From an uncultured Akkermansia sp. (GTDB lineage: Bacteria; Verrucomicrobiota; Verrucomicrobiia; Limisphaerales; UBA9464), in the NCBI GenBank assembly GCA_964430505.1, contig CAYSGH010000001.1:43677-107676 (forward strand): a DNA stretch of 64,000 nt, given 5' to 3'. Below the pieces are notes generated by a model, which was not told the DNA's origin, did no database searches, and worked only from the letters and a program-made list of their open reading frames with translations. Position numbers and translations under genes: made by a program. Below, in pieces: positions 1 to 64,000 of the stretch (the stretch's first letter is position 1; every line of letters starts with the position of its first letter).

Positions 1-287
1 GCCAGCCAGAGCAGCGGGACGGACAACCGGTCGAACAACAGCTCCACCCCGAAGTGCGCGTGCGCCGTCGCAAACCAGTCGCCCAGCCGGAGGTCGAGGC
101 TCGGGTCATGGAGGAACAAGAGGCGCGCCGCCTCGGCCGAGAAGACGAGGAAACACAGCAGGTAGGCGGCCTTGGTGAGGCGGGAGACGAGCGGCTCCGG
201 GGCCTTCAGGCCTGCCAACCAAGCCAGGCCCGAGACGAGGAACAGCAGGCCAGGCAACGCCAGCGCGAGGACGAGAAGTGGTTTCAC
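1..287 (-). CDS. dabB: DabB-like proton-conducting membrane subunit (NuoL/ND5-like), N-terminal fragment running off the window
   Basis: Absent from the ORF track because it is open at the window edge. My own minus-strand translation from GTG at 287 gives VKPLLVLALALPGLLFLVSGLAWLAGL...RLGDWFATAHAHFGVELLFDRLSVPLLWL. This is a hydrophobic NuoL/ND5-type N-terminus. It starts 10 nt after the dabA stop, matching the usual DabA/DabB pairing. Confidence 0.6.
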   Translation of the reverse strand, partial: MKPLLVLALALPGLLFLVSGLAWLAGLKAPEPLVSRLTKAAYLLCFLVFSAEAARLLFLHDPSLDLRLGDWFATAHAHFGVELLFDRLSVPLLWL

Positions 288-297
288 GTTGGAAAAT

Positions 298-3255
298 TCA
301 ATGACGAGTGCAGCACACGGCCGTCGTCGCAGCCCCCGGCTCGATCCGGGCCAGCGGCAGGTGGCTCCGATGCCCGCGGTAGTGGTCCGCCGAGCAACGA
401 ACCCTCGGCAACGGGACGTCGTCACCCTCCAGCGGCTCAAACACGCCCGCGCCCCGGTACACCGAGATGGACGCCTTCGCGGCATCCACGCACGCCAGGC
501 GGATCCAGCGGTTCTCCAGCCATTCCTTCAGCTCCGCGTTGGCATGGATGACGGCCAGCACCACCTCCGGGGTGTTTTCCACCACAAACAGGATCCGGAC
601 CGGCTCGTGGATCTCCACCATCTGCCACGTCAAACCCGTCCGCAGGTCCCCTTGCATCCCGTTCATCACCCCGACGAGGCCCGTCACGTTGTGCGGCAGC
701 TTCGTCCCGCACCCCAGCACCTCGTTGTCCACCGTCGAGAAGTAGTACTCGAGGCTGATGCCGCCGCAGACGGGGATGACCGCGCCCAGGATGTTGCCGA
801 GGAACCGCGACGTCGGGTCGGATGCGTGGTCGTAGGAAATGAGGAAGGCACGGCGGTCCAGGAACAGCCCGCGCGTCGTGTCCCGTCGTCCCACGAAGGC
901 GATGGCGTTCGTGGAATGGCCGTACTCGGGCCGCGGCTCCCCCAGGTGCTCCGATCGCTGCATCACGTGGCGGAGCGCCTCCTCCGGTGCGAGCGACGGG
1001 GACGCGACCTCGAACCGCCGGATGCGCTCGTGGGCGTTCCGTCGCCGCGCCTCGTCCAGCACCGCGCGCAGCGCCGTGAGGTCCGGTCCGTGCGTCGCGG
1101 GCATCCGGTCCAGGTCGAAGAGGTCGATGTCGTCGCTGCACGTGTCGTGGTAGCCGCCCAGGAACCACGTGTCGTCCGGGATGACCAGGCCTCGCGAGCG
1201 CAGCTCGGCGCGCACGTCGGGATGGTTCGCCAACGTCGCGAACAACCGCGCGTTCGGGCCGCCTTGCCGCCCGCCGCACGCGCCGCAGTCGTAGGCCGAC
1301 TCATGCGGGTTGTTCAGGCTCGTCGATCCGTGGCCCAGCACCACCACCAGGCGCGCATGGCCCGACTTCATGCCCATCGGCCCCAGGACGTTCCCCACGC
1401 GGTCGGCCATCTCCGACACGCTGAACCCCATGAACAGCCCCCGCGTGGCCTCGCGCGCCGACTCGTCGTGCCGCATGAAGCGCAGCTCCGTGCGCGGCTC
1501 CGGCAGGAACCGCGCGTTCAGCCAGCGCACCAGCCGGGCGTAGCCCAGCGGCGACAACACCCGCAGCACCAACGGGAACAGGCTGAAGAAGCCCAGCACG
1601 ATGGTGCTGAGCAACCCGCGGACGAGCGTCTGCGACGACACGTTTCCGGACCGCACCAGCCGCGACCAAAGCCTGCGCAGCGCCAGGCGCTTCTCGTGCG
1701 TGTCCGCGTGCCCCTCCGCCGGGCCCTCGCGCACCGCGTGCTGGGGCGTCACCACCACGGGGCACAGCGCCACCGGCCCGGCGTCGTCGATCCCCGCGTA
1801 GTCGATCGCGCACCCAAAGAACCCCGCCGCCCCGTGCGTCTCGACCGACGGCTCGATCTCCTCGATGGCACGCCGGATCGACTCCTCGCGGTCGTCGATG
1901 CAAAACACCATCTGCGCCATGGGCCTTCCCGGCGGCCTCCCGAGGCGGCCTGCCGCGAGGTGCTGGCGCAACGGCACCAAAATCAAGCGCTCGTGCCGAC
2001 GCTCGTAGGCCAGGTGGAGGATGCGCCGACGCTCCATCGATCCCGCCGCGTCCACGGCGTCCACCCAACGTCCCATCCGGGTGTCGTCCAACGCCGCCAG
2101 CGCCGCCGCGCCCATCCCCAGCACCTGCGCCGCGTCGAAGGCTGCCGCCACCCGTTCTAGGTCGCCCGGGCCCGCCTGGGTCACCCGCCGCGCCCGCCAC
2201 AACGACGCCCCGCCCAGCTCGCGTCGCGTCGCCGTCACCACCAGGACCAATCGCACCGCCAGGAAGTCCACCAGCCGCGTCGGCACGATGATGTGCGGCG
2301 CGAGCCCCGGCTTCGCCTCCAGCAATGCCATCATTCCGGACCATCCTGGCAACGCGAGCAGCTCCGCCGTCACAAAATCCTCCCACTCGCCCGGGGGCAC
2401 GCCCAGCTCCGCCAGGCATTGCAACACCGCCGACTCGGAGTCCACCCGCGCCGAGCCCAGCCGTTCAAACGCGTCCCGCAAACCCTCCAGCCCCTGCGGG
2501 GCCACGGACGCCCCGCGTGACAGGAGCTGCACGCACGCCTTGAAGAATCCGTCGCAACGCAGCGGCATCGGCCAGTACGCCACCCCTTGGTCCAGGAACG
2601 CCCCCGCCAGCCGGATGAGCGTCGGGTGTACCCGCTCGTCCATGCCCTCGATCACGTCGGCGGGCCGCCGCGGCACGACCGCCTCGGTCGCGCCGAGGCG
2701 CGGCACGCGGGCCAGGCAGCATTCCCACAGCGCACGCGGGCTGCCGTCGGCCAAGGCCTGCCGCGTTGCCTCCGGCAGGTCGTCCCGGAACCGCTCGAGC
2801 CAGTCGCCCTCCTCCAGGTGCCACGGGATCGTTTCCTGCGGCACGGTCCGGCTTCCCGCCTTCAGCCATGCGCCCACTAACTGCCGCCACGTCAGCCGCC
2901 CGGGCAGGATGTCGGCGTCCAGCTCGCGCGCGAGCACCACGTCGATGTCCGCGTCCAGGATGCGTCCCTGCGCCTGCGCCGCGCGATAGGCCGCCTCCGA
3001 CAGGAAGGGCTCCGAACGAAAGGTGCGTCCCGCCTCAAGCACGGCCTGCTCGAAGGGGATGTGCTGGAACGCATGGAGCGTGTTGTGGTGCACGAACACG
3101 CCGATGGGCCCCTGGATGGGCAACAAGTGCGCCGCGTGCGCAAGGACCCCACGCAGCCGCGCCACATCCCCGCCGACTCCATGAACCTCCGCCCCGCCGT
3201 GGTCCGACATCACCATGGAGGTGAAGCATGGGGACAGAGCTTCCGACGACGCCAT
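298..3255 (-). CDS. dabA: DUF2309 family protein, probable inorganic carbon transporter subunit DabA
   Basis: ORF 298..3393 (-). Motifs: HHNTLHAF near the N-terminus, FCIDDRE, and HGSTSLNNPHESAYDCGACGG (the Cys/Asp and His/Cys zinc-site motifs of DabA). Start is uncertain. ATG at 3255 (MASSE, with GGAG about 8-11 nt upstream) is preferred over 3393 or 3216. Confidence 0.85.
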   Translation of the reverse strand: MASSEALSPCFTSMVMSDHGGAEVHGVGGDVARLRGVLAHAAHLLPIQGPIGVFVHHNTLHAFQHIPFEQAVLEAGRTFRSEPFLSEAAYRAAQAQGRILDADIDVVLARELDADILPGRLTWRQLVGAWLKAGSRTVPQETIPWHLEEGDWLERFRDDLPEATRQALADGSPRALWECCLARVPRLGATEAVVPRRPADVIEGMDERVHPTLIRLAGAFLDQGVAYWPMPLRCDGFFKACVQLLSRGASVAPQGLEGLRDAFERLGSARVDSESAVLQCLAELGVPPGEWEDFVTAELLALPGWSGMMALLEAKPGLAPHIIVPTRLVDFLAVRLVLVVTATRRELGGASLWRARRVTQAGPGDLERVAAAFDAAQVLGMGAAALAALDDTRMGRWVDAVDAAGSMERRRILHLAYERRHERLILVPLRQHLAAGRLGRPPGRPMAQMVFCIDDREESIRRAIEEIEPSVETHGAAGFFGCAIDYAGIDDAGPVALCPVVVTPQHAVREGPAEGHADTHEKRLALRRLWSRLVRSGNVSSQTLVRGLLSTIVLGFFSLFPLVLRVLSPLGYARLVRWLNARFLPEPRTELRFMRHDESAREATRGLFMGFSVSEMADRVGNVLGPMGMKSGHARLVVVLGHGSTSLNNPHESAYDCGACGGRQGGPNARLFATLANHPDVRAELRSRGLVIPDDTWFLGGYHDTCSDDIDLFDLDRMPATHGPDLTALRAVLDEARRRNAHERIRRFEVASPSLAPEEALRHVMQRSEHLGEPRPEYGHSTNAIAFVGRRDTTRGLFLDRRAFLISYDHASDPTSRFLGNILGAVIPVCGGISLEYYFSTVDNEVLGCGTKLPHNVTGLVGVMNGMQGDLRTGLTWQMVEIHEPVRILFVVENTPEVVLAVIHANAELKEWLENRWIRLACVDAAKASISVYRGAGVFEPLEGDDVPLPRVRCSADHYRGHRSHLPLARIEPGAATTAVCCTRH

Positions 3256-3414
3256 CCCGTCTCCGGGCGACGGTTCGGCACCCCGGCACGGGACCCCCAT
3301 TCGGGACGCGAACCCTAGCCTGACGACGGGATACCCGGTACGCGAGGCCACCGGGCAGATTCTCGGACGGGACGGGCCTTCCATGGCCTGCACGTCGAAA
3401 ACACAGGATTCGTC

Positions 3415-5040
3415 ATGTCATCGCCTGCATCCATCGCACGTCCGGCCGGGCCCGCGCCCGTCGGCAACCTCGACGGCTTCCGCCGTCACCTCGGCAAGGA
3501 CCTCATGTCGGGGTTCCTGGTCTTCCTGATCGCCCTGCCCCTGTGCCTGGGCATCTCCGTGGCGTCGGGCGCGCCCGCCATCGCCGGCATCTTCACCGCC
3601 GTCATGGGCGGCATGCTGACGCCGTTCCTGAGCAACTCGGAACTCACCATCAAGGGTCCGGCGGCGGGCATGATCGTCATCGTGCTCGGCGCGATGACGG
3701 ACCTGGGCTACGAGAAGGCATTGGCCGTGGGCGTCGTCGCCGGCGTGATCCAGGTCCTGTTCGGGCTGTTTCGCCTCGGGACGTTGGGCGAGTTCTTCCC
3801 GGTCGCGGCCGTGCACGGGATGCTGGCCGCCATCGGCGTCATCATCGTCTCCAAGCAGGTGCACGTCGCGCTCGGGGTGGCCGCCAAGTCCAAGGAACCG
3901 CTGGAGCTCCTCGCCGAGATCCCGCACTCGGTCATGAGCCTGAACCCCGAGCTCGCGATCATCGGCGGCATCTCGCTCGCCATCCTCTTCGGCCGACTGC
4001 TCATCAAGCACCCCGTCGTGCAGAGGATTCCCGGGCCCATGGTGGTGCTCATGGTGGCGACCCCGCTGGGCTACGGGTTCCACCTCGAGCAATCGCACTC
4101 CTACCAGTTCATGGGCCATGAATACGCCGTCGGCCCCAAGAACCTCGTCGCCCTGCCCATGAGCATGCTCTCGGCGATCAAGTTCCCGGACTTCTCGGCC
4201 ATCCTGGGCGTCGCGAGCATCAAGTGGATCGTGATGTACTCGCTGGTGGGCACCCTCGAGTCTTTGCTCAGCGCCAAGGCCGTGGACCTGCTCGACCCCT
4301 GGCAACGCCGCACCAACCTCAACCGCGACCTCCTCGCCGTCGGCCTCGCCAACACCGCCGTCTCCTTCCTCGGCGGCCTTCCCATGATCTCCGAGATCGT
4401 CCGCTCGTCGGCGAACCGCAACAACGGCGCGCGCACCCGCTGGGCCAACTTCTGGCACGGGACGCTCCTCCTGGTCCTGGTCGCCGCCGTGCCCTCGCTC
4501 CTGAACCACATCCCCCTGGCCGCCCTGGCCGGCATGTTGGTCTTCACCGGCTACAACCTCGCCGCGCCCAAGGAGTTCTTCCACATGTGGCACGTCGGCA
4601 AGGGCCAGTTCCTAGTCTTCGTCGTCACGATGGTGGCGACCCTGGCCACCGACCTGCTCGTCGGGATCGCGGCGGGCATCGTGATGAAGCTCGTGCTGCA
4701 CGTGGCCGCCGGGGTGTCCCCCGGGGCCTTGTTCGTCCCCAGCGTGCATCCCACGGTTTGCGAGACCACCGGCGACCCCGTCCTCCGCGTCCGCAAGGCC
4801 GCCGTCTTCTCCAACTGGCTTCCGATCCGCAGCCGCCTGCTGGGGATGAAGAACCAGGCCCCACGCGTCCGCGTGGACCTCTCGGAGGCGCACCTCGTGG
4901 ACCACAGCGTCATCAAGAAGCTCGAGGAAATGGCGCAGGACTGGAAGCTGGAGAACCGCGAACTCCTCGTCGTGGGCCTCGATGAACACCAACCCGTCTC
5001 GGACCATCCCCTGGCCGCCCGCATGCGCCCCAAGGCCTGA
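3415..5040 (+). CDS. SulP family inorganic anion transporter with C-terminal STAS-like domain
   Basis: 541 aa starting at ATG. Polytopic membrane core ([22 protein letters not shown]..., [21 protein letters not shown]) followed by a soluble C-terminal tail ([21 protein letters not shown]). Divergently transcribed from dabA. Confidence 0.85.
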
Positions 5041-5098
5041 TGGCCACGCCCCCGGCCCCGGCGAGACGTTCACGGCTGTGCCATTACCGACACGCTCC

Positions 5099-5860
5099 AT
5101 GACCCCTTCACGCATCGTCCCCGTCCGCGCGACCCGCTGGTCCATCGCCCTTGCGGCCGCCCTTGCTGGGTCGGCCGCCCAGGGCGCCGAGATCAGCGAG
5201 AACGCGAACATGTGGATCAGCTACTTCGGGGACCACCCCATCGGCACCCACCGCTGGGGCGTTCATCTCGAAGGCCAGGCCCGCCTCGCCCAGATGGGCG
5301 ACCCCTGGCAGCAGATCCTCATCCGCCCCGGCATCAATTACGCGCTCAACCCAAGCATCACGTTGTCCGGCGGCTATTGCTTCATCGAGCAGTTCCCGTA
5401 CGGCGAGTTCCCCGTCGCCCATGACTACCCGATTCACGCATCCTGGGAGCAGGTGGCCTACACCCATCCCGCCTTCGGGTTGAACTGGATGCACCGGGCG
5501 CGGCTGGAGCAGCGATGGATCGGCCAGATGCACAAGCTGGGCGAAAGCTGGGACGTCGCCGACTACCGCTACGAGAACCGCGTCCGCACCATGCTCCGCA
5601 CCACCATCCCCCTCACGCGCGACAAGAGCTGGTACGTCGCCCTCTGGGATGAGGTGTTCGTCAACTTCGGCGACAACGTCCTCCGGAACGACTTCGACCA
5701 AAACCGCGCCACCATCGCCCTCGGGCGCAACCTCTCGAAGTACGTGCGCCTCGAGGTCGGCTTCATGGAGCAGACCCTCCAACGACGCGGCGGCAACGTC
5801 TGGGAACACAACCACACCTTGTCCGTCTCCCTCTTCTCCAAGGCACCCTTCGGGAACTAG
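5099..5860 (+). CDS. DUF2490-like secreted/outer-membrane protein
   Basis: ORF 4982..5860. ATG at 5099 gives a signal peptide (MTPSRIVPVRATRWSIALAAALAGSAAQG). Beta-rich sequence with RARLEQRWIGQ and YRYENRVRTMLR motifs resembling DUF2490, recalled from memory. Confidence 0.55.
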   Translation: MTPSRIVPVRATRWSIALAAALAGSAAQGAEISENANMWISYFGDHPIGTHRWGVHLEGQARLAQMGDPWQQILIRPGINYALNPSITLSGGYCFIEQFPYGEFPVAHDYPIHASWEQVAYTHPAFGLNWMHRARLEQRWIGQMHKLGESWDVADYRYENRVRTMLRTTIPLTRDKSWYVALWDEVFVNFGDNVLRNDFDQNRATIALGRNLSKYVRLEVGFMEQTLQRRGGNVWEHNHTLSVSLFSKAPFGN

Positions 5861-5905
5861 CCCGGCGTCGCGCCCGGCGTGCCCGCATGGGACTCGGGTG
5901 ATCCC

Positions 5906-7348
5906 TCAAGGAACCGCGCCCGCGCCCCGGCGGGTGTTCCAGGCCTCCACCAATGCCGGGAACCCGCACCCCTCGCAGAGCGCGTTCGAGGCGTCGCAGA
6001 AGTCCGCCGCCACCTGGAGGAACCCTTGCTGGATGGCCGCCGTGCGTGGCAGCGGCCGCTTCTCGCCGCCCAGGAGCCGAAGCCGGGCCATCTTCAGCAC
6101 CGCGTTGTCCTCGCCGGACGGCCATTCAAGGAAACGCCGCCACACCAGCGCCCGCACGTCGTGCGCCGGGTCCGCCACCGCCAACGCGCGCGCCCAGAGC
6201 CATGGCAGGACCACGTTCACCACAAGGTCCACCAAGCGCGGGCCGCCCAGCAACGGCGAGGGCCGCGTGGCCCCCGACCGCAGCGTCCAATGCGTCTCCC
6301 AGAAGGCATCTCCGGACGGCTGCAACACGCGGGCCACGTTGGCGAACGCCGACGCCGTGTCCGCCGCCTTCAGAATGGCTTCCACGAGCGCCCCGCCGCG
6401 CGGCCCGGCCGCCAGCCAATGCCCCGCCAAGGCCACCCGCCGCTCCGGATGGTTCGCCGGGCGCAACCCCGCCAGCCTCCATGCGTCGCGGGGAAGGCCG
6501 CCCAGCGGCCAGCGCCCCGCCTCGCGCCACCAACGGTCCCACATCGCCCGCAGGTGCCCGGCGTTGGGACCCTCCGGCTGCGCCGGAAGCAGGCCCGACA
6601 AGCCAAACAAGCACGCCTGCGCCCCCAGAAGGTCCATGCGATCGCGTTCCGGCGAAGCCCACTCCGCCAGACAGCGAAGCGGCCACGTGTTGTGCCGGTA
6701 GCCCAACGCCGAGACGAGCCCCTCCCACAACGCCCCCTCCCATCCCCGATGCCGCGCCCGGTGGCTGAATTCCCCCGCCTTGCGGTCCAGTCGATGCCGC
6801 GCCGCCTGCAACAGCAACGCCTCCAGCCCCGCCGTCCCGAGGCGTCGCAAGGGCGCGCAACAGCCGCCGCGAACGTTGGCCGGGATGAGCCCGGGCGCCT
6901 CCCCTTCCAGCCACGGCACCAGGTCCCGCAACGGAGCTTCCAGCCCGTCCTGCATCGTCCACGTCGGCACCGGCGATCCACCCGTGGGCCTCTCCCACAC
7001 GACATGCAGCACGACGGCCCGATAGGCCGGGTTCCGGTCATGCCCATGCACGCTCCAGCCCGAGGCATCCACGTCGATTTCCACGTCCCCCTGAATGGGC
7101 GGGCCGTCGTCCAGGCGGACGATGGCGCCGCGAAAGTCCGGGCCCGGGCCCCGGTTCCAGAAGCCGGGATGCAGGATGCGCAGGGCACGGTCATCCGTCA
7201 GGAGCAGCCCGTCGCGCAGCACGCGTTGGTGCCGCCAGATGTGCTGCAGCCAATGTTCGGGCGGGCGCCCCTCGTCGCGCAGTCCGGATCCGCGCCGCCA
7301 AGCCTGAAGCCCATCCGCATAGAACCCGTCATCGGTTGCTGGAATCAT
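5906..7348 (-). CDS. DUF2851 family protein
   Basis: 480 aa, ATG start. N-terminal WLQHIWRHQ...LRILHPGFWNRGPGPDFRGAIVRLDDGPPIQGDVEIDVDASGWSVHGHDRNPAYRAVVLHVVW matches the DUF2851 signature as I recall it. Confidence 0.7.
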   Translation of the reverse strand: MIPATDDGFYADGLQAWRRGSGLRDEGRPPEHWLQHIWRHQRVLRDGLLLTDDRALRILHPGFWNRGPGPDFRGAIVRLDDGPPIQGDVEIDVDASGWSVHGHDRNPAYRAVVLHVVWERPTGGSPVPTWTMQDGLEAPLRDLVPWLEGEAPGLIPANVRGGCCAPLRRLGTAGLEALLLQAARHRLDRKAGEFSHRARHRGWEGALWEGLVSALGYRHNTWPLRCLAEWASPERDRMDLLGAQACLFGLSGLLPAQPEGPNAGHLRAMWDRWWREAGRWPLGGLPRDAWRLAGLRPANHPERRVALAGHWLAAGPRGGALVEAILKAADTASAFANVARVLQPSGDAFWETHWTLRSGATRPSPLLGGPRLVDLVVNVVLPWLWARALAVADPAHDVRALVWRRFLEWPSGEDNAVLKMARLRLLGGEKRPLPRTAAIQQGFLQVAADFCDASNALCEGCGFPALVEAWNTRRGAGAVP

Positions 7349-7485
7349 GCGGCCGACCTTCGGGGGCGCTCGCGGCCTCCGTCAAAGGGCGGAGCCCCGG
7401 CCATGTGCTGGGGTGCTTGGGAAGGTCCGCTCACGGAGCCGCAGAGGCCACGGATCTCCCGATACATGCGTCGCACCACCCCATC

Positions 7486-7534
7486 GCCCCCCGCCCCCCG
7501 CCCCCCGCTTCCCGCTTCCCGCTTCCCACTTCCC
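7486..7534. repeat. Heptanucleotide tandem array (GCCCCCC)x3 (GCTTCCC)x3 (ACTTCCC)x1, C-rich on the + strand
   Basis: Read directly: seven consecutive 7-nt units with perfect phase. Lies in the divergent intergenic region between DUF2851 (start 7348) and the MBL hydrolase (start 7634). Related arrays occur at 21492-21540 and 41672-41725. Confidence 0.9.
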
Positions 7535-7633
7535 GCCCACGGGCCATCGCCGGCCTCGGGATGCCCTGCGCCCCGTGGCCCCCTTGGTTTCCATGCTCGA
7601 CCACCGGCGGCGGAAGGGCATCATGGCGTTTGA

Positions 7634-9010
7634 ATGTTGATTACGAACCTGAACCCCGACGCCGACATTGGAGCCAGCGCATGGCATGTCGACTTCGAGG
7701 GGCACGGCCTCCTGTTGGACGCCGGCATCCATCCCAAGCGCGAGGGCAAGCACGGGCTTCCGCTCCTCGACCGCGTCCCCAAGAACAGCGTGGACGCCAT
7801 CGCGATTTCCCATTGCCACCACGACCACGTGGGGGCGTTGCCCGTGGCGCTCCGCCGGTTCCCGCACGCCAACGTGCTGATGACCGAGCTGAGCTACTTC
7901 CTCGTCGAGCGCATCCTCCACAACTCGGTGAACGTCATGCAGCGCCAGCGGGACGAGCAGGGGATCCGCGAGTATCCGCTCTACACGCACGAGGAGGTGG
8001 ACGACTACGCGGCGGTCATCATGGGCTACCAGTACGGCCGCCAGGTCGAGTGGACCCACCCGCACCGGCGCAAGGCAGGCAAGACGATGCCCACCCTCGA
8101 GTTCCTCGACGCCGGCCACACCCTCGGGTCCGCCGGCGTCATGGTCCGCGGGGCCAAGGAGTCCCTGCTGTACTCCGGCGACGTCTGCTTCCATGACCAG
8201 ACGATCCTGCGCGGCGCGGACTTTGGGGATGCGCGGGCCGACGTGCTGATCCTGGAGACCACGCGCGGGGCGCGGGCCGCCGTGCCGGGCGTCACCCGCG
8301 AGACCGAGATCGAGCGCCTGCTCACGTCCGTATCCGCCACGTTCAAGCGCAAGGGTTCCGTGTTGATCCCCGCCTTCGGGCTCGGCCGCACCCAGGAGAT
8401 TCTCGCGCAGCTCGCGCTCTGGATGGCGCAGGGCAAGCTCAAGCGCCAGCCCGTGTACATCGGCGGCCTCGGGAAGGTCTTCTCCGAGATCTACGACATC
8501 GAGTCGCACCGGGCCAACCGCAGCCATCGCAACCTCAAGCTCACCGAGGCGCTCGACCTGCGCGTCCTGTCCGTCAACCAGGTCGCGTCCCTGCGCCTCG
8601 CCACGCCCCATCTCTTCGTCCTCACCTCCGGGATGATGAACGAGAACACCGCCGCCCATGACCTTGCCGCCCGGATGGCCCAGGACGAGAAGCACGGCAT
8701 CTTCTTCGTGGGCTACGCGGATCCCGACACCCCCGGCGGCCGCCTCAAGGAAAGCAAGACGGGCAAGCGCTTCCGCTTCAGCGAGGGCGCCGGCGACCTC
8801 AAGCGCCGCTGCATCATGGACGACTTCGACCTGAGCGCCCATGCCCAGCGTGAGGACCTCCTCGGGCTCGTCGCCCGCGTGCAGCCCAAGACCGTCCTCC
8901 TCGGCCACGGCGACGGCCCCGCCCGCGCCTGGATGGCCAAGGAAATCCAACGACGACACCCCCGCATCCGCGTCGTCCAGCCCGGGCCCGGCGAGAAGGT
9001 GAAGGCGTAG
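7634..9010 (+). CDS. MBL-fold metallo-hydrolase, beta-CASP/RNA-metabolising type
   Basis: 458 aa, ATG start. Contains the HxHxDH motif (SHCHHDHVGALP). The later layout (TTRG..., GLGRTQEIL, LGHGD) fits beta-CASP nucleases. Confidence 0.75.
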   Translation: MLITNLNPDADIGASAWHVDFEGHGLLLDAGIHPKREGKHGLPLLDRVPKNSVDAIAISHCHHDHVGALPVALRRFPHANVLMTELSYFLVERILHNSVNVMQRQRDEQGIREYPLYTHEEVDDYAAVIMGYQYGRQVEWTHPHRRKAGKTMPTLEFLDAGHTLGSAGVMVRGAKESLLYSGDVCFHDQTILRGADFGDARADVLILETTRGARAAVPGVTRETEIERLLTSVSATFKRKGSVLIPAFGLGRTQEILAQLALWMAQGKLKRQPVYIGGLGKVFSEIYDIESHRANRSHRNLKLTEALDLRVLSVNQVASLRLATPHLFVLTSGMMNENTAAHDLAARMAQDEKHGIFFVGYADPDTPGGRLKESKTGKRFRFSEGAGDLKRRCIMDDFDLSAHAQREDLLGLVARVQPKTVLLGHGDGPARAWMAKEIQRRHPRIRVVQPGPGEKVKA

Positions 9011-9152
9011 CTGGAGGACGGCTCCGGCCGGCATCCGTGGGCGAGGAAGGGCGAGGCTCGCCAAGCCCGTTGCGTTGCCCAAGGATGCGGCCGTGAACCG
9101 AGCGACGGAGACGGCGGCGGTGTCCCCGCCCGGCGGGAGGCTCCCGGCCGGA

Positions 9153-10463
9153 ATGGGGAACGCGTATGGGTTCGCGGTCCTGAACGCGCTGTCGTTCCAG
9201 ATGGTGCTGGGCGGCCCCATGGTCTTGTACGCGAAGTCGCTGGGGGCGTCGGCGACCGTCCTTGGGTTGGTGGCGGGCTTGATGCCCATCATGACGGTGG
9301 CGCAGTTGCCGGCCGCGCGATTCATCCCGCGCGTGGGCTACAAGCGGTTCGTGGTGGGCGGCTGGACGACGCGGGTGATGTTCATCGTGGGCATGGCGCT
9401 GGTGCCGCTGGCGGGGGCCTGGCTCAACGAGGGCTCGCGCCTGGCGTTGGTCATGGCGTTGTTGTTCGCGTTCAACCTGTCGCGCGGCATTTCGAGCTGC
9501 GCGTGGCTCCCCTGGATCACGCACCTGGTGCCCGCCGCCATCCGCGCCCGTTTCCTCGGGATCGACCAGGCATGCGTGAACGCCGCAAGCGCCCTGGCCT
9601 TCGTCCTGGCGGCCGTGTTGCTGGGCACGCAGGCGTCCCCGGGCCGCTTCGCATGGGTCTTCGCCCTGAGCGCGGCGGCCGGCTTCGGCAGCCTCCTCTT
9701 CCTGCGGCGCATGCCGGACGCGCCCGTTCCCGCCGAGGACGACACCGGCAAGGGCCCTGTCCCGTGGGGCGCGCTGGCCGCGCACCCGCCGTTTCGCCGT
9801 CTCCTGGAACTCAACGCGGCATGGTCGCTGGCCTACGGCGGGCTCACGACCTTCATCGTGGCGTTCCTGAAGTCGGCGGCCGGCATGGGCGAGCGCACCG
9901 TGCTGCTGGTGATGTCCTTGTCCTTCGTGGGCGGCCTCGCCTCGTATGCGGTTGCGGCCGGGCGCATGGAACGACTGGGCTCCAAGCCCGTGCTGGGACT
10001 CACGATGGCCATGGGAATAATGGCCACGATGGGCTGGACCCTGGTGGCCGGCGGCGTGGCCGGTGCGGGCGTGGCATGGCCCTGCGTCCTCGCGCTCATG
10101 GTCGGGCTCTGCAACGCATTGTTCAGCGTGGCCAACAACCGGCTCGCCATGGCCATCGTCCCCGCCATGGGCCGGAACCACTTCTTCGCGCTGTTCGCCG
10201 TCGTGTGGCAGTTGACGCTCGGCGTCTCCCCCGTCCTGTGGGGGGTGATGCTGGACGCCGTGGGCGATCGCTCGGGCCCTTGGCTCGGAATCACCTGGAA
10301 CCGTTACTCTGTCTTCTTCGGGCTGGCCTGCGCCGCCTTTGCCTGGGCCTTCCACCTGGCGCGACGACTGCAAGAGCCCAAGGCGGCCGGGGCCGACGCC
10401 CTCCTGCGCGAGTTGCTCGTCCAAAACCCGCAACGGTGGCTCGTGCGGATGTTTGGGAGGTGA
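9153..10463 (+). CDS. MFS transporter
   Basis: ORF 9075..10463 starts at a TTG. The first in-frame ATG is at 9153 (MGNAYGFAVLNAL...). About 12 hydrophobic segments are visible, consistent with an MFS transporter. Confidence 0.75.
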   Translation: MGNAYGFAVLNALSFQMVLGGPMVLYAKSLGASATVLGLVAGLMPIMTVAQLPAARFIPRVGYKRFVVGGWTTRVMFIVGMALVPLAGAWLNEGSRLALVMALLFAFNLSRGISSCAWLPWITHLVPAAIRARFLGIDQACVNAASALAFVLAAVLLGTQASPGRFAWVFALSAAAGFGSLLFLRRMPDAPVPAEDDTGKGPVPWGALAAHPPFRRLLELNAAWSLAYGGLTTFIVAFLKSAAGMGERTVLLVMSLSFVGGLASYAVAAGRMERLGSKPVLGLTMAMGIMATMGWTLVAGGVAGAGVAWPCVLALMVGLCNALFSVANNRLAMAIVPAMGRNHFFALFAVVWQLTLGVSPVLWGVMLDAVGDRSGPWLGITWNRYSVFFGLACAAFAWAFHLARRLQEPKAAGADALLRELLVQNPQRWLVRMFGR

Positions 10464-10570
10464 AGGGCTCGCGCGGGGCGGGCGGGATACGCCCTGCCTA
10501 GGCTTCTCGCCATGGCACGGCCGCCACCAAGGCGAACGAGCCATGCGGCACGATTGACCCCGGGTGCCGG

Positions 10571-11641
10571 ATGGATGAAAAAACGGGCATGGCATGGACG
10601 GTCGTTGAGATGTGCGCGGGAGGGGGCGGGCAAATGATCGGACTGCACCGGGCTGGGTTTGAGTGCTTGGCTGCGGTGGAGTTGGATCCCCATGCCTGCG
10701 ACACGCTGCGTGCCAGCGGCATTCCAAGCCGGGTGATTGAGGACGACCTCCGGGCCGTCGGTGGACGGGAGTTCTCGGGCGTGGACCTGCTGGCGGGAGG
10801 GGTGCCTTGCCCTCCCTTCTCCAAGGCTGGCAAGCAACTGGGGCGCGAGGACCAACGCGACCTGTTTCCGGAGGCTTTGAGGCTGGTGCGGGAAATCCGG
10901 CCGCGCGGCGTCATGCTCGAGAACGTGCCCGGCTTCGCCGAGGCCAAGTTTTCGGGCTACCGAGGCGAGCTTCAGCGCGAGCTGAGCGCCATGGGTTATT
11001 CGTCGGAATGGCGGATCCTCCAATCCTCCGACTTTGATGTTCCACAGCTCCGCCCGCGATTCGTGCTGGTGGCGCTGATGCCCGCCGACATGGACTGCTT
11101 CCAATGGCCCGAGGGCACGCGAACACCCAGGACCGTGGGCGAGACGTTGGCGGGCGTGATGGGTTCGCGGGGATGGCGCGGTACCGGCCAGTGGACGGAA
11201 AAGGCCAACCGCATTGCGCCCACGGTCGTGGGCGGTTCCAAGTTGCATGGCGGCCCGGACCTCGGCCCCACACGGGCCAAGCGCCAGTGGCGGGAGTTGC
11301 ACGTGGACGGGATGGGCATCGCCAACGCGCCTCCCGAGGCGATGGCGCCCCCAGATCTGATGCCCCGGTTGACTGTTGGGATGGTGGCGCTCCTGCAAAG
11401 CTTCCCAGAGGACTGGCGTTTCTCGGGAGGCAAGACAGCCCAGTACCGTCAGGTCGGCAATGCGTTTCCCCCGAAGGTTGCCTGTGCGGTCGCCTCGTCC
11501 ATCCGCCGCGCATGGAGCGGAGGCGCATGGTCCCCGGAGTTTGGGTACTTCCAGTTCGAGTCACGGCTTTGCGATGCGCCCCGGAACCTGATCGAGGGCA
11601 AGGCATCGAGACGACGTCCCACGCAACGTGCGCTTCCATGA
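10571..11641 (+). CDS. DNA (cytosine-5)-methyltransferase, type II R-M modification subunit
   Basis: C5-MTase motifs in order: motif I EMCAGGGG, motif IV GGVPCPPFS, motif VI MLENVPGF, motifs IX/X QSFPEDWRF...QYRQVGNAFPP. Its stop overlaps the start of the next gene (ATGA at 11638-11641). Confidence 0.9.
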   Translation: MDEKTGMAWTVVEMCAGGGGQMIGLHRAGFECLAAVELDPHACDTLRASGIPSRVIEDDLRAVGGREFSGVDLLAGGVPCPPFSKAGKQLGREDQRDLFPEALRLVREIRPRGVMLENVPGFAEAKFSGYRGELQRELSAMGYSSEWRILQSSDFDVPQLRPRFVLVALMPADMDCFQWPEGTRTPRTVGETLAGVMGSRGWRGTGQWTEKANRIAPTVVGGSKLHGGPDLGPTRAKRQWRELHVDGMGIANAPPEAMAPPDLMPRLTVGMVALLQSFPEDWRFSGGKTAQYRQVGNAFPPKVACAVASSIRRAWSGGAWSPEFGYFQFESRLCDAPRNLIEGKASRRRPTQRALP

Positions 11642-12495
11642 AACGATCCCTCCTCCAGGTCCAACGACAGGCTTTCCACGCCGACCTGGTTGCCGAGACC
11701 TTGGTCATCGATGAAAACGGCAATGCGTCGATATCCGACACGTCCCAGGCACTGAGCCGGAAACTGGGCCTCGGCTTGGCGAGGCGGCTCGGGGCCAAAG
11801 CCTCGGGCAAGCTCAAGGGGCAAACAGCCGGGAAGAACTTCGAGGCTGCCGTTGCGAGCTTTTTGCGAAGGACCTTCCCCAAGCTGGACGCACTCAGGCC
11901 GGGACGATGGGAGATCCAGGAACTGGGTCAGGCCGGGCATGAGGGCATCACGGGCACCGAGCAGTTCCAGCATCTGTTGGCGATTCGTGAGGCCTGCGAG
12001 CGGGATCCGGAGCTCCAGGTGACCTTGGGTTCCGATTACCTCATCATGCCGGACATCCTCGTCGTCCGTCGTCCCGAGCCTGATGAGGTGATCAATCGCC
12101 ATGGCTGGATGGTGGACCCCACGATTGCACGGAGGACCCCCATTCGGTCGTTGAACAGTGAACTCCCGATTGCCCACGCGAGCGTCTCGTGCAAGTGGAC
12201 GATCCGAAGCGACCGGGCCCAAAACTCCCGTTCGGAGGCCCTGAACCTGATTCGCAACCGCAAGGGGCGTCTGCCGCATATCGCCGTCGTCACCGCCGAG
12301 CCTACTCCCTCGCGGATTTCATCCCTTGCCCTTGGGACCGGCGACATTGACTGCGTCTATCACTTCGCTCTGCCCGAGCTTGAGGAGGAGGTGCAGGCCG
12401 CCGGGGATGAAACCGGGATGGACCTCCTGAAGATGATGGTCGAGGGGCGTCGCCTTCGTGACATTGCCGACCTGCCGTTGGACCTCGCCGTGTAA
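11638..12495 (+). CDS. Type II restriction endonuclease, NgoMIV/Cfr10I/Bse634I family (probable GCCGGC specificity)
   Basis: Internal ATG at 11638 within ORF 11104..12495 gives 285 aa. The PDILVV ... SVSCKWTIRSDRAQNSRSEALNLIRNRKGRLPHIAVVTAEPTPSRISSLALGTGDIDCVYHFAL ... DLPLDLAV block closely matches my memory of NgoMIV, including the S-x-K active-site variant. Confidence 0.8.
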   Translation: MKRSLLQVQRQAFHADLVAETLVIDENGNASISDTSQALSRKLGLGLARRLGAKASGKLKGQTAGKNFEAAVASFLRRTFPKLDALRPGRWEIQELGQAGHEGITGTEQFQHLLAIREACERDPELQVTLGSDYLIMPDILVVRRPEPDEVINRHGWMVDPTIARRTPIRSLNSELPIAHASVSCKWTIRSDRAQNSRSEALNLIRNRKGRLPHIAVVTAEPTPSRISSLALGTGDIDCVYHFALPELEEEVQAAGDETGMDLLKMMVEGRRLRDIADLPLDLAV

Positions 12496-12572
12496 GCCGC
12501 GCCCCGGAGAACAAGCTTCCCGAACGGCGAGCCGTGGGTAGCATTTCGCGCGAACTACGCACACGAGAGCAC

Positions 12573-13841
12573 ATGAACACCGTCACTGCCCTGAAGACCG
12601 TCAAGGGATCCACGAAGAGCAAGGTTGAGGCCGAGTTGTCGCGCACGGGCGGCCTGCTGCGGCTGGCCCCGGCCTGGGTGCCGCGCTCGTTCCTCCAGCC
12701 CGGCCTGCGCCTGAAGCTGCATCCGGACGACACCTACGCCTTCGGCGCGAACCGCGGCGGCATCGACGAGCGCTGGTTCGCCTCCACCACCGAGGCCGCC
12801 AACGAGGGACGCGTGCCGGACGAGGGCCTCTCCTACGTCGTGGTGGGCAAGGAACGCTTCACGCTGCGCAAGGCGGTCGAGGACGTCGGGGCCGGGCTCG
12901 TGGGCAAGGACATCTGGCGCCAGTACGGCCGCTGGCCCGTGTACTCCAAGTTCTTCGACAACATGGGCCCCATCCCGCACCACATGCACCAGAGCGCCAA
13001 GCAGGCCAAGCTCGTGGGCCAGGAGGGCAAGCCGGAGTCCTACTACTTCCCGCCCCAGCACAACAACGTGGGCAACAACTTCCCCTACACCTTCATGGGC
13101 CTCGAGCCCGGGACCACCAAGGCCCAGGTCCGCAAGTGCCTCGAGGACTGGAACAAGGGCGACAACGGCATCCTCGACCTCTCCCGCGCCTATCGCCTCA
13201 AGCCCGGCACCGGCTGGCTCATCGACCCCTGCGTCCTCCACGCCCCCGGCTCCCTCTGCACCTACGAGCCCCAATGGGGCAGCGACGTGTTCGGCATGTA
13301 CCAAAGCATGGTCGAGGGCCGCTACGTCCCCTGGAGCCTCCTCGTCAAGGACATGCCCAAGTCCAAGCACAAGGACCTCGACTTCATCGTGGACCAGCTC
13401 GACTGGGACAAGAACACGGACCCCAACTTCAAGGACAACCACTACCTCGAGCCCGTGCCCGTGGCCGACACCCGGGCCGGTGGCTACGTGGACCGCTGGA
13501 TCGTGTACGGCAAGATCGACGGCGAGCAGTTGTTCACCGCCAAGGAGCTCACCGTCGAGCCCGGCCGCTCCTGCACGATCCGCGACACCGGCGCCTACGG
13601 CCTCATCTGCGTCCAGGGCACCGGCAAGATCAACGGCCAGCCCCTCAACAGCCCCAAACTCATCCGCTTCCACGAGCTCACCGAGGACGAGTACTTCTGC
13701 ACCGAGGACGGCGCCAAGGCCGGCGTCACCTTCGAGAACACCAGCGCCACCGAGCCCCTCGTTACCCTCCGCTACTTCGGGCCCGAGGTGAACCCCGACG
13801 CCCCCGCCATGGGCGCCTACCGCAAGAACACGTTCAACTGA
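12573..13841 (+). CDS. Conserved hypothetical protein, cupin / class I phosphomannose-isomerase-like
   Basis: ORF 12534..13841 starts at GTG; ATG at 12573. SKFFDNMGPIPHHMHQ and ESYYFPPQ resemble the metal-site region of PMI-type cupins. A C-terminal beta-rich region ends in VTLRYFGPE. The function call is weak. Confidence 0.45.
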   Translation: MNTVTALKTVKGSTKSKVEAELSRTGGLLRLAPAWVPRSFLQPGLRLKLHPDDTYAFGANRGGIDERWFASTTEAANEGRVPDEGLSYVVVGKERFTLRKAVEDVGAGLVGKDIWRQYGRWPVYSKFFDNMGPIPHHMHQSAKQAKLVGQEGKPESYYFPPQHNNVGNNFPYTFMGLEPGTTKAQVRKCLEDWNKGDNGILDLSRAYRLKPGTGWLIDPCVLHAPGSLCTYEPQWGSDVFGMYQSMVEGRYVPWSLLVKDMPKSKHKDLDFIVDQLDWDKNTDPNFKDNHYLEPVPVADTRAGGYVDRWIVYGKIDGEQLFTAKELTVEPGRSCTIRDTGAYGLICVQGTGKINGQPLNSPKLIRFHELTEDEYFCTEDGAKAGVTFENTSATEPLVTLRYFGPEVNPDAPAMGAYRKNTFN

Positions 13842-13861
13842 CGGCACGCGCCCGGAACCCC

Positions 13862-14605
13862 ATGGACGCTCCCCACGACCGTCCCCACGCACCGGGCCCA
13901 CCGTCCGTCCCGGGTGACGCGGCGCCCCTCCTCGAGTTGCGCCGCGTCACCAAGTCCTACCAGCCCGAGGGCGACGCCCCGCCCCTGGCCGTCCTCCGCG
14001 ACGCTTCCCTCCTCGTCCGCAAGGGCGAGGCCGTCGCCATCATCGGCCCCTCCGGCTCCGGCAAGAGCACGCTGCTCAACGTCGCGGGAACCCTCGACCG
14101 GCCCGACGCCGGCGAGGTGTGGCTCGACGGCCAAAACCTCGCCGGCCTCGACGACGACGCCCTCGCCGCCGTCCGCCGCGACCGCCTCGGCTTCGTCTTC
14201 CAGTCCCATCACCTCCTCCCGCATTGCACCGTGCTGGAGAACGTCCTCGTGCCCGTCCTCGCTGGCCATCCCGCCGCCCCCGCCGCCGCCATCGAACGCG
14301 CCCGCGCGCTGCTCGAACGCGTCGGGCTCTCGGGCCGCATCGATCACTTGCCCGGCCGCCTCTCCGGCGGCGAGCGCCAGCGCGTCGCCCTCGTCCGCGC
14401 CCTCGTGCCCTCCCCTGCCCTGCTGCTTGCCGACGAGCCCACCGGCGCCCTCGACGCCGCGTCGGCCCGCGAGGTGGGGCGGCTGCTGCGCGAGGTGAAC
14501 CAGCGCGACGGCGTCACGCTCCTCGTCGTCACCCATTCCCGCGAGCTCGCCGCCAGCCTCGGGCGCATCCTCGAAATGCGCGACGGCCAGCTCGTCCCGG
14601 CCTGA
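13862..14605 (+). CDS. ABC transporter ATP-binding protein (LolD/MacB type)
   Basis: Internal ATG at 13862 of ORF 13136..14605. Walker A GPSGSGKST, signature LSGGERQR, Walker B LLLADEPTGALD. Confidence 0.85.
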   Translation: MDAPHDRPHAPGPPSVPGDAAPLLELRRVTKSYQPEGDAPPLAVLRDASLLVRKGEAVAIIGPSGSGKSTLLNVAGTLDRPDAGEVWLDGQNLAGLDDDALAAVRRDRLGFVFQSHHLLPHCTVLENVLVPVLAGHPAAPAAAIERARALLERVGLSGRIDHLPGRLSGGERQRVALVRALVPSPALLLADEPTGALDAASAREVGRLLREVNQRDGVTLLVVTHSRELAASLGRILEMRDGQLVPA

Positions 14606-14612
14606 CCCGCCG

Positions 14613-17600
14613 ATGAACCCGATCCGCCTCGTCCTGCGCGGCCTCGCCTTCCACGCGCGGTCCCACCTCGGCATCGTCGCCGGTTCCGCCGTCGCCACCG
14701 CCGTCCTCGTCGGGGCCATGGTCGTGGGCGACTCGCTCAAGGCCGAGCTGCGCCGCCGCGCCCTGTTGCGCCTGGGTCCGGTCGTGGCCGCCCATGACGG
14801 GAGGGACCGCTTCCTCGCCACGTCGGGAACGAACGTCGGCGCTGCCCGGCCGGGCTGGGCCGCCGTGGTACGCCTGCCCAGCATGGTCGCGCGCCAAGAT
14901 GGTTCCGCACGCGCCAACCGCGTCCAGGTGCTGGGCATCGACGACGCGTTCCTCGACCTCGGAGGCCCTGCCCGGTCCGGGTTGCCCACCGACGATGGCG
15001 TGTGGCTCAACGCCGCCCTCGCCGCCCGGCTCGGGGCCAAGGAGGGCGACGCCCTCGTCGTGCGCCTCCACAAGCCCGGCGCGTTGTCCATGGACGCCAT
15101 CGTGTCCCCCCGCGACGACGCCAGCGTGGCACTCCGTGCGCGCGTCGAACGCATCCTGACGGACGCGGACGGCGGAGCCTTCGACTTGTCCGTGGGCCAT
15201 GGCGAAACCCTCAACGCCTTCGTCCGACGCGACCTGTTGCAGCGCGTCTCGGGGCTGGGCGACCGCGCCAACGTCCTCCTTCATGCGTCGGATCCAGGCA
15301 GGGTCGGCACCGTGACCGACGACGCACAGGCGGCCGCCGAGGCCGCCGCGCGGCGGGTCCAATCCGAGGCCACGCTGGACGACATGGAGCTGACGGTGCG
15401 CGTCGTGCGGCCACCCTTGAACCAGACGGGAGGCGAGCCCGCGCCCGTGGCGGTGGAGCTGGCGACGCGGCGCATCTTCCTGGAGGAACCCGTGGCCCGC
15501 GCGGCCCTCGCAACGCGGCCGACCGGCATCGAGCCGCAGCCCGTGGCCACCTACCTTGTCAACACGCTGCGCTCCGGCGACCGCATGGCCCCCTACTCCA
15601 TGGTCGCCGCGACCCGTGCCCCCGAGGCGCCCGCAGACCTGCGCGAGGACGAGGTCGTCGTGAACGATTGGCTGGCCAAGGATCTCGGCATCGCCGCGGG
15701 CGCAACGCTCGCGATGAGCTACTACGAGGCCGACAGCGCCGCACGCCTCGTGGAGCGCACCAACGTGTTCCGCGTGCGGTCGGTCGTGCCGATGCGCGGG
15801 GCCTGGGCGGACCGCACGCTGATGCCGGAGTTCCCGGGGCTTTCCAAGGCCGAGAGCACGCACGACTGGGACGCCGGGTTCGACCTCGTTCACAAGATCC
15901 GCGACCAGGACGAGGCCTATTGGAAGGAATGGCGCGGCACGCCCAAGGCATGGATCCACCCGGCGACGGGCTCACGGATGTGGTCGAACCGGTTCGGATC
16001 GTGGACGGCGGTGCGTTGGAGGGTGCCGGAGGGGCAGGACGCCGACGCCTTGGCCGCCACCGTCGCTCGGTCCATCCGCGAGGGTCTCCAGCCCGCGGAG
16101 GTGGGACTCGCGATGCGGCCGGTGCGAAGCGAGGCGTTGAACGGCGCGGCCACGGGCACGGCGCAGATGTTCGTGGGATTGTTCATTGGGTTCAGCCTGT
16201 TCCTCATCGTGTCGGCGCTCCTGCTGACGTCGTTGCTGTTCCGCTTTGGGATCGAGCAACGGGCGGGCGAGGTGGGCATCCTGCTGGCGCTGGGATGGAA
16301 GCCCGCGAAGGTGCGCCGACTGTTCCTGGGCGAGGGCGCGTTGCTGGCGTGCGTGGCGATGGTGCCCGGCGTGGCGCTGGGCCTGGGCTACGCGCGGGGC
16401 ATCCTGTGGGGCCTCAACCACGCGTGGAGCGACGCCATCGCCGGCCTGGGTGTCGGGTTCGAGCCCGGCATCGGGGCGGTGGCGGGCGGGGCCGGCGCCG
16501 GGGCGCTTGTGGGATTGATGGCGTTGGCGTGGACGTTGCGCGGCCTGGCCCGGCGCCCGGCGCGGGAGTTGTTGAACGAGGGCGCAGGCGGGGCCGCCAC
16601 CTCACCCATGCCTGGAACCACCCGGACCCTGCGCGTGCCATGGACGGCCCTGCTGTTCGCGTCGGGCGTCGGGATGATCGTGCTCGGATGGCGGGCCGAT
16701 GAGGCGGGGCGACCGGGCCTGTTCTTTGGCGCGGGGGCCCTCGTGATGGCGAGCACCCTCGCGGCCCTGCGGGGCGCATGGGGCAAGCCCCGTCGGCGGG
16801 TCGAGGGACTGTCGCTGGGCGGGTTGGCATGGCGGTCGCCGGGCCGGCGTCCGGGGCGTTCGCTGGCCACGGTCACGTTGCTGGCGTCGGCGACGTTCCT
16901 GATCGTGGCGTTGGCGGCATTTCGACTGGAGGCTCGACGCGAGGCCGGGCGGCGGCCGGGCGGCACGGGCGGGTTCACGCATTGGGTGGAGACGGCGTTG
17001 CCGGTGGCCCACGACGTCCGGACCGAGCAGGGACGCGATGCGGCGGGGCTGGCGGCGGCGGATGTCGAGGGCGTGGAGATGGTGCCCGTGCGGGTGCGCG
17101 ACGGCGACGACGCGAGCTGCCTGAACCTGAGCAAGGCGGCGCGGCCGCGGTTGCTGGGGGTGGACGCGGCCGTGTTGGCGGCGCGGGGCTCGTTTACGTT
17201 CGCCGCGTGGGCGAAGGGCGTGGACCCGAAGTCCGGCTGGCGTTGCCTGGAAGCGTCGGGTTCCGACGACGCGATCCCCGTGGTGGGCGACATGGCGTCG
17301 ATCCAGTACGCGTTGCAACGGCGCGTGGGGGACGTCCTGGAACTGGAGGACGGGCAAGGGAAGCCCATGCGGGTGCGGTTGGTGGGCGCGGTGCGCAACA
17401 GCACGTTGCAGGGAAGCCTGGTGATGTCGGAGGAGGCGTTCCGGCGGAGGTTTCCCGGGGAGTCGGGCTGGAGGATGTTCTGGCTGGAGGCTCCGGCGGC
17501 GCGGCAAGAGGCCGTGGGCAAGGGGTGGTCGCAGGCGTTGCGGGACCAAGGGTGCGAGGTGACGTCCACCGTGGCCCGGCTGGATCGGTTCAACGCGGTG

Positions 17601-17990
17601 CAGAACACGTACCTCGGGACGTTCCAGGTGCTGGGCGGACTAGGGTTGCTGCTGGGCAGCGCAGGGTTGGGGATCGTGGTGCTGCGCAACGTGCACGAGC
17701 GTCGGGGCGAGCTGGCGATCCTGCGGGCGATGGGCTTCGCGACACGACGCGTGCGCCGTCTGGTGTTGTGGGAACACGTGGCCCTCGTGTTGAACGGCCT
17801 GGGCCTTGGGATGGCGTCGGCGTGGATTGCCGTGGCGCCGGTGACGCTGGGGCCGGGCGGGTCGGGATTGCCCTGGGCGACGCTGGGGCCGGTGCTGGGG
17901 CTGGTGTTGGCCAACGGCCTTGCGTGGACGTGGCTGGCGACGCGGTGGGCTTGCCGAGGCGGCCTGTTGCAGGCGCTGCGCGGCGAGTAG
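14613..17990 (+). CDS. ABC transporter permease with duplicated FtsX/MacB-like modules (1125 aa)
   Basis: Starts 8 nt after the ATPase stop. Has an N-terminal TM helix, large extracytoplasmic regions and two clusters of FtsX-type TM helices (FVGLFIGFSLFLIVSALLL... and LGTFQVLGGLGLLLGSAGLGIVVLRNVHERRGELAILRAMGF). Confidence 0.8.
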   Translation: MNPIRLVLRGLAFHARSHLGIVAGSAVATAVLVGAMVVGDSLKAELRRRALLRLGPVVAAHDGRDRFLATSGTNVGAARPGWAAVVRLPSMVARQDGSARANRVQVLGIDDAFLDLGGPARSGLPTDDGVWLNAALAARLGAKEGDALVVRLHKPGALSMDAIVSPRDDASVALRARVERILTDADGGAFDLSVGHGETLNAFVRRDLLQRVSGLGDRANVLLHASDPGRVGTVTDDAQAAAEAAARRVQSEATLDDMELTVRVVRPPLNQTGGEPAPVAVELATRRIFLEEPVARAALATRPTGIEPQPVATYLVNTLRSGDRMAPYSMVAATRAPEAPADLREDEVVVNDWLAKDLGIAAGATLAMSYYEADSAARLVERTNVFRVRSVVPMRGAWADRTLMPEFPGLSKAESTHDWDAGFDLVHKIRDQDEAYWKEWRGTPKAWIHPATGSRMWSNRFGSWTAVRWRVPEGQDADALAATVARSIREGLQPAEVGLAMRPVRSEALNGAATGTAQMFVGLFIGFSLFLIVSALLLTSLLFRFGIEQRAGEVGILLALGWKPAKVRRLFLGEGALLACVAMVPGVALGLGYARGILWGLNHAWSDAIAGLGVGFEPGIGAVAGGAGAGALVGLMALAWTLRGLARRPARELLNEGAGGAATSPMPGTTRTLRVPWTALLFASGVGMIVLGWRADEAGRPGLFFGAGALVMASTLAALRGAWGKPRRRVEGLSLGGLAWRSPGRRPGRSLATVTLLASATFLIVALAAFRLEARREAGRRPGGTGGFTHWVETALPVAHDVRTEQGRDAAGLAAADVEGVEMVPVRVRDGDDASCLNLSKAARPRLLGVDAAVLAARGSFTFAAWAKGVDPKSGWRCLEASGSDDAIPVVGDMASIQYALQRRVGDVLELEDGQGKPMRVRLVGAVRNSTLQGSLVMSEEAFRRRFPGESGWRMFWLEAPAARQEAVGKGWSQALRDQGCEVTSTVARLDRFNAVQNTYLGTFQVLGGLGLLLGSAGLGIVVLRNVHERRGELAILRAMGFATRRVRRLVLWEHVALVLNGLGLGMASAWIAVAPVTLGPGGSGLPWATLGPVLGLVLANGLAWTWLATRWACRGGLLQALRGE

Positions 17991-18084
17991 CACCGGCCGT
18001 CGATCCGCACGAGGGGTACGGCGGCGGCCCGGCTGGCTCCGCGGCCGTGGACACCGAAAGGTCGTGTTTTTGGGGCTGGTCCGG

Positions 18085-19311
18085 CTAGGCGGCAGGCCGG
18101 CCTCGCGCCTGGATGTTGTCGATCAACTCGCGGGCGCACAGCTCGGCGAAGGCGGGGTCGTTGATGTTGCCGGGATGCTCCACCACGCGGATGTCCGGCC
18201 GGAGGTTCCGCTTCCATTCGCCAAACAACGCTGCGTCGGCCTCGGGCCAATGGAAGGGCTGGCCGGGCGCGCTGATGACGCTAATGCCGCCGAGGGGAAT
18301 GAGGACGGTAACGGGCGCCGTGGAGAGGTTGGCCTTGGCGGCGAGGATGCGGCCGAGCTCGGCGCATTCCTCGGGGTTGGTGCGCATCAGGGTGACCTGG
18401 GCGTTGTGTTGGTAGAACCGCCGTCCTTGGTACCGCGCGGGCACGCTGGCGGGCTCGCCAAAGTTGACCATGTCGAGGCAGCCCGGCGTGAGGATGGCCG
18501 GGACGCCGCCCCGCGCCGCCGCCTCAAGCCGCGTGGGACCCGCGCCCAGAACGCCCCCGGCGAGCTCGTCGGCCCACTCGGTGGTCGTGATGTCGAGGAC
18601 GCCGGCGACCATGCCGGACTCGACCAAGGACTCGAGGGTGCGGCCGCCGATGCCGGTGGCGGCGAAGACGAGGACCTCGAACCCGGCGTCCTCGAGGATC
18701 CTGCGGGCGTGGGTGACGCAGGCGGTGGTGTTGCCGAACTGGGAAGCGACGACGACGGGGCGGTCGGCGGCGCCCTCGGGCACGCGGGCCTCGACCATGC
18801 CGCAGATGGCCCCCGCCGCCTGGGCCAGGAGGCGGCGCGCCAGGCGGTTGAGCCCGGCGACATCCACGACGCTGGGCATCATGACGATGTCCTTCACGCC
18901 GACGTAGGGGGCGGTGTTGCCGCTGGCGAGCGTCGAGACCATGAGCTTGGGGAAGCCCACGGGCAGCGCGCGCATGGCCGCCGTGCCAATGGCCGTGCCC
19001 CCACCGCCGCCGAGCGAGACGATGCCGTCGATGCGGCCCTCGCGTTGCAAGGCGGACACGATGGCGGGCGCGCCGCGCGTCATCAGGGCCACGGCCTCGC
19101 CGCGGTCCCTGCGTGCGGCGACCTCGGCGAGGTTGCCGCCGCCGGCCGCCGCCACGGCCTCGCGGGGGATGTCCGCCGCCAGGGTGGCGGGCCCCAGCGT
19201 GCCGGCGTCCACGAGCAGCACCTTGTGCCCGCGCTGCTCGATCAGCGACGCCACGTACCGATGCTCCTCGCCCTTCGTGTCGAACGTCCCAAGAACCGCG
19301 ATCGTTGCCAT
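18085..19311 (-). CDS. UPF0261 / Tm-1-like ATP-binding domain protein
   Basis: 408 aa, ATG start. MATIAVLGTFDTKGEEHRYVASLIEQRGHKVLLVDAG... and GGGGGTAIGTAAMRALPVGFPKLMVST match the UPF0261 family as recalled. Confidence 0.7.
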   Translation of the reverse strand: MATIAVLGTFDTKGEEHRYVASLIEQRGHKVLLVDAGTLGPATLAADIPREAVAAAGGGNLAEVAARRDRGEAVALMTRGAPAIVSALQREGRIDGIVSLGGGGGTAIGTAAMRALPVGFPKLMVSTLASGNTAPYVGVKDIVMMPSVVDVAGLNRLARRLLAQAAGAICGMVEARVPEGAADRPVVVASQFGNTTACVTHARRILEDAGFEVLVFAATGIGGRTLESLVESGMVAGVLDITTTEWADELAGGVLGAGPTRLEAAARGGVPAILTPGCLDMVNFGEPASVPARYQGRRFYQHNAQVTLMRTNPEECAELGRILAAKANLSTAPVTVLIPLGGISVISAPGQPFHWPEADAALFGEWKRNLRPDIRVVEHPGNINDPAFAELCARELIDNIQARGRPAA

Positions 19312-19382
19312 AGGAAAGTGGCCACGCTATCCGGCCGCGTCCCCCGCGTTCAAACCCGATTCCCGGACTGCGCGTCGATGCG

Positions 19383-20729
19383 TCATCGGCGCGGCCCGGG
19401 CCACCATGCGTCCAGGCGGGCCGTCATCGAGCGGACCCGGCGGGGCTCGGCGGCCGCGAGGTCGCGGGCCTCGTGGGGATCCCGGGACACGCGGAACAAC
19501 TGGGGCCGTTCGCCGGGCTCGTTAACCGGATCGGGCACGATGAGCTTCCAGCCGTCGCGGACGATCCATCGCCAACGAAGGCCGTTCTCGGGGTGCTCGA
19601 GGTCGGGGATGTCGTGGAGGAAGCAGGCGCCGTGGACTTCCTTGCGACGTTGCACGGCGCGGGGGTCGAGCAGGTCGATGCCTTGGTGGCCGGGCGGTGG
19701 CTCGATGCCGGCACAGCGCAGCAACGTGGGATACAGGTCGAGCGAGCTGACGGGGTGGTCGATGCGCTCGGGCCGTGCATGGCCGGGCCAACGGACCATG
19801 ATGGGCGTGCGAAGGCCGCCGTCGTAGGGGGATTGCTTGGAACGAGGCGCGAACCGTGGCGAGTCCGGCGACTGGATCCAGCCGTTGTCGGTAACGAAGG
19901 CGACGACGGTGTTGTCGGAGAGGCCGCGCCGGTCGAGCTCGCCGAGGATCTCGCCGCAGGTCTCGTCGAACCATTCGATCATGGCCCAGTAACGGGCGAC
20001 ATGGACCGAGGGCGCCAGCGGCAGGTAGCGCGCGAGGATGCGTTCGGGCGGCGTATGCGGGTCATGGGGCATCATGGGCGCGTACCAGACCATCCACGGC
20101 TCCCCGGTGCGCGCCGTGTCGTCGAGGAAGTCGCGGATGGGCTGCAAGGTTTGTCGGCCGATGCGAAGGCCGTCGTCGCCATGGCGACCGGACTTGGACT
20201 CCTCGCCGAGGGTCATGCCGTCGGTGAAGCCGCCGTGGCGGAAGTGGCCTTGCCACCACTTGCCGGTCTGGAGGCAACGGTAGCCGTGCTGGGCGAGGAG
20301 TCGGGGCAAGGTGGGGAGCGTGGCGACGCGGGCGTTCATGCGGTCGCGTCCCGCGCGGAAGGCGTCCGAGGCATAGCGTGCAGGGCCGGAGAGTTGGGAT
20401 GGGATGGGGGGGTCGTTGCCGGTGATCCCGTGGGCGTAGGGCGGTCGGCCGGTGAGGATGGAGGCGAGGCTGGGGCAGCAGAGGCTGGAAGGCACGTAGC
20501 CTCGGGTGAAGACGCGTGATTGGCGGGCGAGGCGGTCGAGGTGCGGGGTGCAGACGACGGGGTGGCCCATGTGGCCGTGGTCGGTCCATGCCTGGTCGTC
20601 GGCGATGATGAGCAGGAGGTTTGGGGGGCGCGGGGTGAGGCGAGGGGGCGGCGTTGCATCGAGACGACGCTCGGGCGCGAGCGATGCAATCAGGACGAGG
20701 CACCAGGCCAGCCAACCGGGGAAGCGCAT
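19383..20729 (-). CDS. Sulfatase-family (alkaline phosphatase superfamily) protein with atypical C-C-P-S-L active-site motif
   Basis: Internal ATG at 20729 of ORF 19383..21314 gives a signal peptide (MRFPGWLAWCLVLIASLA). Followed by LLLIIADDQAWTD and SSLCCPSLASILTGRPPYAHG. Confidence 0.8.
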   Translation of the reverse strand: MRFPGWLAWCLVLIASLAPERRLDATPPPRLTPRPPNLLLIIADDQAWTDHGHMGHPVVCTPHLDRLARQSRVFTRGYVPSSLCCPSLASILTGRPPYAHGITGNDPPIPSQLSGPARYASDAFRAGRDRMNARVATLPTLPRLLAQHGYRCLQTGKWWQGHFRHGGFTDGMTLGEESKSGRHGDDGLRIGRQTLQPIRDFLDDTARTGEPWMVWYAPMMPHDPHTPPERILARYLPLAPSVHVARYWAMIEWFDETCGEILGELDRRGLSDNTVVAFVTDNGWIQSPDSPRFAPRSKQSPYDGGLRTPIMVRWPGHARPERIDHPVSSLDLYPTLLRCAGIEPPPGHQGIDLLDPRAVQRRKEVHGACFLHDIPDLEHPENGLRWRWIVRDGWKLIVPDPVNEPGERPQLFRVSRDPHEARDLAAAEPRRVRSMTARLDAWWPGPRR

Positions 20730-20809
20730 GGGAGGATGGAAGCCGCACGGGGCGGCGTGTTGCAACGCGTTCTGGAAGCGGGTGACAGGAAAAGGCAGGG
20801 TTGCCCGGC

Positions 20810-21490
20810 ATGTTGGAACGAGTGATCGCGATCGACGGCGGTGCCGCCACGGGCAAGAGCACGGCCATGGTGCGGCTGAGCCGTCACCTAGGGTGGCGGG
20901 GCATCTCGACCGGGCACGTGTACCGGGCGGCAACGATGCTCGCGATGGCGGAGGGGATCGGGCCGGCGGATGCGGCGGGGCGGCTGGCGGAGCGGCTGCG
21001 TGCCGGGGCGTTGGACTACGACGTCGAGGCGCAGGCCTATGGGATCCGGGATGCCTCGGGCGGGCTGCGCCTGCTGGCCGTGGAGGCGTTGACGTCGCCG
21101 GAGGTATCCGCGTTGACGCCGCAGTACAGCCGGGTGCCGGAGGTCCGGGCGGCGTTGCTGGACTTCCAGCGCGGGTTGTTTGCCGAGCCAGGGTTGGTCG
21201 CGGACGGGCGCGACTGCGGCACGGTGGTGTTTCCCAACGCGCGGTTGAAGGTGTGGCTGGAGGTCGATCCCGTGGAGGCGGCGCGGCGGCTGGAGCGTGG
21301 CCTTGGGATGACATTTGCCGCCGCCTACGCGGACGTGCTGGAACGCAACCTCGCGGACCGGAATCGCCCGAACCCGATGCGTCCAGCGGAGGATGCGCTG
21401 GTGATGGACACGACGCGGCTGACGCCGGACGAGGTGTTGCGGGTGTTGGTGGAGCTGGCGCGGCGGCGGGGGTTTGTCCGGGGGGCGTAG
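20810..21490 (+). CDS. cmk: (d)CMP kinase
   Basis: ORF 20801 starts at TTG; ATG at 20810. P-loop IAIDGGAATGKST; overall length and layout fit cytidylate kinase. Confidence 0.8.
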   Translation: MLERVIAIDGGAATGKSTAMVRLSRHLGWRGISTGHVYRAATMLAMAEGIGPADAAGRLAERLRAGALDYDVEAQAYGIRDASGGLRLLAVEALTSPEVSALTPQYSRVPEVRAALLDFQRGLFAEPGLVADGRDCGTVVFPNARLKVWLEVDPVEAARRLERGLGMTFAAAYADVLERNLADRNRPNPMRPAEDALVMDTTRLTPDEVLRVLVELARRRGFVRGA

Positions 21491-21491
21491 C

Positions 21492-21540
21492 GGGAAGCGG
21501 GAAGCGGGAAGCGAGGGGCGGGGGGGCGGGGGGGCGGGGC
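21492..21540. repeat. Heptamer-type tandem array (GGGAAGC)x3 GAGGGGC (GGGGGGGC)x2 GGGGC, G-rich on the + strand
   Basis: Read directly. It is the reverse complement of the architecture at 7486-7534. Begins 2 nt after the cmk stop and ends about 98 nt before the proposed rex start. Confidence 0.9.
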
Positions 21541-21638
21541 TCGATTCGTCACCCTCACCTGCGGGATGCAGGGGTCTCGTGGGAGGTGGCGCCGACGGGA
21601 TTGCGGCCCGGCCCCGTGCGTGGGCAGGATGGGCCGGA

Positions 21639-22271
21639 TTGAAGAAGGGCACCCGGCCAGAGATCCCGCGCAAGACGGTGTATCGCCTGAGCGTTTACCT
21701 GCGCTGCTTGCAGCGGCTGAAGCAAAACCAGCTCCAGACGGTGAGCTCGGAGGCTCTGGCGCGCGCCGCCGGGGTGAAGCCCACGCAGTTGCGCAAGGAC
21801 CTCACGTACTTTGGGCAGTTCGGGACCCGGGGGCTGGGATATGACGTGGACCAGCTTGGGCGGATGATCGGGGATCTTCTCGGCACGTCCCGGCTCCAGC
21901 CGGTCATCCTCGTGGGCGTGGGCAACCTGGGCGCCGCGCTCCTCCAGTACCGCGGCTTCGAGCAGGAGGGCTTCGAGATCGTCGCGGCCTTCGACGCCGA
22001 GCCAGCCCGCGCCCGCGAGCGCACCCAGAAGGTCTCCGTGCATTCCATGGAGCGGGTGGGCGACGTCATCCGGAAACACCACGTGCGCATGGCGATCGTG
22101 GCCGTGCCCGGGGCCGGCGCGCAGGAGGTGGTGAACGCCCTCGTGGAGGAGGGGGTCGTGGGCATCCTCAACTTCGCACCCATCATCCCGCACGTGCCCG
22201 AGCACGTGACCGTCAACAACGTGAACCTCGCCATCGAGCTCGAGAACCTTTCGTACTTCGTCCAGGAATAG
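21639..22271 (+). CDS. rex: Redox-sensing transcriptional repressor Rex
   Basis: ORF 21474..22271. The conserved part begins at IPRKTVYRLSVYLRCLQRL, and a Rossmann motif VGVGNLGAAL is present. There is no in-frame ATG near the conserved N-terminus, so TTG at 21639 (giving MKKGTRPEIPRK) is proposed. Confidence 0.8.
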   Translation: MKKGTRPEIPRKTVYRLSVYLRCLQRLKQNQLQTVSSEALARAAGVKPTQLRKDLTYFGQFGTRGLGYDVDQLGRMIGDLLGTSRLQPVILVGVGNLGAALLQYRGFEQEGFEIVAAFDAEPARARERTQKVSVHSMERVGDVIRKHHVRMAIVAVPGAGAQEVVNALVEEGVVGILNFAPIIPHVPEHVTVNNVNLAIELENLSYFVQE

Positions 22272-22275
22272 CCCC

Positions 22276-23442
22276 ATGCCCACCGACATCCGCAACGAGA
22301 CCCGCGAGGCCCTGCTGGCACGGCTTGCCGGCGAGCCGGCCTACCGCGTGGACCAAGTCCTGGGCTGGGTTTGGCAGCGCCGCGCCATGGCCTGGGACGA
22401 GATGACCAACGTCCCCCGCGCCCTGCGCGAACGACTGGCCGCCGCGCTGTCCATCGGGCGCATCGAGCCCGTGCGCGTCCAGGGCTCGCGCGACACCACC
22501 CGCAAGTTCCTCTGGCGCCTGCAGGACGGGGCCATGGTCGAGTCCGTCCTCATCCCAGCCAACCCGGCCCTCTATGGGGACGCCGCCGACCGCCACACGC
22601 TGTGCGTCAGCACGCAGGTGGGCTGCGCCTACGGCTGCCGCTTCTGCGCGTCCGGCCTCGACGGGTGGAAGCGCAACCTCGCCCCATGGGAGATCGCCGG
22701 GCAGGTGCTCGCCGTGGAGCGATGGGGGGCTGCGAACGACGCCGCCCCCCCGCCGGAGACCACCACGAACGGCAGCCCCGACGCCGGGCCGCCCCCCCCC
22801 CGCAAGCCCGCGCCCGGCGTGCGACGGATGGTCAACAACCTCGTCATCATGGGCATGGGCGAGCCCATGGCCAACTACGACAACCTCATGGTTGCCCTGC
22901 GTGCCCTCAACGCCCCGTGGGGCGGCGGCATCGGCGCCCGAAAGGTCACCATCTCCACCTCAGGCGTCGTCCCCGGCATCCGGCGCCTCGCGTCCGAGCC
23001 CGAGCAGTTCCAGCTCGCCATCTCGCTGCACGGGGCGACCGACGACGTCCGGGGCCGGATCATGCCGGTGAACCGCAAGTATCCCATCCGGGACCTCGTG
23101 GCGGCCTGCTCGGACTACGTGGCGCGGCGCGGGCGCATGATCACCCTCGAGTACATCTTGATCGAGAGCGTCAACGACGACGTCTCGATGGCCGCGCCGC
23201 TCGTCGCCATCGCGAGACAGCTCCGCGCCAAGGTGAACCTCATCCCCTACAACGCGGTCGAAGGACTGGAATGGCGTCGCCCCGGCCCGGAGGCGTGCCG
23301 TGCCTTCGCCGACGCCGTGGAGTCCGGCGGCGTCCCCACGACCCTCCGGATGGAGAAGGGGCACGACATCGACGCCGCCTGCGGCCAGCTTCGGCTCCGA
23401 ACCGAGCGCGACCTCGAAGCCGGAGCCCCGACCGCGGCCTAG
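22276..23442 (+). CDS. rlmN: 23S rRNA/tRNA (adenine-C2)-methyltransferase RlmN (radical SAM)
   Basis: CX3CX2C motif (GCAYGCRFCASG), MGMGEPMANY, and the C-terminal DIDAACGQL. Contains a Pro-rich insertion at about aa 151-182. Confidence 0.9.
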   Translation: MPTDIRNETREALLARLAGEPAYRVDQVLGWVWQRRAMAWDEMTNVPRALRERLAAALSIGRIEPVRVQGSRDTTRKFLWRLQDGAMVESVLIPANPALYGDAADRHTLCVSTQVGCAYGCRFCASGLDGWKRNLAPWEIAGQVLAVERWGAANDAAPPPETTTNGSPDAGPPPPRKPAPGVRRMVNNLVIMGMGEPMANYDNLMVALRALNAPWGGGIGARKVTISTSGVVPGIRRLASEPEQFQLAISLHGATDDVRGRIMPVNRKYPIRDLVAACSDYVARRGRMITLEYILIESVNDDVSMAAPLVAIARQLRAKVNLIPYNAVEGLEWRRPGPEACRAFADAVESGGVPTTLRMEKGHDIDAACGQLRLRTERDLEAGAPTAA

Positions 23443-23573
23443 AAGCCCACATCGGCACGGAACCACGACGGGCGCGGGCTCCGGGCGGCTCCGGGCCAAC
23501 CCTCCATCGGCGGTTCCGATTGAAGCCCGGGGGCATTCTTGACCGTCCTAGGTGCGTGCATAGTCTCGACGCG

Positions 23574-25523
23574 ATGCCGCGCGTTCCCCTGGTTCGGTTC
23601 ATGGTGCTTGCCCTTGCCTGCCTGGGCGGGTCGTTTTTCGTGGATGCAGCCGAGCGGCCCACGGGCCTGGCGGTGACGTTTGCATCCAACGGGGCGAGCG
23701 ACACGACCTCATGGCCCGGCGTCCACCTCCACGTGGCATCGGGCCAGCCGCCGTCGCCCTTCGTCCCCCCCGGGGCCTTCACCGCGACGTGGAATGGCTA
23801 CGTGAACTCCGAGCTGCGTTCCGAGTATACGTTCCACGTCGAGGGCTCCGGGGAGGTCGTGGTGGAAGTGAACGGCGCGTCCGTCGCGTCCGGCGCGGCG
23901 GCCGCAGGCAAGCCGCTCTCCTCGGGGCCGGTGAAGCTCAACAAGGGCGCCAATGCCCTGCGCGTCGCGTACAAGAGCCCTGCCGCCGGCGACGCCGTCG
24001 TCCGCCTCTACTGGTCCAACGCCGAGACGCCGCGCAACCCGGTGCCGTCGGCGGCCCTGGCACATGACGAGTCAGAGGCCCTCAAGTCCGGCGAGCGGGT
24101 GCGCGAGGGACGCGGCCTGTTCCTCGACCTCCGCTGCGTGCGTTGCCATGACGCCGGCGAGCGCGCGTCGGTGCCGGAGCTGGCGATGGATGCGCCCACG
24201 TTCGCGGGCATTGGCTCGCGGCTGGGCGCGTCCTGGATGGCCCGGTGGATTGCCGACCCCGCGTCCGTGCGCCCCGGGACGCCCATGCCTCGCATGGTGC
24301 ATGGGCCGGAGGCAGCCACGCAGGCGAAGGCGATGGCGGCGTTCTTGTCGTCGTTGCGCGAGCCCAACGTTCAGGCGGCGAAGGAGGGCGACGCCGAGCA
24401 AGGCAAGGCGCTGTTCGAGAAGCTTCATTGCATCGCGTGCCATCCGTCGCCCGAGGGCGGCGAGGCCGAGCCCGGCAAGGTGTCGCACAAGCAGGTGAAG
24501 GCGAAGTTCCGGCCGGGCGCCTTGGCGGCGTTCCTGTCGCGGCCCTCGGAGCACTTCCAATGGACGCGGATGCCGGACTTCCGGCTGGGTGCGGAGGAAT
24601 CGGCGCACCTGGCGGCCTACCTGGCAAAGCACGCGGAGGGCGACGCGCCGGCGGAGGGCGATTCGGAGGCTGCGCTGCGGGACGAGGGCAAGCGGTTGGT
24701 GGAGACGACCGGTTGCCTGCAATGCCATGCGCTGCCCGGCGGCAAGCCTTCGGGCAGGTCGCGTCCGTTGTCCCAGTTGGCGGGGGACACGTGGTCCGGC
24801 GGTTGCATGGCGGACACGCCGGTCGGTGGCAAGGTCCCGGCCTATGCCCTGACGTCGGCCCAGCGGGACGCGTTGCGGGCGTTCGCCAAGACGGACCGCG
24901 CGTCGTTGGGCCGGCACGTGGCGTCGGAGTTTGTCGAGCGTCAGTCGGCGGCGCTGCGATGCGCGGAGTGCCATGGCAAGCACGAGGGCTTCCCCGCGTG
25001 GGAGCTGCTGGGCGGCAAGCTCCGGCCCGAATGGGCCGCCGGCTTCATCGCGGGCAAGCCCATGCCCAAGCCGCGCCCGTGGCTGGAGTCGCGCATGCCG
25101 GGCTTCCCGGCGTATGCGAATGCCCTGGCCGAGGGCCTGGCGACACGGCACGGCTGGCCTGCGCAGACGCCCCAGGAGCCGCCGTCGGTCGCCGCCGACG
25201 CGGAGAAGGGCCGCAAGCTGGTGAGCGCCAATGGCGGGTTTTCGTGCGTGTCGTGCCACGGGTTCGCGGACTTCGGGGCGACGGCCGTCTTCGAGGCCCC
25301 GGGGATCAACCTCGCCCTGTCCTTCGAGCGGTTGCAGCCGGACTTCTACCGCCGTTGGCTGCGCAGCCCGCTAAGCATCGATCCCAACACGAAGATGCCC
25401 GTGTACTTCGACGAGCAAGGCAAGAGCCCGTTGCCCGAGTTCTTTGATGGCGACGGCCCGCGTACCATCCATGGCATCTGGGAATACCTGAAGCTCGGCC
25501 ATGCCATGCCCAAGCCGGAGTGA
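23574..25523 (+). CDS. Secreted PA14-like domain protein with five CXXCH c-type haem-binding motifs
   Basis: Internal ATG at 23574 of ORF 22371..25523 gives a signal peptide (MPRVPLVRFMVLALACLGG). A PA14-like region follows (FTATWNGYVNSELRSEYTFHVEGSGEVVVEVNG...VVRLYW). The five motifs are CVRCH, CIACH, CLQCH, CAECH and CVSCH. Confidence 0.7.
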   Translation: MPRVPLVRFMVLALACLGGSFFVDAAERPTGLAVTFASNGASDTTSWPGVHLHVASGQPPSPFVPPGAFTATWNGYVNSELRSEYTFHVEGSGEVVVEVNGASVASGAAAAGKPLSSGPVKLNKGANALRVAYKSPAAGDAVVRLYWSNAETPRNPVPSAALAHDESEALKSGERVREGRGLFLDLRCVRCHDAGERASVPELAMDAPTFAGIGSRLGASWMARWIADPASVRPGTPMPRMVHGPEAATQAKAMAAFLSSLREPNVQAAKEGDAEQGKALFEKLHCIACHPSPEGGEAEPGKVSHKQVKAKFRPGALAAFLSRPSEHFQWTRMPDFRLGAEESAHLAAYLAKHAEGDAPAEGDSEAALRDEGKRLVETTGCLQCHALPGGKPSGRSRPLSQLAGDTWSGGCMADTPVGGKVPAYALTSAQRDALRAFAKTDRASLGRHVASEFVERQSAALRCAECHGKHEGFPAWELLGGKLRPEWAAGFIAGKPMPKPRPWLESRMPGFPAYANALAEGLATRHGWPAQTPQEPPSVAADAEKGRKLVSANGGFSCVSCHGFADFGATAVFEAPGINLALSFERLQPDFYRRWLRSPLSIDPNTKMPVYFDEQGKSPLPEFFDGDGPRTIHGIWEYLKLGHAMPKPE

Positions 25524-25548
25524 ACCCTGGAAAACCACCTTCCCCGCC

Positions 25549-28500
25549 ATGCCCTTCCTGAATCCCTCGATCCGCCGCCTGTTCGCGTGGGCCGCCGTGT
25601 TGCCCTCTCTCGCGGCCGCCGCCGTCGCGGCCGACCCCGCACGGCTGGACTTCAATCGCGACGTCCGCCCGATCCTCGCGGAGCATTGCCTCAACTGCCA
25701 TGGCTTCGATGACCGAACCCGCAAGGGCGGCCTGCGCCTCGACCGCGCGGAGGACGCGTGGAAGGGCGGCAAGTCGGGACGCCCGGCCATCGTGCCCGGA
25801 AAGGCGGCCGAGTCCGAGTTGGTCAAGCGCCTGCGCACGACGGACCCCGACGACCGGATGCCGCCCGAGGAGAAGGGCGTGCCGTTGACGGACGCCCAGC
25901 GGGCGACCTTGGAGCGATGGGTGGCGGAGGGGGGCGAATATCGGCCTCATTGGGCCTTCCTTCGCCCGGAGCCGCAGCCCGTGCCGGCCGTGAAAAAGGA
26001 GGGATGGGCACGAAGCCCCCTCGACGCGTTTGTCCTGGCACGCATGGAACGCGAGGGGCTCGAACCCCGGCCCGAGGCTGATCGCACCACCTTGGCCCGG
26101 CGGTTGTCGCTGGACCTGACCGGGCTTCCGCCCAAGCCCGAGGAGATCGACGCGTTCGTCGCGGACACGGCACCCAACGCCTACGAGCGGTTGGTGGACC
26201 GTCTGCTGGCCTCGGCCCGCTACGGCGAGCGCATGGCCGTGGATTGGCTGGATGCGGCCCGTTATGCGGACACGCATGGCTACCACATCGACTCGGCGCG
26301 CGACATGACGTCCTGGCGCGACGGCGTGATCCGTGCGTTCAACGACAACCAGCGCTATGACCAGTTCACCGTCGAGCAGATCGCCGGCGACCTGCTCCCC
26401 GAAGCCACGGAGGCCCAGAAGGTCGCCTCGGGCTTCAATCGCAATCACATGATCAACTACGAGGGCGGCGCCATCCCGGAGGAGTACCACACCGCCTACA
26501 TCGTGGACCGGATCAACACGACCTCCACGGTGTGGCTTGGCCTCACCGTCGCGTGCGCCCAATGCCATGACCACAAGTACGACCCCATCACGACCCGGGA
26601 CTACTACGGCATGTACGCGATCTTCAATGGCGTCCCCGAGAACGGCCTCGACGGCCGGAACGGCAACGCCGTCCCCGTCGTGCGCCTTCCCAAGGCCGAG
26701 CAAGCCGCCGAGTCCGAGCGCCTTGCCGCCCTCGTGCGCACGGCCGAGGCGCGCCTCGCGAGCCCGCCGCCCGAGGTGCGGGAGGCCCAGCGGGAATGGG
26801 AGCAGTCCTTGTCCAAGGCCGGGGCCGCATGGAACGTCGCCCGCCTTGCCAAGGCCGAGTCGTCCGCCGGGGCGCGCATGGAGGAACAAAAGGACGGTTC
26901 CTGGTTCGTCCCGTTGCCCGCCGCCCCGCGCGAGGATTACGTGCTCACGCTGCCGCCCGTCGATGCTCCCATCACCGGCGTGCGCATCGAGGCGTTGCCC
27001 GACGACCGCCTGCCCTCGAAGGGCCCGGGACGATTCGACAACGGCAACATCGTCCTCGGCGAGGTGGTGGCCACCTCGGGGGGCCGCACGCTTTCGTGGA
27101 AGTCAGCCAGCGCAAGCCACAGCCAGGACGGGTACCCCGTCGCCAAGGCCATCGATGGCGACCTGGCGACCGGCTGGGCGATCCTGCCGCGGGCCGGCAA
27201 GGCGTCGTCGGCCGTGTTCGCGCTTTCCGAGCCCGTCATGGCAGGCACCGCGCAGCTCGTCGTCACGCTTCGCTTCAGCCCCGCCTTCGACCGGCATTCG
27301 CTGGGCCGATTCCGCGTGTCCGTGACGTCGGAGGCCAACCCGCAGGATGCGGCCGACGTGCCGGAGGCCATCCGCGCGATCGCACGGGTCGAGCCCTCGG
27401 CGCGGACGGCGGAGCAAGGGAAGGACATCACACGACATTACCAGGAGCAGGTGTCGCCGGTGATGCGCCGCCTGCGCGAGGAGGTCGCGGCGGCCAAGAA
27501 GGCCCGGGACGACCATGAGAGGGCCATCCCCACAAGCATGGTGATGGCGGAGATGGCCAAGCCACGCGACACGTTCGTGCTGGTGCGCGGCCAATACGAC
27601 AAGAAGGGCGAGAAGGTCGGGCGCACGCTGCTGTCGGCGTTGCCGGGGTTGCCGGGCGGGGGCGAGGCGGACCGATTGGCGTTGGCGCGTTGGCTCGTGT
27701 CGCCGGAACAGCCCCTGACGGCGCGCGTCACGGCGAACCGCTTCTGGCAGATGCTGTTCGGCAACGGGTTGGTGAAGTCCGCCGAGAACTTCGGGACGCA
27801 GGGCGACCTGCCGAGCCACCCGGAGCTGCTGGACTGGCTGGCGCTGGAGCTGGTGCGGACGGGATGGGACGTGAAGGGCTTCCTGAAGATGGTGGTGACG
27901 AGCGCCACGTACCGGCAGGACAGCCGCGCGCCGCGGACGCTGTATGAGCGCGACCCCGAGAACCGGTTGCTGGCGCGCGGGCCGCGCATCCGGTTGCAGG
28001 CCGAGTTCCTGCGGGACCTTGCCTTGAGCGCCTCGGGCTTGCTGGACGACCGCATTGGCGGGCCGCCGGTGTTCCCGTACCAGCCAGCCGGGCTATGGGA
28101 GGAGCTGATGTCGCGCGAGGACAACGACGCGTTCACGGCACAGAAGTATGTTCCCAGCAAGGGGCGCGACCTGTACCGGCGCACGATGTACACGTTCATC
28201 AAGCGCACGTCGCCGCACCCGAGCCTGAGCAACTTCGACGCGCCGGACCGACAGGTGTGCAGCGTCCGCCGCCCGCGCACGAACACGCCGTTGCAGGCGC
28301 TCGCCCTGATGAACGACCCCACCTACGTCGAGGCCGCACGGCACTTGGCGGCGCGCATGGTGGGCTCGGGCGAAACGGCAGAGGCCCGCATCGCCAGCGG
28401 TTTCCGGCGCGTCCTGGGTCGCCTGCCCACGGCCCGGGAAACGGCGGTTCTGGCGCGGCTGCACCAGGATCAACGCGAGGTCTTCCTGAAGGACGCCGAG

Positions 28501-28626
28501 GCGGCCCGGCGGCTGTTGTCGGTGGGCGACTCGCCCGCGACGGCCGGGGACGCGGCCGACATGGCCGCATGGGCGGTGGTGGCGGGGGCCATCCTGAACT
28601 TGGACGAGGCGGTCACGAAGGGTTGA
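25549..28626 (+). CDS. PSCyt (planctomycete cytochrome c) / DUF1549 / DUF1553 (PSD1) domain protein
   Basis: ATG at 25549 gives a signal peptide. FNRDVRPILAEHCLNCHG is the PSCyt CXXCH motif. WARSPLDAFVLARMEREGL is DUF1549-like. A central AIDGDLATGWA region looks like a discoidin fold, and the C-terminal region is DUF1553-like. Confidence 0.85.
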   Translation: MPFLNPSIRRLFAWAAVLPSLAAAAVAADPARLDFNRDVRPILAEHCLNCHGFDDRTRKGGLRLDRAEDAWKGGKSGRPAIVPGKAAESELVKRLRTTDPDDRMPPEEKGVPLTDAQRATLERWVAEGGEYRPHWAFLRPEPQPVPAVKKEGWARSPLDAFVLARMEREGLEPRPEADRTTLARRLSLDLTGLPPKPEEIDAFVADTAPNAYERLVDRLLASARYGERMAVDWLDAARYADTHGYHIDSARDMTSWRDGVIRAFNDNQRYDQFTVEQIAGDLLPEATEAQKVASGFNRNHMINYEGGAIPEEYHTAYIVDRINTTSTVWLGLTVACAQCHDHKYDPITTRDYYGMYAIFNGVPENGLDGRNGNAVPVVRLPKAEQAAESERLAALVRTAEARLASPPPEVREAQREWEQSLSKAGAAWNVARLAKAESSAGARMEEQKDGSWFVPLPAAPREDYVLTLPPVDAPITGVRIEALPDDRLPSKGPGRFDNGNIVLGEVVATSGGRTLSWKSASASHSQDGYPVAKAIDGDLATGWAILPRAGKASSAVFALSEPVMAGTAQLVVTLRFSPAFDRHSLGRFRVSVTSEANPQDAADVPEAIRAIARVEPSARTAEQGKDITRHYQEQVSPVMRRLREEVAAAKKARDDHERAIPTSMVMAEMAKPRDTFVLVRGQYDKKGEKVGRTLLSALPGLPGGGEADRLALARWLVSPEQPLTARVTANRFWQMLFGNGLVKSAENFGTQGDLPSHPELLDWLALELVRTGWDVKGFLKMVVTSATYRQDSRAPRTLYERDPENRLLARGPRIRLQAEFLRDLALSASGLLDDRIGGPPVFPYQPAGLWEELMSREDNDAFTAQKYVPSKGRDLYRRTMYTFIKRTSPHPSLSNFDAPDRQVCSVRRPRTNTPLQALALMNDPTYVEAARHLAARMVGSGETAEARIASGFRRVLGRLPTARETAVLARLHQDQREVFLKDAEAARRLLSVGDSPATAGDAADMAAWAVVAGAILNLDEAVTKG

Positions 28627-28635
28627 ACCAGGCTT

Positions 28636-30111
28636 ATGGAACATTGGATGCAGGCACGGGCGCGGCTGTTGACGCGCCGTCATTTCTTCGGGCGGATGAG
28701 CGCTGGGATCGGCACCGCCGCGCTCGCGTCGGTGATGAATCCCGGCCTGCTGAACGGCGCGGGGGCTGCGGGCGCGGAGGGCGGCGCGCCCGGCTTGCTT
28801 CGCACCCTCCACTTCGCACCCAAGGCCAAGCGAGTCATTTGGTTGTTCATGTCGGGCGGCCCGTCACACATCGACTTGTTCGACTACAAGCCGGGCCTGC
28901 GACAACACCACGGCGAGGAGTTGCCCGCGTCTATCCGGATGGGCCAAAGACTGACCGGGATGACGTCGGGCCAGAGCAAGTTCCCGTGCGTGGCCCCGAT
29001 GTTTGAGTGGCGGCAGCATGGGAAAAGCGGGCTGTGGATGAGCGAGCTGCTGCCGCAGATGGGACGGGTGGCGGACCGTTGGTGCGTGGTGAAGTCCCTG
29101 TGGACGGAGGCGATCAACCACGACCCGGCGGTGACGTTCATCCAGACGGGGCACCAGCAGGCGGGCCGGCCGGCTCTGGGCTCGTGGTTGTCCTACGGCA
29201 TCGGGAGCGAGAACCAGCAACTGCCTGGTTTCGTCGTCATGATCTCGCAGGGCAGCGGCAACAAGACGGACCAGCCGCTCAGCACGCGGTATTGGGGCAG
29301 CGGCTTCCTGCCGGGACAACACCAGGGCGTTCGGTTCCGTTCCCAGGGCGACCCCGTGCTGTACCTGTCGAATCCGCCCGGCATGGACGACCCGACGCGC
29401 CGGCGGATGCTGGACGCGACGGGTGCGCTGAATGCGTTGGCGGCCGACAGCTTCGGTGACCCGGAGATCGACGCACGGATCGCTCAGTACGAGATGGCGT
29501 ACCGGATGCAGGCGAGCGTGCCGGAGCTGACGGACCTGAAGGGCGAGTCGGCGGCGACGCTGGAGGCGTATGGGGTGCGTCCGGACGCCAAGGACGGCGG
29601 GTTTGCGCGGAACTGCCTGTTGGCGCGGCGGATGATCGAGCGCGGGGTGCGGTTCGTGCAGTTGTTTCACCGGGGCTGGGACCAGCACGGGGACCTGCCG
29701 CGGCAGATCCGGGGGCAATGCTCGGACGTGGACCGGCCGACGGCGGCGTTGGTCGAGGACCTGGCGCAACGCGGGTTGCTGGAGGACACCCTCGTGGTGT
29801 GGGGCGGCGAGTTTGGGCGGACGGTGTACTCGCAGGGGTCTCTGACGAAGGACAACCATGGCCGGGACCACCACGGCCGGTGCTACACGATCCTGATGGC
29901 GGGCGCGGGCGTTAGGGCGGGCCTGACGTACGGCATGACGGACGACTACTGCTACAACATCGTGGAGAATCCGGTCCATGTGCACGATCTCAACGCGACG
30001 TTGCTCCACCTGCTGGGCGTGGACCACACCCGGCTGACGTTCCGGTTCCAGGGTCGGAACTTCCGGCTCACGGACGTTCATGGCGAGGTGGTGAAGGGGT
30101 TGCTGGCGTGA
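28636..30111 (+). CDS. DUF1501 domain protein (sulfatase-like fold, Tat signal)
   Basis: Twin-arginine signal [20 protein letters not shown]. Starts 10 nt after the DUF1553 gene, the canonical pairing in PVC genomes. Confidence 0.85.
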
Positions 30112-30192
30112 CGGGTTTCCGGCCCAGCCGCGGCTCCGGCTTCCCGTTTGCAGCCCGATACCAAGCCGGGCACGATATCCAAAAGGGATCCC

Positions 30193-31542
30193 ATGAGCGC
30201 GCCTGTCGTTGATGCGAAGCCAGCCGAAGCCACCGTGCCCGCGCGCACGGAAACGACGGCTGGGAATTATTTCGTCTCGAATTACCCCCCGTTTGGCGCG
30301 TGGCGTACCGACGCCGTGGGGGAGCTGGAGTCGGTTCTGGAACAGCCGCCGCGCCCCGGGGTGCCGCTCGGGCTCTACACGCACATCCCCTTTTGCCGGA
30401 AGCGCTGCCATTTCTGCTATTTCCGGGTCTATACGGACAAGAACGCGGACGACATTCGGGCCTATATCGACGCCGTGTTGGCGGAGCTGGCGATGTATGC
30501 GTCGCGCCCGGCCATCCGGGGGCGGCGCCCGCAGTTCCTCTACTTTGGCGGCGGCACGCCGAGCTACCTTTCGCCCGACCAGCTTGGGGTGTTGTCGGAA
30601 GGCATGAAGCGACTCGTGCCTTGGGATGAAGCGGAGGAAATCACGTTTGAGGCCGAGCCCGGGACGCTGACGGACCACAAGCTGCGGGCGATCCGCGCGA
30701 TGGGGGTGACACGGCTCAGCCTCGGGATCGAGCACTTCGACGACCATATCCTCGAGATCAACGGGCGGGCGCACCGCTCCAAGGAGATCTTCCGGGCGTA
30801 CTCGTATGCGCGGGAGATTGGGTTCCCGCAGGTCAACATCGACCTGATCGCGGGGATGGTGGAGGAGACGGAGGAGAAGTGGCGCGAGGCGGTGGCCAAG
30901 GCGGTGGAGCTCCGGCCGGACTCCGTGACGATCTACCAGATGGAGGTGCCGTACAACACGACGATCTTCCAGCGCATGAAGGCGGAGGGCCGCCTGACCG
31001 CTCCCGTCGCGGACTGGGAGACGAAGCGGCGCTGGGTGGACCAGGCGTACCGGGAGTTCGAGAAGGTGGGCTACACGCTCACCAGCACCACGACGGTGGT
31101 GAAGGACCCGGAGCGGGTGAAGTTCCAGTACCGTGCCGGGCTGTTCTCGGGGGCGGACCTGTTGTCCGTGGGGGTGGCGAGCTTCGGGCACCTTTCCGGG
31201 GTGCATTACCAGAACCTGCACGACTTCCAGCCGCACCTCGACGCCGTGCGGGCCGGACGGTTGCCGGTGTACCGGGCATTGCGCCCGACGGCCGACGAGC
31301 TGTACACGCGCGAGTTCATGTTGCAGCTCAAGCTGGGGTCCGTGCGCGCGTCGGACTTTGCCGCAAAGTTTGGGCAGGATCCGCGCGTGCAGTTCGCGAC
31401 TCCGCTGGCGACGTTGCGTTCATGGGGGTTCCTGGTGGAGGACGGCGACCGCATCGGGCTGACGCGTGACGGGTTGTTGCAGGTCGATCGGCTCCTGATG
31501 GAATTCTTTGACCCGCGGCATCGTTCAGGCCGGTACGCCTAG
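30193..31542 (+). CDS. HemN-family radical SAM protein (oxygen-independent coproporphyrinogen III oxidase-like)
   Basis: ORF 30148 starts at TTG; ATG at 30193. Motifs: NYPPFGAW, radical SAM CX3CX2C (PFCRKRCHFCYF), FGGGTPSYL, NIDLIAGM. Confidence 0.8.
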   Translation: MSAPVVDAKPAEATVPARTETTAGNYFVSNYPPFGAWRTDAVGELESVLEQPPRPGVPLGLYTHIPFCRKRCHFCYFRVYTDKNADDIRAYIDAVLAELAMYASRPAIRGRRPQFLYFGGGTPSYLSPDQLGVLSEGMKRLVPWDEAEEITFEAEPGTLTDHKLRAIRAMGVTRLSLGIEHFDDHILEINGRAHRSKEIFRAYSYAREIGFPQVNIDLIAGMVEETEEKWREAVAKAVELRPDSVTIYQMEVPYNTTIFQRMKAEGRLTAPVADWETKRRWVDQAYREFEKVGYTLTSTTTVVKDPERVKFQYRAGLFSGADLLSVGVASFGHLSGVHYQNLHDFQPHLDAVRAGRLPVYRALRPTADELYTREFMLQLKLGSVRASDFAAKFGQDPRVQFATPLATLRSWGFLVEDGDRIGLTRDGLLQVDRLLMEFFDPRHRSGRYA

Positions 31543-31552
31543 GTCCCCGCCC

Positions 31553-32152
31553 ATGTCGTCGTCAGCGCCCACAGCCCCCGTGAGCCTTCTGCATCCCCTC
31601 GACGTGTTTTATCGGGAGGCGGGCCGGGAGTTGCCGTGGCACGAGGCGGTGCAACCGGATGCCATTCCGGAGCCCATGCGGTCCTTGCTGGCGCACAACC
31701 GGGACATGACCAGCACGCTGGAGCAGCACCATGAGGATGGCATCCACCTTCGTGTGCTCAGCCTAGGGCATGATGCCAAGACCTTGCGCCGCGAGGTGGT
31801 GCTGTGCCGGGACCGCGACAACGTGCCGGTGGAATTCGGGGCGACGTTGGCGTGGCTCGAAGCGTTCGAGGAACCGTGGCGGTCCCAGATCGTGGCGTCG
31901 CGGCGGCCGCTGGGCGGCATCCTGAATGCGAGCGGCAAAGCCTACACGAGTCGGCCGTCGGCGTTCCTAAGGGTCCGGCCAGATGGATTCCTGCGCGTTT
32001 CCTTGGGGTTCCAGGGTGATCCGGACCTCTACGGCCGCCAGAACACGTTGCGCACGTGGGAGGGGAACGTGATCGCGTCCATCTTGGAAATCCTGCCACC
32101 GCCAACGACGACGGATGGAAGAACGAAAGGCGTCACGACCCTCGGCCCGTGA
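31553..32152 (+). CDS. Chorismate lyase-like (DUF98/UTRA-fold) protein
   Basis: ATG at 31553, 10 nt after the HemN-like stop. About 200 aa. Family resemblance (LLAHNRDMTSTLEQHH...LRVL...REVVL...) is by eye only. Confidence 0.45.
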   Translation: MSSSAPTAPVSLLHPLDVFYREAGRELPWHEAVQPDAIPEPMRSLLAHNRDMTSTLEQHHEDGIHLRVLSLGHDAKTLRREVVLCRDRDNVPVEFGATLAWLEAFEEPWRSQIVASRRPLGGILNASGKAYTSRPSAFLRVRPDGFLRVSLGFQGDPDLYGRQNTLRTWEGNVIASILEILPPPTTTDGRTKGVTTLGP

Positions 32153-32287
32153 CGCCTTTCAGGAGTGCCGCCTCGAGGAGCGCCGCCTCGGTTGTGGCCT
32201 CCGCAGCGGGGCGAAACTCGGGGTGAGCATGGCAGCCTGCCAGAGCAAGCCTAGCTGGGCTCCCCCGGGGCTAGGCAACCGGGCGAG

Positions 32288-32578
32288 CTAGGCGGCCGGC
32301 GCAGCTGCGGCCTTGGCCTTGGCAGCGTTCAGGCGCAGGGCCAGTCGAGAACGCTTCCGGTTGGCCGTTGCGCGGTGCACGACGCCAGCCTTGGAGGCCT
32401 TGGCCAGCGCGGAGACCACGTCGGCATGGGCCGCCTTGGTCTCGTCAGGCTTCCCGGCGGAGAGGGTGGAGAGATACTTCTTCTCCAAGGTCTTGAGGCG
32501 CGACTTGACGGACCGGTTCCGGGCAGCCTTGCGGGCGGTGGAACGGACGCGCTTCTCGGCGGACTTCGTGTTCGGCAT
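32288..32578 (-). CDS. rpsT: 30S ribosomal protein S20
   Basis: MPNTKSAEKRVRSTARKAARNRSVKSRLKT... is a typical S20 N-terminus. 96 aa, basic. Confidence 0.95.
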   Translation of the reverse strand: MPNTKSAEKRVRSTARKAARNRSVKSRLKTLEKKYLSTLSAGKPDETKAAHADVVSALAKASKAGVVHRATANRKRSRLALRLNAAKAKAAAAPAA

Positions 32579-32646
32579 AGCGTCTTACTCGTCGAAAATT
32601 GAAGGGCGACCCTATCGACGCGTGGCATTCCATGTCAACGAGTGGT

Positions 32647-32964
32647 TCAGGAAGGCCAACGCCCAATGTGCTGGCGATCCAAGCCATGCCGACGCGATGG
32701 GTGGGTCCAAGGGGTCGGGGTCCCGGAGATAGCCCAAGGCGAGGGGACCTCCTCGAACTCGGCAGCGATGCACGCCGCCCGCAGCGGATCGACATTGCCG
32801 GTCAGGGCGATGTCCATGTCGGAATGCTCCCCGTGGGTTCCCGTGGCTCGGGAACCAAACAACGGGGCGGCATGGACCTCGGGATGCCGCCGCCGGTCGC
32901 CCCGGATGTGTTCCAGCTCGCCCGCGCCGAGCAAGGGCTGTGTCACCAGGCCGCTTCCCGTCAT
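32647..32964 (-). CDS. Small nucleotidyltransferase (Pol beta superfamily, MNT-like) domain protein
   Basis: Internal ATG at 32964 of ORF 32647..33087. Motif LFGSRATGTHGEHSDMDIALTG (GS-x9-D-x-D). The start overlaps the MscS stop (ATGA at 32961-32964). No HEPN partner is present. Confidence 0.55.
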   Translation of the reverse strand: MTGSGLVTQPLLGAGELEHIRGDRRRHPEVHAAPLFGSRATGTHGEHSDMDIALTGNVDPLRAACIAAEFEEVPSPWAISGTPTPWTHPSRRHGLDRQHIGRWPS

Positions 32965-34238
32965 CGCGGCGCATCTTGGCGCAGGTGGACGGTCTGGGTG
33001 GGGAAGGCGAACTCGAGGGCCTCGGCGTCGAAGCGTGCCTTCACCTCGATCTGGAGGGATTCGACGGACGCGATGTATTCCTTCCACTCCGTGCCTTTCC
33101 AGAGCCAGACGACGTTCAGGTTCAGGGCAAAGTCGCCGAAACGGTTGAAGTGAACCAGCACCTCCTGGGTTTGCGGGTGACTCCCGTAGATCTCGCGAAG
33201 CAGTTCGGTGGCCCGACGCAGGCGGTCCGAGGGGAGGCCGTACACCAGTCCATAGTCGAACACGCCCCGGATGAAGCGGCGGGCGGACACGTTGGTCACG
33301 GTGTTTGACCCCACGGTCTTGTTGGGGACGGTGACGAGGAAGCCGTCGAGCGTCCGCACCCGGGTCGCCCGCAGGCCCATCTCCTCCACCACGCCGTCAA
33401 CGTCGGACCCCACCCTGATGCGGTCGCCGACCTTGAAGGGGCGGTCCATGAAGACGGCTACGGCCCCGAACAGGTTGGAGACGGTGTCCTGGGCGGCGAG
33501 GCCGAGGGCGAGGCCCAGGACGGAGACGGAGCCCAGGATGGCGGTGATGTTGACGCCGAGGTTCTGGAGCAAGGTGAGGAGGGCGACCAACACAAGGACG
33601 ACCTTGGCTCCCTTCCCCATGAGCACGATGAAGTGCTTTTGAAAGGCACGGTCGCCGTCGTCCGGCAGCCGAGAGGCCCAGGCATGCGCGGCGCCATCGA
33701 CCGCCTTGAGGGAGACGTAGATGAGGGACAACGCGATGCCGATGAACCCGAGGCGCGACACGTAGAACTGGATCTCGCGAGGCCAGTCGAACAAATGGAG
33801 CCCGACGTTGATCAGCACGACAAACACCACGGCCTTCACGGGCCCGTCCGCGAATCCCACCAGCACGTCGTCCCATTGGTTCTCGGTCCGTGATGCCCAT
33901 GCGCGCAGCCGGGTCTTCACGAGGATGTCGAGGCCCTTGGCGACGCCAAAGGCCAGGACGAGATAGGCGAGGGTCGCAAGGTATTCCCACAGGGGAACCC
34001 CGAGGAGGTTGCCCTGGAGGGCCTCGACGTGGTTGAGGCCGAAGGACAGCTCGGTTCGGTAGGCTCGGACGAAGGCCCGCGCCGCCGCCTCGCCGGCCAC
34101 GACCGCGTTGGTGGGGGAGACGGGCGCGGCGTTGGTGTCCTGGGCATTGGCCGAGAGCCACAAGGCCCCCAGCAAGCCGCCCGCGCACAATGCCAGCCAA
34201 CCGCGCAAGGCCCACCCGGAACGACGCACCCAATTCAT
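32961..34238 (-). CDS. Mechanosensitive ion channel family protein (MscS-like)
   Basis: ORF start 34274 is TTG; ATG at 34238 gives a signal/TM segment. MscS core FMDRPFKVGDRIRVGSDVDGVVEEMGLRATRVRTLDGFLVTVPN. Confidence 0.85.
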   Translation of the reverse strand: MNWVRRSGWALRGWLALCAGGLLGALWLSANAQDTNAAPVSPTNAVVAGEAAARAFVRAYRTELSFGLNHVEALQGNLLGVPLWEYLATLAYLVLAFGVAKGLDILVKTRLRAWASRTENQWDDVLVGFADGPVKAVVFVVLINVGLHLFDWPREIQFYVSRLGFIGIALSLIYVSLKAVDGAAHAWASRLPDDGDRAFQKHFIVLMGKGAKVVLVLVALLTLLQNLGVNITAILGSVSVLGLALGLAAQDTVSNLFGAVAVFMDRPFKVGDRIRVGSDVDGVVEEMGLRATRVRTLDGFLVTVPNKTVGSNTVTNVSARRFIRGVFDYGLVYGLPSDRLRRATELLREIYGSHPQTQEVLVHFNRFGDFALNLNVVWLWKGTEWKEYIASVESLQIEVKARFDAEALEFAFPTQTVHLRQDAPR

Positions 34239-34289
34239 GCCCGCCTTCCTATCCTCGATTGGCGTCGCGGGCAAATCGTGCGCAGCGCG

Positions 34290-35141
34290 TCAACCCACCC
34301 GCCCCATCACCCTTCCCAGGACCTCGTCGTCGATGTCCACCAGGTGTTGCCGCGCGGGAAACCGTCCCTCGCGGACGTCGGCGGCGTACTCGGAAAAGGC
34401 GGCGACACGCTCGCGTTGCAGCCGCCGGTGTTCCTCCAGAAAGTTGCGATACGCCTTGGCATGGCGTGGAAGGCGCTCGTCGTAGTCGCCGAGGATGTCG
34501 TCCGAGAACAGGAACTGCGTGTCGCATCCAGGCCCGGATCCAAGGGACATCAGGATGAGGGAGGTTCGGGAGCAGAGGAACGAGGCGAGTCGGTGGGGAA
34601 CGCATTCAATCTCGGCGGCGTAGGCCCCGGCGGACTCGAGTTCCTTCATCCGTTGGTACAAGGCGATGGCCTCCTCCTCGCCCTTGCCGACGGCGCGGTA
34701 GCCGGTCCACGTGACATGCCTGGGGATCATTCCCAAGTGCCCGACGACGGGGAGCCCCTCGCGGGCCATGGCCTCGATGATGCGGGGGCTGGAAGAGCAA
34801 TACACGGAGCTGGCCCCCAACTCGAGCGCCCGGAAGCCCACCCGGATGGCGTCCTCGGCCGATGCCATCCCGTGGGGCGTGGCTCCGGAAAGGAAGGCGG
34901 TGGGGGCGGCGGCGACCAGCATGGGAAGGCGAGCCTGGGACTCGGGGGAGTCGAAGGAACAGCTCATGATGTCCACGCCGGCCGCGTCGGCGGCGGCGGC
35001 CTCCTCTGGGGACTTCACGTGGACATGCACGAGCGTGCGCTTGCCCTTGAGCTGGCGCAGGTCGAAGACGGTGTACCTCTTGCGGGGACGGAGCATGTCC
35101 GAAGGCTTTCCGAAGCGCGCGCCTGGGGCAACCGCGAGCAT
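34290..35141 (-). CDS. PanB-like (3-methyl-2-oxobutanoate hydroxymethyltransferase family) protein, divergent
   Basis: The C-terminal half aligns by eye to PanB: GHLGMIPRH vs GHLGLTPQ, IECVP vs LECVP, LGSGPGCDTQFLFSDDILG vs IGAGNVTDGQILVMHDAFG. The N-terminal PanB motifs are not recognisable. Confidence 0.55.
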   Translation of the reverse strand: MLAVAPGARFGKPSDMLRPRKRYTVFDLRQLKGKRTLVHVHVKSPEEAAAADAAGVDIMSCSFDSPESQARLPMLVAAAPTAFLSGATPHGMASAEDAIRVGFRALELGASSVYCSSSPRIIEAMAREGLPVVGHLGMIPRHVTWTGYRAVGKGEEEAIALYQRMKELESAGAYAAEIECVPHRLASFLCSRTSLILMSLGSGPGCDTQFLFSDDILGDYDERLPRHAKAYRNFLEEHRRLQRERVAAFSEYAADVREGRFPARQHLVDIDDEVLGRVMGRVG

Positions 35142-35228
35142 CGGCGGGTTTGGCGTTGCGCGTCCCGGGGATTTCGGGAGCCATCAGTGAAAGATCCCAC
35201 GGCCTCAAACCGTTGGATCGGTGTGACC

Positions 35229-35858
35229 ATGAGCGACAGCAACACGGACAGCTTGCTGACGGATCCCGGCCTCCTGCAGCGGATGGCAACGGCCTCCGAC
35301 TCGGATGCGTGGTCCGAGTTCCACGATCGGTATCATGTCTTCATACGGGAGCTTGCGACTCGCAATGGCCTGCCGGAACACGACGCGAAGGACCTCGAGC
35401 AACTGGTGCTGCTGGGACTGGTCGAGGGCATCGTCGGGTTCAAGCCGCGTCCGCGCCGCGGGTCCTTCCGGCGTTGGCTGGCCCAACGCGTCCGGTGGCG
35501 CATCACCGACTTCGTGCGCGCCCGGAAGCGCGACCGGGAGGATCCGTTGCCAGACCAGGACGGCGACTCGGAGCGTGCGTTGCCCGGGCTCATCGAGGAG
35601 GCCGTGGACTTGGCGGAAGCCATGGATCGGAGCGAACGCGTCGCCTTGGTACGGGCCGCCTTGTGTTCCTTGTCGGCACGGATCAACCCCAAGAACATCC
35701 AGGCGTTTGACCTGGTGGTTCTTCAGGGAAACAGCCCGGAGCATGTGGCCCGCGTTCTGCGCATGCCCCGCGCGTCCGTGTACTTGGCATGCCATCGACT
35801 GGAAAAATCCCTCAGGAAGCGCGTGGCCGAGATGCTTGCCGCGCGCGCCAAGTCCTGA
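35229..35858 (+). CDS. ECF-type RNA polymerase sigma factor
   Basis: Internal ATG at 35229 of ORF 34029..35858. Sigma-2-like region (AWSEFHDRYHVFIRELA...FRRWLAQRVRWRITDFVR) and sigma-4 HTH (SPEHVARVLRMPRASVYLACHRLEKSLR). Confidence 0.8.
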   Translation: MSDSNTDSLLTDPGLLQRMATASDSDAWSEFHDRYHVFIRELATRNGLPEHDAKDLEQLVLLGLVEGIVGFKPRPRRGSFRRWLAQRVRWRITDFVRARKRDREDPLPDQDGDSERALPGLIEEAVDLAEAMDRSERVALVRAALCSLSARINPKNIQAFDLVVLQGNSPEHVARVLRMPRASVYLACHRLEKSLRKRVAEMLAARAKS

Positions 35859-35861
35859 CCC

Positions 35862-38768
35862 ATGCCCGCGCCCGTCGCCCCCACCGGCTACGATCTCGTC
35901 CGCGAAATCGGCTCCGGCGGCTTTGGAACGGTCTGGATCGCACGGGCCCAGACCGGGATCTGGAGGGCCGTGAAGATCGTCGCGTCCGCCTCGTCGGCGG
36001 ACCGCGAGGCCTTCCGCCGCGAGCTCTCGGGCATCACGCGCTTCCAGAACGCCACGCTGGGTCAGCCCACGCAGCTCGCCATCCTCCACGTCGAGGCCGA
36101 CGACGCCCAGGGGTTGCTGCGCTACGTGATGGAGCTGGCCGACGACGCCTCGGGCACGACGGCCTTCGACCCGTCGTCGTACGTCCCGCTCACGCTGAAA
36201 GAGCTGCGGCTGCGACGCGGCCGCCTGCCCGTCGCGGAAGTGGCCCGCATCGGCGTGCACGTCGCCCGCAGCCTGGCTTTTCTCCATTCCAAGGGCCTTC
36301 TCCATCGCGACGTGAAGCCCTCCAACATCATCCTGGTTGGCGGCGTTCCCAAGCTCTCCGACCTCGGCCTTGTCACCTCCTCGGAGACCGCCGTGACGCG
36401 AATCGGGACGCAGGGCTACGTCGCCCCTGAAGGACCGGGCACTGCGTTGGCCGACCTCTATAGCCTCGGCCTCGTCTTGTTCGAGTTGGCCACCGACCAA
36501 CCCACCAGCCAATTCCCATGCCTTCCCCCGGACCTGCCGTCATGGCCGGACGCCCGCGATTTTTCCGCCCTCAACGACATCCTCCTTCGTGCCTGTGCGC
36601 GAGAGCCCTCCGAGCGTCACGCGTCGGCTGCGGCCCTCGCCGATGACCTTGCCGCGTTCCTGTCTGGCCGCTCCATCACCGCCATCGACGCGGCGCGACG
36701 TCGTTGGAAGAGGCGTGGCCTGATGGCCATGGGCGCGTTGGTCGCCTGCGCCGTCGCCTCGGGGCTGTCCTTGCGCGAGGCACAGGTTGCCAAGGACCGC
36801 GAATCCCTGGCCGCAACCCGCCGCCAATTCGCGGTGAACACGGCCTTCCAATTCCTTCAGGCCGGGAACCCTGCCGCTGCCCTCGCGCAATGGCGTTCCG
36901 TGCCGGGCCTCGGGGATGCCACCTTGCCCGGCAGCTTTCTCCGCGGGCAAATTGACGGAGACCCCAGCGTGCTGCTGGCACAGGACGGCCAGCCATGGGC
37001 GTCCGGCCATGCCTCCCTCGCGTCCGGCTCATGGATCGCCTCCACGCCAGATGGGCGCGTCGCGTGGGGCTCCCTCCAGTCGAACCAGTGGGCATGGGTC
37101 CCGGGTGTCCAGGTGAGCAAGGTCGGGCCGTGGCGACCGGGCGGAACAGAGGCCTGGGTCGCCATCTCCAACCAATGGCACGCCCTCCGTCCCGCCGACG
37201 CCCGCCTGGGCCCACCGGTGTTGTCGGGTGAACCCGAAGCCGCCGCGCCCGACGGTGGCGGCCTCGTCGTCTCTGATCCTGTCGCAACCAACGTCGTCCT
37301 TCGACTCTGGCGGGACATCCAGCCCGCCCTGCCCGACGTCACGCTCCCCGTGCCGCGCCCGCAACTCCTGTGGGTCGCCCTCTCCCCACGCAGCGAGACC
37401 ATGGCCGTGGCGTGGTTCGAGCTGACCAACGGCCTGCGCCAACGCCGTCTCGGCCTGTGGAGCCTCAACCCGCCGCGCCCCCTCGGCGTCAAGGCCGTCG
37501 ATGGCTGGATTTGGGGCCTCCATGCCACCCAGGCCGGACGCACGCTGTACATCGCCGATGGCCGCCGCGCGGCATGGCACGACCCCTCCGAAGGCCCGCC
37601 CGTCGCATCCGACCTGGCCGGCGAATGGATTCGTTGCTCCGCCTTGGCCCCCGATGGCACCACGTGGATGGCTGGCACCGAAAACGGGTGCGTTCGCTGG
37701 CATGACGTGGCACCCGGAGCACCCGCAGCCCAGGAGCGACGCGGGCACGTCGGCCCGGTTCGCTCGGTGGCATGGCTCGGCGGAGACGCACCCGTCGTCT
37801 CGTTCGGGCAGGATGGCTCCGTTCGTCGTTGGCCCGCAGCGGCGACGGGCCGTGCATGGGAGGGAGGTTGGGCGGGTGAATTCGGCGATGCCGTTCCTGG
37901 GCCGGGCGGAACCCACATCCTCGCGACCCGCAACGAGGCGGCCGTCGCCGTGCTGGATGCAAAAAGCCTGGCGGTGGTCGGCGAAGTCAAAGGCTCCTTC
38001 CAGCCGCTGGAGCCGACGGCCGATGACCAACGCGCCTGGTATCTGGGGCCAGGCTTGGCCCTTCAACAACGTTCATGGCCCGGGCATGCCATCGAGTGGC
38101 AGTCCCCGCCCCTGACAACGACTCCGCCCACCTATGTGATGCGCACCCCGGGGCATGTGTTGGTAGGGGCGGACGACGGCCGTGGCGCTGGGTTGGCCGT
38201 GGTGGCACGGCTCGAAACGAATGCAGCCCCGCAATCGGTTTCGTTGCGCCAGCCCCCCGTCGCCCTGGCGTTGCATCCTGCGGGTCGCCTCCTCGCCTGC
38301 TCGTTTCCCGATGGCTCCGTCGAGGTCGTCGATGTGTCCACCGGCCCGTTGGCATGGAGCCTTTCCAAACCCATGGCCGGGCTCGCAAAGGCCACGGTGC
38401 TGAAGTGGGATCCAAGGGGAGCACGGATCGTGGTCGGACGCTCGGATGGCTCGCTGGCATTACATGCCACCCCGGACCCGGCGACGGGGAAGGCCGTGGA
38501 GGCGACCCGGCCCCTTGCGACGGTTCGAGCCCACGCCGGCCATGTCGTGGGCGTCGCTTGGGAGGAATCCGGGACGGGGTTGGTGACGATTGCCGACGAC
38601 GGCTTCCTGCGCTTCTGGCAAGGGGATGACCTCCAGCCCTCGGGGTCCTGGAAGGCCGACCCGGACGGTCTGGCGAACGTGACCATGGACCCGCGCTTCC
38701 AGCAACTGATCACCCTCGGCGTGACCGGCCGCGTCCGACGCTGGCCGATGAACCCGGGAAAGCCTTGA
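35862..38768 (+). CDS. Ser/Thr protein kinase with TM segment and C-terminal WD40/beta-propeller repeats
   Basis: Kinase motifs GSGGFGTVW, AVK, HRDVKPSNIIL, DLG, GTQGYVAPE. TM helix GLMAMGALVACAVASGL. WD-like repeats (GHVGPVRSVAW...DGSVRRWP; GHVVGVAW...DGFLRFWQ). Starts 4 nt after the sigma factor stop. Confidence 0.85.
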   Translation: MPAPVAPTGYDLVREIGSGGFGTVWIARAQTGIWRAVKIVASASSADREAFRRELSGITRFQNATLGQPTQLAILHVEADDAQGLLRYVMELADDASGTTAFDPSSYVPLTLKELRLRRGRLPVAEVARIGVHVARSLAFLHSKGLLHRDVKPSNIILVGGVPKLSDLGLVTSSETAVTRIGTQGYVAPEGPGTALADLYSLGLVLFELATDQPTSQFPCLPPDLPSWPDARDFSALNDILLRACAREPSERHASAAALADDLAAFLSGRSITAIDAARRRWKRRGLMAMGALVACAVASGLSLREAQVAKDRESLAATRRQFAVNTAFQFLQAGNPAAALAQWRSVPGLGDATLPGSFLRGQIDGDPSVLLAQDGQPWASGHASLASGSWIASTPDGRVAWGSLQSNQWAWVPGVQVSKVGPWRPGGTEAWVAISNQWHALRPADARLGPPVLSGEPEAAAPDGGGLVVSDPVATNVVLRLWRDIQPALPDVTLPVPRPQLLWVALSPRSETMAVAWFELTNGLRQRRLGLWSLNPPRPLGVKAVDGWIWGLHATQAGRTLYIADGRRAAWHDPSEGPPVASDLAGEWIRCSALAPDGTTWMAGTENGCVRWHDVAPGAPAAQERRGHVGPVRSVAWLGGDAPVVSFGQDGSVRRWPAAATGRAWEGGWAGEFGDAVPGPGGTHILATRNEAAVAVLDAKSLAVVGEVKGSFQPLEPTADDQRAWYLGPGLALQQRSWPGHAIEWQSPPLTTTPPTYVMRTPGHVLVGADDGRGAGLAVVARLETNAAPQSVSLRQPPVALALHPAGRLLACSFPDGSVEVVDVSTGPLAWSLSKPMAGLAKATVLKWDPRGARIVVGRSDGSLALHATPDPATGKAVEATRPLATVRAHAGHVVGVAWEESGTGLVTIADDGFLRFWQGDDLQPSGSWKADPDGLANVTMDPRFQQLITLGVTGRVRRWPMNPGKP

Positions 38769-38849
38769 GCAGGCGGGCGACTTGGCGGTGATCGGTCCCG
38801 ACGCACCTTGGCCTTTTTCGTTGGCAGGTGCGGACCCGGATGGCACCCC

Positions 38850-39494
38850 ATGCCCATCATGCACGAGGAAGCGATGGAACACCTTGCCCGGCACGACCGG
38901 GTCATGGCGCGGCTCACCCGTCAGGTGGGTCCCTGCACGTTGAAGCCCGAGCCGCGAAGGACGCCCTACCATTCCTTGGTCCGGGCTGTGGCGCACCAGC
39001 AACTCAACGGCACCGCCGCCGCCACCATCCTGCGACGGTTCCAGGGATTGTTCCCTGGCCGACGCTTCCCAAGGCCGGAGGACGTCGCCGCTGCGTCCGA
39101 CGAGGCGCTTCGGTCGGCCGGCCTCTCCGGCTCGAAAGTCGCCGCCATCCGCGACATCACCGCGCGGGTTCTGTCCGGCGAAATCCCGGGATCGCGCACC
39201 ATGCGTGGGATGTCGGACGAAGAGGTTGTGGAACGGCTGACGGCGGCACGCGGCGTGGGGCGCTGGACGGCAGAAATGCTGCTCATGTTCCAGTTGGGTC
39301 GGCCGGACGTCCTTCCTGCCGACGACTACGGCGTCCGGACCGGCTTCCGCATTGCATACGGATGGGATGAGCTGCCGCGCCCCCGGGAATTGCTGGCCTA
39401 TGGCGAGCGGTGGCGACCACATCGCACCGTGGCTTCATGGTACCTCTGGAGGGCCGTGGACTTGGCCAAGCAGGCCCAAAAAGGCGTGGCCTGA
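38850..39494 (+). CDS. DNA-3-methyladenine glycosylase II family (AlkA-like, HhH-GPD)
   Basis: ORF start 38808 is TTG; ATG at 38850. HhH-GPD layout: LRSAGLSGSKVAAIRDI...GVGRWTAEMLLMFQLGRPDVLPADDYGVR. Confidence 0.75.
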   Translation: MPIMHEEAMEHLARHDRVMARLTRQVGPCTLKPEPRRTPYHSLVRAVAHQQLNGTAAATILRRFQGLFPGRRFPRPEDVAAASDEALRSAGLSGSKVAAIRDITARVLSGEIPGSRTMRGMSDEEVVERLTAARGVGRWTAEMLLMFQLGRPDVLPADDYGVRTGFRIAYGWDELPRPRELLAYGERWRPHRTVASWYLWRAVDLAKQAQKGVA

Positions 39495-39543
39495 GACGAT
39501 GGAACGCCGGGGCCCTCGCTGGGAGGAGTTGGCCTCCTGCGGA

Positions 39544-40191
39544 TCAAAGGGCGGCGTCTAGGCGCGCACGGATGGCCCGGGTGGCGGCCTCGACGTCCGG
39601 CTGGAGCAAAAGGGCGGACACGATGCACACGCGGGTGGCCCCGGCTTCCAGCACCGCGTCGAGGTTGCCGGGTTGGATGCCCCCAATGGCGAACCAAGGC
39701 ACCCGGGCATGGGCGGCGGCCCAGCGCACGTAATCCAACGTGACAGCAGGCCGACCCGGCTTGGTGGGCGTGGCAAAGACAGGGCCGACGGCGACGTAGG
39801 CCGCGCCAGCCGCCTCCGCCCTCAAGAACTGGTCGGGCGCATGGCTGCTCAGTCCCAGCTCGGGACGTTGGCGCGTGCCGGGAAGGTCCGCGTTGGTTGC
39901 ATGGCCCGCATCGAAGAAGTCCTCCTGACCCAGGTGAACACACGGAACGCCCAGCTCGCATCCCAGGGTCCAGTCGTCGTTCAGGACCATCCGGGCACCT
40001 GCCGCCTTCACCACGGGGAAGACGGCCTCGACGAGACGCCGCGTGGCGTCGCGTTCCCAGCCCTTGGCGCGAACTTGGACGACGTCGGCCCCGCCACCGC
40101 AGAGGGCGCGTGCCAGCTCCTCAGGCGCGCGGCCTTCGAGATAGGCCGTGTCCACAAACGCGTACAACCGGCAATCAGCCCACAGATTCAT
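39544..40191 (-). CDS. thiE: Thiamine-phosphate synthase
   Basis: 215 aa. LYAFVD..., VQVRAK, GLSSH, VGPVFATPTKPG, FAIGGI are typical ThiE motifs. Confidence 0.85.
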   Translation of the reverse strand: MNLWADCRLYAFVDTAYLEGRAPEELARALCGGGADVVQVRAKGWERDATRRLVEAVFPVVKAAGARMVLNDDWTLGCELGVPCVHLGQEDFFDAGHATNADLPGTRQRPELGLSSHAPDQFLRAEAAGAAYVAVGPVFATPTKPGRPAVTLDYVRWAAAHARVPWFAIGGIQPGNLDAVLEAGATRVCIVSALLLQPDVEAATRAIRARLDAAL

Positions 40192-40229
40192 GAAAAGAAA
40201 GGCCCGGCGCAGGAACCCCCTGTGCCGGG
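40192..40229 (-). terminator. Intrinsic terminator-like hairpin plus U-tract, ending 1 nt before the thiE ATG
   Basis: Minus-strand RNA: CCCGGCACAGG-GGGUU-CCUGCGCCGGG (11-bp stem with one A/C mismatch) followed by CCUUUCUUUUC, then AUG of thiE. Lies about 70 nt downstream of the Gfo/Idh/MocA stop. Confidence 0.55.
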
Positions 40230-40297
40230 TGAGCTTGCGGAACCCATCGCGCCCTCCCGCCCCGCGATCCCCGGTTCTCGCCCCCCGACCCCCAACC

Positions 40298-41461
40298 CTA
40301 TGCCTTGACCCGGGTCCAGCGGGCGTTCTGTGCGGAGGACTTCACGACGGCCTCGATGAAGGCCATGCCGCGGACGCCGTCCTCGATCTTGGGGAAGTCG
40401 TTGGCGGGGTCTTCTTGGGCGAGTGTGCGACCTTCTTCCCGCGCGCGGATGGCGTTGGCGAAGTTCTTGTAGATGTTGGCGAAGGCCTCGAGGTAGCCCT
40501 CGGGATGGGCGGGAGGCGTGCGCCCGGCGCCCTTGGCGGCGTCGCTGAGGTAGCCCTGTGCGGCGCGGTACACCTGCATGGGCTGGTCGCTCCACTTCAC
40601 GAGCAGCGTGTTGGGCTCCCTCTGGTGCCACTCGAGCCCGCCGGTCTCGCCATAGACGCGGATGTTGAGGTTGTTTTCCTCGCCCACGGAAATCTGGGAG
40701 CTGTGGAGCACGCCCTTGGCCCCGCCCTGGAAGCGGAGGAGCACGTTGCCGTCGTCGTCCAGCTTGCGGCCCTTCACGAACGCGGTGATGTCCGCCGCCA
40801 GCTCCTCGATGTGCAGCCCGGTGATGTACTCGGCCAGGTTCTCGGCGTGCGTCCCGATGTCGCCAATGCAACCGGCCGCGCCCGAGCGCTTCGGGTCGGT
40901 GCGCCAGGACGCCTGCTTCTGTCCGCTGGCCTCGATGCGGGTCGCGAGCCAGCCCTGCGGATACTCCACGACCACCTTGCGGATCTTGCCGAGCTTGCCG
41001 GACCGCACGAGGTGGCGCGCCTCCTTCACCATCGGGTAGCCCGTGTAGTTGTGCGTCAGGCCGTAGAGCAGGCCCGTCTTCTTCACCAACTTCTGCAACG
41101 TCACCGCCTCCTTGAGGTCAAACGTTGCCGGCTTGTCGCTCAACACATGGAACCCATGCTCCAGCGCCATCTTGGCGGGCGGAAAGTGCACGTGGTTCGG
41201 CGTCACGATCGCCAGGAAATCCATGCGCTCGCCCGCCGGAAGCTTCGACTCCGCCGCAATCATCTCCTGGAAGCTCCCGTAGCAACGGCCCGCCGGAAGG
41301 AACAGGTCCGCCCCCGAAGCCCGGGACTTCTCCGGGTCCGACGAAAACGCGCCGCACACGAGGTCGATCTGCTGGTCCATCGCGGCCGCGATGCGATGCA
41401 CCGCCCCGATGAAGGCCCCACGACCGCCGCCGACCATGCCGTAACGAATCTTTCTGCTCAT
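40298..41461 (-). CDS. Gfo/Idh/MocA family oxidoreductase
   Basis: N-terminal Rossmann motif [18 protein letters not shown], then [25 protein letters not shown], typical of the family. Confidence 0.85.
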
Positions 41462-41671
41462 GAGAGTGCGCAGTCTCTATCGCCACCCGCCCGGGCCGTC
41501 AATCGGGCGTCCCCGACGCCGCCCAACTTTCCCGGGGAAACGCTTGCCGTCCCGACGCCCGGGGCCGTTTACTCCGCGTGCCAGGGTCCATGGATCGGGG
41601 GCTTGCAAACCCCGCCAGGGCAGGAATGCAGCAACGGTAGCTTGATCCCCGATTGCCGTGGGTGCCCTGGC

Positions 41672-41725
41672 ACTTCCCCCCCTTTCGCCCGCCCTCCGCT
41701 TCCCGCCCCCCGCTTCCCGCTTCCC
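41672..41725. repeat. Degenerate heptamer array ACTTCCC..GCCCTCC GCTTCCC GCCCCCC GCTTCCC GCTTCCC, C-rich on the + strand
   Basis: Read directly. Five in-phase heptamers at 41691-41725 plus a related ACTTCCC upstream. Lies in the 363-nt divergent intergenic region upstream of htpG (ATG at 41825). Confidence 0.85.
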
Positions 41726-41824
41726 CATCGCCCTCCTTGACACACCCGGCCGCTGGGACACTAGAAAGGGCGGAGGGCGCGGCCTCCCTTCAACAAGGCG
41801 CGCCCCATCGACATCACATCGAAC

Positions 41825-43672
41825 ATGAGCCAGCAGGAAAACCACGTCTTCCAGGCCGAGATCCAGCAGGTCTTGGACATCGTCATCCATTCCCTTTACA
41901 CGGACCGCGAGGTGTTCGTGCGCGAGCTGGTGTCCAACGCGGCCGACGCGTGCGAGAAGCTTCGCTTTCTCCAGGCCGGCGGAACCACCGCCGTCCATCA
42001 GCCCGACGTCGCCCCCGCCATCCGCATCGAGACCGGCAAGGACGCCGGAACGCTCACCATCGCCGACTCCGGCATTGGGATGACGCGGGACGAGATCGTG
42101 CAGAACCTCGGGACCATCGCCCACTCCGGCACCAAGGCGTTCCTCAAGGCGCTGGCGGACGGCGCGAAGTCCGACGCCCGCCTCATCGGCCAGTTTGGCG
42201 TGGGCTTCTACTCCGCCTTCATGGTCGCCAAGCGCGTCACCGTGTTGTCGCGGTCGCACCAGCCCGACTCGACGGGGTGGCGCTGGAGCAGCGAGGGCGC
42301 GGGCGGCTATACCATCGAGCCCGCCGGGGACCTGCCACGCGGCACCCAGGTCATCCTCGAGCTGAAGGACGAGGCGAAGGAGTTTGCCGACAAGGCCCGT
42401 GTCGAGTCCGTCGTCCAGCGCTACTCCAACTTCGTCACGTTCCCCATCGAGGTGGATGCGTCCCGCGTGAACGGCGTCCAGGCCATCTGGGCGCGCAGCA
42501 AGAACGACGTCACCGAGGAGGAGTACAAGGCCTTCTACAAGTTCCTTGGGCACGACAACGAGGACCCGCTCTACCGCCTTCACTTCACCGCCGACGCGCC
42601 GCTCTCCATCCAGTCCGTCTTGTTCGTGCCCAAGCACAACCTGGAGACCCTCGGCCTCACCCGCGTGGATTCCGAGGTCAACCTCCATTGCCGCAAGGTG
42701 CTCATCGAGCCGAAGGCCAAGGGGTTGTTCCCGGACTGGCTGCGGTTCCTGAAGGGCGTCGTGGATTGCGAGGACCTGCCCCTCAACGTGTCCCGCGAGC
42801 GCATGCAGGACTCGTCGCTCCTGCGGAAGCTCAACCGCGCCCTCACGTCCAAGGTGCTGCGCTTCCTGGCAGAGGAAGCGACGAAGGACCCCGATGCCTA
42901 CGCGACGTTTCACGCCGAGTACGCCCGCTTCCTGCGCGAGGGGGTCCTGTCGGACCACGAACATCGCGAGGCCCTCGCCAAGCTGCTGCGGTTCGAGTCG
43001 TCCACTCAGGAGGCCGGCAAGGCCACCAGCCTCGCCGCCTACGTCAGCCGCATGCCGGAGGCGCAAAAGGAAATCTACTTCCTCCATGCCCCGTCCCGTG
43101 ACGCCGCCCTCGCCAGCCCGCAGCACGAGGTCTTCGCCGCCCGCAACCTGGAGGTCCTCATCCTCACCGACCCCGCCGACGAGTTCGTGCTCGACCGCGT
43201 CGGCGAGTTCGAGGGCAAGAAGATCGTCGCGGCGGAAAAGGCCAGCCTTGAGGTGCCCGAGCCCGCCGCGGCGGACGGGCAACTGACGCCCGAGCAGGCC
43301 ACGGGATTGGCGGAGTGGCTGAAGACCACGCTGGCGGACGCCGTGTCCGACGTCCGCGTGTCCAAGCGCCTGGCTGCCAGCCCGGTGATCGCCGTGGAGT
43401 CCGACGGCTTCATGACCGCCACGATGCGCCGGACGCTGAAGGCGATGAACCGCGACCAAAAGGAACTCCCGGGATCAAGCCCCGACCTGGAGATCAACCC
43501 GCGCCACCCGCTGGTGTCACGGCTGGAGGGAATGCGCCACAAGGATCCGGAACTCGCCTCCCAGGCCGCCGCACAGCTCCTGGACAACGCCCGCATGGCC
43601 GCAGGCCTCGTCGAGGACCCGCGCCCCATGATCCAGCGGATGAACCAGCTTCTCGAACGCGTCCTTGCCTGA
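41825..43672 (+). CDS. htpG: Molecular chaperone HtpG (Hsp90)
   Basis: FQAEIQQVLDIVIHSLYTDREVFVRELVSNAADA, GQFGVGFYSAF, 615 aa. Confidence 0.95.
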   Translation: MSQQENHVFQAEIQQVLDIVIHSLYTDREVFVRELVSNAADACEKLRFLQAGGTTAVHQPDVAPAIRIETGKDAGTLTIADSGIGMTRDEIVQNLGTIAHSGTKAFLKALADGAKSDARLIGQFGVGFYSAFMVAKRVTVLSRSHQPDSTGWRWSSEGAGGYTIEPAGDLPRGTQVILELKDEAKEFADKARVESVVQRYSNFVTFPIEVDASRVNGVQAIWARSKNDVTEEEYKAFYKFLGHDNEDPLYRLHFTADAPLSIQSVLFVPKHNLETLGLTRVDSEVNLHCRKVLIEPKAKGLFPDWLRFLKGVVDCEDLPLNVSRERMQDSSLLRKLNRALTSKVLRFLAEEATKDPDAYATFHAEYARFLREGVLSDHEHREALAKLLRFESSTQEAGKATSLAAYVSRMPEAQKEIYFLHAPSRDAALASPQHEVFAARNLEVLILTDPADEFVLDRVGEFEGKKIVAAEKASLEVPEPAAADGQLTPEQATGLAEWLKTTLADAVSDVRVSKRLAASPVIAVESDGFMTATMRRTLKAMNRDQKELPGSSPDLEINPRHPLVSRLEGMRHKDPELASQAAAQLLDNARMAAGLVEDPRPMIQRMNQLLERVLA

Positions 43673-43710
43673 CGCGCCCGACGCGGCGGGGCCCGCACAA
43701 GACGGTGCGA

Positions 43711-44730
43711 TCAAGGCCCCGCGCCCGACGCCGGCTGCGTGTCGCGCTGGAACAACTGCCGGATGATGTCCTCGACTGGCACCTCCTCGATGTCGATGTC
43801 CTTCACGGGCAGTTCGTCGAGGAGGGCCTTGCACGCGGCGATAACCCGGTCGCGCTTCACCCGCAGCCGCAGCGTTCCGGGCTCGCTGTCCACGAGTTCG
43901 CCGTAGCGGGCGGGGTCGGGAAGCGACGCCGCTGCGCCCGTCGCAAGCTGGACCGTGACCACCTTGAAGTCGGCGAAACGGTCGAGGATGTCCGAGAGCC
44001 GCCCGTCGAAGAACAGGGTGCCGCGGTCGATGATGACCACGCGCTCGCACAGCTCCTGGATGTCCGCCATGTAGTGGCTCGTGAGGAGGATGGTCGTGCG
44101 CCGACGCCGGTTGTGGTCCCGCAGAAAGTCGCGGACGACCCGCTGCGACACGACGTCCAGCCCGATGGTGGGCTCGTCGAGGTACAGGACGCGGGGCTCG
44201 TGCAGGAGCGCGGCAATCAACTCGAACTTCATGCGCTCCCCGAGCGACAGCTCGCGCACGGCCGTGGCCAGCTTGGGGGCGACGCCCAGCAGCGAGGTGA
44301 GCTCGTCCAGCGTCCGCTCGAACCGCTCCTTCGGGATGGCGTAGATCTTGGCGTTGAGCTCCAGCGAGTCACGCGCCGGAAGATCCCACCACAACTGGTT
44401 CTTCTGCCCGAGCAACAAGGCGAACTGGCGCCGGTACTCGTCGCGGCGTTCCCACGGCACGCATCCCAGCACGCGGGCGGACCCGGAGGTCGGGTGAAGC
44501 AGGCCCGACAACATCTTGAGCGTCGTCGTCTTCCCCGCGCCGTTCGGGCCAAGGAAACCCACGAACTCACCCTCGCGCACCGTGAACGAAACATCCTTCA
44601 CCGCGAACACCGTCTCGTGCTTGCGGTGAAACAAGCCCCGGAACGCCCCGGCTAGCCCGGGCTCCTTCTTGTCGGTCTTGAAGGCCTTCGTCAGCCCCGA
44701 GACCTCCATCACGACGGGTGAGTCGTTCAT
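43711..44730 (-). CDS. ABC transporter ATP-binding protein (ABC-2 type), no permease gene adjacent
   Basis: Internal ATG at 44730 of ORF 43711..45075. Walker A GPNGAGKTT, signature LSLGERMK, Walker B LYLDEPTIGLD. Its start overlaps the upstream stop (ATGA at 44727-44730). Confidence 0.85.
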   Translation of the reverse strand: MNDSPVVMEVSGLTKAFKTDKKEPGLAGAFRGLFHRKHETVFAVKDVSFTVREGEFVGFLGPNGAGKTTTLKMLSGLLHPTSGSARVLGCVPWERRDEYRRQFALLLGQKNQLWWDLPARDSLELNAKIYAIPKERFERTLDELTSLLGVAPKLATAVRELSLGERMKFELIAALLHEPRVLYLDEPTIGLDVVSQRVVRDFLRDHNRRRRTTILLTSHYMADIQELCERVVIIDRGTLFFDGRLSDILDRFADFKVVTVQLATGAAASLPDPARYGELVDSEPGTLRLRVKRDRVIAACKALLDELPVKDIDIEEVPVEDIIRQLFQRDTQPASGAGP

Positions 44731-46592
44731 GTGCGACGTTTCCTTCCAAGCCTGGCCAGCGCGTCCTTCACCGACCACCGGGCCGCCTCCAACGCCGCGT
44801 CGGCTTCGTCGTGCGTCGCCCTCGAAAGCTCCATCACGATGCGTGCCGCGCGGTCGCGCAGCTTCGCGTTCGAGGGGTTCAGGTCCACCATGAGGTTCCC
44901 CACCACCTTGCCGCGCCGCACCATGGCCAGCGTCGTCAGGATGTTCAGCACCACCTTCGTCGCCGTGCCGGCCTTCAGCCGCGTGGAACCCGTCAGCACC
45001 TCCGGGCCGGTGTCGATGGCCAGCAAGACGTCGGGCGGGCCGTCCCGCAGGGGCTGGATGCCCGGGTTGAAGCACAGCAAGGCCGTGGAGGCGCCGCGCC
45101 GACGGGCCTCATGCAGCGCTCCCCAAACAAACGGCGTCCGGCCGCTGGCGGCGATGCCCACGACCACGTCGAGTGGACCCACGCCGCGTCCCGCGATGGC
45201 GGCCGCTCCTTGGTCCGGGCTGTCCTCCGCGCCTTCCACCGCCGAATGCAACGCGGGGAACCCGCCGGCGATGATGCCCTGAACCCATTCGGGCGGGCTC
45301 TTGAACGTGGGCGGGCACTCGCTGGCGTCGAGCACGCCCAGCCGTCCGCTCGTCCCCGCGCCCACATAGATCAACCGTCCGCCCGCACCGAAGGCCGCCG
45401 CGACGCGCCGCACCAGCAAGGCCAGCTTGCGCGCATGGGGCCGGATCGCCCCGGCCACGCGCGATTCCTCGTCCAGCATCAAGCCCACCGCACGCTCCAC
45501 GGGCATGCGGTCGAGTTCCATGGAGGCCGGGTTGCGCAGCTCCGTGGGAGAAAGCCCGCGTGAGCCCGGGATGGGGCACGTCTCATCCGCCCCGTCCGCC
45601 CCGTCCGCCCTGTCCGCCCTATCTGGCCTAGCTGGCCTATCCCCACCCGCCCTGCGCCACGCGCGCGCCCCCATGACCACGGCTCCCCACGCAGAATCCC
45701 GCTCCAGCGGAATGACCCGTACCCGGGGCATCGCCTGGCGCACCCGGGCCGCCACGCGGCGCGCAAAACCGGCCTGTCGCAACACCACGGAACCCGCCAA
45801 AACAACATCCGCGCCCTCCTTGCAGGAGCCCAGCTTGCGGATGCAGGCCACGGCATCCTCCGCGAGGATGGCCACGGTGTCTGCAAGCACCGCCCGCGCG
45901 ACGACATCGCCCGCGGACGCGGCCTCAAACACCTCCGGCGCGAGGGCGGCGACGTCGGTCTTCGTGGCGGCCTGCATCCACGCGATGAGGTCGTTGGGCG
46001 CGTTGAGGCCCGTGGCACGCAGCGCGCGTTGGCCCAGGCGACACCAACGGCCCGAGTGATCCAAGTGATGCGCGGCGGCACGGAGCGCGCGGTGGACCAC
46101 GTCGTAGGCGCTGCCGCGGTCGCCCAGCAAATGGCCCCATCCGCCCACCTTGGCCGTCCTGCCCGAGGCCGAACGCCCGTAGCAACAGGAGCCCGTGCCG
46201 CTCAGGAGGATCACGCGATGCCGACGCGATGCCGGAAGATCCAGGTCGGCGGCGCACAGGGCGGACTCGAGATCGTGGTCAGCCTCGGCGGGTACGCCGG
46301 GGAAAACACGGCCGAGGACGTTGAGGACACGTTGGATGTCGGCCGCGTCGCGCACGCCGGCCATGCCGACGCCCACGCCGGAAGGAGACGGGAACGTGGC
46401 GGCGATGGATCGAAAGTGGGACTCCAGCGCGTCGTCGGTGACGAGGCGGAGGTTGCAAGGCCCGGTCTCGAATCGCGCGGGGGATCCGAGCGACCCGTCG
46501 TCCTGGGCGATGGCCCCGATGGCGACGGACCGCGTGCCGCCGCATTCGATGCCCAGGAAGAACGGGCGGGAGGAACCGGGGGTGGGGCTCAT
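44727..46592 (-). CDS. Fusion protein: BadF/BadG/BcrA/BcrD-type (GlcNAc-kinase-like) ATPase plus N-acetylmuramic acid 6-phosphate etherase (MurQ, SIS domain)
   Basis: ATG at 46592 (the ORF-track start 46622 is GTG). N-terminal half: FFLGIECGGTRS, GTGSCCYG, GGWGHLLGDRGSAYD. Linker: DRPARPDRADRADGADGADE. C-terminal half: RLIYVGAGTSGRLGVLDASECPPTF...GIAASGRTPF...TGSTRLKAGTATKVVLN (MurQ-like). Confidence 0.75.
   Translation of the reverse strand: MSPTPGSSRPFFLGIECGGTRSVAIGAIAQDDGSLGSPARFETGPCNLRLVTDDALESHFRSIAATFPSPSGVGVGMAGVRDAADIQRVLNVLGRVFPGVPAEADHDLESALCAADLDLPASRRHRVILLSGTGSCCYGRSASGRTAKVGGWGHLLGDRGSAYDVVHRALRAAAHHLDHSGRWCRLGQRALRATGLNAPNDLIAWMQAATKTDVAALAPEVFEAASAGDVVARAVLADTVAILAEDAVACIRKLGSCKEGADVVLAGSVVLRQAGFARRVAARVRQAMPRVRVIPLERDSAWGAVVMGARAWRRAGGDRPARPDRADRADGADGADETCPIPGSRGLSPTELRNPASMELDRMPVERAVGLMLDEESRVAGAIRPHARKLALLVRRVAAAFGAGGRLIYVGAGTSGRLGVLDASECPPTFKSPPEWVQGIIAGGFPALHSAVEGAEDSPDQGAAAIAGRGVGPLDVVVGIAASGRTPFVWGALHEARRRGASTALLCFNPGIQPLRDGPPDVLLAIDTGPEVLTGSTRLKAGTATKVVLNILTTLAMVRRGKVVGNLMVDLNPSNAKLRDRAARIVMELSRATHDEADAALEAARWSVKDALARLGRKRRT
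45586..45639. repeat. 9-bp tandem repeat x6 (TCCGCCCCG-type) encoding the inter-domain linker of the kinase-MurQ fusion
   Basis: Units read directly: TCCGCCCCG, TCCGCCCCG, TCCGCCCTG, TCCGCCCTA, TCTGGCCTA, GCTGGCCTA. On the coding (minus) strand this translates to RPARPDRADRADGADGAD. Confidence 0.9.
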
Positions 46593-46633
46593 GGCGATGA
46601 CTTGGGCGCAGGGCCAGCGCACGGCCCCTGCCG

Positions 46634-48232
46634 TTACAGCACGACGACGCGTGCGCTGGCGATGGCGGGGTCGGCGGTGATTTCGCCAAGGCAGGCGGCG
46701 TCGGGCTTGCTGTCGAGGACCAGGACGGTGAGCGCCTGGCCACCTTGGGCGTCGCGCCCGAGGGACATGCTGGCGATGTTGACGGCGTGCCGGGCGAGGA
46801 CGGTACCGAGCTTGCCGACGATGCCGGGCCGGTCCTCGTTGCGGACGAGCAACACGGTGCCCGACACGGGGATTTCAACGGGCGTGGAGAACAGGCGAAC
46901 GATGCGGGGGTTGTTGGGCGAGCCAAAGAACGTGCCGCCGGCCGACAGCAGCTTCTCGTTGCCGCGGAACAACTGCACGTGGAGCCACTCGTTGAACGTC
47001 ACGGCCTCGTCGGAGCGCTTCTCCTCGACCGCCAGCCCCAGTGCGGCAGCGGCGGAGCGGACGTTGATGTTGTTGATGTCGGACACGGCCCCGTGGCGAA
47101 GGTACCCGCTGAGGATGGCTCGGGTGATGGGGTCGGTCTGGGGCAGCTCGCGGGCGCGCCCGCCGAAGGTGATGTGGATGCGGTCCGGCGCGCCGGGTTC
47201 AAGCTGGGCGAGGAGCGAGCCCAGCTTCTCGCCGAGCTGGAGGTAGGGCTTCACCAGCTCATAGGTCTTGGCGTCCACGCCCGGGAGGTTGACGGCGTTG
47301 CACACCTCGCCGGTGAGGAGGAAGGCGGTGAGGATCTCAGCCACCTCCAGCCCGCACTTCTCCTGAGCCTCCTCGGTCGAAGCCCCTAGATGCGGCGTCA
47401 GGATGACGTTGGGGAGGGTGCGGAAGGGATGGTCCGCCGCGAGGGGCTCGACCATGAACACGTCAAGGGCGGCCCCCGCGACGCGCCCGGACGACAGCGC
47501 CGCCACGAGGTCGGCCTCGTTCACGATCTCGCCGCGGGCGCAGTTGACGATCCGGACGCCGGGCTTCATGCGGGAGAACGCCTCCGCGTTGAGCATCCCG
47601 CGCGTCTCCGGCGTCACCGGCATGTGCACCGTGATGAAGTCCGCCTCCCGGTACACGCCGTCGGGGTCCGACGCGGACTCGAGGCCCAAGGCACGGGCGC
47701 GGGCGTCCGTGAGGAAAGGGTCGTAGGCGACGACGCGCATCCCGAAGGCCAGGGCACGCTTGGCGACCTCGGTGCCGATGCGCCCGGCGCCGAGGACACC
47801 GAGGGTCTTTCCTTGCAGCTCGGTGCCTTGGAACAGCTTTCGGTCCCACTTGCCAGCGACCATGGAGGCATGGGCGGCGGGGATCCTGCGGGCGAGGGAG
47901 CCCAGCATGAAGAAGGCGAGCTCGGCGGTGGTGACCGTGTTGCCGCCGGGGGTGTTCATGACGACGACACCGCGCTGGGTGGCGGCCGCCACGTCCACGT
48001 TGTCCACGCCCACGCCCGCCCGGCCCACGACGCGCAACCTCGGCGCGGCCTCCATGACCTTGCGGGTCACCTTGGTCTCGGAACGGACCACCATGGCCTC
48101 GACGTCGCCGAGGAGCGGGATCAGCTCCGCCTCGGGCAGGCGTTTTGAAAGGACGGTCACCCGGAACTCGGGGCGCTCCTTGAAGTATTCGATGCCGCGG
48201 GGGGAAATGGGGTCGCAGACCAAGACGTGCAT
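46634..48232 (-). CDS. serA: D-3-phosphoglycerate dehydrogenase (long form with ACT domain)
   Basis: 532 aa. NAD motif GVLGAGRIGTEVA, RAGVGVDNVD, CARGEIV, and a C-terminal ACT-like region. Confidence 0.9.
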   Translation of the reverse strand: MHVLVCDPISPRGIEYFKERPEFRVTVLSKRLPEAELIPLLGDVEAMVVRSETKVTRKVMEAAPRLRVVGRAGVGVDNVDVAAATQRGVVVMNTPGGNTVTTAELAFFMLGSLARRIPAAHASMVAGKWDRKLFQGTELQGKTLGVLGAGRIGTEVAKRALAFGMRVVAYDPFLTDARARALGLESASDPDGVYREADFITVHMPVTPETRGMLNAEAFSRMKPGVRIVNCARGEIVNEADLVAALSSGRVAGAALDVFMVEPLAADHPFRTLPNVILTPHLGASTEEAQEKCGLEVAEILTAFLLTGEVCNAVNLPGVDAKTYELVKPYLQLGEKLGSLLAQLEPGAPDRIHITFGGRARELPQTDPITRAILSGYLRHGAVSDINNINVRSAAAALGLAVEEKRSDEAVTFNEWLHVQLFRGNEKLLSAGGTFFGSPNNPRIVRLFSTPVEIPVSGTVLLVRNEDRPGIVGKLGTVLARHAVNIASMSLGRDAQGGQALTVLVLDSKPDAACLGEITADPAIASARVVVL

Positions 48233-48343
48233 AAAGCGCCGGAGGCTATGGATGGCCGGGCCAGATGGTCAACCGCGCTGCCGTCGGCGCGGGCGCGGAT
48301 CGGTGTTGGCGAGAAGGGGGTGCCCTGCGCGTGTCGAGGCGCA

Positions 48344-49111
48344 TCAAGGTTCGTTTCCGGGTGCCGTGCCCTTGGTAGCCCCGGACGCCTTGACCTCGGC
48401 GTCGAGGGATGCGTCTGGGACGGGCGCGACGGCCGGCGCGGGCTTGCGGATGCCCTCCTGCAAGAGCTGGGCTCCCTTTCGGTCGGTGCCCACCACGCCG
48501 TTGCGGATGACCTCCATGCGGCGTGCGACGTAGGCGGCCTCACGCAAGGCGCGCAATTGGTCGCGCACGGCGGCGATGTCGTTGAAGCGTTGCTCCAGGG
48601 CGGCCTTTTCCGCGAGGAGGCGGCGTAGTTCCCTGCGAAGCCCCTCGCGGTCACCTTCGGAGGAGGCCAGTCGTCGCTCGGTCTCGGTGATTTGGGACTG
48701 CAACGTGCCAATGCGGCTGGTGAGGTCCTGCATCCGCCGGGCAAGGTCGTCTTTCTCGCCTTCAAGCCCCTCGATTTGCTTCTCGCGGGCGACGATCTCC
48801 TGGCGGGCCTTTTCCATGGCAGCCTTGGCCTCGCCCTCGGTCCGGGACAATTCCGTGGCGACGAAGGCGAGCTTGTTGGAAACGAGGCCCAGCTCGGAGA
48901 CGCGCCGGGCGAGGTTGGTCTCCAGCGAGGCGTTCACCTTGAGCTGCTCCTGGAGCTTCATCTCGGCGCGGACCAGCTCCGCCGACAACTGGTCGGCCTT
49001 GGCCAGGTGCGCCTGCTTCGCCTCGGCGGCTTGCTTCCGGGTTTGGTACAGCCACGCACCGAGGCCCAAGCAGGCCGCCACCAATACAACCTGAACCACT
49101 CGCCCGTTCAT
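48344..49111 (-). CDS. Membrane-anchored coiled-coil protein, hypothetical
   Basis: N-terminal TM helix (VVQVVLVAACLGLGAWLY) followed by about 180 aa rich in E/K/R/L/Q, with a heptad-like character. Confidence 0.5.
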   Translation of the reverse strand: MNGRVVQVVLVAACLGLGAWLYQTRKQAAEAKQAHLAKADQLSAELVRAEMKLQEQLKVNASLETNLARRVSELGLVSNKLAFVATELSRTEGEAKAAMEKARQEIVAREKQIEGLEGEKDDLARRMQDLTSRIGTLQSQITETERRLASSEGDREGLRRELRRLLAEKAALEQRFNDIAAVRDQLRALREAAYVARRMEVIRNGVVGTDRKGAQLLQEGIRKPAPAVAPVPDASLDAEVKASGATKGTAPGNEP

Positions 49112-49192
49112 GACTTCACGATTGGCGGTCTGCTTCCGTTTGCAACCTTGTTGTCAGGCCCGCCGAACCACCATCAGCACGACATGGGACCG

Positions 49193-49963
49193 CTAGTCCC
49201 GCCCAATGTCCTGGGACATCTCGAGGCGCCGGACGAACTGGTTGCCGGGGATCCATTCGGCATGGCCGTCGAGGAAGACCGCGTTGTACCCGGCAGCCCC
49301 GTGGTTGTCCCAACGGTCCGGAAAATCGTTCAGCCCGGGCGGGTCCAAGACCTCCCCGCGCGGGCCGCGCGTGGGGCCGTCGTCGGCATCGACGAAAATC
49401 CAGATGTCGGCGGGGCCCATGACTTGGCCGCGTTGCAGGCCGAACTTCGGCACGGAGTAGAGGCGTTGGTAGTTCTGGACGCTGGTGATGGTCTTGGGGA
49501 TGGCCCCGGCCGTCTCCGGCCCGATCACGCGCATGTGGCCGTAGATCTCGTAGGAATAGCCATTGGTCCACTTGCTGGGGGCCACGTCCATGAGGTCCAC
49601 GAGCTTCACCGCGCCCGTCGTCGGGCTGCGCGTCGCATTGGTGCGGACGTTGTTCTTGGTGGCGGGGCAAATGAACGTGCGAAGCGACGGGATGTACTTC
49701 GGGAAGAGGAAGTTGATGTCGTCGTCCAGATAGCTGCGCAGGTTGGTGTAGCGTCCCTCGCGGTCGTCGTCGGCGTACAGGATGCAGCCGTAGCCCATCT
49801 GCTTGACGTTGTTGAGGCATGAGACGCGCAGGCCGCGTTCGCGGGCCTTGGCTAGGGCGGGGAGGAGCATGCCCGCGAGGATGGCGATGATGGCGACCAC
49901 CACGAGCAACTCGATGAGGGTGAAGCCCGGCGGGGACTGGCGGTGGCGAGGGGGCGTCGTCAT
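49193..49963 (-). CDS. Prepilin-type N-terminal cleavage/methylation domain protein (H-X9-DG / DUF1559-like pseudopilin)
   Basis: [25 protein letters not shown] prepilin motif; C-terminal FLDGHAEWI. Confidence 0.85.
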
Positions 49964-49968
49964 GGCGC

Positions 49969-50002
49969 AAAAAAGAGGCCCGAGGTCGGTTGCCTCGGGC
50001 CT
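49969..50002 (-). terminator. Rho-independent terminator between the large secreted protein gene and the pseudopilin gene
   Basis: Minus-strand RNA: AGGCCCGAGG-CAACCGA-CCUCGGGCCU (perfect 10-bp stem, 7-nt loop) followed by CUUUUUUG. The pseudopilin ATG follows 5 nt after the U-tract. Confidence 0.7.
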
Positions 50003-50061
50003 GACGTTGCCCGGGCTGCCCAGTTCAGCAACCCGGTTCTCGTCCTGTCATTCAGGGGATG

Positions 50062-52929
50062 CTACTGGCCGATGACCCGGAAGTAGCCCTCCCCGCCCGT
50101 CGCCGGAACGGTGGTGGTTGAACCGGTGAAGGTTGCGCCCTCGTTGACCCATGCGCCGCCGAGGGTGGAGCGCTTCTGGAGCTGGAACGGTGGCGTGCCG
50201 CCGGTGACGGAGATCTGGATGCCACCCGCATTCAGCGTGGCCGTGACGCCCGTGATGGGAGCGCCGCCACCACCCGGAACCGTGAAGGCCATGCCCGCAG
50301 GGCCGGTGATCGAACGCCCCGGCAACGCGACCGTCGCCGTCACGCCCGCCCCGAAGTCGAGGAAGTCCTTCGCGTAGGTGACCAAGGCCACGAGCTTGGA
50401 TCCGCCCGGGACGGAGCCGGTGGGAACCTTGAAGCGGAACTTGTTCGCCTCCGGCTCCAGATCCTCGCCCTCTTGACCCTCGCGCCCGGAAGTCACCCAC
50501 GTGCCCGGAACCGGCGCCGTGGGATCCACGGAGGCAGGATCCGCGAGGTAGATGTCCACGACATGGAAGGTGTAGGGATCACCCTTGGGGGCCGGGACGG
50601 TGCCGCTGACCTCGTCGTTGGCGAAGCCGGTGACGAAGGACTGGACCGCCGTGGGGTCCACGACGGCGTCTGCAAAGTACGCGTCCCACGCAGGCGAGGC
50701 CTCGGGGAACGGGAACCCGTCGAAGCCGGAGCCTTGGATGGAGTTGCCGCGGGCGGCCACGAGGGACGTGGCGGAGCCGGCGAGGAACTTCGTGCCGCCG
50801 ATGGAACGGATGACGTTGCCCTCGACGTCGTCGCTCTTGCGGTCGCCATTGGAGCCGATGACGACGCTGGCGGTGCCGGGAACGGAGATGAGGTTGGGCG
50901 TGGGCTTGAGGTCGGAGGGCGTCGCGAGGGACGAGCCATCGACGCCGACGCCGAAGTAGTTGCCGGCGATCTTCACCGAGCTGGCGTTGCTGTAGAACTC
51001 GATGAGGTGGTTGTAGAACACCTGCCCGAACACGTTGCGCTCGTTGGCGTCGTTCACGCCGTTGCCATCGGTGCCGATGACGGAGCCCTCGGTGTTGCGT
51101 CCGTTCTCGTAGTTCTCGACGGAGGAGTCGCCGCTGCTGCGGCCCGAGTCGAGCTGGGCTTGGTAAATGGCGTCGGGCGCAACGAACGTCTTCCCGTCCG
51201 CCAGGGTGTTGAAGTAGTTGCCGCTGGTGCGTGCGAAGGGCAGCTCGAGGGCGAGGGCGATGTGCATCCCGGTGGCGATGTTGAACTCGGCCCGGTCGTT
51301 CACGCCGTCCGAGTCCGTGCCAAACGTGAGCTGGGCCGAGAACGTGTCCACGTTCACGCCGCCCACGTTGACACGATGCCGGAACGCGGCGACGGCGGCT
51401 GCGGAGCCCGAGACGGTCTTGCCGTCGGGGTCGAGGCCGAACCAGTTGCCCTGAACCTTGCAACGCTCGGCCTGCTTCACGAGGGCGATGCAATAAATGG
51501 AGGGATCCTCGTCGCTGCCCGGCGTGTGGCGGCTGCGGAAGCTGAGGCCGCGGACAGTGACGTCATCGGCCTCGTAGATGCCGAGGATGGCGTTCTCGGA
51601 GTCGCCGTAGCCGGGGAAGGGCAGGCGGGTGGAACGACGCGACGGGAGGGTGCCCGGGCCGGAGTCGTCGGCGCTCGAGTCAAGGACGATCTTCAACTGG
51701 GCGTTGTTGCCCTCGAGGATGCCGCGCGTGTTCGGCGTGGCTCCGGGCTGCGTGTACCCGTCGATGGCCACCCCAGCCTTGTTGATGAGCGGGTAGCCAC
51801 CGAGGGGCGTCTGGATGATGTGGGGACCCGCCCCGGGGATGTTGAAGGTGATGAGGTCGTTTTCCTGGAGACCTTGAAGTGCCTCCAAGAGCGATGTCTT
51901 GCCATCGCCCGCCGTGCTGCCGTTGTCCGCCGTGTCCACCACGACCTTGCGGACGCGCTCGACGCGGACGTTGTCAAACAGGACCCAATTCTCGTCCAGC
52001 AACGTGGAGATGGAGTTGAAGATGTCCGCGTACCCGATCATGACGGTGCCGGACTTCCACGGGGTGGAGTTGGTGTAACGCGAGAAGACCTGCCCGTTGA
52101 GCTTCATGGTGACGAGGTTGTCGATTTGGGAGACCTCCACCGGGATCCAGCGCTTGGCGATGATGCCGGGGGCCTCGAAGGGAGGGGACGTGAACGTGCC
52201 CTGGAAGTTGCCCTGCTCGTCGCCGTGGTCCGGGAACGTGTCGCCATCGAGGTCGAGGATGCCGCCGGCGTCGCCGAACAGCACCGTGGGTCGGCCCCCC
52301 GCATTGCCCGCAAGGGCCCAGAGATCCTTCGCGCCGCCGCCGTCGCAGGTGACCGTGAAAAACAAGCCATCGCTGGTGTCCGCGCCCGCGATGGGCGCGG
52401 CGAAGGCAGAGCTCAGGCCGTTGCCGGCAAACACGGCCCAGTTCGGACCCGCACCCGTGTGGTTGATGCCGAACCAGGCGTTCTCGGTCGTGCCGCCGCC
52501 AATGTCACCCCACGAGCCGTGGTTCATGAACATGTCGAACTTGAGCACGTAGTTGCCGCTGAAGTTCTGGTTCTTTGGGTAGAGGTTGACCACGACGCGC
52601 GCGCCGATGTCGTCCTTGTTGACGGTGAGCTTGACGCCCCGGGTCGTGCCGTTGGAGTTGGGCGCGGGCGGCACCATGAGGCTCTGGCCGGTGGTGTCGA
52701 GGGGGTCGGCAAACAGGTTGTACGTCTGCTGGCTGTAGTCGAACGACCAGTCCACGTTGTAGTCGGTGTCGCCGTCATTGAACACCCCCACGCGCATGTT
52801 CCATGCGGCGGAGGTGTCGGAATCGAAGTTGTCCGAGAAGAGCGTCTCGGCTTGCACGGAGGCCATCATGGAACCCGCCGCAAGGGCGAGGATGACTCCG
52901 CGATAACCCGGAAAATGATGTCGCGTCAT
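50062..52929 (-). CDS. Large secreted protein (955 aa), N-terminal lectin/jelly-roll-like region plus beta-helix-like repeats, hypothetical
   Basis: Signal peptide (VILALAAGSMMASVQA). Gly/Asn/Asp-rich repeats (NYFGVGVDGS, GNWFGLDPDG, GTDSDGVND). C-terminus ...GEGYFRVIGQ. Domain assignment is inference only. Confidence 0.55.
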   Translation of the reverse strand: MTRHHFPGYRGVILALAAGSMMASVQAETLFSDNFDSDTSAAWNMRVGVFNDGDTDYNVDWSFDYSQQTYNLFADPLDTTGQSLMVPPAPNSNGTTRGVKLTVNKDDIGARVVVNLYPKNQNFSGNYVLKFDMFMNHGSWGDIGGGTTENAWFGINHTGAGPNWAVFAGNGLSSAFAAPIAGADTSDGLFFTVTCDGGGAKDLWALAGNAGGRPTVLFGDAGGILDLDGDTFPDHGDEQGNFQGTFTSPPFEAPGIIAKRWIPVEVSQIDNLVTMKLNGQVFSRYTNSTPWKSGTVMIGYADIFNSISTLLDENWVLFDNVRVERVRKVVVDTADNGSTAGDGKTSLLEALQGLQENDLITFNIPGAGPHIIQTPLGGYPLINKAGVAIDGYTQPGATPNTRGILEGNNAQLKIVLDSSADDSGPGTLPSRRSTRLPFPGYGDSENAILGIYEADDVTVRGLSFRSRHTPGSDEDPSIYCIALVKQAERCKVQGNWFGLDPDGKTVSGSAAAVAAFRHRVNVGGVNVDTFSAQLTFGTDSDGVNDRAEFNIATGMHIALALELPFARTSGNYFNTLADGKTFVAPDAIYQAQLDSGRSSGDSSVENYENGRNTEGSVIGTDGNGVNDANERNVFGQVFYNHLIEFYSNASSVKIAGNYFGVGVDGSSLATPSDLKPTPNLISVPGTASVVIGSNGDRKSDDVEGNVIRSIGGTKFLAGSATSLVAARGNSIQGSGFDGFPFPEASPAWDAYFADAVVDPTAVQSFVTGFANDEVSGTVPAPKGDPYTFHVVDIYLADPASVDPTAPVPGTWVTSGREGQEGEDLEPEANKFRFKVPTGSVPGGSKLVALVTYAKDFLDFGAGVTATVALPGRSITGPAGMAFTVPGGGGAPITGVTATLNAGGIQISVTGGTPPFQLQKRSTLGGAWVNEGATFTGSTTTVPATGGEGYFRVIGQ

Positions 52930-53071
52930 GGCCCGGCCATCACGCGACGCCCCTCAAGGGTTGGCAAGGCATTTCACTGGACTTGCGTTGCCATGACCCT
53001 TGCGTCGTCCCCATGCGCCCGCGTGCCCGGACTTGGCTCCCCAAGCCCGGGCCGACCCGTCCCCCGAACAG

Positions 53072-55192
53072 CTAGGTGGCCCGACGCCGCCATTTCGCGA
53101 CAAACATGCCGCTTCCCCCCGTTTCTTGCGGCCAAAACACCATGGACGCAGAAGGGGGGGCGTCGGCCTTGAACGGATTCGTGAATGGCAAAGGCTCGAA
53201 TTCCGCATGAGCCTTCAGGAAGGACTCGTAAACACCCAACGTTTCCGCGCGGGTTAGGGTGCAGACGGAATAGACCAACTGTCCGCCAGGCTTCACCGCC
53301 TCGGCGGCCCGTCCCAGCAACGCCAACTGGCGCGCGGCCAGCTCGTCGACGTCCTTGGGCTGCACCGTCCAGCGCGCATGTGGGTTGCGTCCCCACGTTC
53401 CCAGTCCCGTGCACGGCGCATCCACGAGCACCCCGTCGAACCCTCCCTCACCCGGGATGGGTTGCGCGTCCTCCCATGCCGCCCAGCGCACACCGCGTAG
53501 TTTCGCGCGCGAGATGCGTTGCTGGAGCCGGTCCAGCCGCCACTCGGCCCGGTCGGTCGCCAGGACCGTGCCCTTGCCCGCCAAAAGGTCGGCCAAGTGG
53601 AGCGTCTTGCCTCCTTCGCCAGCACACACGTCCCACCATCGTTCCTCCGTCGCAGGCGGCTTCGGCACGCAGCAATGGCCCACGGCCTGCGACGCGACAT
53701 CCTGGATCTCAAACTCGCCCTTGTGGAAGCCGGGCGTCTTGAACAGGTCCTTGAGCCCCCGGTATTCCACCGAGTCCGGTACCGGTCCCGGCACGGCGTC
53801 CGGGTCGCCCCCGAGCGCCGCCGCAACACCCACCCCCTGCCCCGGACGAGCACGCAGCCACAGGCGAGGCTCTCGTTGCAACGCCCGCAGCCATTCGACG
53901 GGCACGTCCATGGCCTCCCGAACCCAAGCGGGCACGGCGTGTGCCGCAAGGGCCTCGTCCTTCACGAAGCCGGGCTTGCGCGAATACGTGTCCGCAAAGC
54001 CCGTTGCCTGGTCGATGCGACGCTCCAGCGGAATCTCCGCGTCCAGCCAGCCTTGCCACCGGAAATACGCAAACACGGCTCGGCTGATCCAGCGCGTCTC
54101 CTCCGGCGACAGGCCGCTCGCCATCTTCATCGTGGAACGTAATTCCCGGTCCGCCGCCCTGTGGGGACCCGACCGCGCCACGATGCGGGCCGCCCATTGC
54201 ACCGGCGTCCGCTGCTGACGCGGCCGGGGGGGTTGGGTCGGCCGTTCGGCACCCGAAGCGCCTCCCTCGCGACGCTCGCCCGCATCCTGGCGCCCCCGGA
54301 ACCCACGATCTGGACGGGGTCCCCGACGCTCCCATGGGCGCGAACCCGCCACGGGACGGTCGCCTCCAAATCCGCCGCCCTGTTCGTCGCGGGGATCGTA
54401 GGGCCGTGTCGGCGGAGGTGAGGACGGGCCGTCCGCACCCCGTCCAAGGCCGGGTCCGGCGAAGCCCTCGGGCCGTTGCCAACCGGGGCGCGGGGGGCGG
54501 TCGCGAAACGGAGGTCGGTCACCGCCGCCGCCGCCGCCATCCCAGGGACGACGATACGAGGGACGTTCACCACCGCCTCGATCGTCGAACGGACGTCGGA
54601 AGGGAGGGCGGTCGCCACCTCGATCCTCGAAGGGCCGTCGGAAGGGAGGGCGACCACCTCCCCACGGCCGACCCTGCTGGTTGCCGGATCCGAAGGACGG
54701 ACGCGGCCCCCATGCGCCGCGAGGACGGTATCCACCCTCCGGCGCTCCGCCTGCATCGGGAGGAGTCCCGTCGGCCGGTCGGCCCCGGAACGGAGGACGC
54801 CCTTGCGGGCGGTCGTCGAAGGAGCGCTGGAAGGAGCGCTGGAAGGGCGGTCGGCCGCCGCCATCAGGCCGCGGGCGACCTTCCCACGGCCGACCTGCCG
54901 GAGGTCGATCTCCCGGTGGACGGTCTCCCTGCGGTCGAAATGGGGGACGGCTTGGCCTTCCGAAGCCTTGCCCTCCCCAAGGCCGCCGCTCGGGGGCCGC
55001 GCCACTTGGACGAGGCCCCGCCTCGGGCGCGCCGCCGGATTCCATGCCGGGCGCGCCCCGTTGCTGCCACGGCCGGGCTTGCCGTGGCCTTCCTCCTCGC
55101 ATGTCACCACCGTAGGGCCGTCGCGGGCCTGGCCCGGAGCGGTGGACCTTCTGCCAGAACGGGCGCTTTTGTCCGTCTTCGGGTGAATTCAT
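53072..55192 (-). CDS. RsmB/NOL1/NOP2/Sun-family RNA (cytosine-C5)-methyltransferase with ~330 aa Arg/Gly/Pro-rich N-terminal extension
   Basis: C-terminal MTase motifs: EIQDVASQ, WDVCAGEGGKT, DGVLVDAPCTGLGTWGRNP, LVYSVCT. The N-terminal 330 aa are low-complexity with DRPPFRRPF(E/D)DRGG repeats. The start ATG overlaps the upstream stop (ATGA at 55189-55192). Confidence 0.7.
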   Translation of the reverse strand: MNSPEDGQKRPFWQKVHRSGPGPRRPYGGDMRGGRPRQARPWQQRGAPGMESGGAPEAGPRPSGAAPERRPWGGQGFGRPSRPPFRPQGDRPPGDRPPAGRPWEGRPRPDGGGRPPFQRSFQRSFDDRPQGRPPFRGRPADGTPPDAGGAPEGGYRPRGAWGPRPSFGSGNQQGRPWGGGRPPFRRPFEDRGGDRPPFRRPFDDRGGGERPSYRRPWDGGGGGGDRPPFRDRPPRPGWQRPEGFAGPGLGRGADGPSSPPPTRPYDPRDEQGGGFGGDRPVAGSRPWERRGPRPDRGFRGRQDAGERREGGASGAERPTQPPRPRQQRTPVQWAARIVARSGPHRAADRELRSTMKMASGLSPEETRWISRAVFAYFRWQGWLDAEIPLERRIDQATGFADTYSRKPGFVKDEALAAHAVPAWVREAMDVPVEWLRALQREPRLWLRARPGQGVGVAAALGGDPDAVPGPVPDSVEYRGLKDLFKTPGFHKGEFEIQDVASQAVGHCCVPKPPATEERWWDVCAGEGGKTLHLADLLAGKGTVLATDRAEWRLDRLQQRISRAKLRGVRWAAWEDAQPIPGEGGFDGVLVDAPCTGLGTWGRNPHARWTVQPKDVDELAARQLALLGRAAEAVKPGGQLVYSVCTLTRAETLGVYESFLKAHAEFEPLPFTNPFKADAPPSASMVFWPQETGGSGMFVAKWRRRAT
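54570..54653. repeat. 42-bp tandem duplication inside the RsmB-like N-terminal extension
   Basis: CCTCGATCGTCGAACGGACGTCGGAAGGGAGGGCG starts at 54576 and CCTCGATCCTCGAAGGGCCGTCGGAAGGGAGGGCG at 54618, an offset of 42 nt. Together they encode two 14-aa RPPFRRPF(E/D)DRGG(D/G) units. Confidence 0.8.
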
Positions 55193-56034
55193 GGCTTGGA
55201 GGCCGCTGGGGCCTTGATGCGGTCTGCGTGGATGCGTGCGACGATTCCCATGTAGTTGTCTTTTTCTGAAAGCTCGGCGGCCCTGCGAATGTGCAGGTCG
55301 CGCTTGGGCAGGTCTTGCGTGGCCTCAAAATAAAGGCCGAGGTATAGGTGCGCGTAGAATTCCTGGTCGCGGCGCACGTCGGCGTCCATGGACTTGGACG
55401 CCGCCTGGAGCACCGCTTCGGCGCTCACCTTCCCCGCAAACAAGCCCTGTACCTCGCGCATCGGCACGCGCGGGTCGCGGTCGATGGCAATGAGCCCCTT
55501 GCGTGCGGCCTCGATCCCCTGCTCGCGGGCCGTGCAGAGGAAGTGCCACGCTGCGTTCTCGACGTCCTGCGTGTTGAAGGTCTGGTGGGTCTCGAACTGG
55601 AGCCTCCCGTCCTTGAAGCGCCCGGCGTAATACAGCGCAATCCCACGCTGCCAGTTCTGTGGAACGAGCTTGGGCGCGAGCTCGTTGGCTCGGTCGAAGT
55701 CCTTCACCGAGTCCTCGATGCGCCCCAGTCGAAACCGCAACTGGGCCCGCGTCTGGTGCAACGACGCCGAGTCCGGCTCGAGCTGGATCGCGGCCGAAAG
55801 ATCCTCGTCCGCCAAGGCATGCTGGCCCGTCATGGAGCGCATTTGCGCGCGCAGGTTGAACAAGCGCGCGTTCCGAGGCTCCTCCTGGATGGCCGCCGCC
55901 GCCGCCGCCATGGCGTCGTCCACCTTGCCAGCACGCCACAAAGCCACCACGCCTTCGATTCGGTTCGTGTCGGCCGCCTGCATCACCCAAGCCAGCAGGC
56001 CCAGGGCAACGAATCGTAGGAACACGCGTCTCAT
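55189..56034 (-). CDS. TPR repeat protein, secreted/lipoprotein-like
   Basis: ATG at 56034 gives MRRVFLRFVALGLLAWVMQA. TPR-like helical repeats follow (ARLFNLRAQMRSMTGQHALADEDLSAAIQLEP...). Confidence 0.65.
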   Translation of the reverse strand: MRRVFLRFVALGLLAWVMQAADTNRIEGVVALWRAGKVDDAMAAAAAAIQEEPRNARLFNLRAQMRSMTGQHALADEDLSAAIQLEPDSASLHQTRAQLRFRLGRIEDSVKDFDRANELAPKLVPQNWQRGIALYYAGRFKDGRLQFETHQTFNTQDVENAAWHFLCTAREQGIEAARKGLIAIDRDPRVPMREVQGLFAGKVSAEAVLQAASKSMDADVRRDQEFYAHLYLGLYFEATQDLPKRDLHIRRAAELSEKDNYMGIVARIHADRIKAPAASKP

Positions 56035-56798
56035 GACCCCGAGGCTACTGCCCCGACCGGCCATGCGTCCAAGGGTTCCCACCCCAACAATGCGCGGGCC
56101 GGCTCCGGGTCAAAGACCCACTGCCCCAACGGACGACTCGTCCCGAAGATGACGTGATGCCCCCGGGGCACGGGCCGGGTGACGGCCGCCAGCACCAACG
56201 CGCCCGCATCGCCGGGACTGAGGTACGTGTCCTGCGCGATGGTCTCAGCCTCGATCTGCCCGACTTGCACCGCATCCCTCGGGCACCAGCCCAGCCGGAT
56301 CGAAAGGACCTCCAAGCCATGGTCGCGCGCATGGGAGTACCCGGCGGATTCGAGAAATACCTTCGTCGCCGCGTACCAATGCAAGGGCGTGATGGGGTCC
56401 GTCACGCGCACCGGCCACGGTCCCTCGCGGGACTGGCGGAGGTTGACCTGGATGCTGCTGGCCAAGACCCACCGCCGGATCCCTGCCCGCGTCGCCGCCG
56501 AGAGGACACGTTCCAGCCCGACGACATTGTTGGGGACCAATGATTCCTCGAAGGGCGCGTCGTCCGGCGTCGCCGCCAAGTGCACCAGCGCCCGTGCTCC
56601 AGCCATGGCCCGATCCAAGGCCGCAACGTTGCACAGGTCTGCAACGACTGCATCCGGCCGACCCGGGAATGGGACGCGGTCCAGCAAGCGGGTGGGAACG
56701 CCCGCGTCGGCCAGGGCCCGGACGACGGCCCTTCCAATGCGACCGGAGGAGCCCGTCACGAGCACCAGCTCGGCGGGCGTTTCGGAGGGATGGCTCAT
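56031..56798 (-). CDS. NAD-dependent epimerase/dehydratase family protein
   Basis: ATG at 56798. VLVTGSSGRIGRAV (GxxGxxG) and YAATK (YxxxK). Confidence 0.75.
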   Translation of the reverse strand: MSHPSETPAELVLVTGSSGRIGRAVVRALADAGVPTRLLDRVPFPGRPDAVVADLCNVAALDRAMAGARALVHLAATPDDAPFEESLVPNNVVGLERVLSAATRAGIRRWVLASSIQVNLRQSREGPWPVRVTDPITPLHWYAATKVFLESAGYSHARDHGLEVLSIRLGWCPRDAVQVGQIEAETIAQDTYLSPGDAGALVLAAVTRPVPRGHHVIFGTSRPLGQWVFDPEPARALLGWEPLDAWPVGAVASGS

Positions 56799-57493
56799 GC
56801 GGCGCAACCCGGTGCGGTCAACGCATGGCCGTTGCAGGAGCCGTCGAGGCGCAACAGCCACGGCGCCACGCGGCGCGCCCAGTCTCCAGGTCCCTCAAAC
56901 GACGCCGCGTTGCCCGGCCAGCACAGGCGCAGCATGTCGGTGTCAATGATGCCAGGGTTAAGGGCCACCACGCCGATGCCCGGTGGCACTTCCTGGGCCA
57001 TCGCCTGCGAAAGCCCTTCCACCGCCCACTTCGACGCGCAGTACGGAGCAACGCCGGCGTCCGATGTACGTCCCCAGCCCGAGCTGAAGTTCACCCACAC
57101 CCCGGATCCGCGCCGGACCATGGACGGAAGGAAGTGGCGGGCCATGTTGGCGATGCCATCGACGTTGACCGCCATCAACTGCCTGAACTCGGCGGCGCCC
57201 ACGGACCAGATCGGCCCGGGCCGGTTCATCAACGCGGCGTTGTTCAGGACCAGATCCGGCACGTCGAACTCGGCCAGCATGCGGCGAGCCCAGCAATGCA
57301 CCTGGACGTCATCCGAGACATCCACGGCCGACAGGCAATGGGGCGGGCCATGCGCGGCTTGGAGAGCATGGATGTCCTCCGCCGACCGCGAGCAGCCCAG
57401 GACTCGATGGCCCAAGGCGTCGAACTCAGACAGCAACGCGCGGCCCAGACCGCGGGCGACCCCGGTCAGAAGGATGGTCTTCACGGGGAACAC
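56795..57493 (-). CDS. SDR family oxidoreductase
   Basis: 3' part of ORF 56795..58336. Only GTG starts (57493 or 57484) fit downstream of the acnA stop. LLTGVARGLGRAL (TGxxxGxG), NNAA, YCASK (YxxxK). Confidence 0.75.
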   Translation of the reverse strand: MFPVKTILLTGVARGLGRALLSEFDALGHRVLGCSRSAEDIHALQAAHGPPHCLSAVDVSDDVQVHCWARRMLAEFDVPDLVLNNAALMNRPGPIWSVGAAEFRQLMAVNVDGIANMARHFLPSMVRRGSGVWVNFSSGWGRTSDAGVAPYCASKWAVEGLSQAMAQEVPPGIGVVALNPGIIDTDMLRLCWPGNAASFEGPGDWARRVAPWLLRLDGSCNGHALTAPGCAA

Positions 57494-57507
57494 CCGGGAT
57501 TGCGGCG

Positions 57508-60216
57508 TCAGGCCTTGGCAACGAGCTGCCGGAGGACGAACGGCAGGATCCCGCCATGCTGGTAGTATTCGATCTCGATGGGCGTATCGATGCGGCAACG
57601 CACCGGCACGTCGAGCACGGACCCGTCCTTGCGCGTGACGCGGAGGACCAGGTCCTGCTGAGGCTTCAACGAAGCCCCGAGGCCCACGACGTCGTAGGAC
57701 TCGCCGCCATCGAGGCCCAAGGACTGAGCCGTCGTGCCCTCCTTGAACTGGAGCGGCAACACGCCCATGCCGACGAGGTTGGATCGATGAATCCGCTCGA
57801 AGCTCTGGGCCACGACCGCACGGACGCCGAGGAGCGCCGTGCCCTTGGCAGCCCAATCGCGGCTCGAGCCCGTGCCGTATTCCTGCCCGGCAAGAATCAC
57901 CAGCGGCGTGCCGCGCTTGCGGTATTCCACCGCCGCGTCGTAGATGGCCAGCTTGCTGCCCTCGGGTTGCAGCAACGTGTTGCCGCCCTCGTCGCCGCCC
58001 AGCATCAGGTTCTTGATTCGGACGTTGGCGAACGTGCCGCGCGTCATCACGCGGTCGTTGCCCCGTCGGCTGCCATAGCTGTTGAAGTCCTCGAGGGCGA
58101 CCTGGTTCTCCACCAGGTAACGACCGGCCGGGGACGACTTCTTGATCGAGCCAGCCGGCGAGATGTGGTCGGTCGTCACCGAGTCGCCGAAGATGCCCAG
58201 CGCCCGAGCACCTCGAATCTCGCCGGTCGATCCCGGCTGGAGGGAAAAGTCCGCGAAGAAGGGCGGCTCCTGGATGTACGTGGACGCCGTGTCCCACGCA
58301 TAGACGAGGCCCGGCGTCGCCGGAATCTCGTTCCACTTGGGGTTTTGCGCCGCGAAGTCCGTGTACAAGCGGCGGAAAATCTCGGGCTTCAGCGCCGATT
58401 GCATCGCCTCACGCACCTCGGCGAGCGTCGGCCAGATGTCGGCGAGGTACACCGGCACGGCGTCCTTGCCGATGCCGATGGGCTCGCAGGTCATGTCGAT
58501 GTCCACCGTGCCAGCGAGCGCGAACGCGACGACAAGCGGCGGTGACATCAGGAAGTTGGCCTTGATGGACTGGTGGACGCGCGCCTCGAAGTTGCGGTTG
58601 CCGGAGAGCACGGAGGCGGCCACGAGATCGTTCTTGACGACGGCCTCCTCCAGGGGCGCCGCAAGCGGGCCTGAGTTGCCAATGCACGTCGTGCAACCGT
58701 AGCCTACCACCTGGAATCCAAGTTGGTCGAGGTACGGCTGGAGCCCGGTCTTGGACAGGTAGTCGGAAACAACGCGCGAGCCCGGAGCCAATGACGACTT
58801 GACGGCGGGGTTCGGCCGGAGGCCCCTCTCCACGGCATTCTTGGCAAGCAATCCTGCCGCCAACATCACGCTGGGGTTCGATGTGTTGGTGCAGCTCGTG
58901 ATGGCGGCAATGAGCACCGACCCATGCCCCAGGCGCACCGATCCGCCCTCCAAGGCCACGTCCGCCCCCTTCGTCAGGAACTCTCCCCGGGCCTTGCCAA
59001 AGCCGTTGTCGGTCACAGGCCTGCCAAACGCTTGGAAAAACTCCCGCTTCATGTTGCCCAGCTCGATCCGGTCCTGGGGGCGCTTCGGCCCCGCAACGGA
59101 CGGTTGCACGGTAGCCAAGTCCAGCTTCAGCACTTGCGAGTAGTCCACCTCACCCTCCTGCGGGATGCCCCACATTTCCTGCGCCTTGTAATAGTTCTCG
59201 TAGGCCACGCAATGGTCCTCCGGACGGCCCGTGGCTCGCAGGTAGCTGACAGTCTCGCCGTCGATCGGGAAGAATCCCATCGTCGCGCCGTATTCCGGCG
59301 CCATGTTGGCGATCGTTGCCCGGTCCACCGCAGGCAGGGCCGCCGCGCCCGGGCCGAAGTATTCCACGAACTTGCCCACCACCTTGGCCTTGCGCAGAAG
59401 CTGCGTGAGGGTCAGCGCCAGGTCCGTTGCCGTCACTCCCTCGCGCAAGGCACCCGTCAAGTGAACCCCCACCACGTCCGGCGTCAGGAAGTACACCGGC
59501 TGCCCCAGCATCCCAGCCTCGGCCTCAATGCCGCCCACGCCCCACCCAACGATGCCCAGTCCGTTGATCATCGTCGTGTGCGAATCCGTGCCCACCAGCG
59601 TGTCAGGGTAGTACACGTCGCCTTGGTTGAGCACCCCCTTGGCCAAGTATTCGAGGTTGACCTGATGGACGATCCCGATGCCGGGAGGGACGACCTTGAA
59701 GGTATCGAAGGCCTGCATGCCCCACTTGAGCAACTGGTAGCGCTCACGGTTGCGATGAAACTCCAGGTCGAGGTTGCGCCCCAACGCGTCCGCCGTGCCC
59801 GCAAAGTCCACCTGCACGGAATGGTCCACGACCAAGTCCACCGGCACCAAGGGCTCGATGATCTTCGGGTTTTTCCCCAGCCGCTGCACCGCAGAGCGCA
59901 TCGCCGCCAAATCCACCAGCAGCGGCACGCCCGTGAAGTCCTGCAGCACGATGCGCGCCACCACGAAGGGAATCTCCGCCGTGCGCGCCTCAACAGGTTT
60001 CCACGCCGCCAACTCGCGCACGCTCGACTCCTGCACCTTCAGCCCGTCGCAGTTGCGCAAGACCGACTCCAACACCAGCCGGATGGACACGGGGAGCCTC
60101 CGGACTGGCAGGCCTAGGGCACGGCCCAACGCGGGGATGGAGCAAAGCCTGCCTTTCCGGCCGTCTCCAAGTTCAAAGGACTGAAGAGTACCAAGATAAT
60201 CGTGAGGGGTGATCAT
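57508..60216 (-). CDS. acnA: Aconitate hydratase A
   Basis: 902 aa. [63 protein letters not shown]. Confidence 0.95.
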
Positions 60217-60764
60217 GTGCTCGAAATGCTCCGAGATTTCCGGGACGAAGATGTACGCCTGTCCAAGTTTTCCAAGGCAGCGAGGCCATCGTGAAGAGAC
60301 CCCGCAAGACCGTCAAGCGAGTGACTTTCGCAAGGGGACTTCTAGCCAACTGGTGCCCGACAGAAAGGCGCCGGCCGCCATGGGTTTGCCGGGGTGGGAC
60401 GGTCGGCAAGACCAACAACACGGCGGTCGGCGCCAAATTCTGCGGGTGCCCTTCGGCACCGATCCTTGCTCGCTAGCAACTGTTTGCAGCCACGAAGCGA
60501 GGGACCGGCCATGGTTACCCCCACAAACTTGCACGATGGGCAGCGGGGCATTCCATGCCGGAATTAAGCTGCGCTCTGCCCTTCTTCCGACACCACGTGC
60601 TTAAGTCATGCCAAGTCATGAGATGCCGATTCCTGCATCCCGGAAATGCATGGGAACCAGGCTGCTGGGACTGCTGGGCCATGGCCCGCCCAGCTTGAAG
60701 GCCATCGACAGGGCTTGCGTCTCGGAGGTCCGGAACGGCGCGAGGCGATGCAATGGGCTAATGG

Positions 60765-62201
60765 GTGACCAACGTGCGGCAAAAAATTGCCCAACGCCAT
60801 GTCGCGATGTCGATGCCGACCCGCTTGCTCCACATCCCGGGGCCACGATACAAGCCAAGCATGTACCAGCGCGTGACGGCGTTTGTCATCGTGATCATGG
60901 GAGTCTTCACCGTGCTTGTATGGGCGGGTTGGATGGCATGGGACACGGCCGACCAAATCGCCTTCCAGCTGTCCAGGGACCGCCTGCAGACGCTTCGAAT
61001 GGGAGATACGTTTGGAGCCGACATCCATGAGTTGAGGTCGCATTTTCGTCGGTATGAGGCCACGCGCAACGAGGCCCACTGGGCGCAATTCTTGGAGGAC
61101 GCGCGACGCATCGCGGACCGAATCCAAGATGAGGCGCACCTGGCGTCGGGCCATGAGGGTGCTGCAATAACCGCATTGAAGTCCGACCTCGACGAATACG
61201 TCGCGGCGTCCTCCAAGGTCCACGTTCAACTCCTGAGTGAGGCATCGCGGGATGATCTGGCGCGGACGTTGGCGGAACTGGGCGACATGGCCTCCGACAT
61301 GGCCGCTGACCTGCGGCAAATCGTGTCTCTCCGGCAGAGGGTGCTGGAGGAAAACCTCGCGGCCGCCCGCTCTAGGTTCGCCCGGTTGGTGACGATTGCC
61401 GCTACCTCGTTTTGGCTCACCGTCGTGCTGATCATCGTGCTGGCAACCATCGTCTGGAGGGGATTGGTTCGCAGCCTGCAACGTCAATTGATTGCCAGCG
61501 AGGACGTGGCGCGACGAAGCGAGAAGCTTGCGTCGCTGGGCATCCTCGCCGCCGGCCTTGCCCATGAGGTCCGCAATCCGCTTACCGCCATCAAGGCGCG
61601 ACTCTTCATCCAGCAACGAGGCCTTCCAGCGCACAGCCCAGCGTTGGAGGATGCGCGCATCATCGACCGCGAAATCAACCGCCTGGAAGGCATCGTGCGC
61701 ACGGTGCTGGCGTTCGCTCGACCGACGCCCCCGGAACCCGTCGAGGTCGATCCGGCGCAGGTGCTGGACCAAGTACGCCAACTCGTCCTTGCGGACTGTG
61801 CCAGGCAAGACATCAGGATTTCCTTGGAATGCGCCAGCCACTTGCCGTTTCGAGCGGATGCCGCCCAAGTCCACCAGGTGATCCTCAACCTCGTCCGGAA
61901 TGCCGTCGAAGCCGTGGGCCAGGGAGGCAACATCCACCTCAGCGTGCGACAGGCCATGCGAAGGTTTGGCGACCGCTTGCGGCCCGGAGTGGTGATTCAA
62001 ATCGAAGACGACGGCCCTGGCATTCCGCCCACGGTGCAGGAAAGACTCTTTGACCCGTTCTTCACCACCAAGCCCGAAGGCACAGGCTTGGGCCTCGCCA
62101 TTTCTGCGCGGATCGTCGAAGGAAACGGGGGCTTGCTAGAGTTTGCTTCCCAGGCCGGACGTGGGACGCTCTTTGCTGTGGTGTTTCCGGCAATTCCATG
62201 A
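60765..62201 (+). CDS. Sensor histidine kinase (NtrB/AtoS-like)
   Basis: The start given is GTG; in-frame ATGs at 60807 and 60813 are alternatives. Two TM segments, H-box LAHEVRNPLTAI, G1 DDGPGIP, G2 GTGLGLAIS. Confidence 0.8.
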   Translation: MTNVRQKIAQRHVAMSMPTRLLHIPGPRYKPSMYQRVTAFVIVIMGVFTVLVWAGWMAWDTADQIAFQLSRDRLQTLRMGDTFGADIHELRSHFRRYEATRNEAHWAQFLEDARRIADRIQDEAHLASGHEGAAITALKSDLDEYVAASSKVHVQLLSEASRDDLARTLAELGDMASDMAADLRQIVSLRQRVLEENLAAARSRFARLVTIAATSFWLTVVLIIVLATIVWRGLVRSLQRQLIASEDVARRSEKLASLGILAAGLAHEVRNPLTAIKARLFIQQRGLPAHSPALEDARIIDREINRLEGIVRTVLAFARPTPPEPVEVDPAQVLDQVRQLVLADCARQDIRISLECASHLPFRADAAQVHQVILNLVRNAVEAVGQGGNIHLSVRQAMRRFGDRLRPGVVIQIEDDGPGIPPTVQERLFDPFFTTKPEGTGLGLAISARIVEGNGGLLEFASQAGRGTLFAVVFPAIP

Positions 62202-63607
62202 AATCGCCCTCCCATGTTTTGGTCATCGAGGACGACACTTCCCTCGGGGATGCCTTGCACACGATTCTCGCGGGCGAGGGCTATCGCGTGTCCTCCTCGC
62301 GCCGGGGTGACGAGGGCTGCCGGAGGGCGGTTGACGACAATCCAGACCTCGTTGTCACCGACCTCCGGCTGCCGGGCATGGGTGGCCTCGACCTTATACG
62401 CAACGTCCGCGGCGCCCGGCCGAACCTTCCCATCATCCTCATGACAGCCCATGGCTCCCCGGAGTCCGTCATCGAGTCCACCAAGGCAGGTGCCTTCGAC
62501 TACCTGTGCAAGCCGTTCGAGATGAACGAGTTTCTCGCAGCGGTCCGCAGGTCCTTGCAACGCTGGCCTGAAGCCCAGTCCGGCATCGGTGACTTGGAGC
62601 CTTCTGTCGGCCTCGTCGGCCGAAGCCGGGCCATGCAGGCGCTCTACAAGGAAATCGGACGCTTGGCTCCACGCCCCGTCACCGTGCTGGTCCGCGGCGA
62701 GACTGGGACCGGCAAGGAGTTGGTCGCCCGGGCCCTCCATCATTACTCCAGCCGGGACTCAAAGCCTTTCGTCGCCGTCAATTGCGCCGCGCTCTCCGAG
62801 TCGCTGCTGGAAAGCGAGCTGTTTGGACACGAGCGAGGCTCGTTCACAGGCGCCGTCGAGAAACGCATCGGCCGATTTGAACAGGCCGCTGACGGAACGT
62901 TGTTCCTCGACGAAATCGGTGAACTCACGCCGTCCACGCAAGCCAAACTCCTTCGCGTCCTCCAAGAAGGCACCTTCGAGCGCGTCGGAGGCAGGCAGGT
63001 GATCCAAGGCCGCGCAAGAGTGGTGGCAGCAACCCATTTGGACATCGAGTCAGCCATCGCAGCCCGCTCGTTCCGTGAGGATCTGTATTATCGGCTGAAC
63101 CAATCGACCGTCTTTGTTCCTCCGCTTCGGGACCGGACCGACGACATTCCCGACATCGCCCGTTACTTCGTCCAATTCCATGCGCCGCGGATGGGCGTGC
63201 CTGCCATCTCGTTGGATCAAGACGTCATCGCCACGCTTCAAGCCCATCTCTGGCCCGGCAACGTTCGTGAACTAGAAAACGTGGTGCGCCAAATCCTAAT
63301 CAAGTCCAATGGCCAACGGCCGAGCCCGGCTGATGCCGCCGAGCTCCTGAGGATTAGCGCGCCCGCACAGTCGCCGAAGGGGCCAGGGCTGGATGCGCTG
63401 ATTGACGCGACCCTCTCAGCGGCCGAACGAGGAGACCTTGCTGACGGCCACGCCCGAGTGGTGCGCATGGTAGAGTGTCGCCTGCTCGAGCAAGCCATGC
63501 GCCGTGCCGATGGCAACCAATCTCAGGTCGCTCGGTGGCTCGGTATTTCGCGTTTTACCCTTCGCGAAAAACTTCGCTCGCTCGGACTTCATCCGGGGGC
63601 CGATTGA
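62198..63607 (+). CDS. Sigma-54-dependent Fis-family response regulator (NtrC-like)
   Basis: Receiver domain (LVVTDLRLPGMGG), AAA+ Walker A GETGTGKE, GAFTGA-type loop GSFTGA, C-terminal HTH SQVARWLGISRFTLREKL. ATGA overlap with the kinase gene. Confidence 0.9.
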   Translation: MKSPSHVLVIEDDTSLGDALHTILAGEGYRVSSSRRGDEGCRRAVDDNPDLVVTDLRLPGMGGLDLIRNVRGARPNLPIILMTAHGSPESVIESTKAGAFDYLCKPFEMNEFLAAVRRSLQRWPEAQSGIGDLEPSVGLVGRSRAMQALYKEIGRLAPRPVTVLVRGETGTGKELVARALHHYSSRDSKPFVAVNCAALSESLLESELFGHERGSFTGAVEKRIGRFEQAADGTLFLDEIGELTPSTQAKLLRVLQEGTFERVGGRQVIQGRARVVAATHLDIESAIAARSFREDLYYRLNQSTVFVPPLRDRTDDIPDIARYFVQFHAPRMGVPAISLDQDVIATLQAHLWPGNVRELENVVRQILIKSNGQRPSPADAAELLRISAPAQSPKGPGLDALIDATLSAAERGDLADGHARVVRMVECRLLEQAMRRADGNQSQVARWLGISRFTLREKLRSLGLHPGAD

Positions 63608-64000
63608 TTCCTCCCCGGTTCAGCCTTGCCACTCGCTCCAGCATTGCCTCGACCGCAGGGTCCCGGGCGGCACGTCGCTCAAGGTCCCAAGTGTCCGCCA
63701 TGACTCGTCCGGCACCCCTCTCTCGGCCATGAAGCACCGCTTGTTCAAGCCATTCGAGAGGACCTTCCTCCCAGTCTCCAGCAACACGAAGCCGCTCCAT
63801 CGCCCCATTTCCACCTCGCGTCGGAATCACAACGACAGGGTCCGCGCCCGCGTCCAAGGCAAAGTCCACGCTGCGCAGCAACCATTCCAACGCCAGCTCA
63901 CGCTTCACGAAAGGGGGACTCGTTAGAAGAAACATTCGCACTCCAACCCCCATTTCCTTCAGCCGGCCAGCCGCCTGGACAAAATCCACCGGTCTTGTTC
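63555..64000 (-). CDS. C-terminal part of a possible TIGR01210/RaSEA-like radical SAM family protein (partial, open at the window edge)
   Basis: The frame stays open to position 64000, and the listed start 63989 is a GTG. LLTSPPFVKRELALEWLLRSVDFALDAGADPVVVIPTRGGNGAMERL...PLEWLEQAV resembles the PPFL...E...W C-terminal region of that family, from memory. Its 3' end overlaps the convergent ntrC-like gene by 53 nt. Confidence 0.4.
   Translation of the reverse strand, partial: TRPVDFVQAAGRLKEMGVGVRMFLLTSPPFVKRELALEWLLRSVDFALDAGADPVVVIPTRGGNGAMERLRVAGDWEEGPLEWLEQAVLHGRERGAGRVMADTWDLERRAARDPAVEAMLERVARLNRGGINRPPDEVRASEVFREG

What the first reader, a model, noticed from the sequence alone, without database searches (positions are those of the whole stretch)
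7486..7534. Family of C-rich heptanucleotide tandem arrays (GCCCCCC)n(GCTTCCC)n confined to three intergenic regions
Seven in-phase 7-nt units (3x GCCCCCC, 3x GCTTCCC, 1x ACTTCCC) sit in the divergent promoter region between the DUF2851 gene and the MBL/beta-CASP hydrolase gene. The same two-part architecture recurs at 21492-21540 (inverted) and 41672-41725. I found no other copy in 64 kb. All three lie outside the gene models, and two lie in divergent promoter regions. The complementary strand carries four or more runs of G3-7 separated by single C residues, which is a textbook G-quadruplex motif, and the C strand is i-motif-capable. The shared GCTTCCC x3 core is too specific to be a by-product of GC richness. 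I do not recognise this as a described REP/BIME-type element. Possible roles are a protein-binding operator, a structural promoter element, or a slippage-prone contingency repeat.
Basis: seen in the sequence. Interest (0 to 1): 0.65.

Follow-up and report, generated by a model that had tools for sequence, protein, structure and literature searches.

The report
Hypervariable C-rich heptanucleotide microsatellite arrays
The three C-rich 7-base tandem arrays are real, but they are fast-mutating microsatellites of an already described bacterial kind (G-rich heptamer repeats able to form quadruplexes): they change unit number between near-identical strains and are absent from the sister species, so they are not a conserved regulatory element.

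Summary
Arrays of GCTTCCC/GCCCCCC units sit at 7486-7534, 21492-21539 (inverted) and 41691-41725, all non-coding, and nowhere else in the 64 kb. The host is an uncultured Verrucomicrobiota species.

- **Strain variation.** Contigs of the same species from many metagenomes show all three arrays changing by whole units (7, 14, 15 and 49 nt) while 300 nt of flank stay 100% identical.
- **Deeper divergence.** At 97-98% identity the unit sequence itself changes (GCCCACC; octamer GGGGAAGC). In the sister species (~85% nt) synteny is kept but the arrays at sites 2 and 3 are absent.
- **What they are not.** They share no flanks, form no hairpin and match no Rfam family. The monomer is not enriched outside the arrays.
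- **G-quadruplex motif.** The canonical motif is present, but it follows from base composition alone.
- **Specificity.** Same-composition control heptamers form triple arrays about as often in IMG/VR.
- **Closest known kind.** They match the G-rich heptameric simple sequence repeats (SSRs) of Xanthomonas and Nostoc (Rehm et al. 2015) in density, intergenic bias and unit variation. They also fit the rule that the G-rich strand starts just after a stop codon, which I reproduced across about 100 arrays from other phyla.

Verdict: a new member of a known kind, generated by replication slippage, with no shown function. Two corrections: site 3 follows an unnoticed SRP RNA gene, and the G-run half of site 2 has period 8, not 7.

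The parts
7486..7534 (+). Site 1 array, C-rich strand on +: GCCCCCC x3 (7486-7506), GCTTCCC x3 (7507-7527), ACTTCCC (7528-7534). It lies 100 nt upstream of the MBL/beta-CASP ATG (7634) and 138 nt from the DUF2851 start (7348, - strand).
   Evidence: Sequence; TRF period 7; flanking genes by Pfam. At least 6 alleles occur among same-species contigs, e.g. P3-T5 in L129/L130 and P3-S-P2-T2-A in L127.
21492..21512 (-). Site 2, heptamer half: (GGGAAGC)3 on the + strand, equivalent to (GCTTCCC)3 on the - strand. It starts 1 nt after the cmk stop codon.
   Evidence: Sequence; TRF period 7, 100% matches. L137, L141, L143 and L144 carry 2 units instead of 3, with identical flanks.
21513..21539 (-). Site 2, G-run half: GAGGGGC GGGGGGGC GGGGGGGC GGGG on the + strand (period 8).
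   Evidence: TRF period 8. L144 lacks one octamer. L142 has (GGGGAAGC)6 GGGGAGGC (GGGAGGC)2 GGGAAAC instead.
21488..21490 (+). cmk stop codon TAG, directly abutting the G-rich array ('TAGC GGGAAGC').
   Evidence: cmk = 20810-21490, an exact product match in 21 contigs. The same stop-then-array arrangement occurs in 20 of 35 comparable arrays from other phyla.
41691..41725 (+). Site 3 array, C-rich strand on +: GCCCTCC GCTTCCC GCCCCCC GCTTCCC GCTTCCC. It is preceded by a degenerate C/T-rich tract (41672-41690).
   Evidence: Sequence; TRF periods 7 and 14. L124 carries +49 nt, a (GCCCTCC GCTTCCC) expansion plus a third terminal GCTTCCC, with 150/150 identical flanks on both sides.
41579..41675 (+). 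Context: SRP (4.5S) RNA gene. The site 3 array lies in its C-rich, G-poor 3' trailer.
   Evidence: Rfam RF00169, 71.9 bits, E = 5e-14, full-length; conserved in the sister species. Trailer composition is C 66% / G 11%.
41737..41767 (+). Context: htpG promoter-like motif TTGACA-N17-ACTAGA(AA), immediately downstream of the site 3 array.
   Evidence: The motif is conserved upstream of htpG in relatives at 91%, 87% and 73% HtpG identity, while the array is not. The strict sigma-70 scan did not call it.

Best explanation
The three arrays are copies of a lineage-specific, hypermutable heptanucleotide microsatellite in an uncultured Verrucomicrobiota species. The units are GCTTCCC and GCCCCCC, which read GGGAAGC and GGGGGGC on the other strand.

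**Shown**
- The arrays gain and lose whole units far faster than their flanks accumulate substitutions.
- The unit sequence turns over within the species.
- The arrays are missing at the same syntenic positions in the sister species.
- They have no shared flanks, no hairpin and no enriched monomer.

**Inferred**
- The generating mechanism is slipped-strand mispairing at replication. This is the explanation proposed for the general excess of heptamer SSRs in large, GC-rich genomes (Mrazek 2007, as cited in PMC4692102).
- Slippage is possibly helped by the strand asymmetry, with a G4-capable G strand and an i-motif-capable C strand.
- A 7-nt unit shifts the reading frame, so arrays survive only in non-coding DNA.

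Any effect on neighbouring genes is most likely an incidental, graded by-product rather than a selected switch. Candidate effects are on the cmk 3' end, the SRP RNA trailer, and spacing upstream of the htpG and MBL promoters.
For: **Polymorphism with invariant flanks**
- Site 1 spans 60, 67, 67 and 74 nt. Site 2 spans 55, 48, 40 and 93 nt. Site 3 spans 62 and 111 nt.
- Several of these alleles sit between flanks identical at 147/147 and 150/150 positions (sequences).
- The same alleles recur in independent assemblies (L137/L141/L143; L129/L130), which argues against assembly error.
- Same-species contigs are 99.3-100% identical overall.
- Many short-read contigs end in or next to the arrays.

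**Turnover**
- L128 (97.9% identity) has GCCCACC, GCTCCCC and GCTCCTC units. L142 (96.7%) has an octamer GGGGAAGC array.
- The sister species (~85% nt) keeps GFO-ffs-htpG and sulfatase-cmk-rex-rlmN synteny but has no array. TRF finds no array of period 6-8, 14 or 21 (at least 20 nt) in about 40 kb of it.
- MBL relatives at 81% and 75% aa identity have no array.

**Not an element with structure or flanks**
- DNA folds are no better than shuffles, z = +0.9 to +2.9.
- The flanks of the three sites share no similarity.
- No Rfam family overlaps the arrays.

**Not sequence-privileged**
- The monomer occurs 18 times outside the arrays against 17.8 expected.
- Same-composition heptamers form x3 arrays 5-21 times each in IMG/VR.

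**Class match**
- Rehm et al. 2015.
Against: - All three period-7 arrays in the window use the same unit pair. The same GCTTCCC unit also recurs several times per genome in Gemmatimonadaceae and other lineages. Pure neutral slippage from random seeds does not predict this, so some unit-specific mutational bias, spread by recombination, or selection remains unexplained.
- The orientation-dependent position next to stop codons is hard to explain without a strand-specific process: 20/35 against 5/34 arrays within 10 nt, Fisher p = 4e-4.
- A C/T-rich tract persists after ffs in the sister species.
- Only 64 kb of this genome, plus strain variants of it, could be examined.
Confidence: 0.75

Rival explanations
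1. Selected G-quadruplex / C-rich cis-element acting on transcription or RNA 3' ends. On this reading the G-rich strand placed just after a stop codon forms a DNA or RNA G4 that defines or protects the mRNA 3' end or pauses RNA polymerase. The C-rich strand placed after the untranslated SRP RNA would serve as a Rho-loading (rut-like) tract.
For: - All three arrays carry the canonical G3+N1-7 x4 motif, with two predicted tandem G4s each.
- Across 64 intergenic (GCTTCCC)>=3 arrays from other phyla, the array lies closer to the 5' neighbour on the G-rich strand 44:20 (p = 0.004).
- When that neighbour is co-oriented, the array starts within 10 nt of its stop codon in 20/35 cases, against 5/34 in the opposite orientation (p = 4e-4).
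- Rehm et al. found the same rule, and G4 and i-motif formation in vitro, for GGGAATC.
- The ffs trailer is C 66% / G 11% here and is still C-rich in the sister species.
Against: - The arrays are absent at the orthologous cmk and ffs positions in the sister species.
- Shuffled sequences of the same composition are predicted to be equally G4-prone.
- In IMG/VR, heptamers that keep a C3/G3 run are not commoner than those that break it: 12, 7, 9 and 6 against 14, 21 and 5.
- Orientation relative to the downstream gene differs among the three sites.
- Rehm et al. could not show any regulatory role.
Confidence: 0.14
2. Contingency (phase-variable or rheostat) loci. Unit-number changes upstream of the MBL and htpG genes would tune their expression, as the ATCTTTC heptamer repeats do in the Haemophilus influenzae hmw 5' UTR.
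For: - Unit number is hypervariable in natural populations.
- Sites 1 and 3 lie about 100 nt upstream of start codons.
- There is precedent for heptamer SSRs controlling expression through the 5' UTR (PMC12721329).
Against: - The neighbouring genes are housekeeping genes (cmk, rex, ffs, htpG, an RNA-processing-type MBL hydrolase), not surface or host-interaction genes.
- At site 3 the array lies upstream of the conserved -35-like hexamer. It is therefore neither in the promoter spacer nor in the htpG 5' UTR.
- Site 2 is downstream of a gene.
- The arrays are short (5-9 units) and are not retained in the sister species.
- Rehm et al. reached the same negative conclusion for their class.
Confidence: 0.07
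3. Operator array for a sequence-specific DNA-binding protein. Three 7-bp units span 21 bp, about two helical turns.
For: The same unit is present at three unlinked loci in one genome. The 21-bp phasing argument is inference.
Against: - Isolated GCTTCCC occurs at expectation and mostly inside genes.
- Unit sequence and even unit length change between strains of one species.
- There is no conservation in the sister species.
- Orientation and distance to the neighbouring genes are inconsistent.
Confidence: 0.03
4. REP/BIME- or MITE-like mobile or palindromic element.
For: The arrays are dispersed, short, intergenic and multi-copy. In some Gemmatimonadaceae genomes the same units occur as inverted pairs around a conserved core.
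Against: - The window copies contain no inverted repeat or hairpin, and their folds are weaker than shuffles.
- They have no shared flanks, terminal repeats or target duplications.
- Copy-to-copy differences are whole-unit indels, not transposition.
Confidence: 0.01

Closest known systems
G-rich heptameric SSRs (GGGAATC / GGGGAYT) of Xanthomonas and Nostoc (Rehm et al. 2015, PLoS One, PMC4692102)
   Same: - The unit is 7 nt, a G3-4 tract plus 3-4 variable bases, and arrays can mix unit types.
- Density is similar: about 186 copies per 5 Mb there, 3 per 64 kb here.
- Copies are about 90% intergenic.
- Unit number and sequence vary between close relatives, and arrays are not retained at the same genes between species.
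- The arrays carry a canonical G4 motif.
[quoted passage not shown] Site 2 fits the first pattern; sites 1 and 3 fit the second.
- Function is unknown.
   Different: - The unit is different (GGGAAGC/GGGGGGC) and so is the phylum (Verrucomicrobiota).
- At least one of the three copies (site 1) lies between divergent genes, a position under-represented in Xanthomonas. Site 3 lies between divergent protein-coding genes but directly follows the SRP RNA gene.
- One half of site 2 has an 8-nt period.
- Polymorphism is documented here at the within-species (>99% identity) level, from metagenomes.
General over-representation of heptanucleotide SSRs in large, GC-rich prokaryotic genomes (Mrazek et al. 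2007, as summarised in PMC4692102)
   Same: The genome is high-GC (68%), the unit is a heptamer, and the arrays are non-coding. Polymerase slippage is the proposed cause in both cases.
   Different: That work is statistical and does not describe this unit or this lineage.
STRR heptanucleotide repeats of heterocystous cyanobacteria, and TAACTGA repeats of Beggiatoaceae (MacGregor 2015, PMC4679880)
   Same: Each is a lineage-specific preferred heptamer that is tandemly repeated, intergenic and multi-copy. The monomer frequency does not predict the arrays, and the function is unknown.
   Different: Those units are AT-richer and cannot form G4. The TAACTGA arrays sit within a few nucleotides upstream of start codons, which is not the case here.
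Haemophilus influenzae hmw 5'-UTR ATCTTTC heptamer repeats (PMC12721329)
   Same: Both are hypervariable heptamer SSRs in non-coding DNA upstream of a gene, and short-read contigs break at them.
   Different: The hmw repeats number 11 or more, lie in a 5' UTR that pairs with a G-rich arm to form an RNase III hairpin, and control an adhesin. Here the arrays have 5-9 units, no complementary arm, and housekeeping neighbours.

Membership tests
G-rich heptameric G4-capable SSRs (Rehm et al. 2015) | Head-to-tail 7-nt units with a G3 or longer tract, at least 2 units (14 bp or more); heterogeneous units allowed | tested here: met
   Units are GGGAAGC, GGGGGGC, GGGAAGT and GGGAGGC. The one exception is the 8-nt G-run half of site 2.
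G-rich heptameric G4-capable SSRs (Rehm et al. 2015) | Multi-copy and dispersed in the genome, with a strong bias to non-coding DNA | tested here: met
   There are 3 copies in 64 kb, all non-coding, against about 93% coding sequence. The rest of the genome could not be fetched. Of 102 arrays with the same unit in other GC-rich genomes, 74% are intergenic.
G-rich heptameric G4-capable SSRs (Rehm et al. 2015) | Extensive unit-number and sequence variation between close relatives; not retained at the same genes between species | tested here: met
   strains; sister species and further relatives.
G-rich heptameric G4-capable SSRs (Rehm et al. 2015) | [quoted passage not shown] | tested here: inconclusive
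   - Site 2: 1 nt against 99 nt (clearly met).
- Site 1: 100 against 138 nt (weak).
- Site 3: 100 against 211 nt for protein-coding genes, but the SRP RNA gene abuts the other side.
- For the unit in general the rule is met.
G-rich heptameric G4-capable SSRs (Rehm et al. 2015) | G4 (and i-motif) formation of the oligonucleotide in vitro | not testable with these tools
   Only the motif and a ViennaRNA gquad prediction are available. The prediction does not differ from composition-matched shuffles.
Contingency / phase-variation SSR loci | SSR placed in an ORF, promoter spacer or 5' UTR so that a unit change switches expression; associated with surface or host-interaction genes | tested here: not met
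   Hypermutability is met. However, the neighbouring genes are housekeeping genes, the site 3 array lies upstream of the conserved -35-like hexamer, and site 2 is downstream of a gene. Any effect on expression could not be tested.
REP/BIME-type extragenic palindromes | Imperfect palindrome able to form a stable stem-loop; conserved consensus | tested here: not met
   DNA folds of both strands at all three sites are weaker than or equal to shuffles. The flanks show no consensus.
Known structured RNA families (Rfam 15) | Match to a covariance model at the gathering score | tested here: not met
   The only hit in the window is the SRP RNA next to site 3. None overlaps the arrays proper.

The most novel reading that the evidence does not exclude
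GGGAAGC-type heptamer arrays, together with the GGGAATC and GGGGAYT arrays of other lineages, could be a cross-phylum, strand-specific functional class. It would be installed immediately 3' of stop codons on the sense strand, for example as an RNA/DNA G-quadruplex that defines 3' ends or acts as a termination element in GC-rich bacteria poor in U-tract terminators. Each lineage would keep one preferred unit because a lineage-specific factor, or a property of its polymerase, recognises it. The rapid turnover seen here would then be birth-and-death of functionally interchangeable elements rather than neutrality.
Probability: 0.1. Interest if true: 0.65.

Novelty: new member of a known kind. Interest (0 to 1): 0.3.

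Why it matters
For annotation, the arrays should be labelled as hypervariable heptanucleotide SSRs, not as operators or novel elements. They are useful as strain-typing (VNTR) markers for this uncultured Verrucomicrobiota species, and they explain why short-read assemblies of it break at these points.

More broadly, the data extend a poorly understood phenomenon to Verrucomicrobiota, Gemmatimonadota, Acidobacteriota and other phyla. The phenomenon is that each lineage has one preferred G-rich heptamer, amplified at many intergenic sites and placed in an orientation-dependent way next to stop codons. Metagenome strain variants also turn out to be a cheap way to measure the turnover of such arrays. 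Why one unit dominates per lineage, and why the G strand hugs stop codons, remains an open question that experiments could address.

Tried and rejected
- **Promoter and terminator scans** of the three regions found nothing under the strict consensus.
- **Fetching the rest of the source genome failed.**
  - The metagenome scan for the junction GCCCCYCGCTTCCCGCTTCCC gave 17 hits, none from this species.
- **Exact look-ups** with cmk from the TTG start codon and with rlmN found no record. cmk from ATG 20810 worked.
- **Gene calling.** The first two home-made GC3 gene callers missed genes with over-extended starts. I replaced them with a suffix-score caller.
- **Mobile element idea** rejected: the flanks share nothing.
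- **Hairpin or REP idea** rejected.
- **Sequence-specific G4 signal** rejected: composition-matched shuffles score the same.
- **GCTTCCC as a globally privileged heptamer** rejected by the IMG/VR permutation controls. IMG/VR is a viral collection, so it is only a proxy for bacterial genomes.
- **Hammerhead-like CUGAUGAG core** between inverted arrays in one Gemmatimonadaceae genome: no Rfam hit.
- **Literature search for the unit itself** (GGGAAGC/GCTTCCC) returned only primers and unrelated text.

Full report
**1. Observation**

The three arrays exist as described, with minor corrections.
- Site 1 (7486-7534, + strand) reads GCCCCCC x3, GCTTCCC x3, ACTTCCC.
- Site 2 reads (GGGAAGC)3 on the + strand at 21492-21512, then GAGGGGC, GGGGGGGC x2 and GGGG to 21539. 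Tandem Repeats Finder gives that second half a period of 8.
- Site 3 is degenerate. The in-phase run is GCCCTCC GCTTCCC GCCCCCC GCTTCCC GCTTCCC at 41691-41725.

A search for GCTTCCCGCTTCCC with up to 2 mismatches finds 10 matches, all inside these sites, against 1.6 +/- 1.4 in shuffles. (GCCCCCC)2 alone is barely above chance.

The flanking genes are as follows (Pfam).
- Site 1: DUF2851 (- strand) and a beta-CASP MBL hydrolase (+ strand).
- Site 2: cytidylate kinase (+) and Rex (+).
- Site 3: a GFO/IDH/MocA oxidoreductase (-) and HtpG (+).

Rfam adds an SRP RNA gene at 41579-41675 (+), so site 3 lies in the 3' trailer of that RNA and not in a plain divergent promoter. With about 93% of the window coding, three of three arrays in non-coding DNA has p of roughly 3e-4.

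**2. Organism and strain variants**

Exact-sequence look-ups of HtpG, the MBL protein and Cmk place the window in an uncultured Verrucomicrobiota species. That species has been assembled from many metagenomes. These contigs are 99.3-100% identical to the window, with two more diverged lineages at 97.9% (L128) and 96.7% (L142).

**3. The arrays are hypervariable**

*Site 1.* Writing P = GCCCCCC, T = GCTTCCC, A = ACTTCCC and S = GCTCCCC, the alleles are:
- P3-T3-A in the window;
- P3-T5 in L129 and L130;
- P3-S-P2-T2-A in L127;
- at least four T then A in L136;
- T-A-T-A in L132;
- in L128, units GCCCACC x2, GCTCCCC, GCTCCTC, GCTTCCC, GCTCCCC, GCACCCC.

*Site 2.* The alleles are:
- three GGGAAGC units in the window, L140 and L145;
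- two units in L137, L141 and L143;
- two units and one octamer fewer in L144;
- (GGGGAAGC)6 GGGGAGGC (GGGAGGC)2 GGGAAAC in L142.

*Site 3.* Five contigs match the window. L124 carries 49 extra nucleotides, a (GCCCTCC GCTTCCC) expansion plus a third terminal GCTTCCC. L126 also has three terminal units.

Anchoring on 150-nt flanks gives interval lengths of 60/67/67/74, 55/48/40/93 and 62/111 nt. In several cases both flanks are 100% identical. Identical alleles in independent assemblies argue against assembly error. Many short-read contigs stop in or beside the arrays. The indel rate in the arrays therefore far exceeds the substitution rate around them.

**4. The arrays are short-lived**

- The sister species (HtpG 91% aa, Cmk 88% aa, about 85% nt) keeps the GFO-ffs-htpG order and the htpG promoter-like motif TTGACA-N17-ACTAGAAA. 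After ffs it has only an irregular C/T-rich tract.
- It also keeps sulfatase-cmk-rex-rlmN, but the cmk-rex spacer is 61 nt with no array.
- TRF finds no array of period 6-8, 14 or 21 in about 40 kb of that species. Taken alone this is weak evidence, because about 1.9 arrays would be expected at the window's density.
- A relative at 87% HtpG identity has one (GCTCCCC)n array between two co-directional genes.
- MBL relatives at 81% and 75% aa identity have no array.

**5. What the arrays are not**

- Neither strand forms a hairpin better than shuffles, z = +0.9 to +2.9.
- The flanks of the three sites share nothing.
- No Rfam family covers the arrays.
- The isolated heptamer occurs 18 times outside the arrays against 17.8 expected, mostly inside genes.
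- Each G-rich strand has 7-9 runs of G3 or longer and satisfies the canonical G4 motif, but mononucleotide shuffles are predicted to be just as G4-prone. The motif follows from composition.

**6. Is GCTTCCC special?**

These spread over many phyla, with several loci per genome in Gemmatimonadaceae and some other lineages.

In IMG/VR, x3 arrays of heptamers with the same composition are about equally common:

| Unit | x3 arrays |
|---|---|
| GCTTCCC | 12 |
| GTCTCCC | 7 |
| GCCCTTC | 9 |
| GTTCCCC | 6 |
| GCTCTCC | 14 |
| GCCTTCC | 21 |
| GCTCCTC | 5 |
| GATTCCC (the Xanthomonas unit) | 3 |

Heptamer tandem arrays as such are common, GCTTCCC has no global privilege, and units that keep a G3 run are not favoured. 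What remains unexplained is the preference within a lineage: every period-7 array in this window uses the same unit pair.

**7. Context rule across phyla**

I applied a GC3-based gene caller to the fetched loci with GC of at least 0.60.
- 75 of 102 arrays are intergenic.
- Among the 64 with genes on both sides, the array is closer to the 5' neighbour on the G-rich strand 44:20, p = 0.004.
- When that neighbour is co-oriented, the array starts within 10 nt of its stop codon in 20 of 35 cases (median 7 nt). In the opposite orientation the figure is 5 of 34 (Fisher p = 4e-4).
- Typical junctions read TGAGC-, TAGC- or TAAC-GGGAAGC. Site 2 of the window (TAGC GGGAAGC) is one of these.

**8. Comparison with the literature**

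Rehm et al. 2015 (PMC4692102) described GGGAATC repeats in Xanthomonas and GGGGAYT repeats in Nostoc. Their findings were:
- about 186 copies per genome, 89-93% of them intergenic;
- heterogeneous units, 2-26 units per array, and frequent inverted pairs;
- no retention at the same genes between species;
- G4 and i-motif formation in vitro;
- no identified function.

They cite Mrazek 2007 for the general heptamer excess in large GC-rich genomes, and polymerase slippage as its proposed cause. MacGregor 2015 (PMC4679880) and the cyanobacterial STRR repeats are further lineage-specific heptamer families. The H. influenzae hmw heptamer repeat (PMC12721329) is the best-understood functional heptamer SSR, but it works through a long 5'-UTR hairpin that has no counterpart here.

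**9. Conclusion**

The finding is a new member of a known kind, with a new unit and a new phylum. It is a hypermutable G-rich/C-rich heptanucleotide SSR generated by slipped-strand mispairing, tolerated only outside reading frames, and turning over within a species.

A selected role as operator, promoter element or classical contingency switch is not supported. A strand-specific role at RNA or DNA 3' ends cannot be excluded, and it is the most interesting residual possibility.

Noticed in passing
window 41579-41675 (+): Full-length bacterial small SRP (4.5S) RNA gene (Rfam RF00169, 71.9 bits) between the oxidoreductase gene and htpG, conserved in the sister species. Its 62-nt 3' trailer is C 66% / G 11% and has no intrinsic terminator.
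   Followed up: partly
window 41737-41767 (+): The htpG promoter-like motif TTGACA-N17-ACTAGA(AA) is conserved upstream of htpG in relatives at 91%, 87% and 73% protein identity (L147, L151, L153). The strict sigma-70 scan missed it.
   Followed up: partly
window ~10500-12500; L127, L130, L131 versus L128, L132-L136: Strain-variable island downstream of the MFS transporter gene. Some strains, including the window, carry a DNA methylase plus an NgoMIV-like restriction enzyme. Others carry a PLD/DEAD-helicase DUF3427 gene at the same place.
   Followed up: no
window 45586-45641 and 54559-54658: Two 9-nt tandem repeats (TCCGCCCCG x3.8, CCTATCTGG x2.7) lie inside the BcrAD_BadFG-like gene. A 42-nt x2.4 repeat lies inside a called ORF (54127-55110, -). 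They look like in-frame coding repeats.
   Followed up: no
L123 1-60 (Logan SRR14492199): The contig joins an unrelated left flank (ctagcccctccacaacaaaagaccctgccccc, absent from the window) to the last two units of the site 3 array. This is either a chimera through another array copy elsewhere in the genome or a rearrangement at the repeat.
   Followed up: partly
L002 ~3050-3170, L083 ~4990-5090, also L058, L067, L108 (Gemmatimonadaceae MAG SMAG_U8540): Dispersed element made of an inverted pair (GGGAAGC)n - conserved ~45-nt core (..CACCTGATGAGTACCGTC..) - (GCTTCCC)n. It has no Rfam match. It resembles the inverted repeat pairs Rehm et al. saw in Xanthomonas.
   Followed up: partly
L151 6695-6733: A relative at 87% HtpG identity has a (GCTCCCC)n heptamer array filling the 42-nt gap between the stop codon of a PSCyt/PSD1 gene and the start of the DUF1501 gene.
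   Followed up: no
L112, L114, L024, L093 (other Verrucomicrobiota): (GCTTCCC)n arrays there are also composite. They abut arrays of other heptamers (CTCAGCT / CCCTCAG, GCTTACC, ACTTCCC), so the two-part architecture is common.
   Followed up: no
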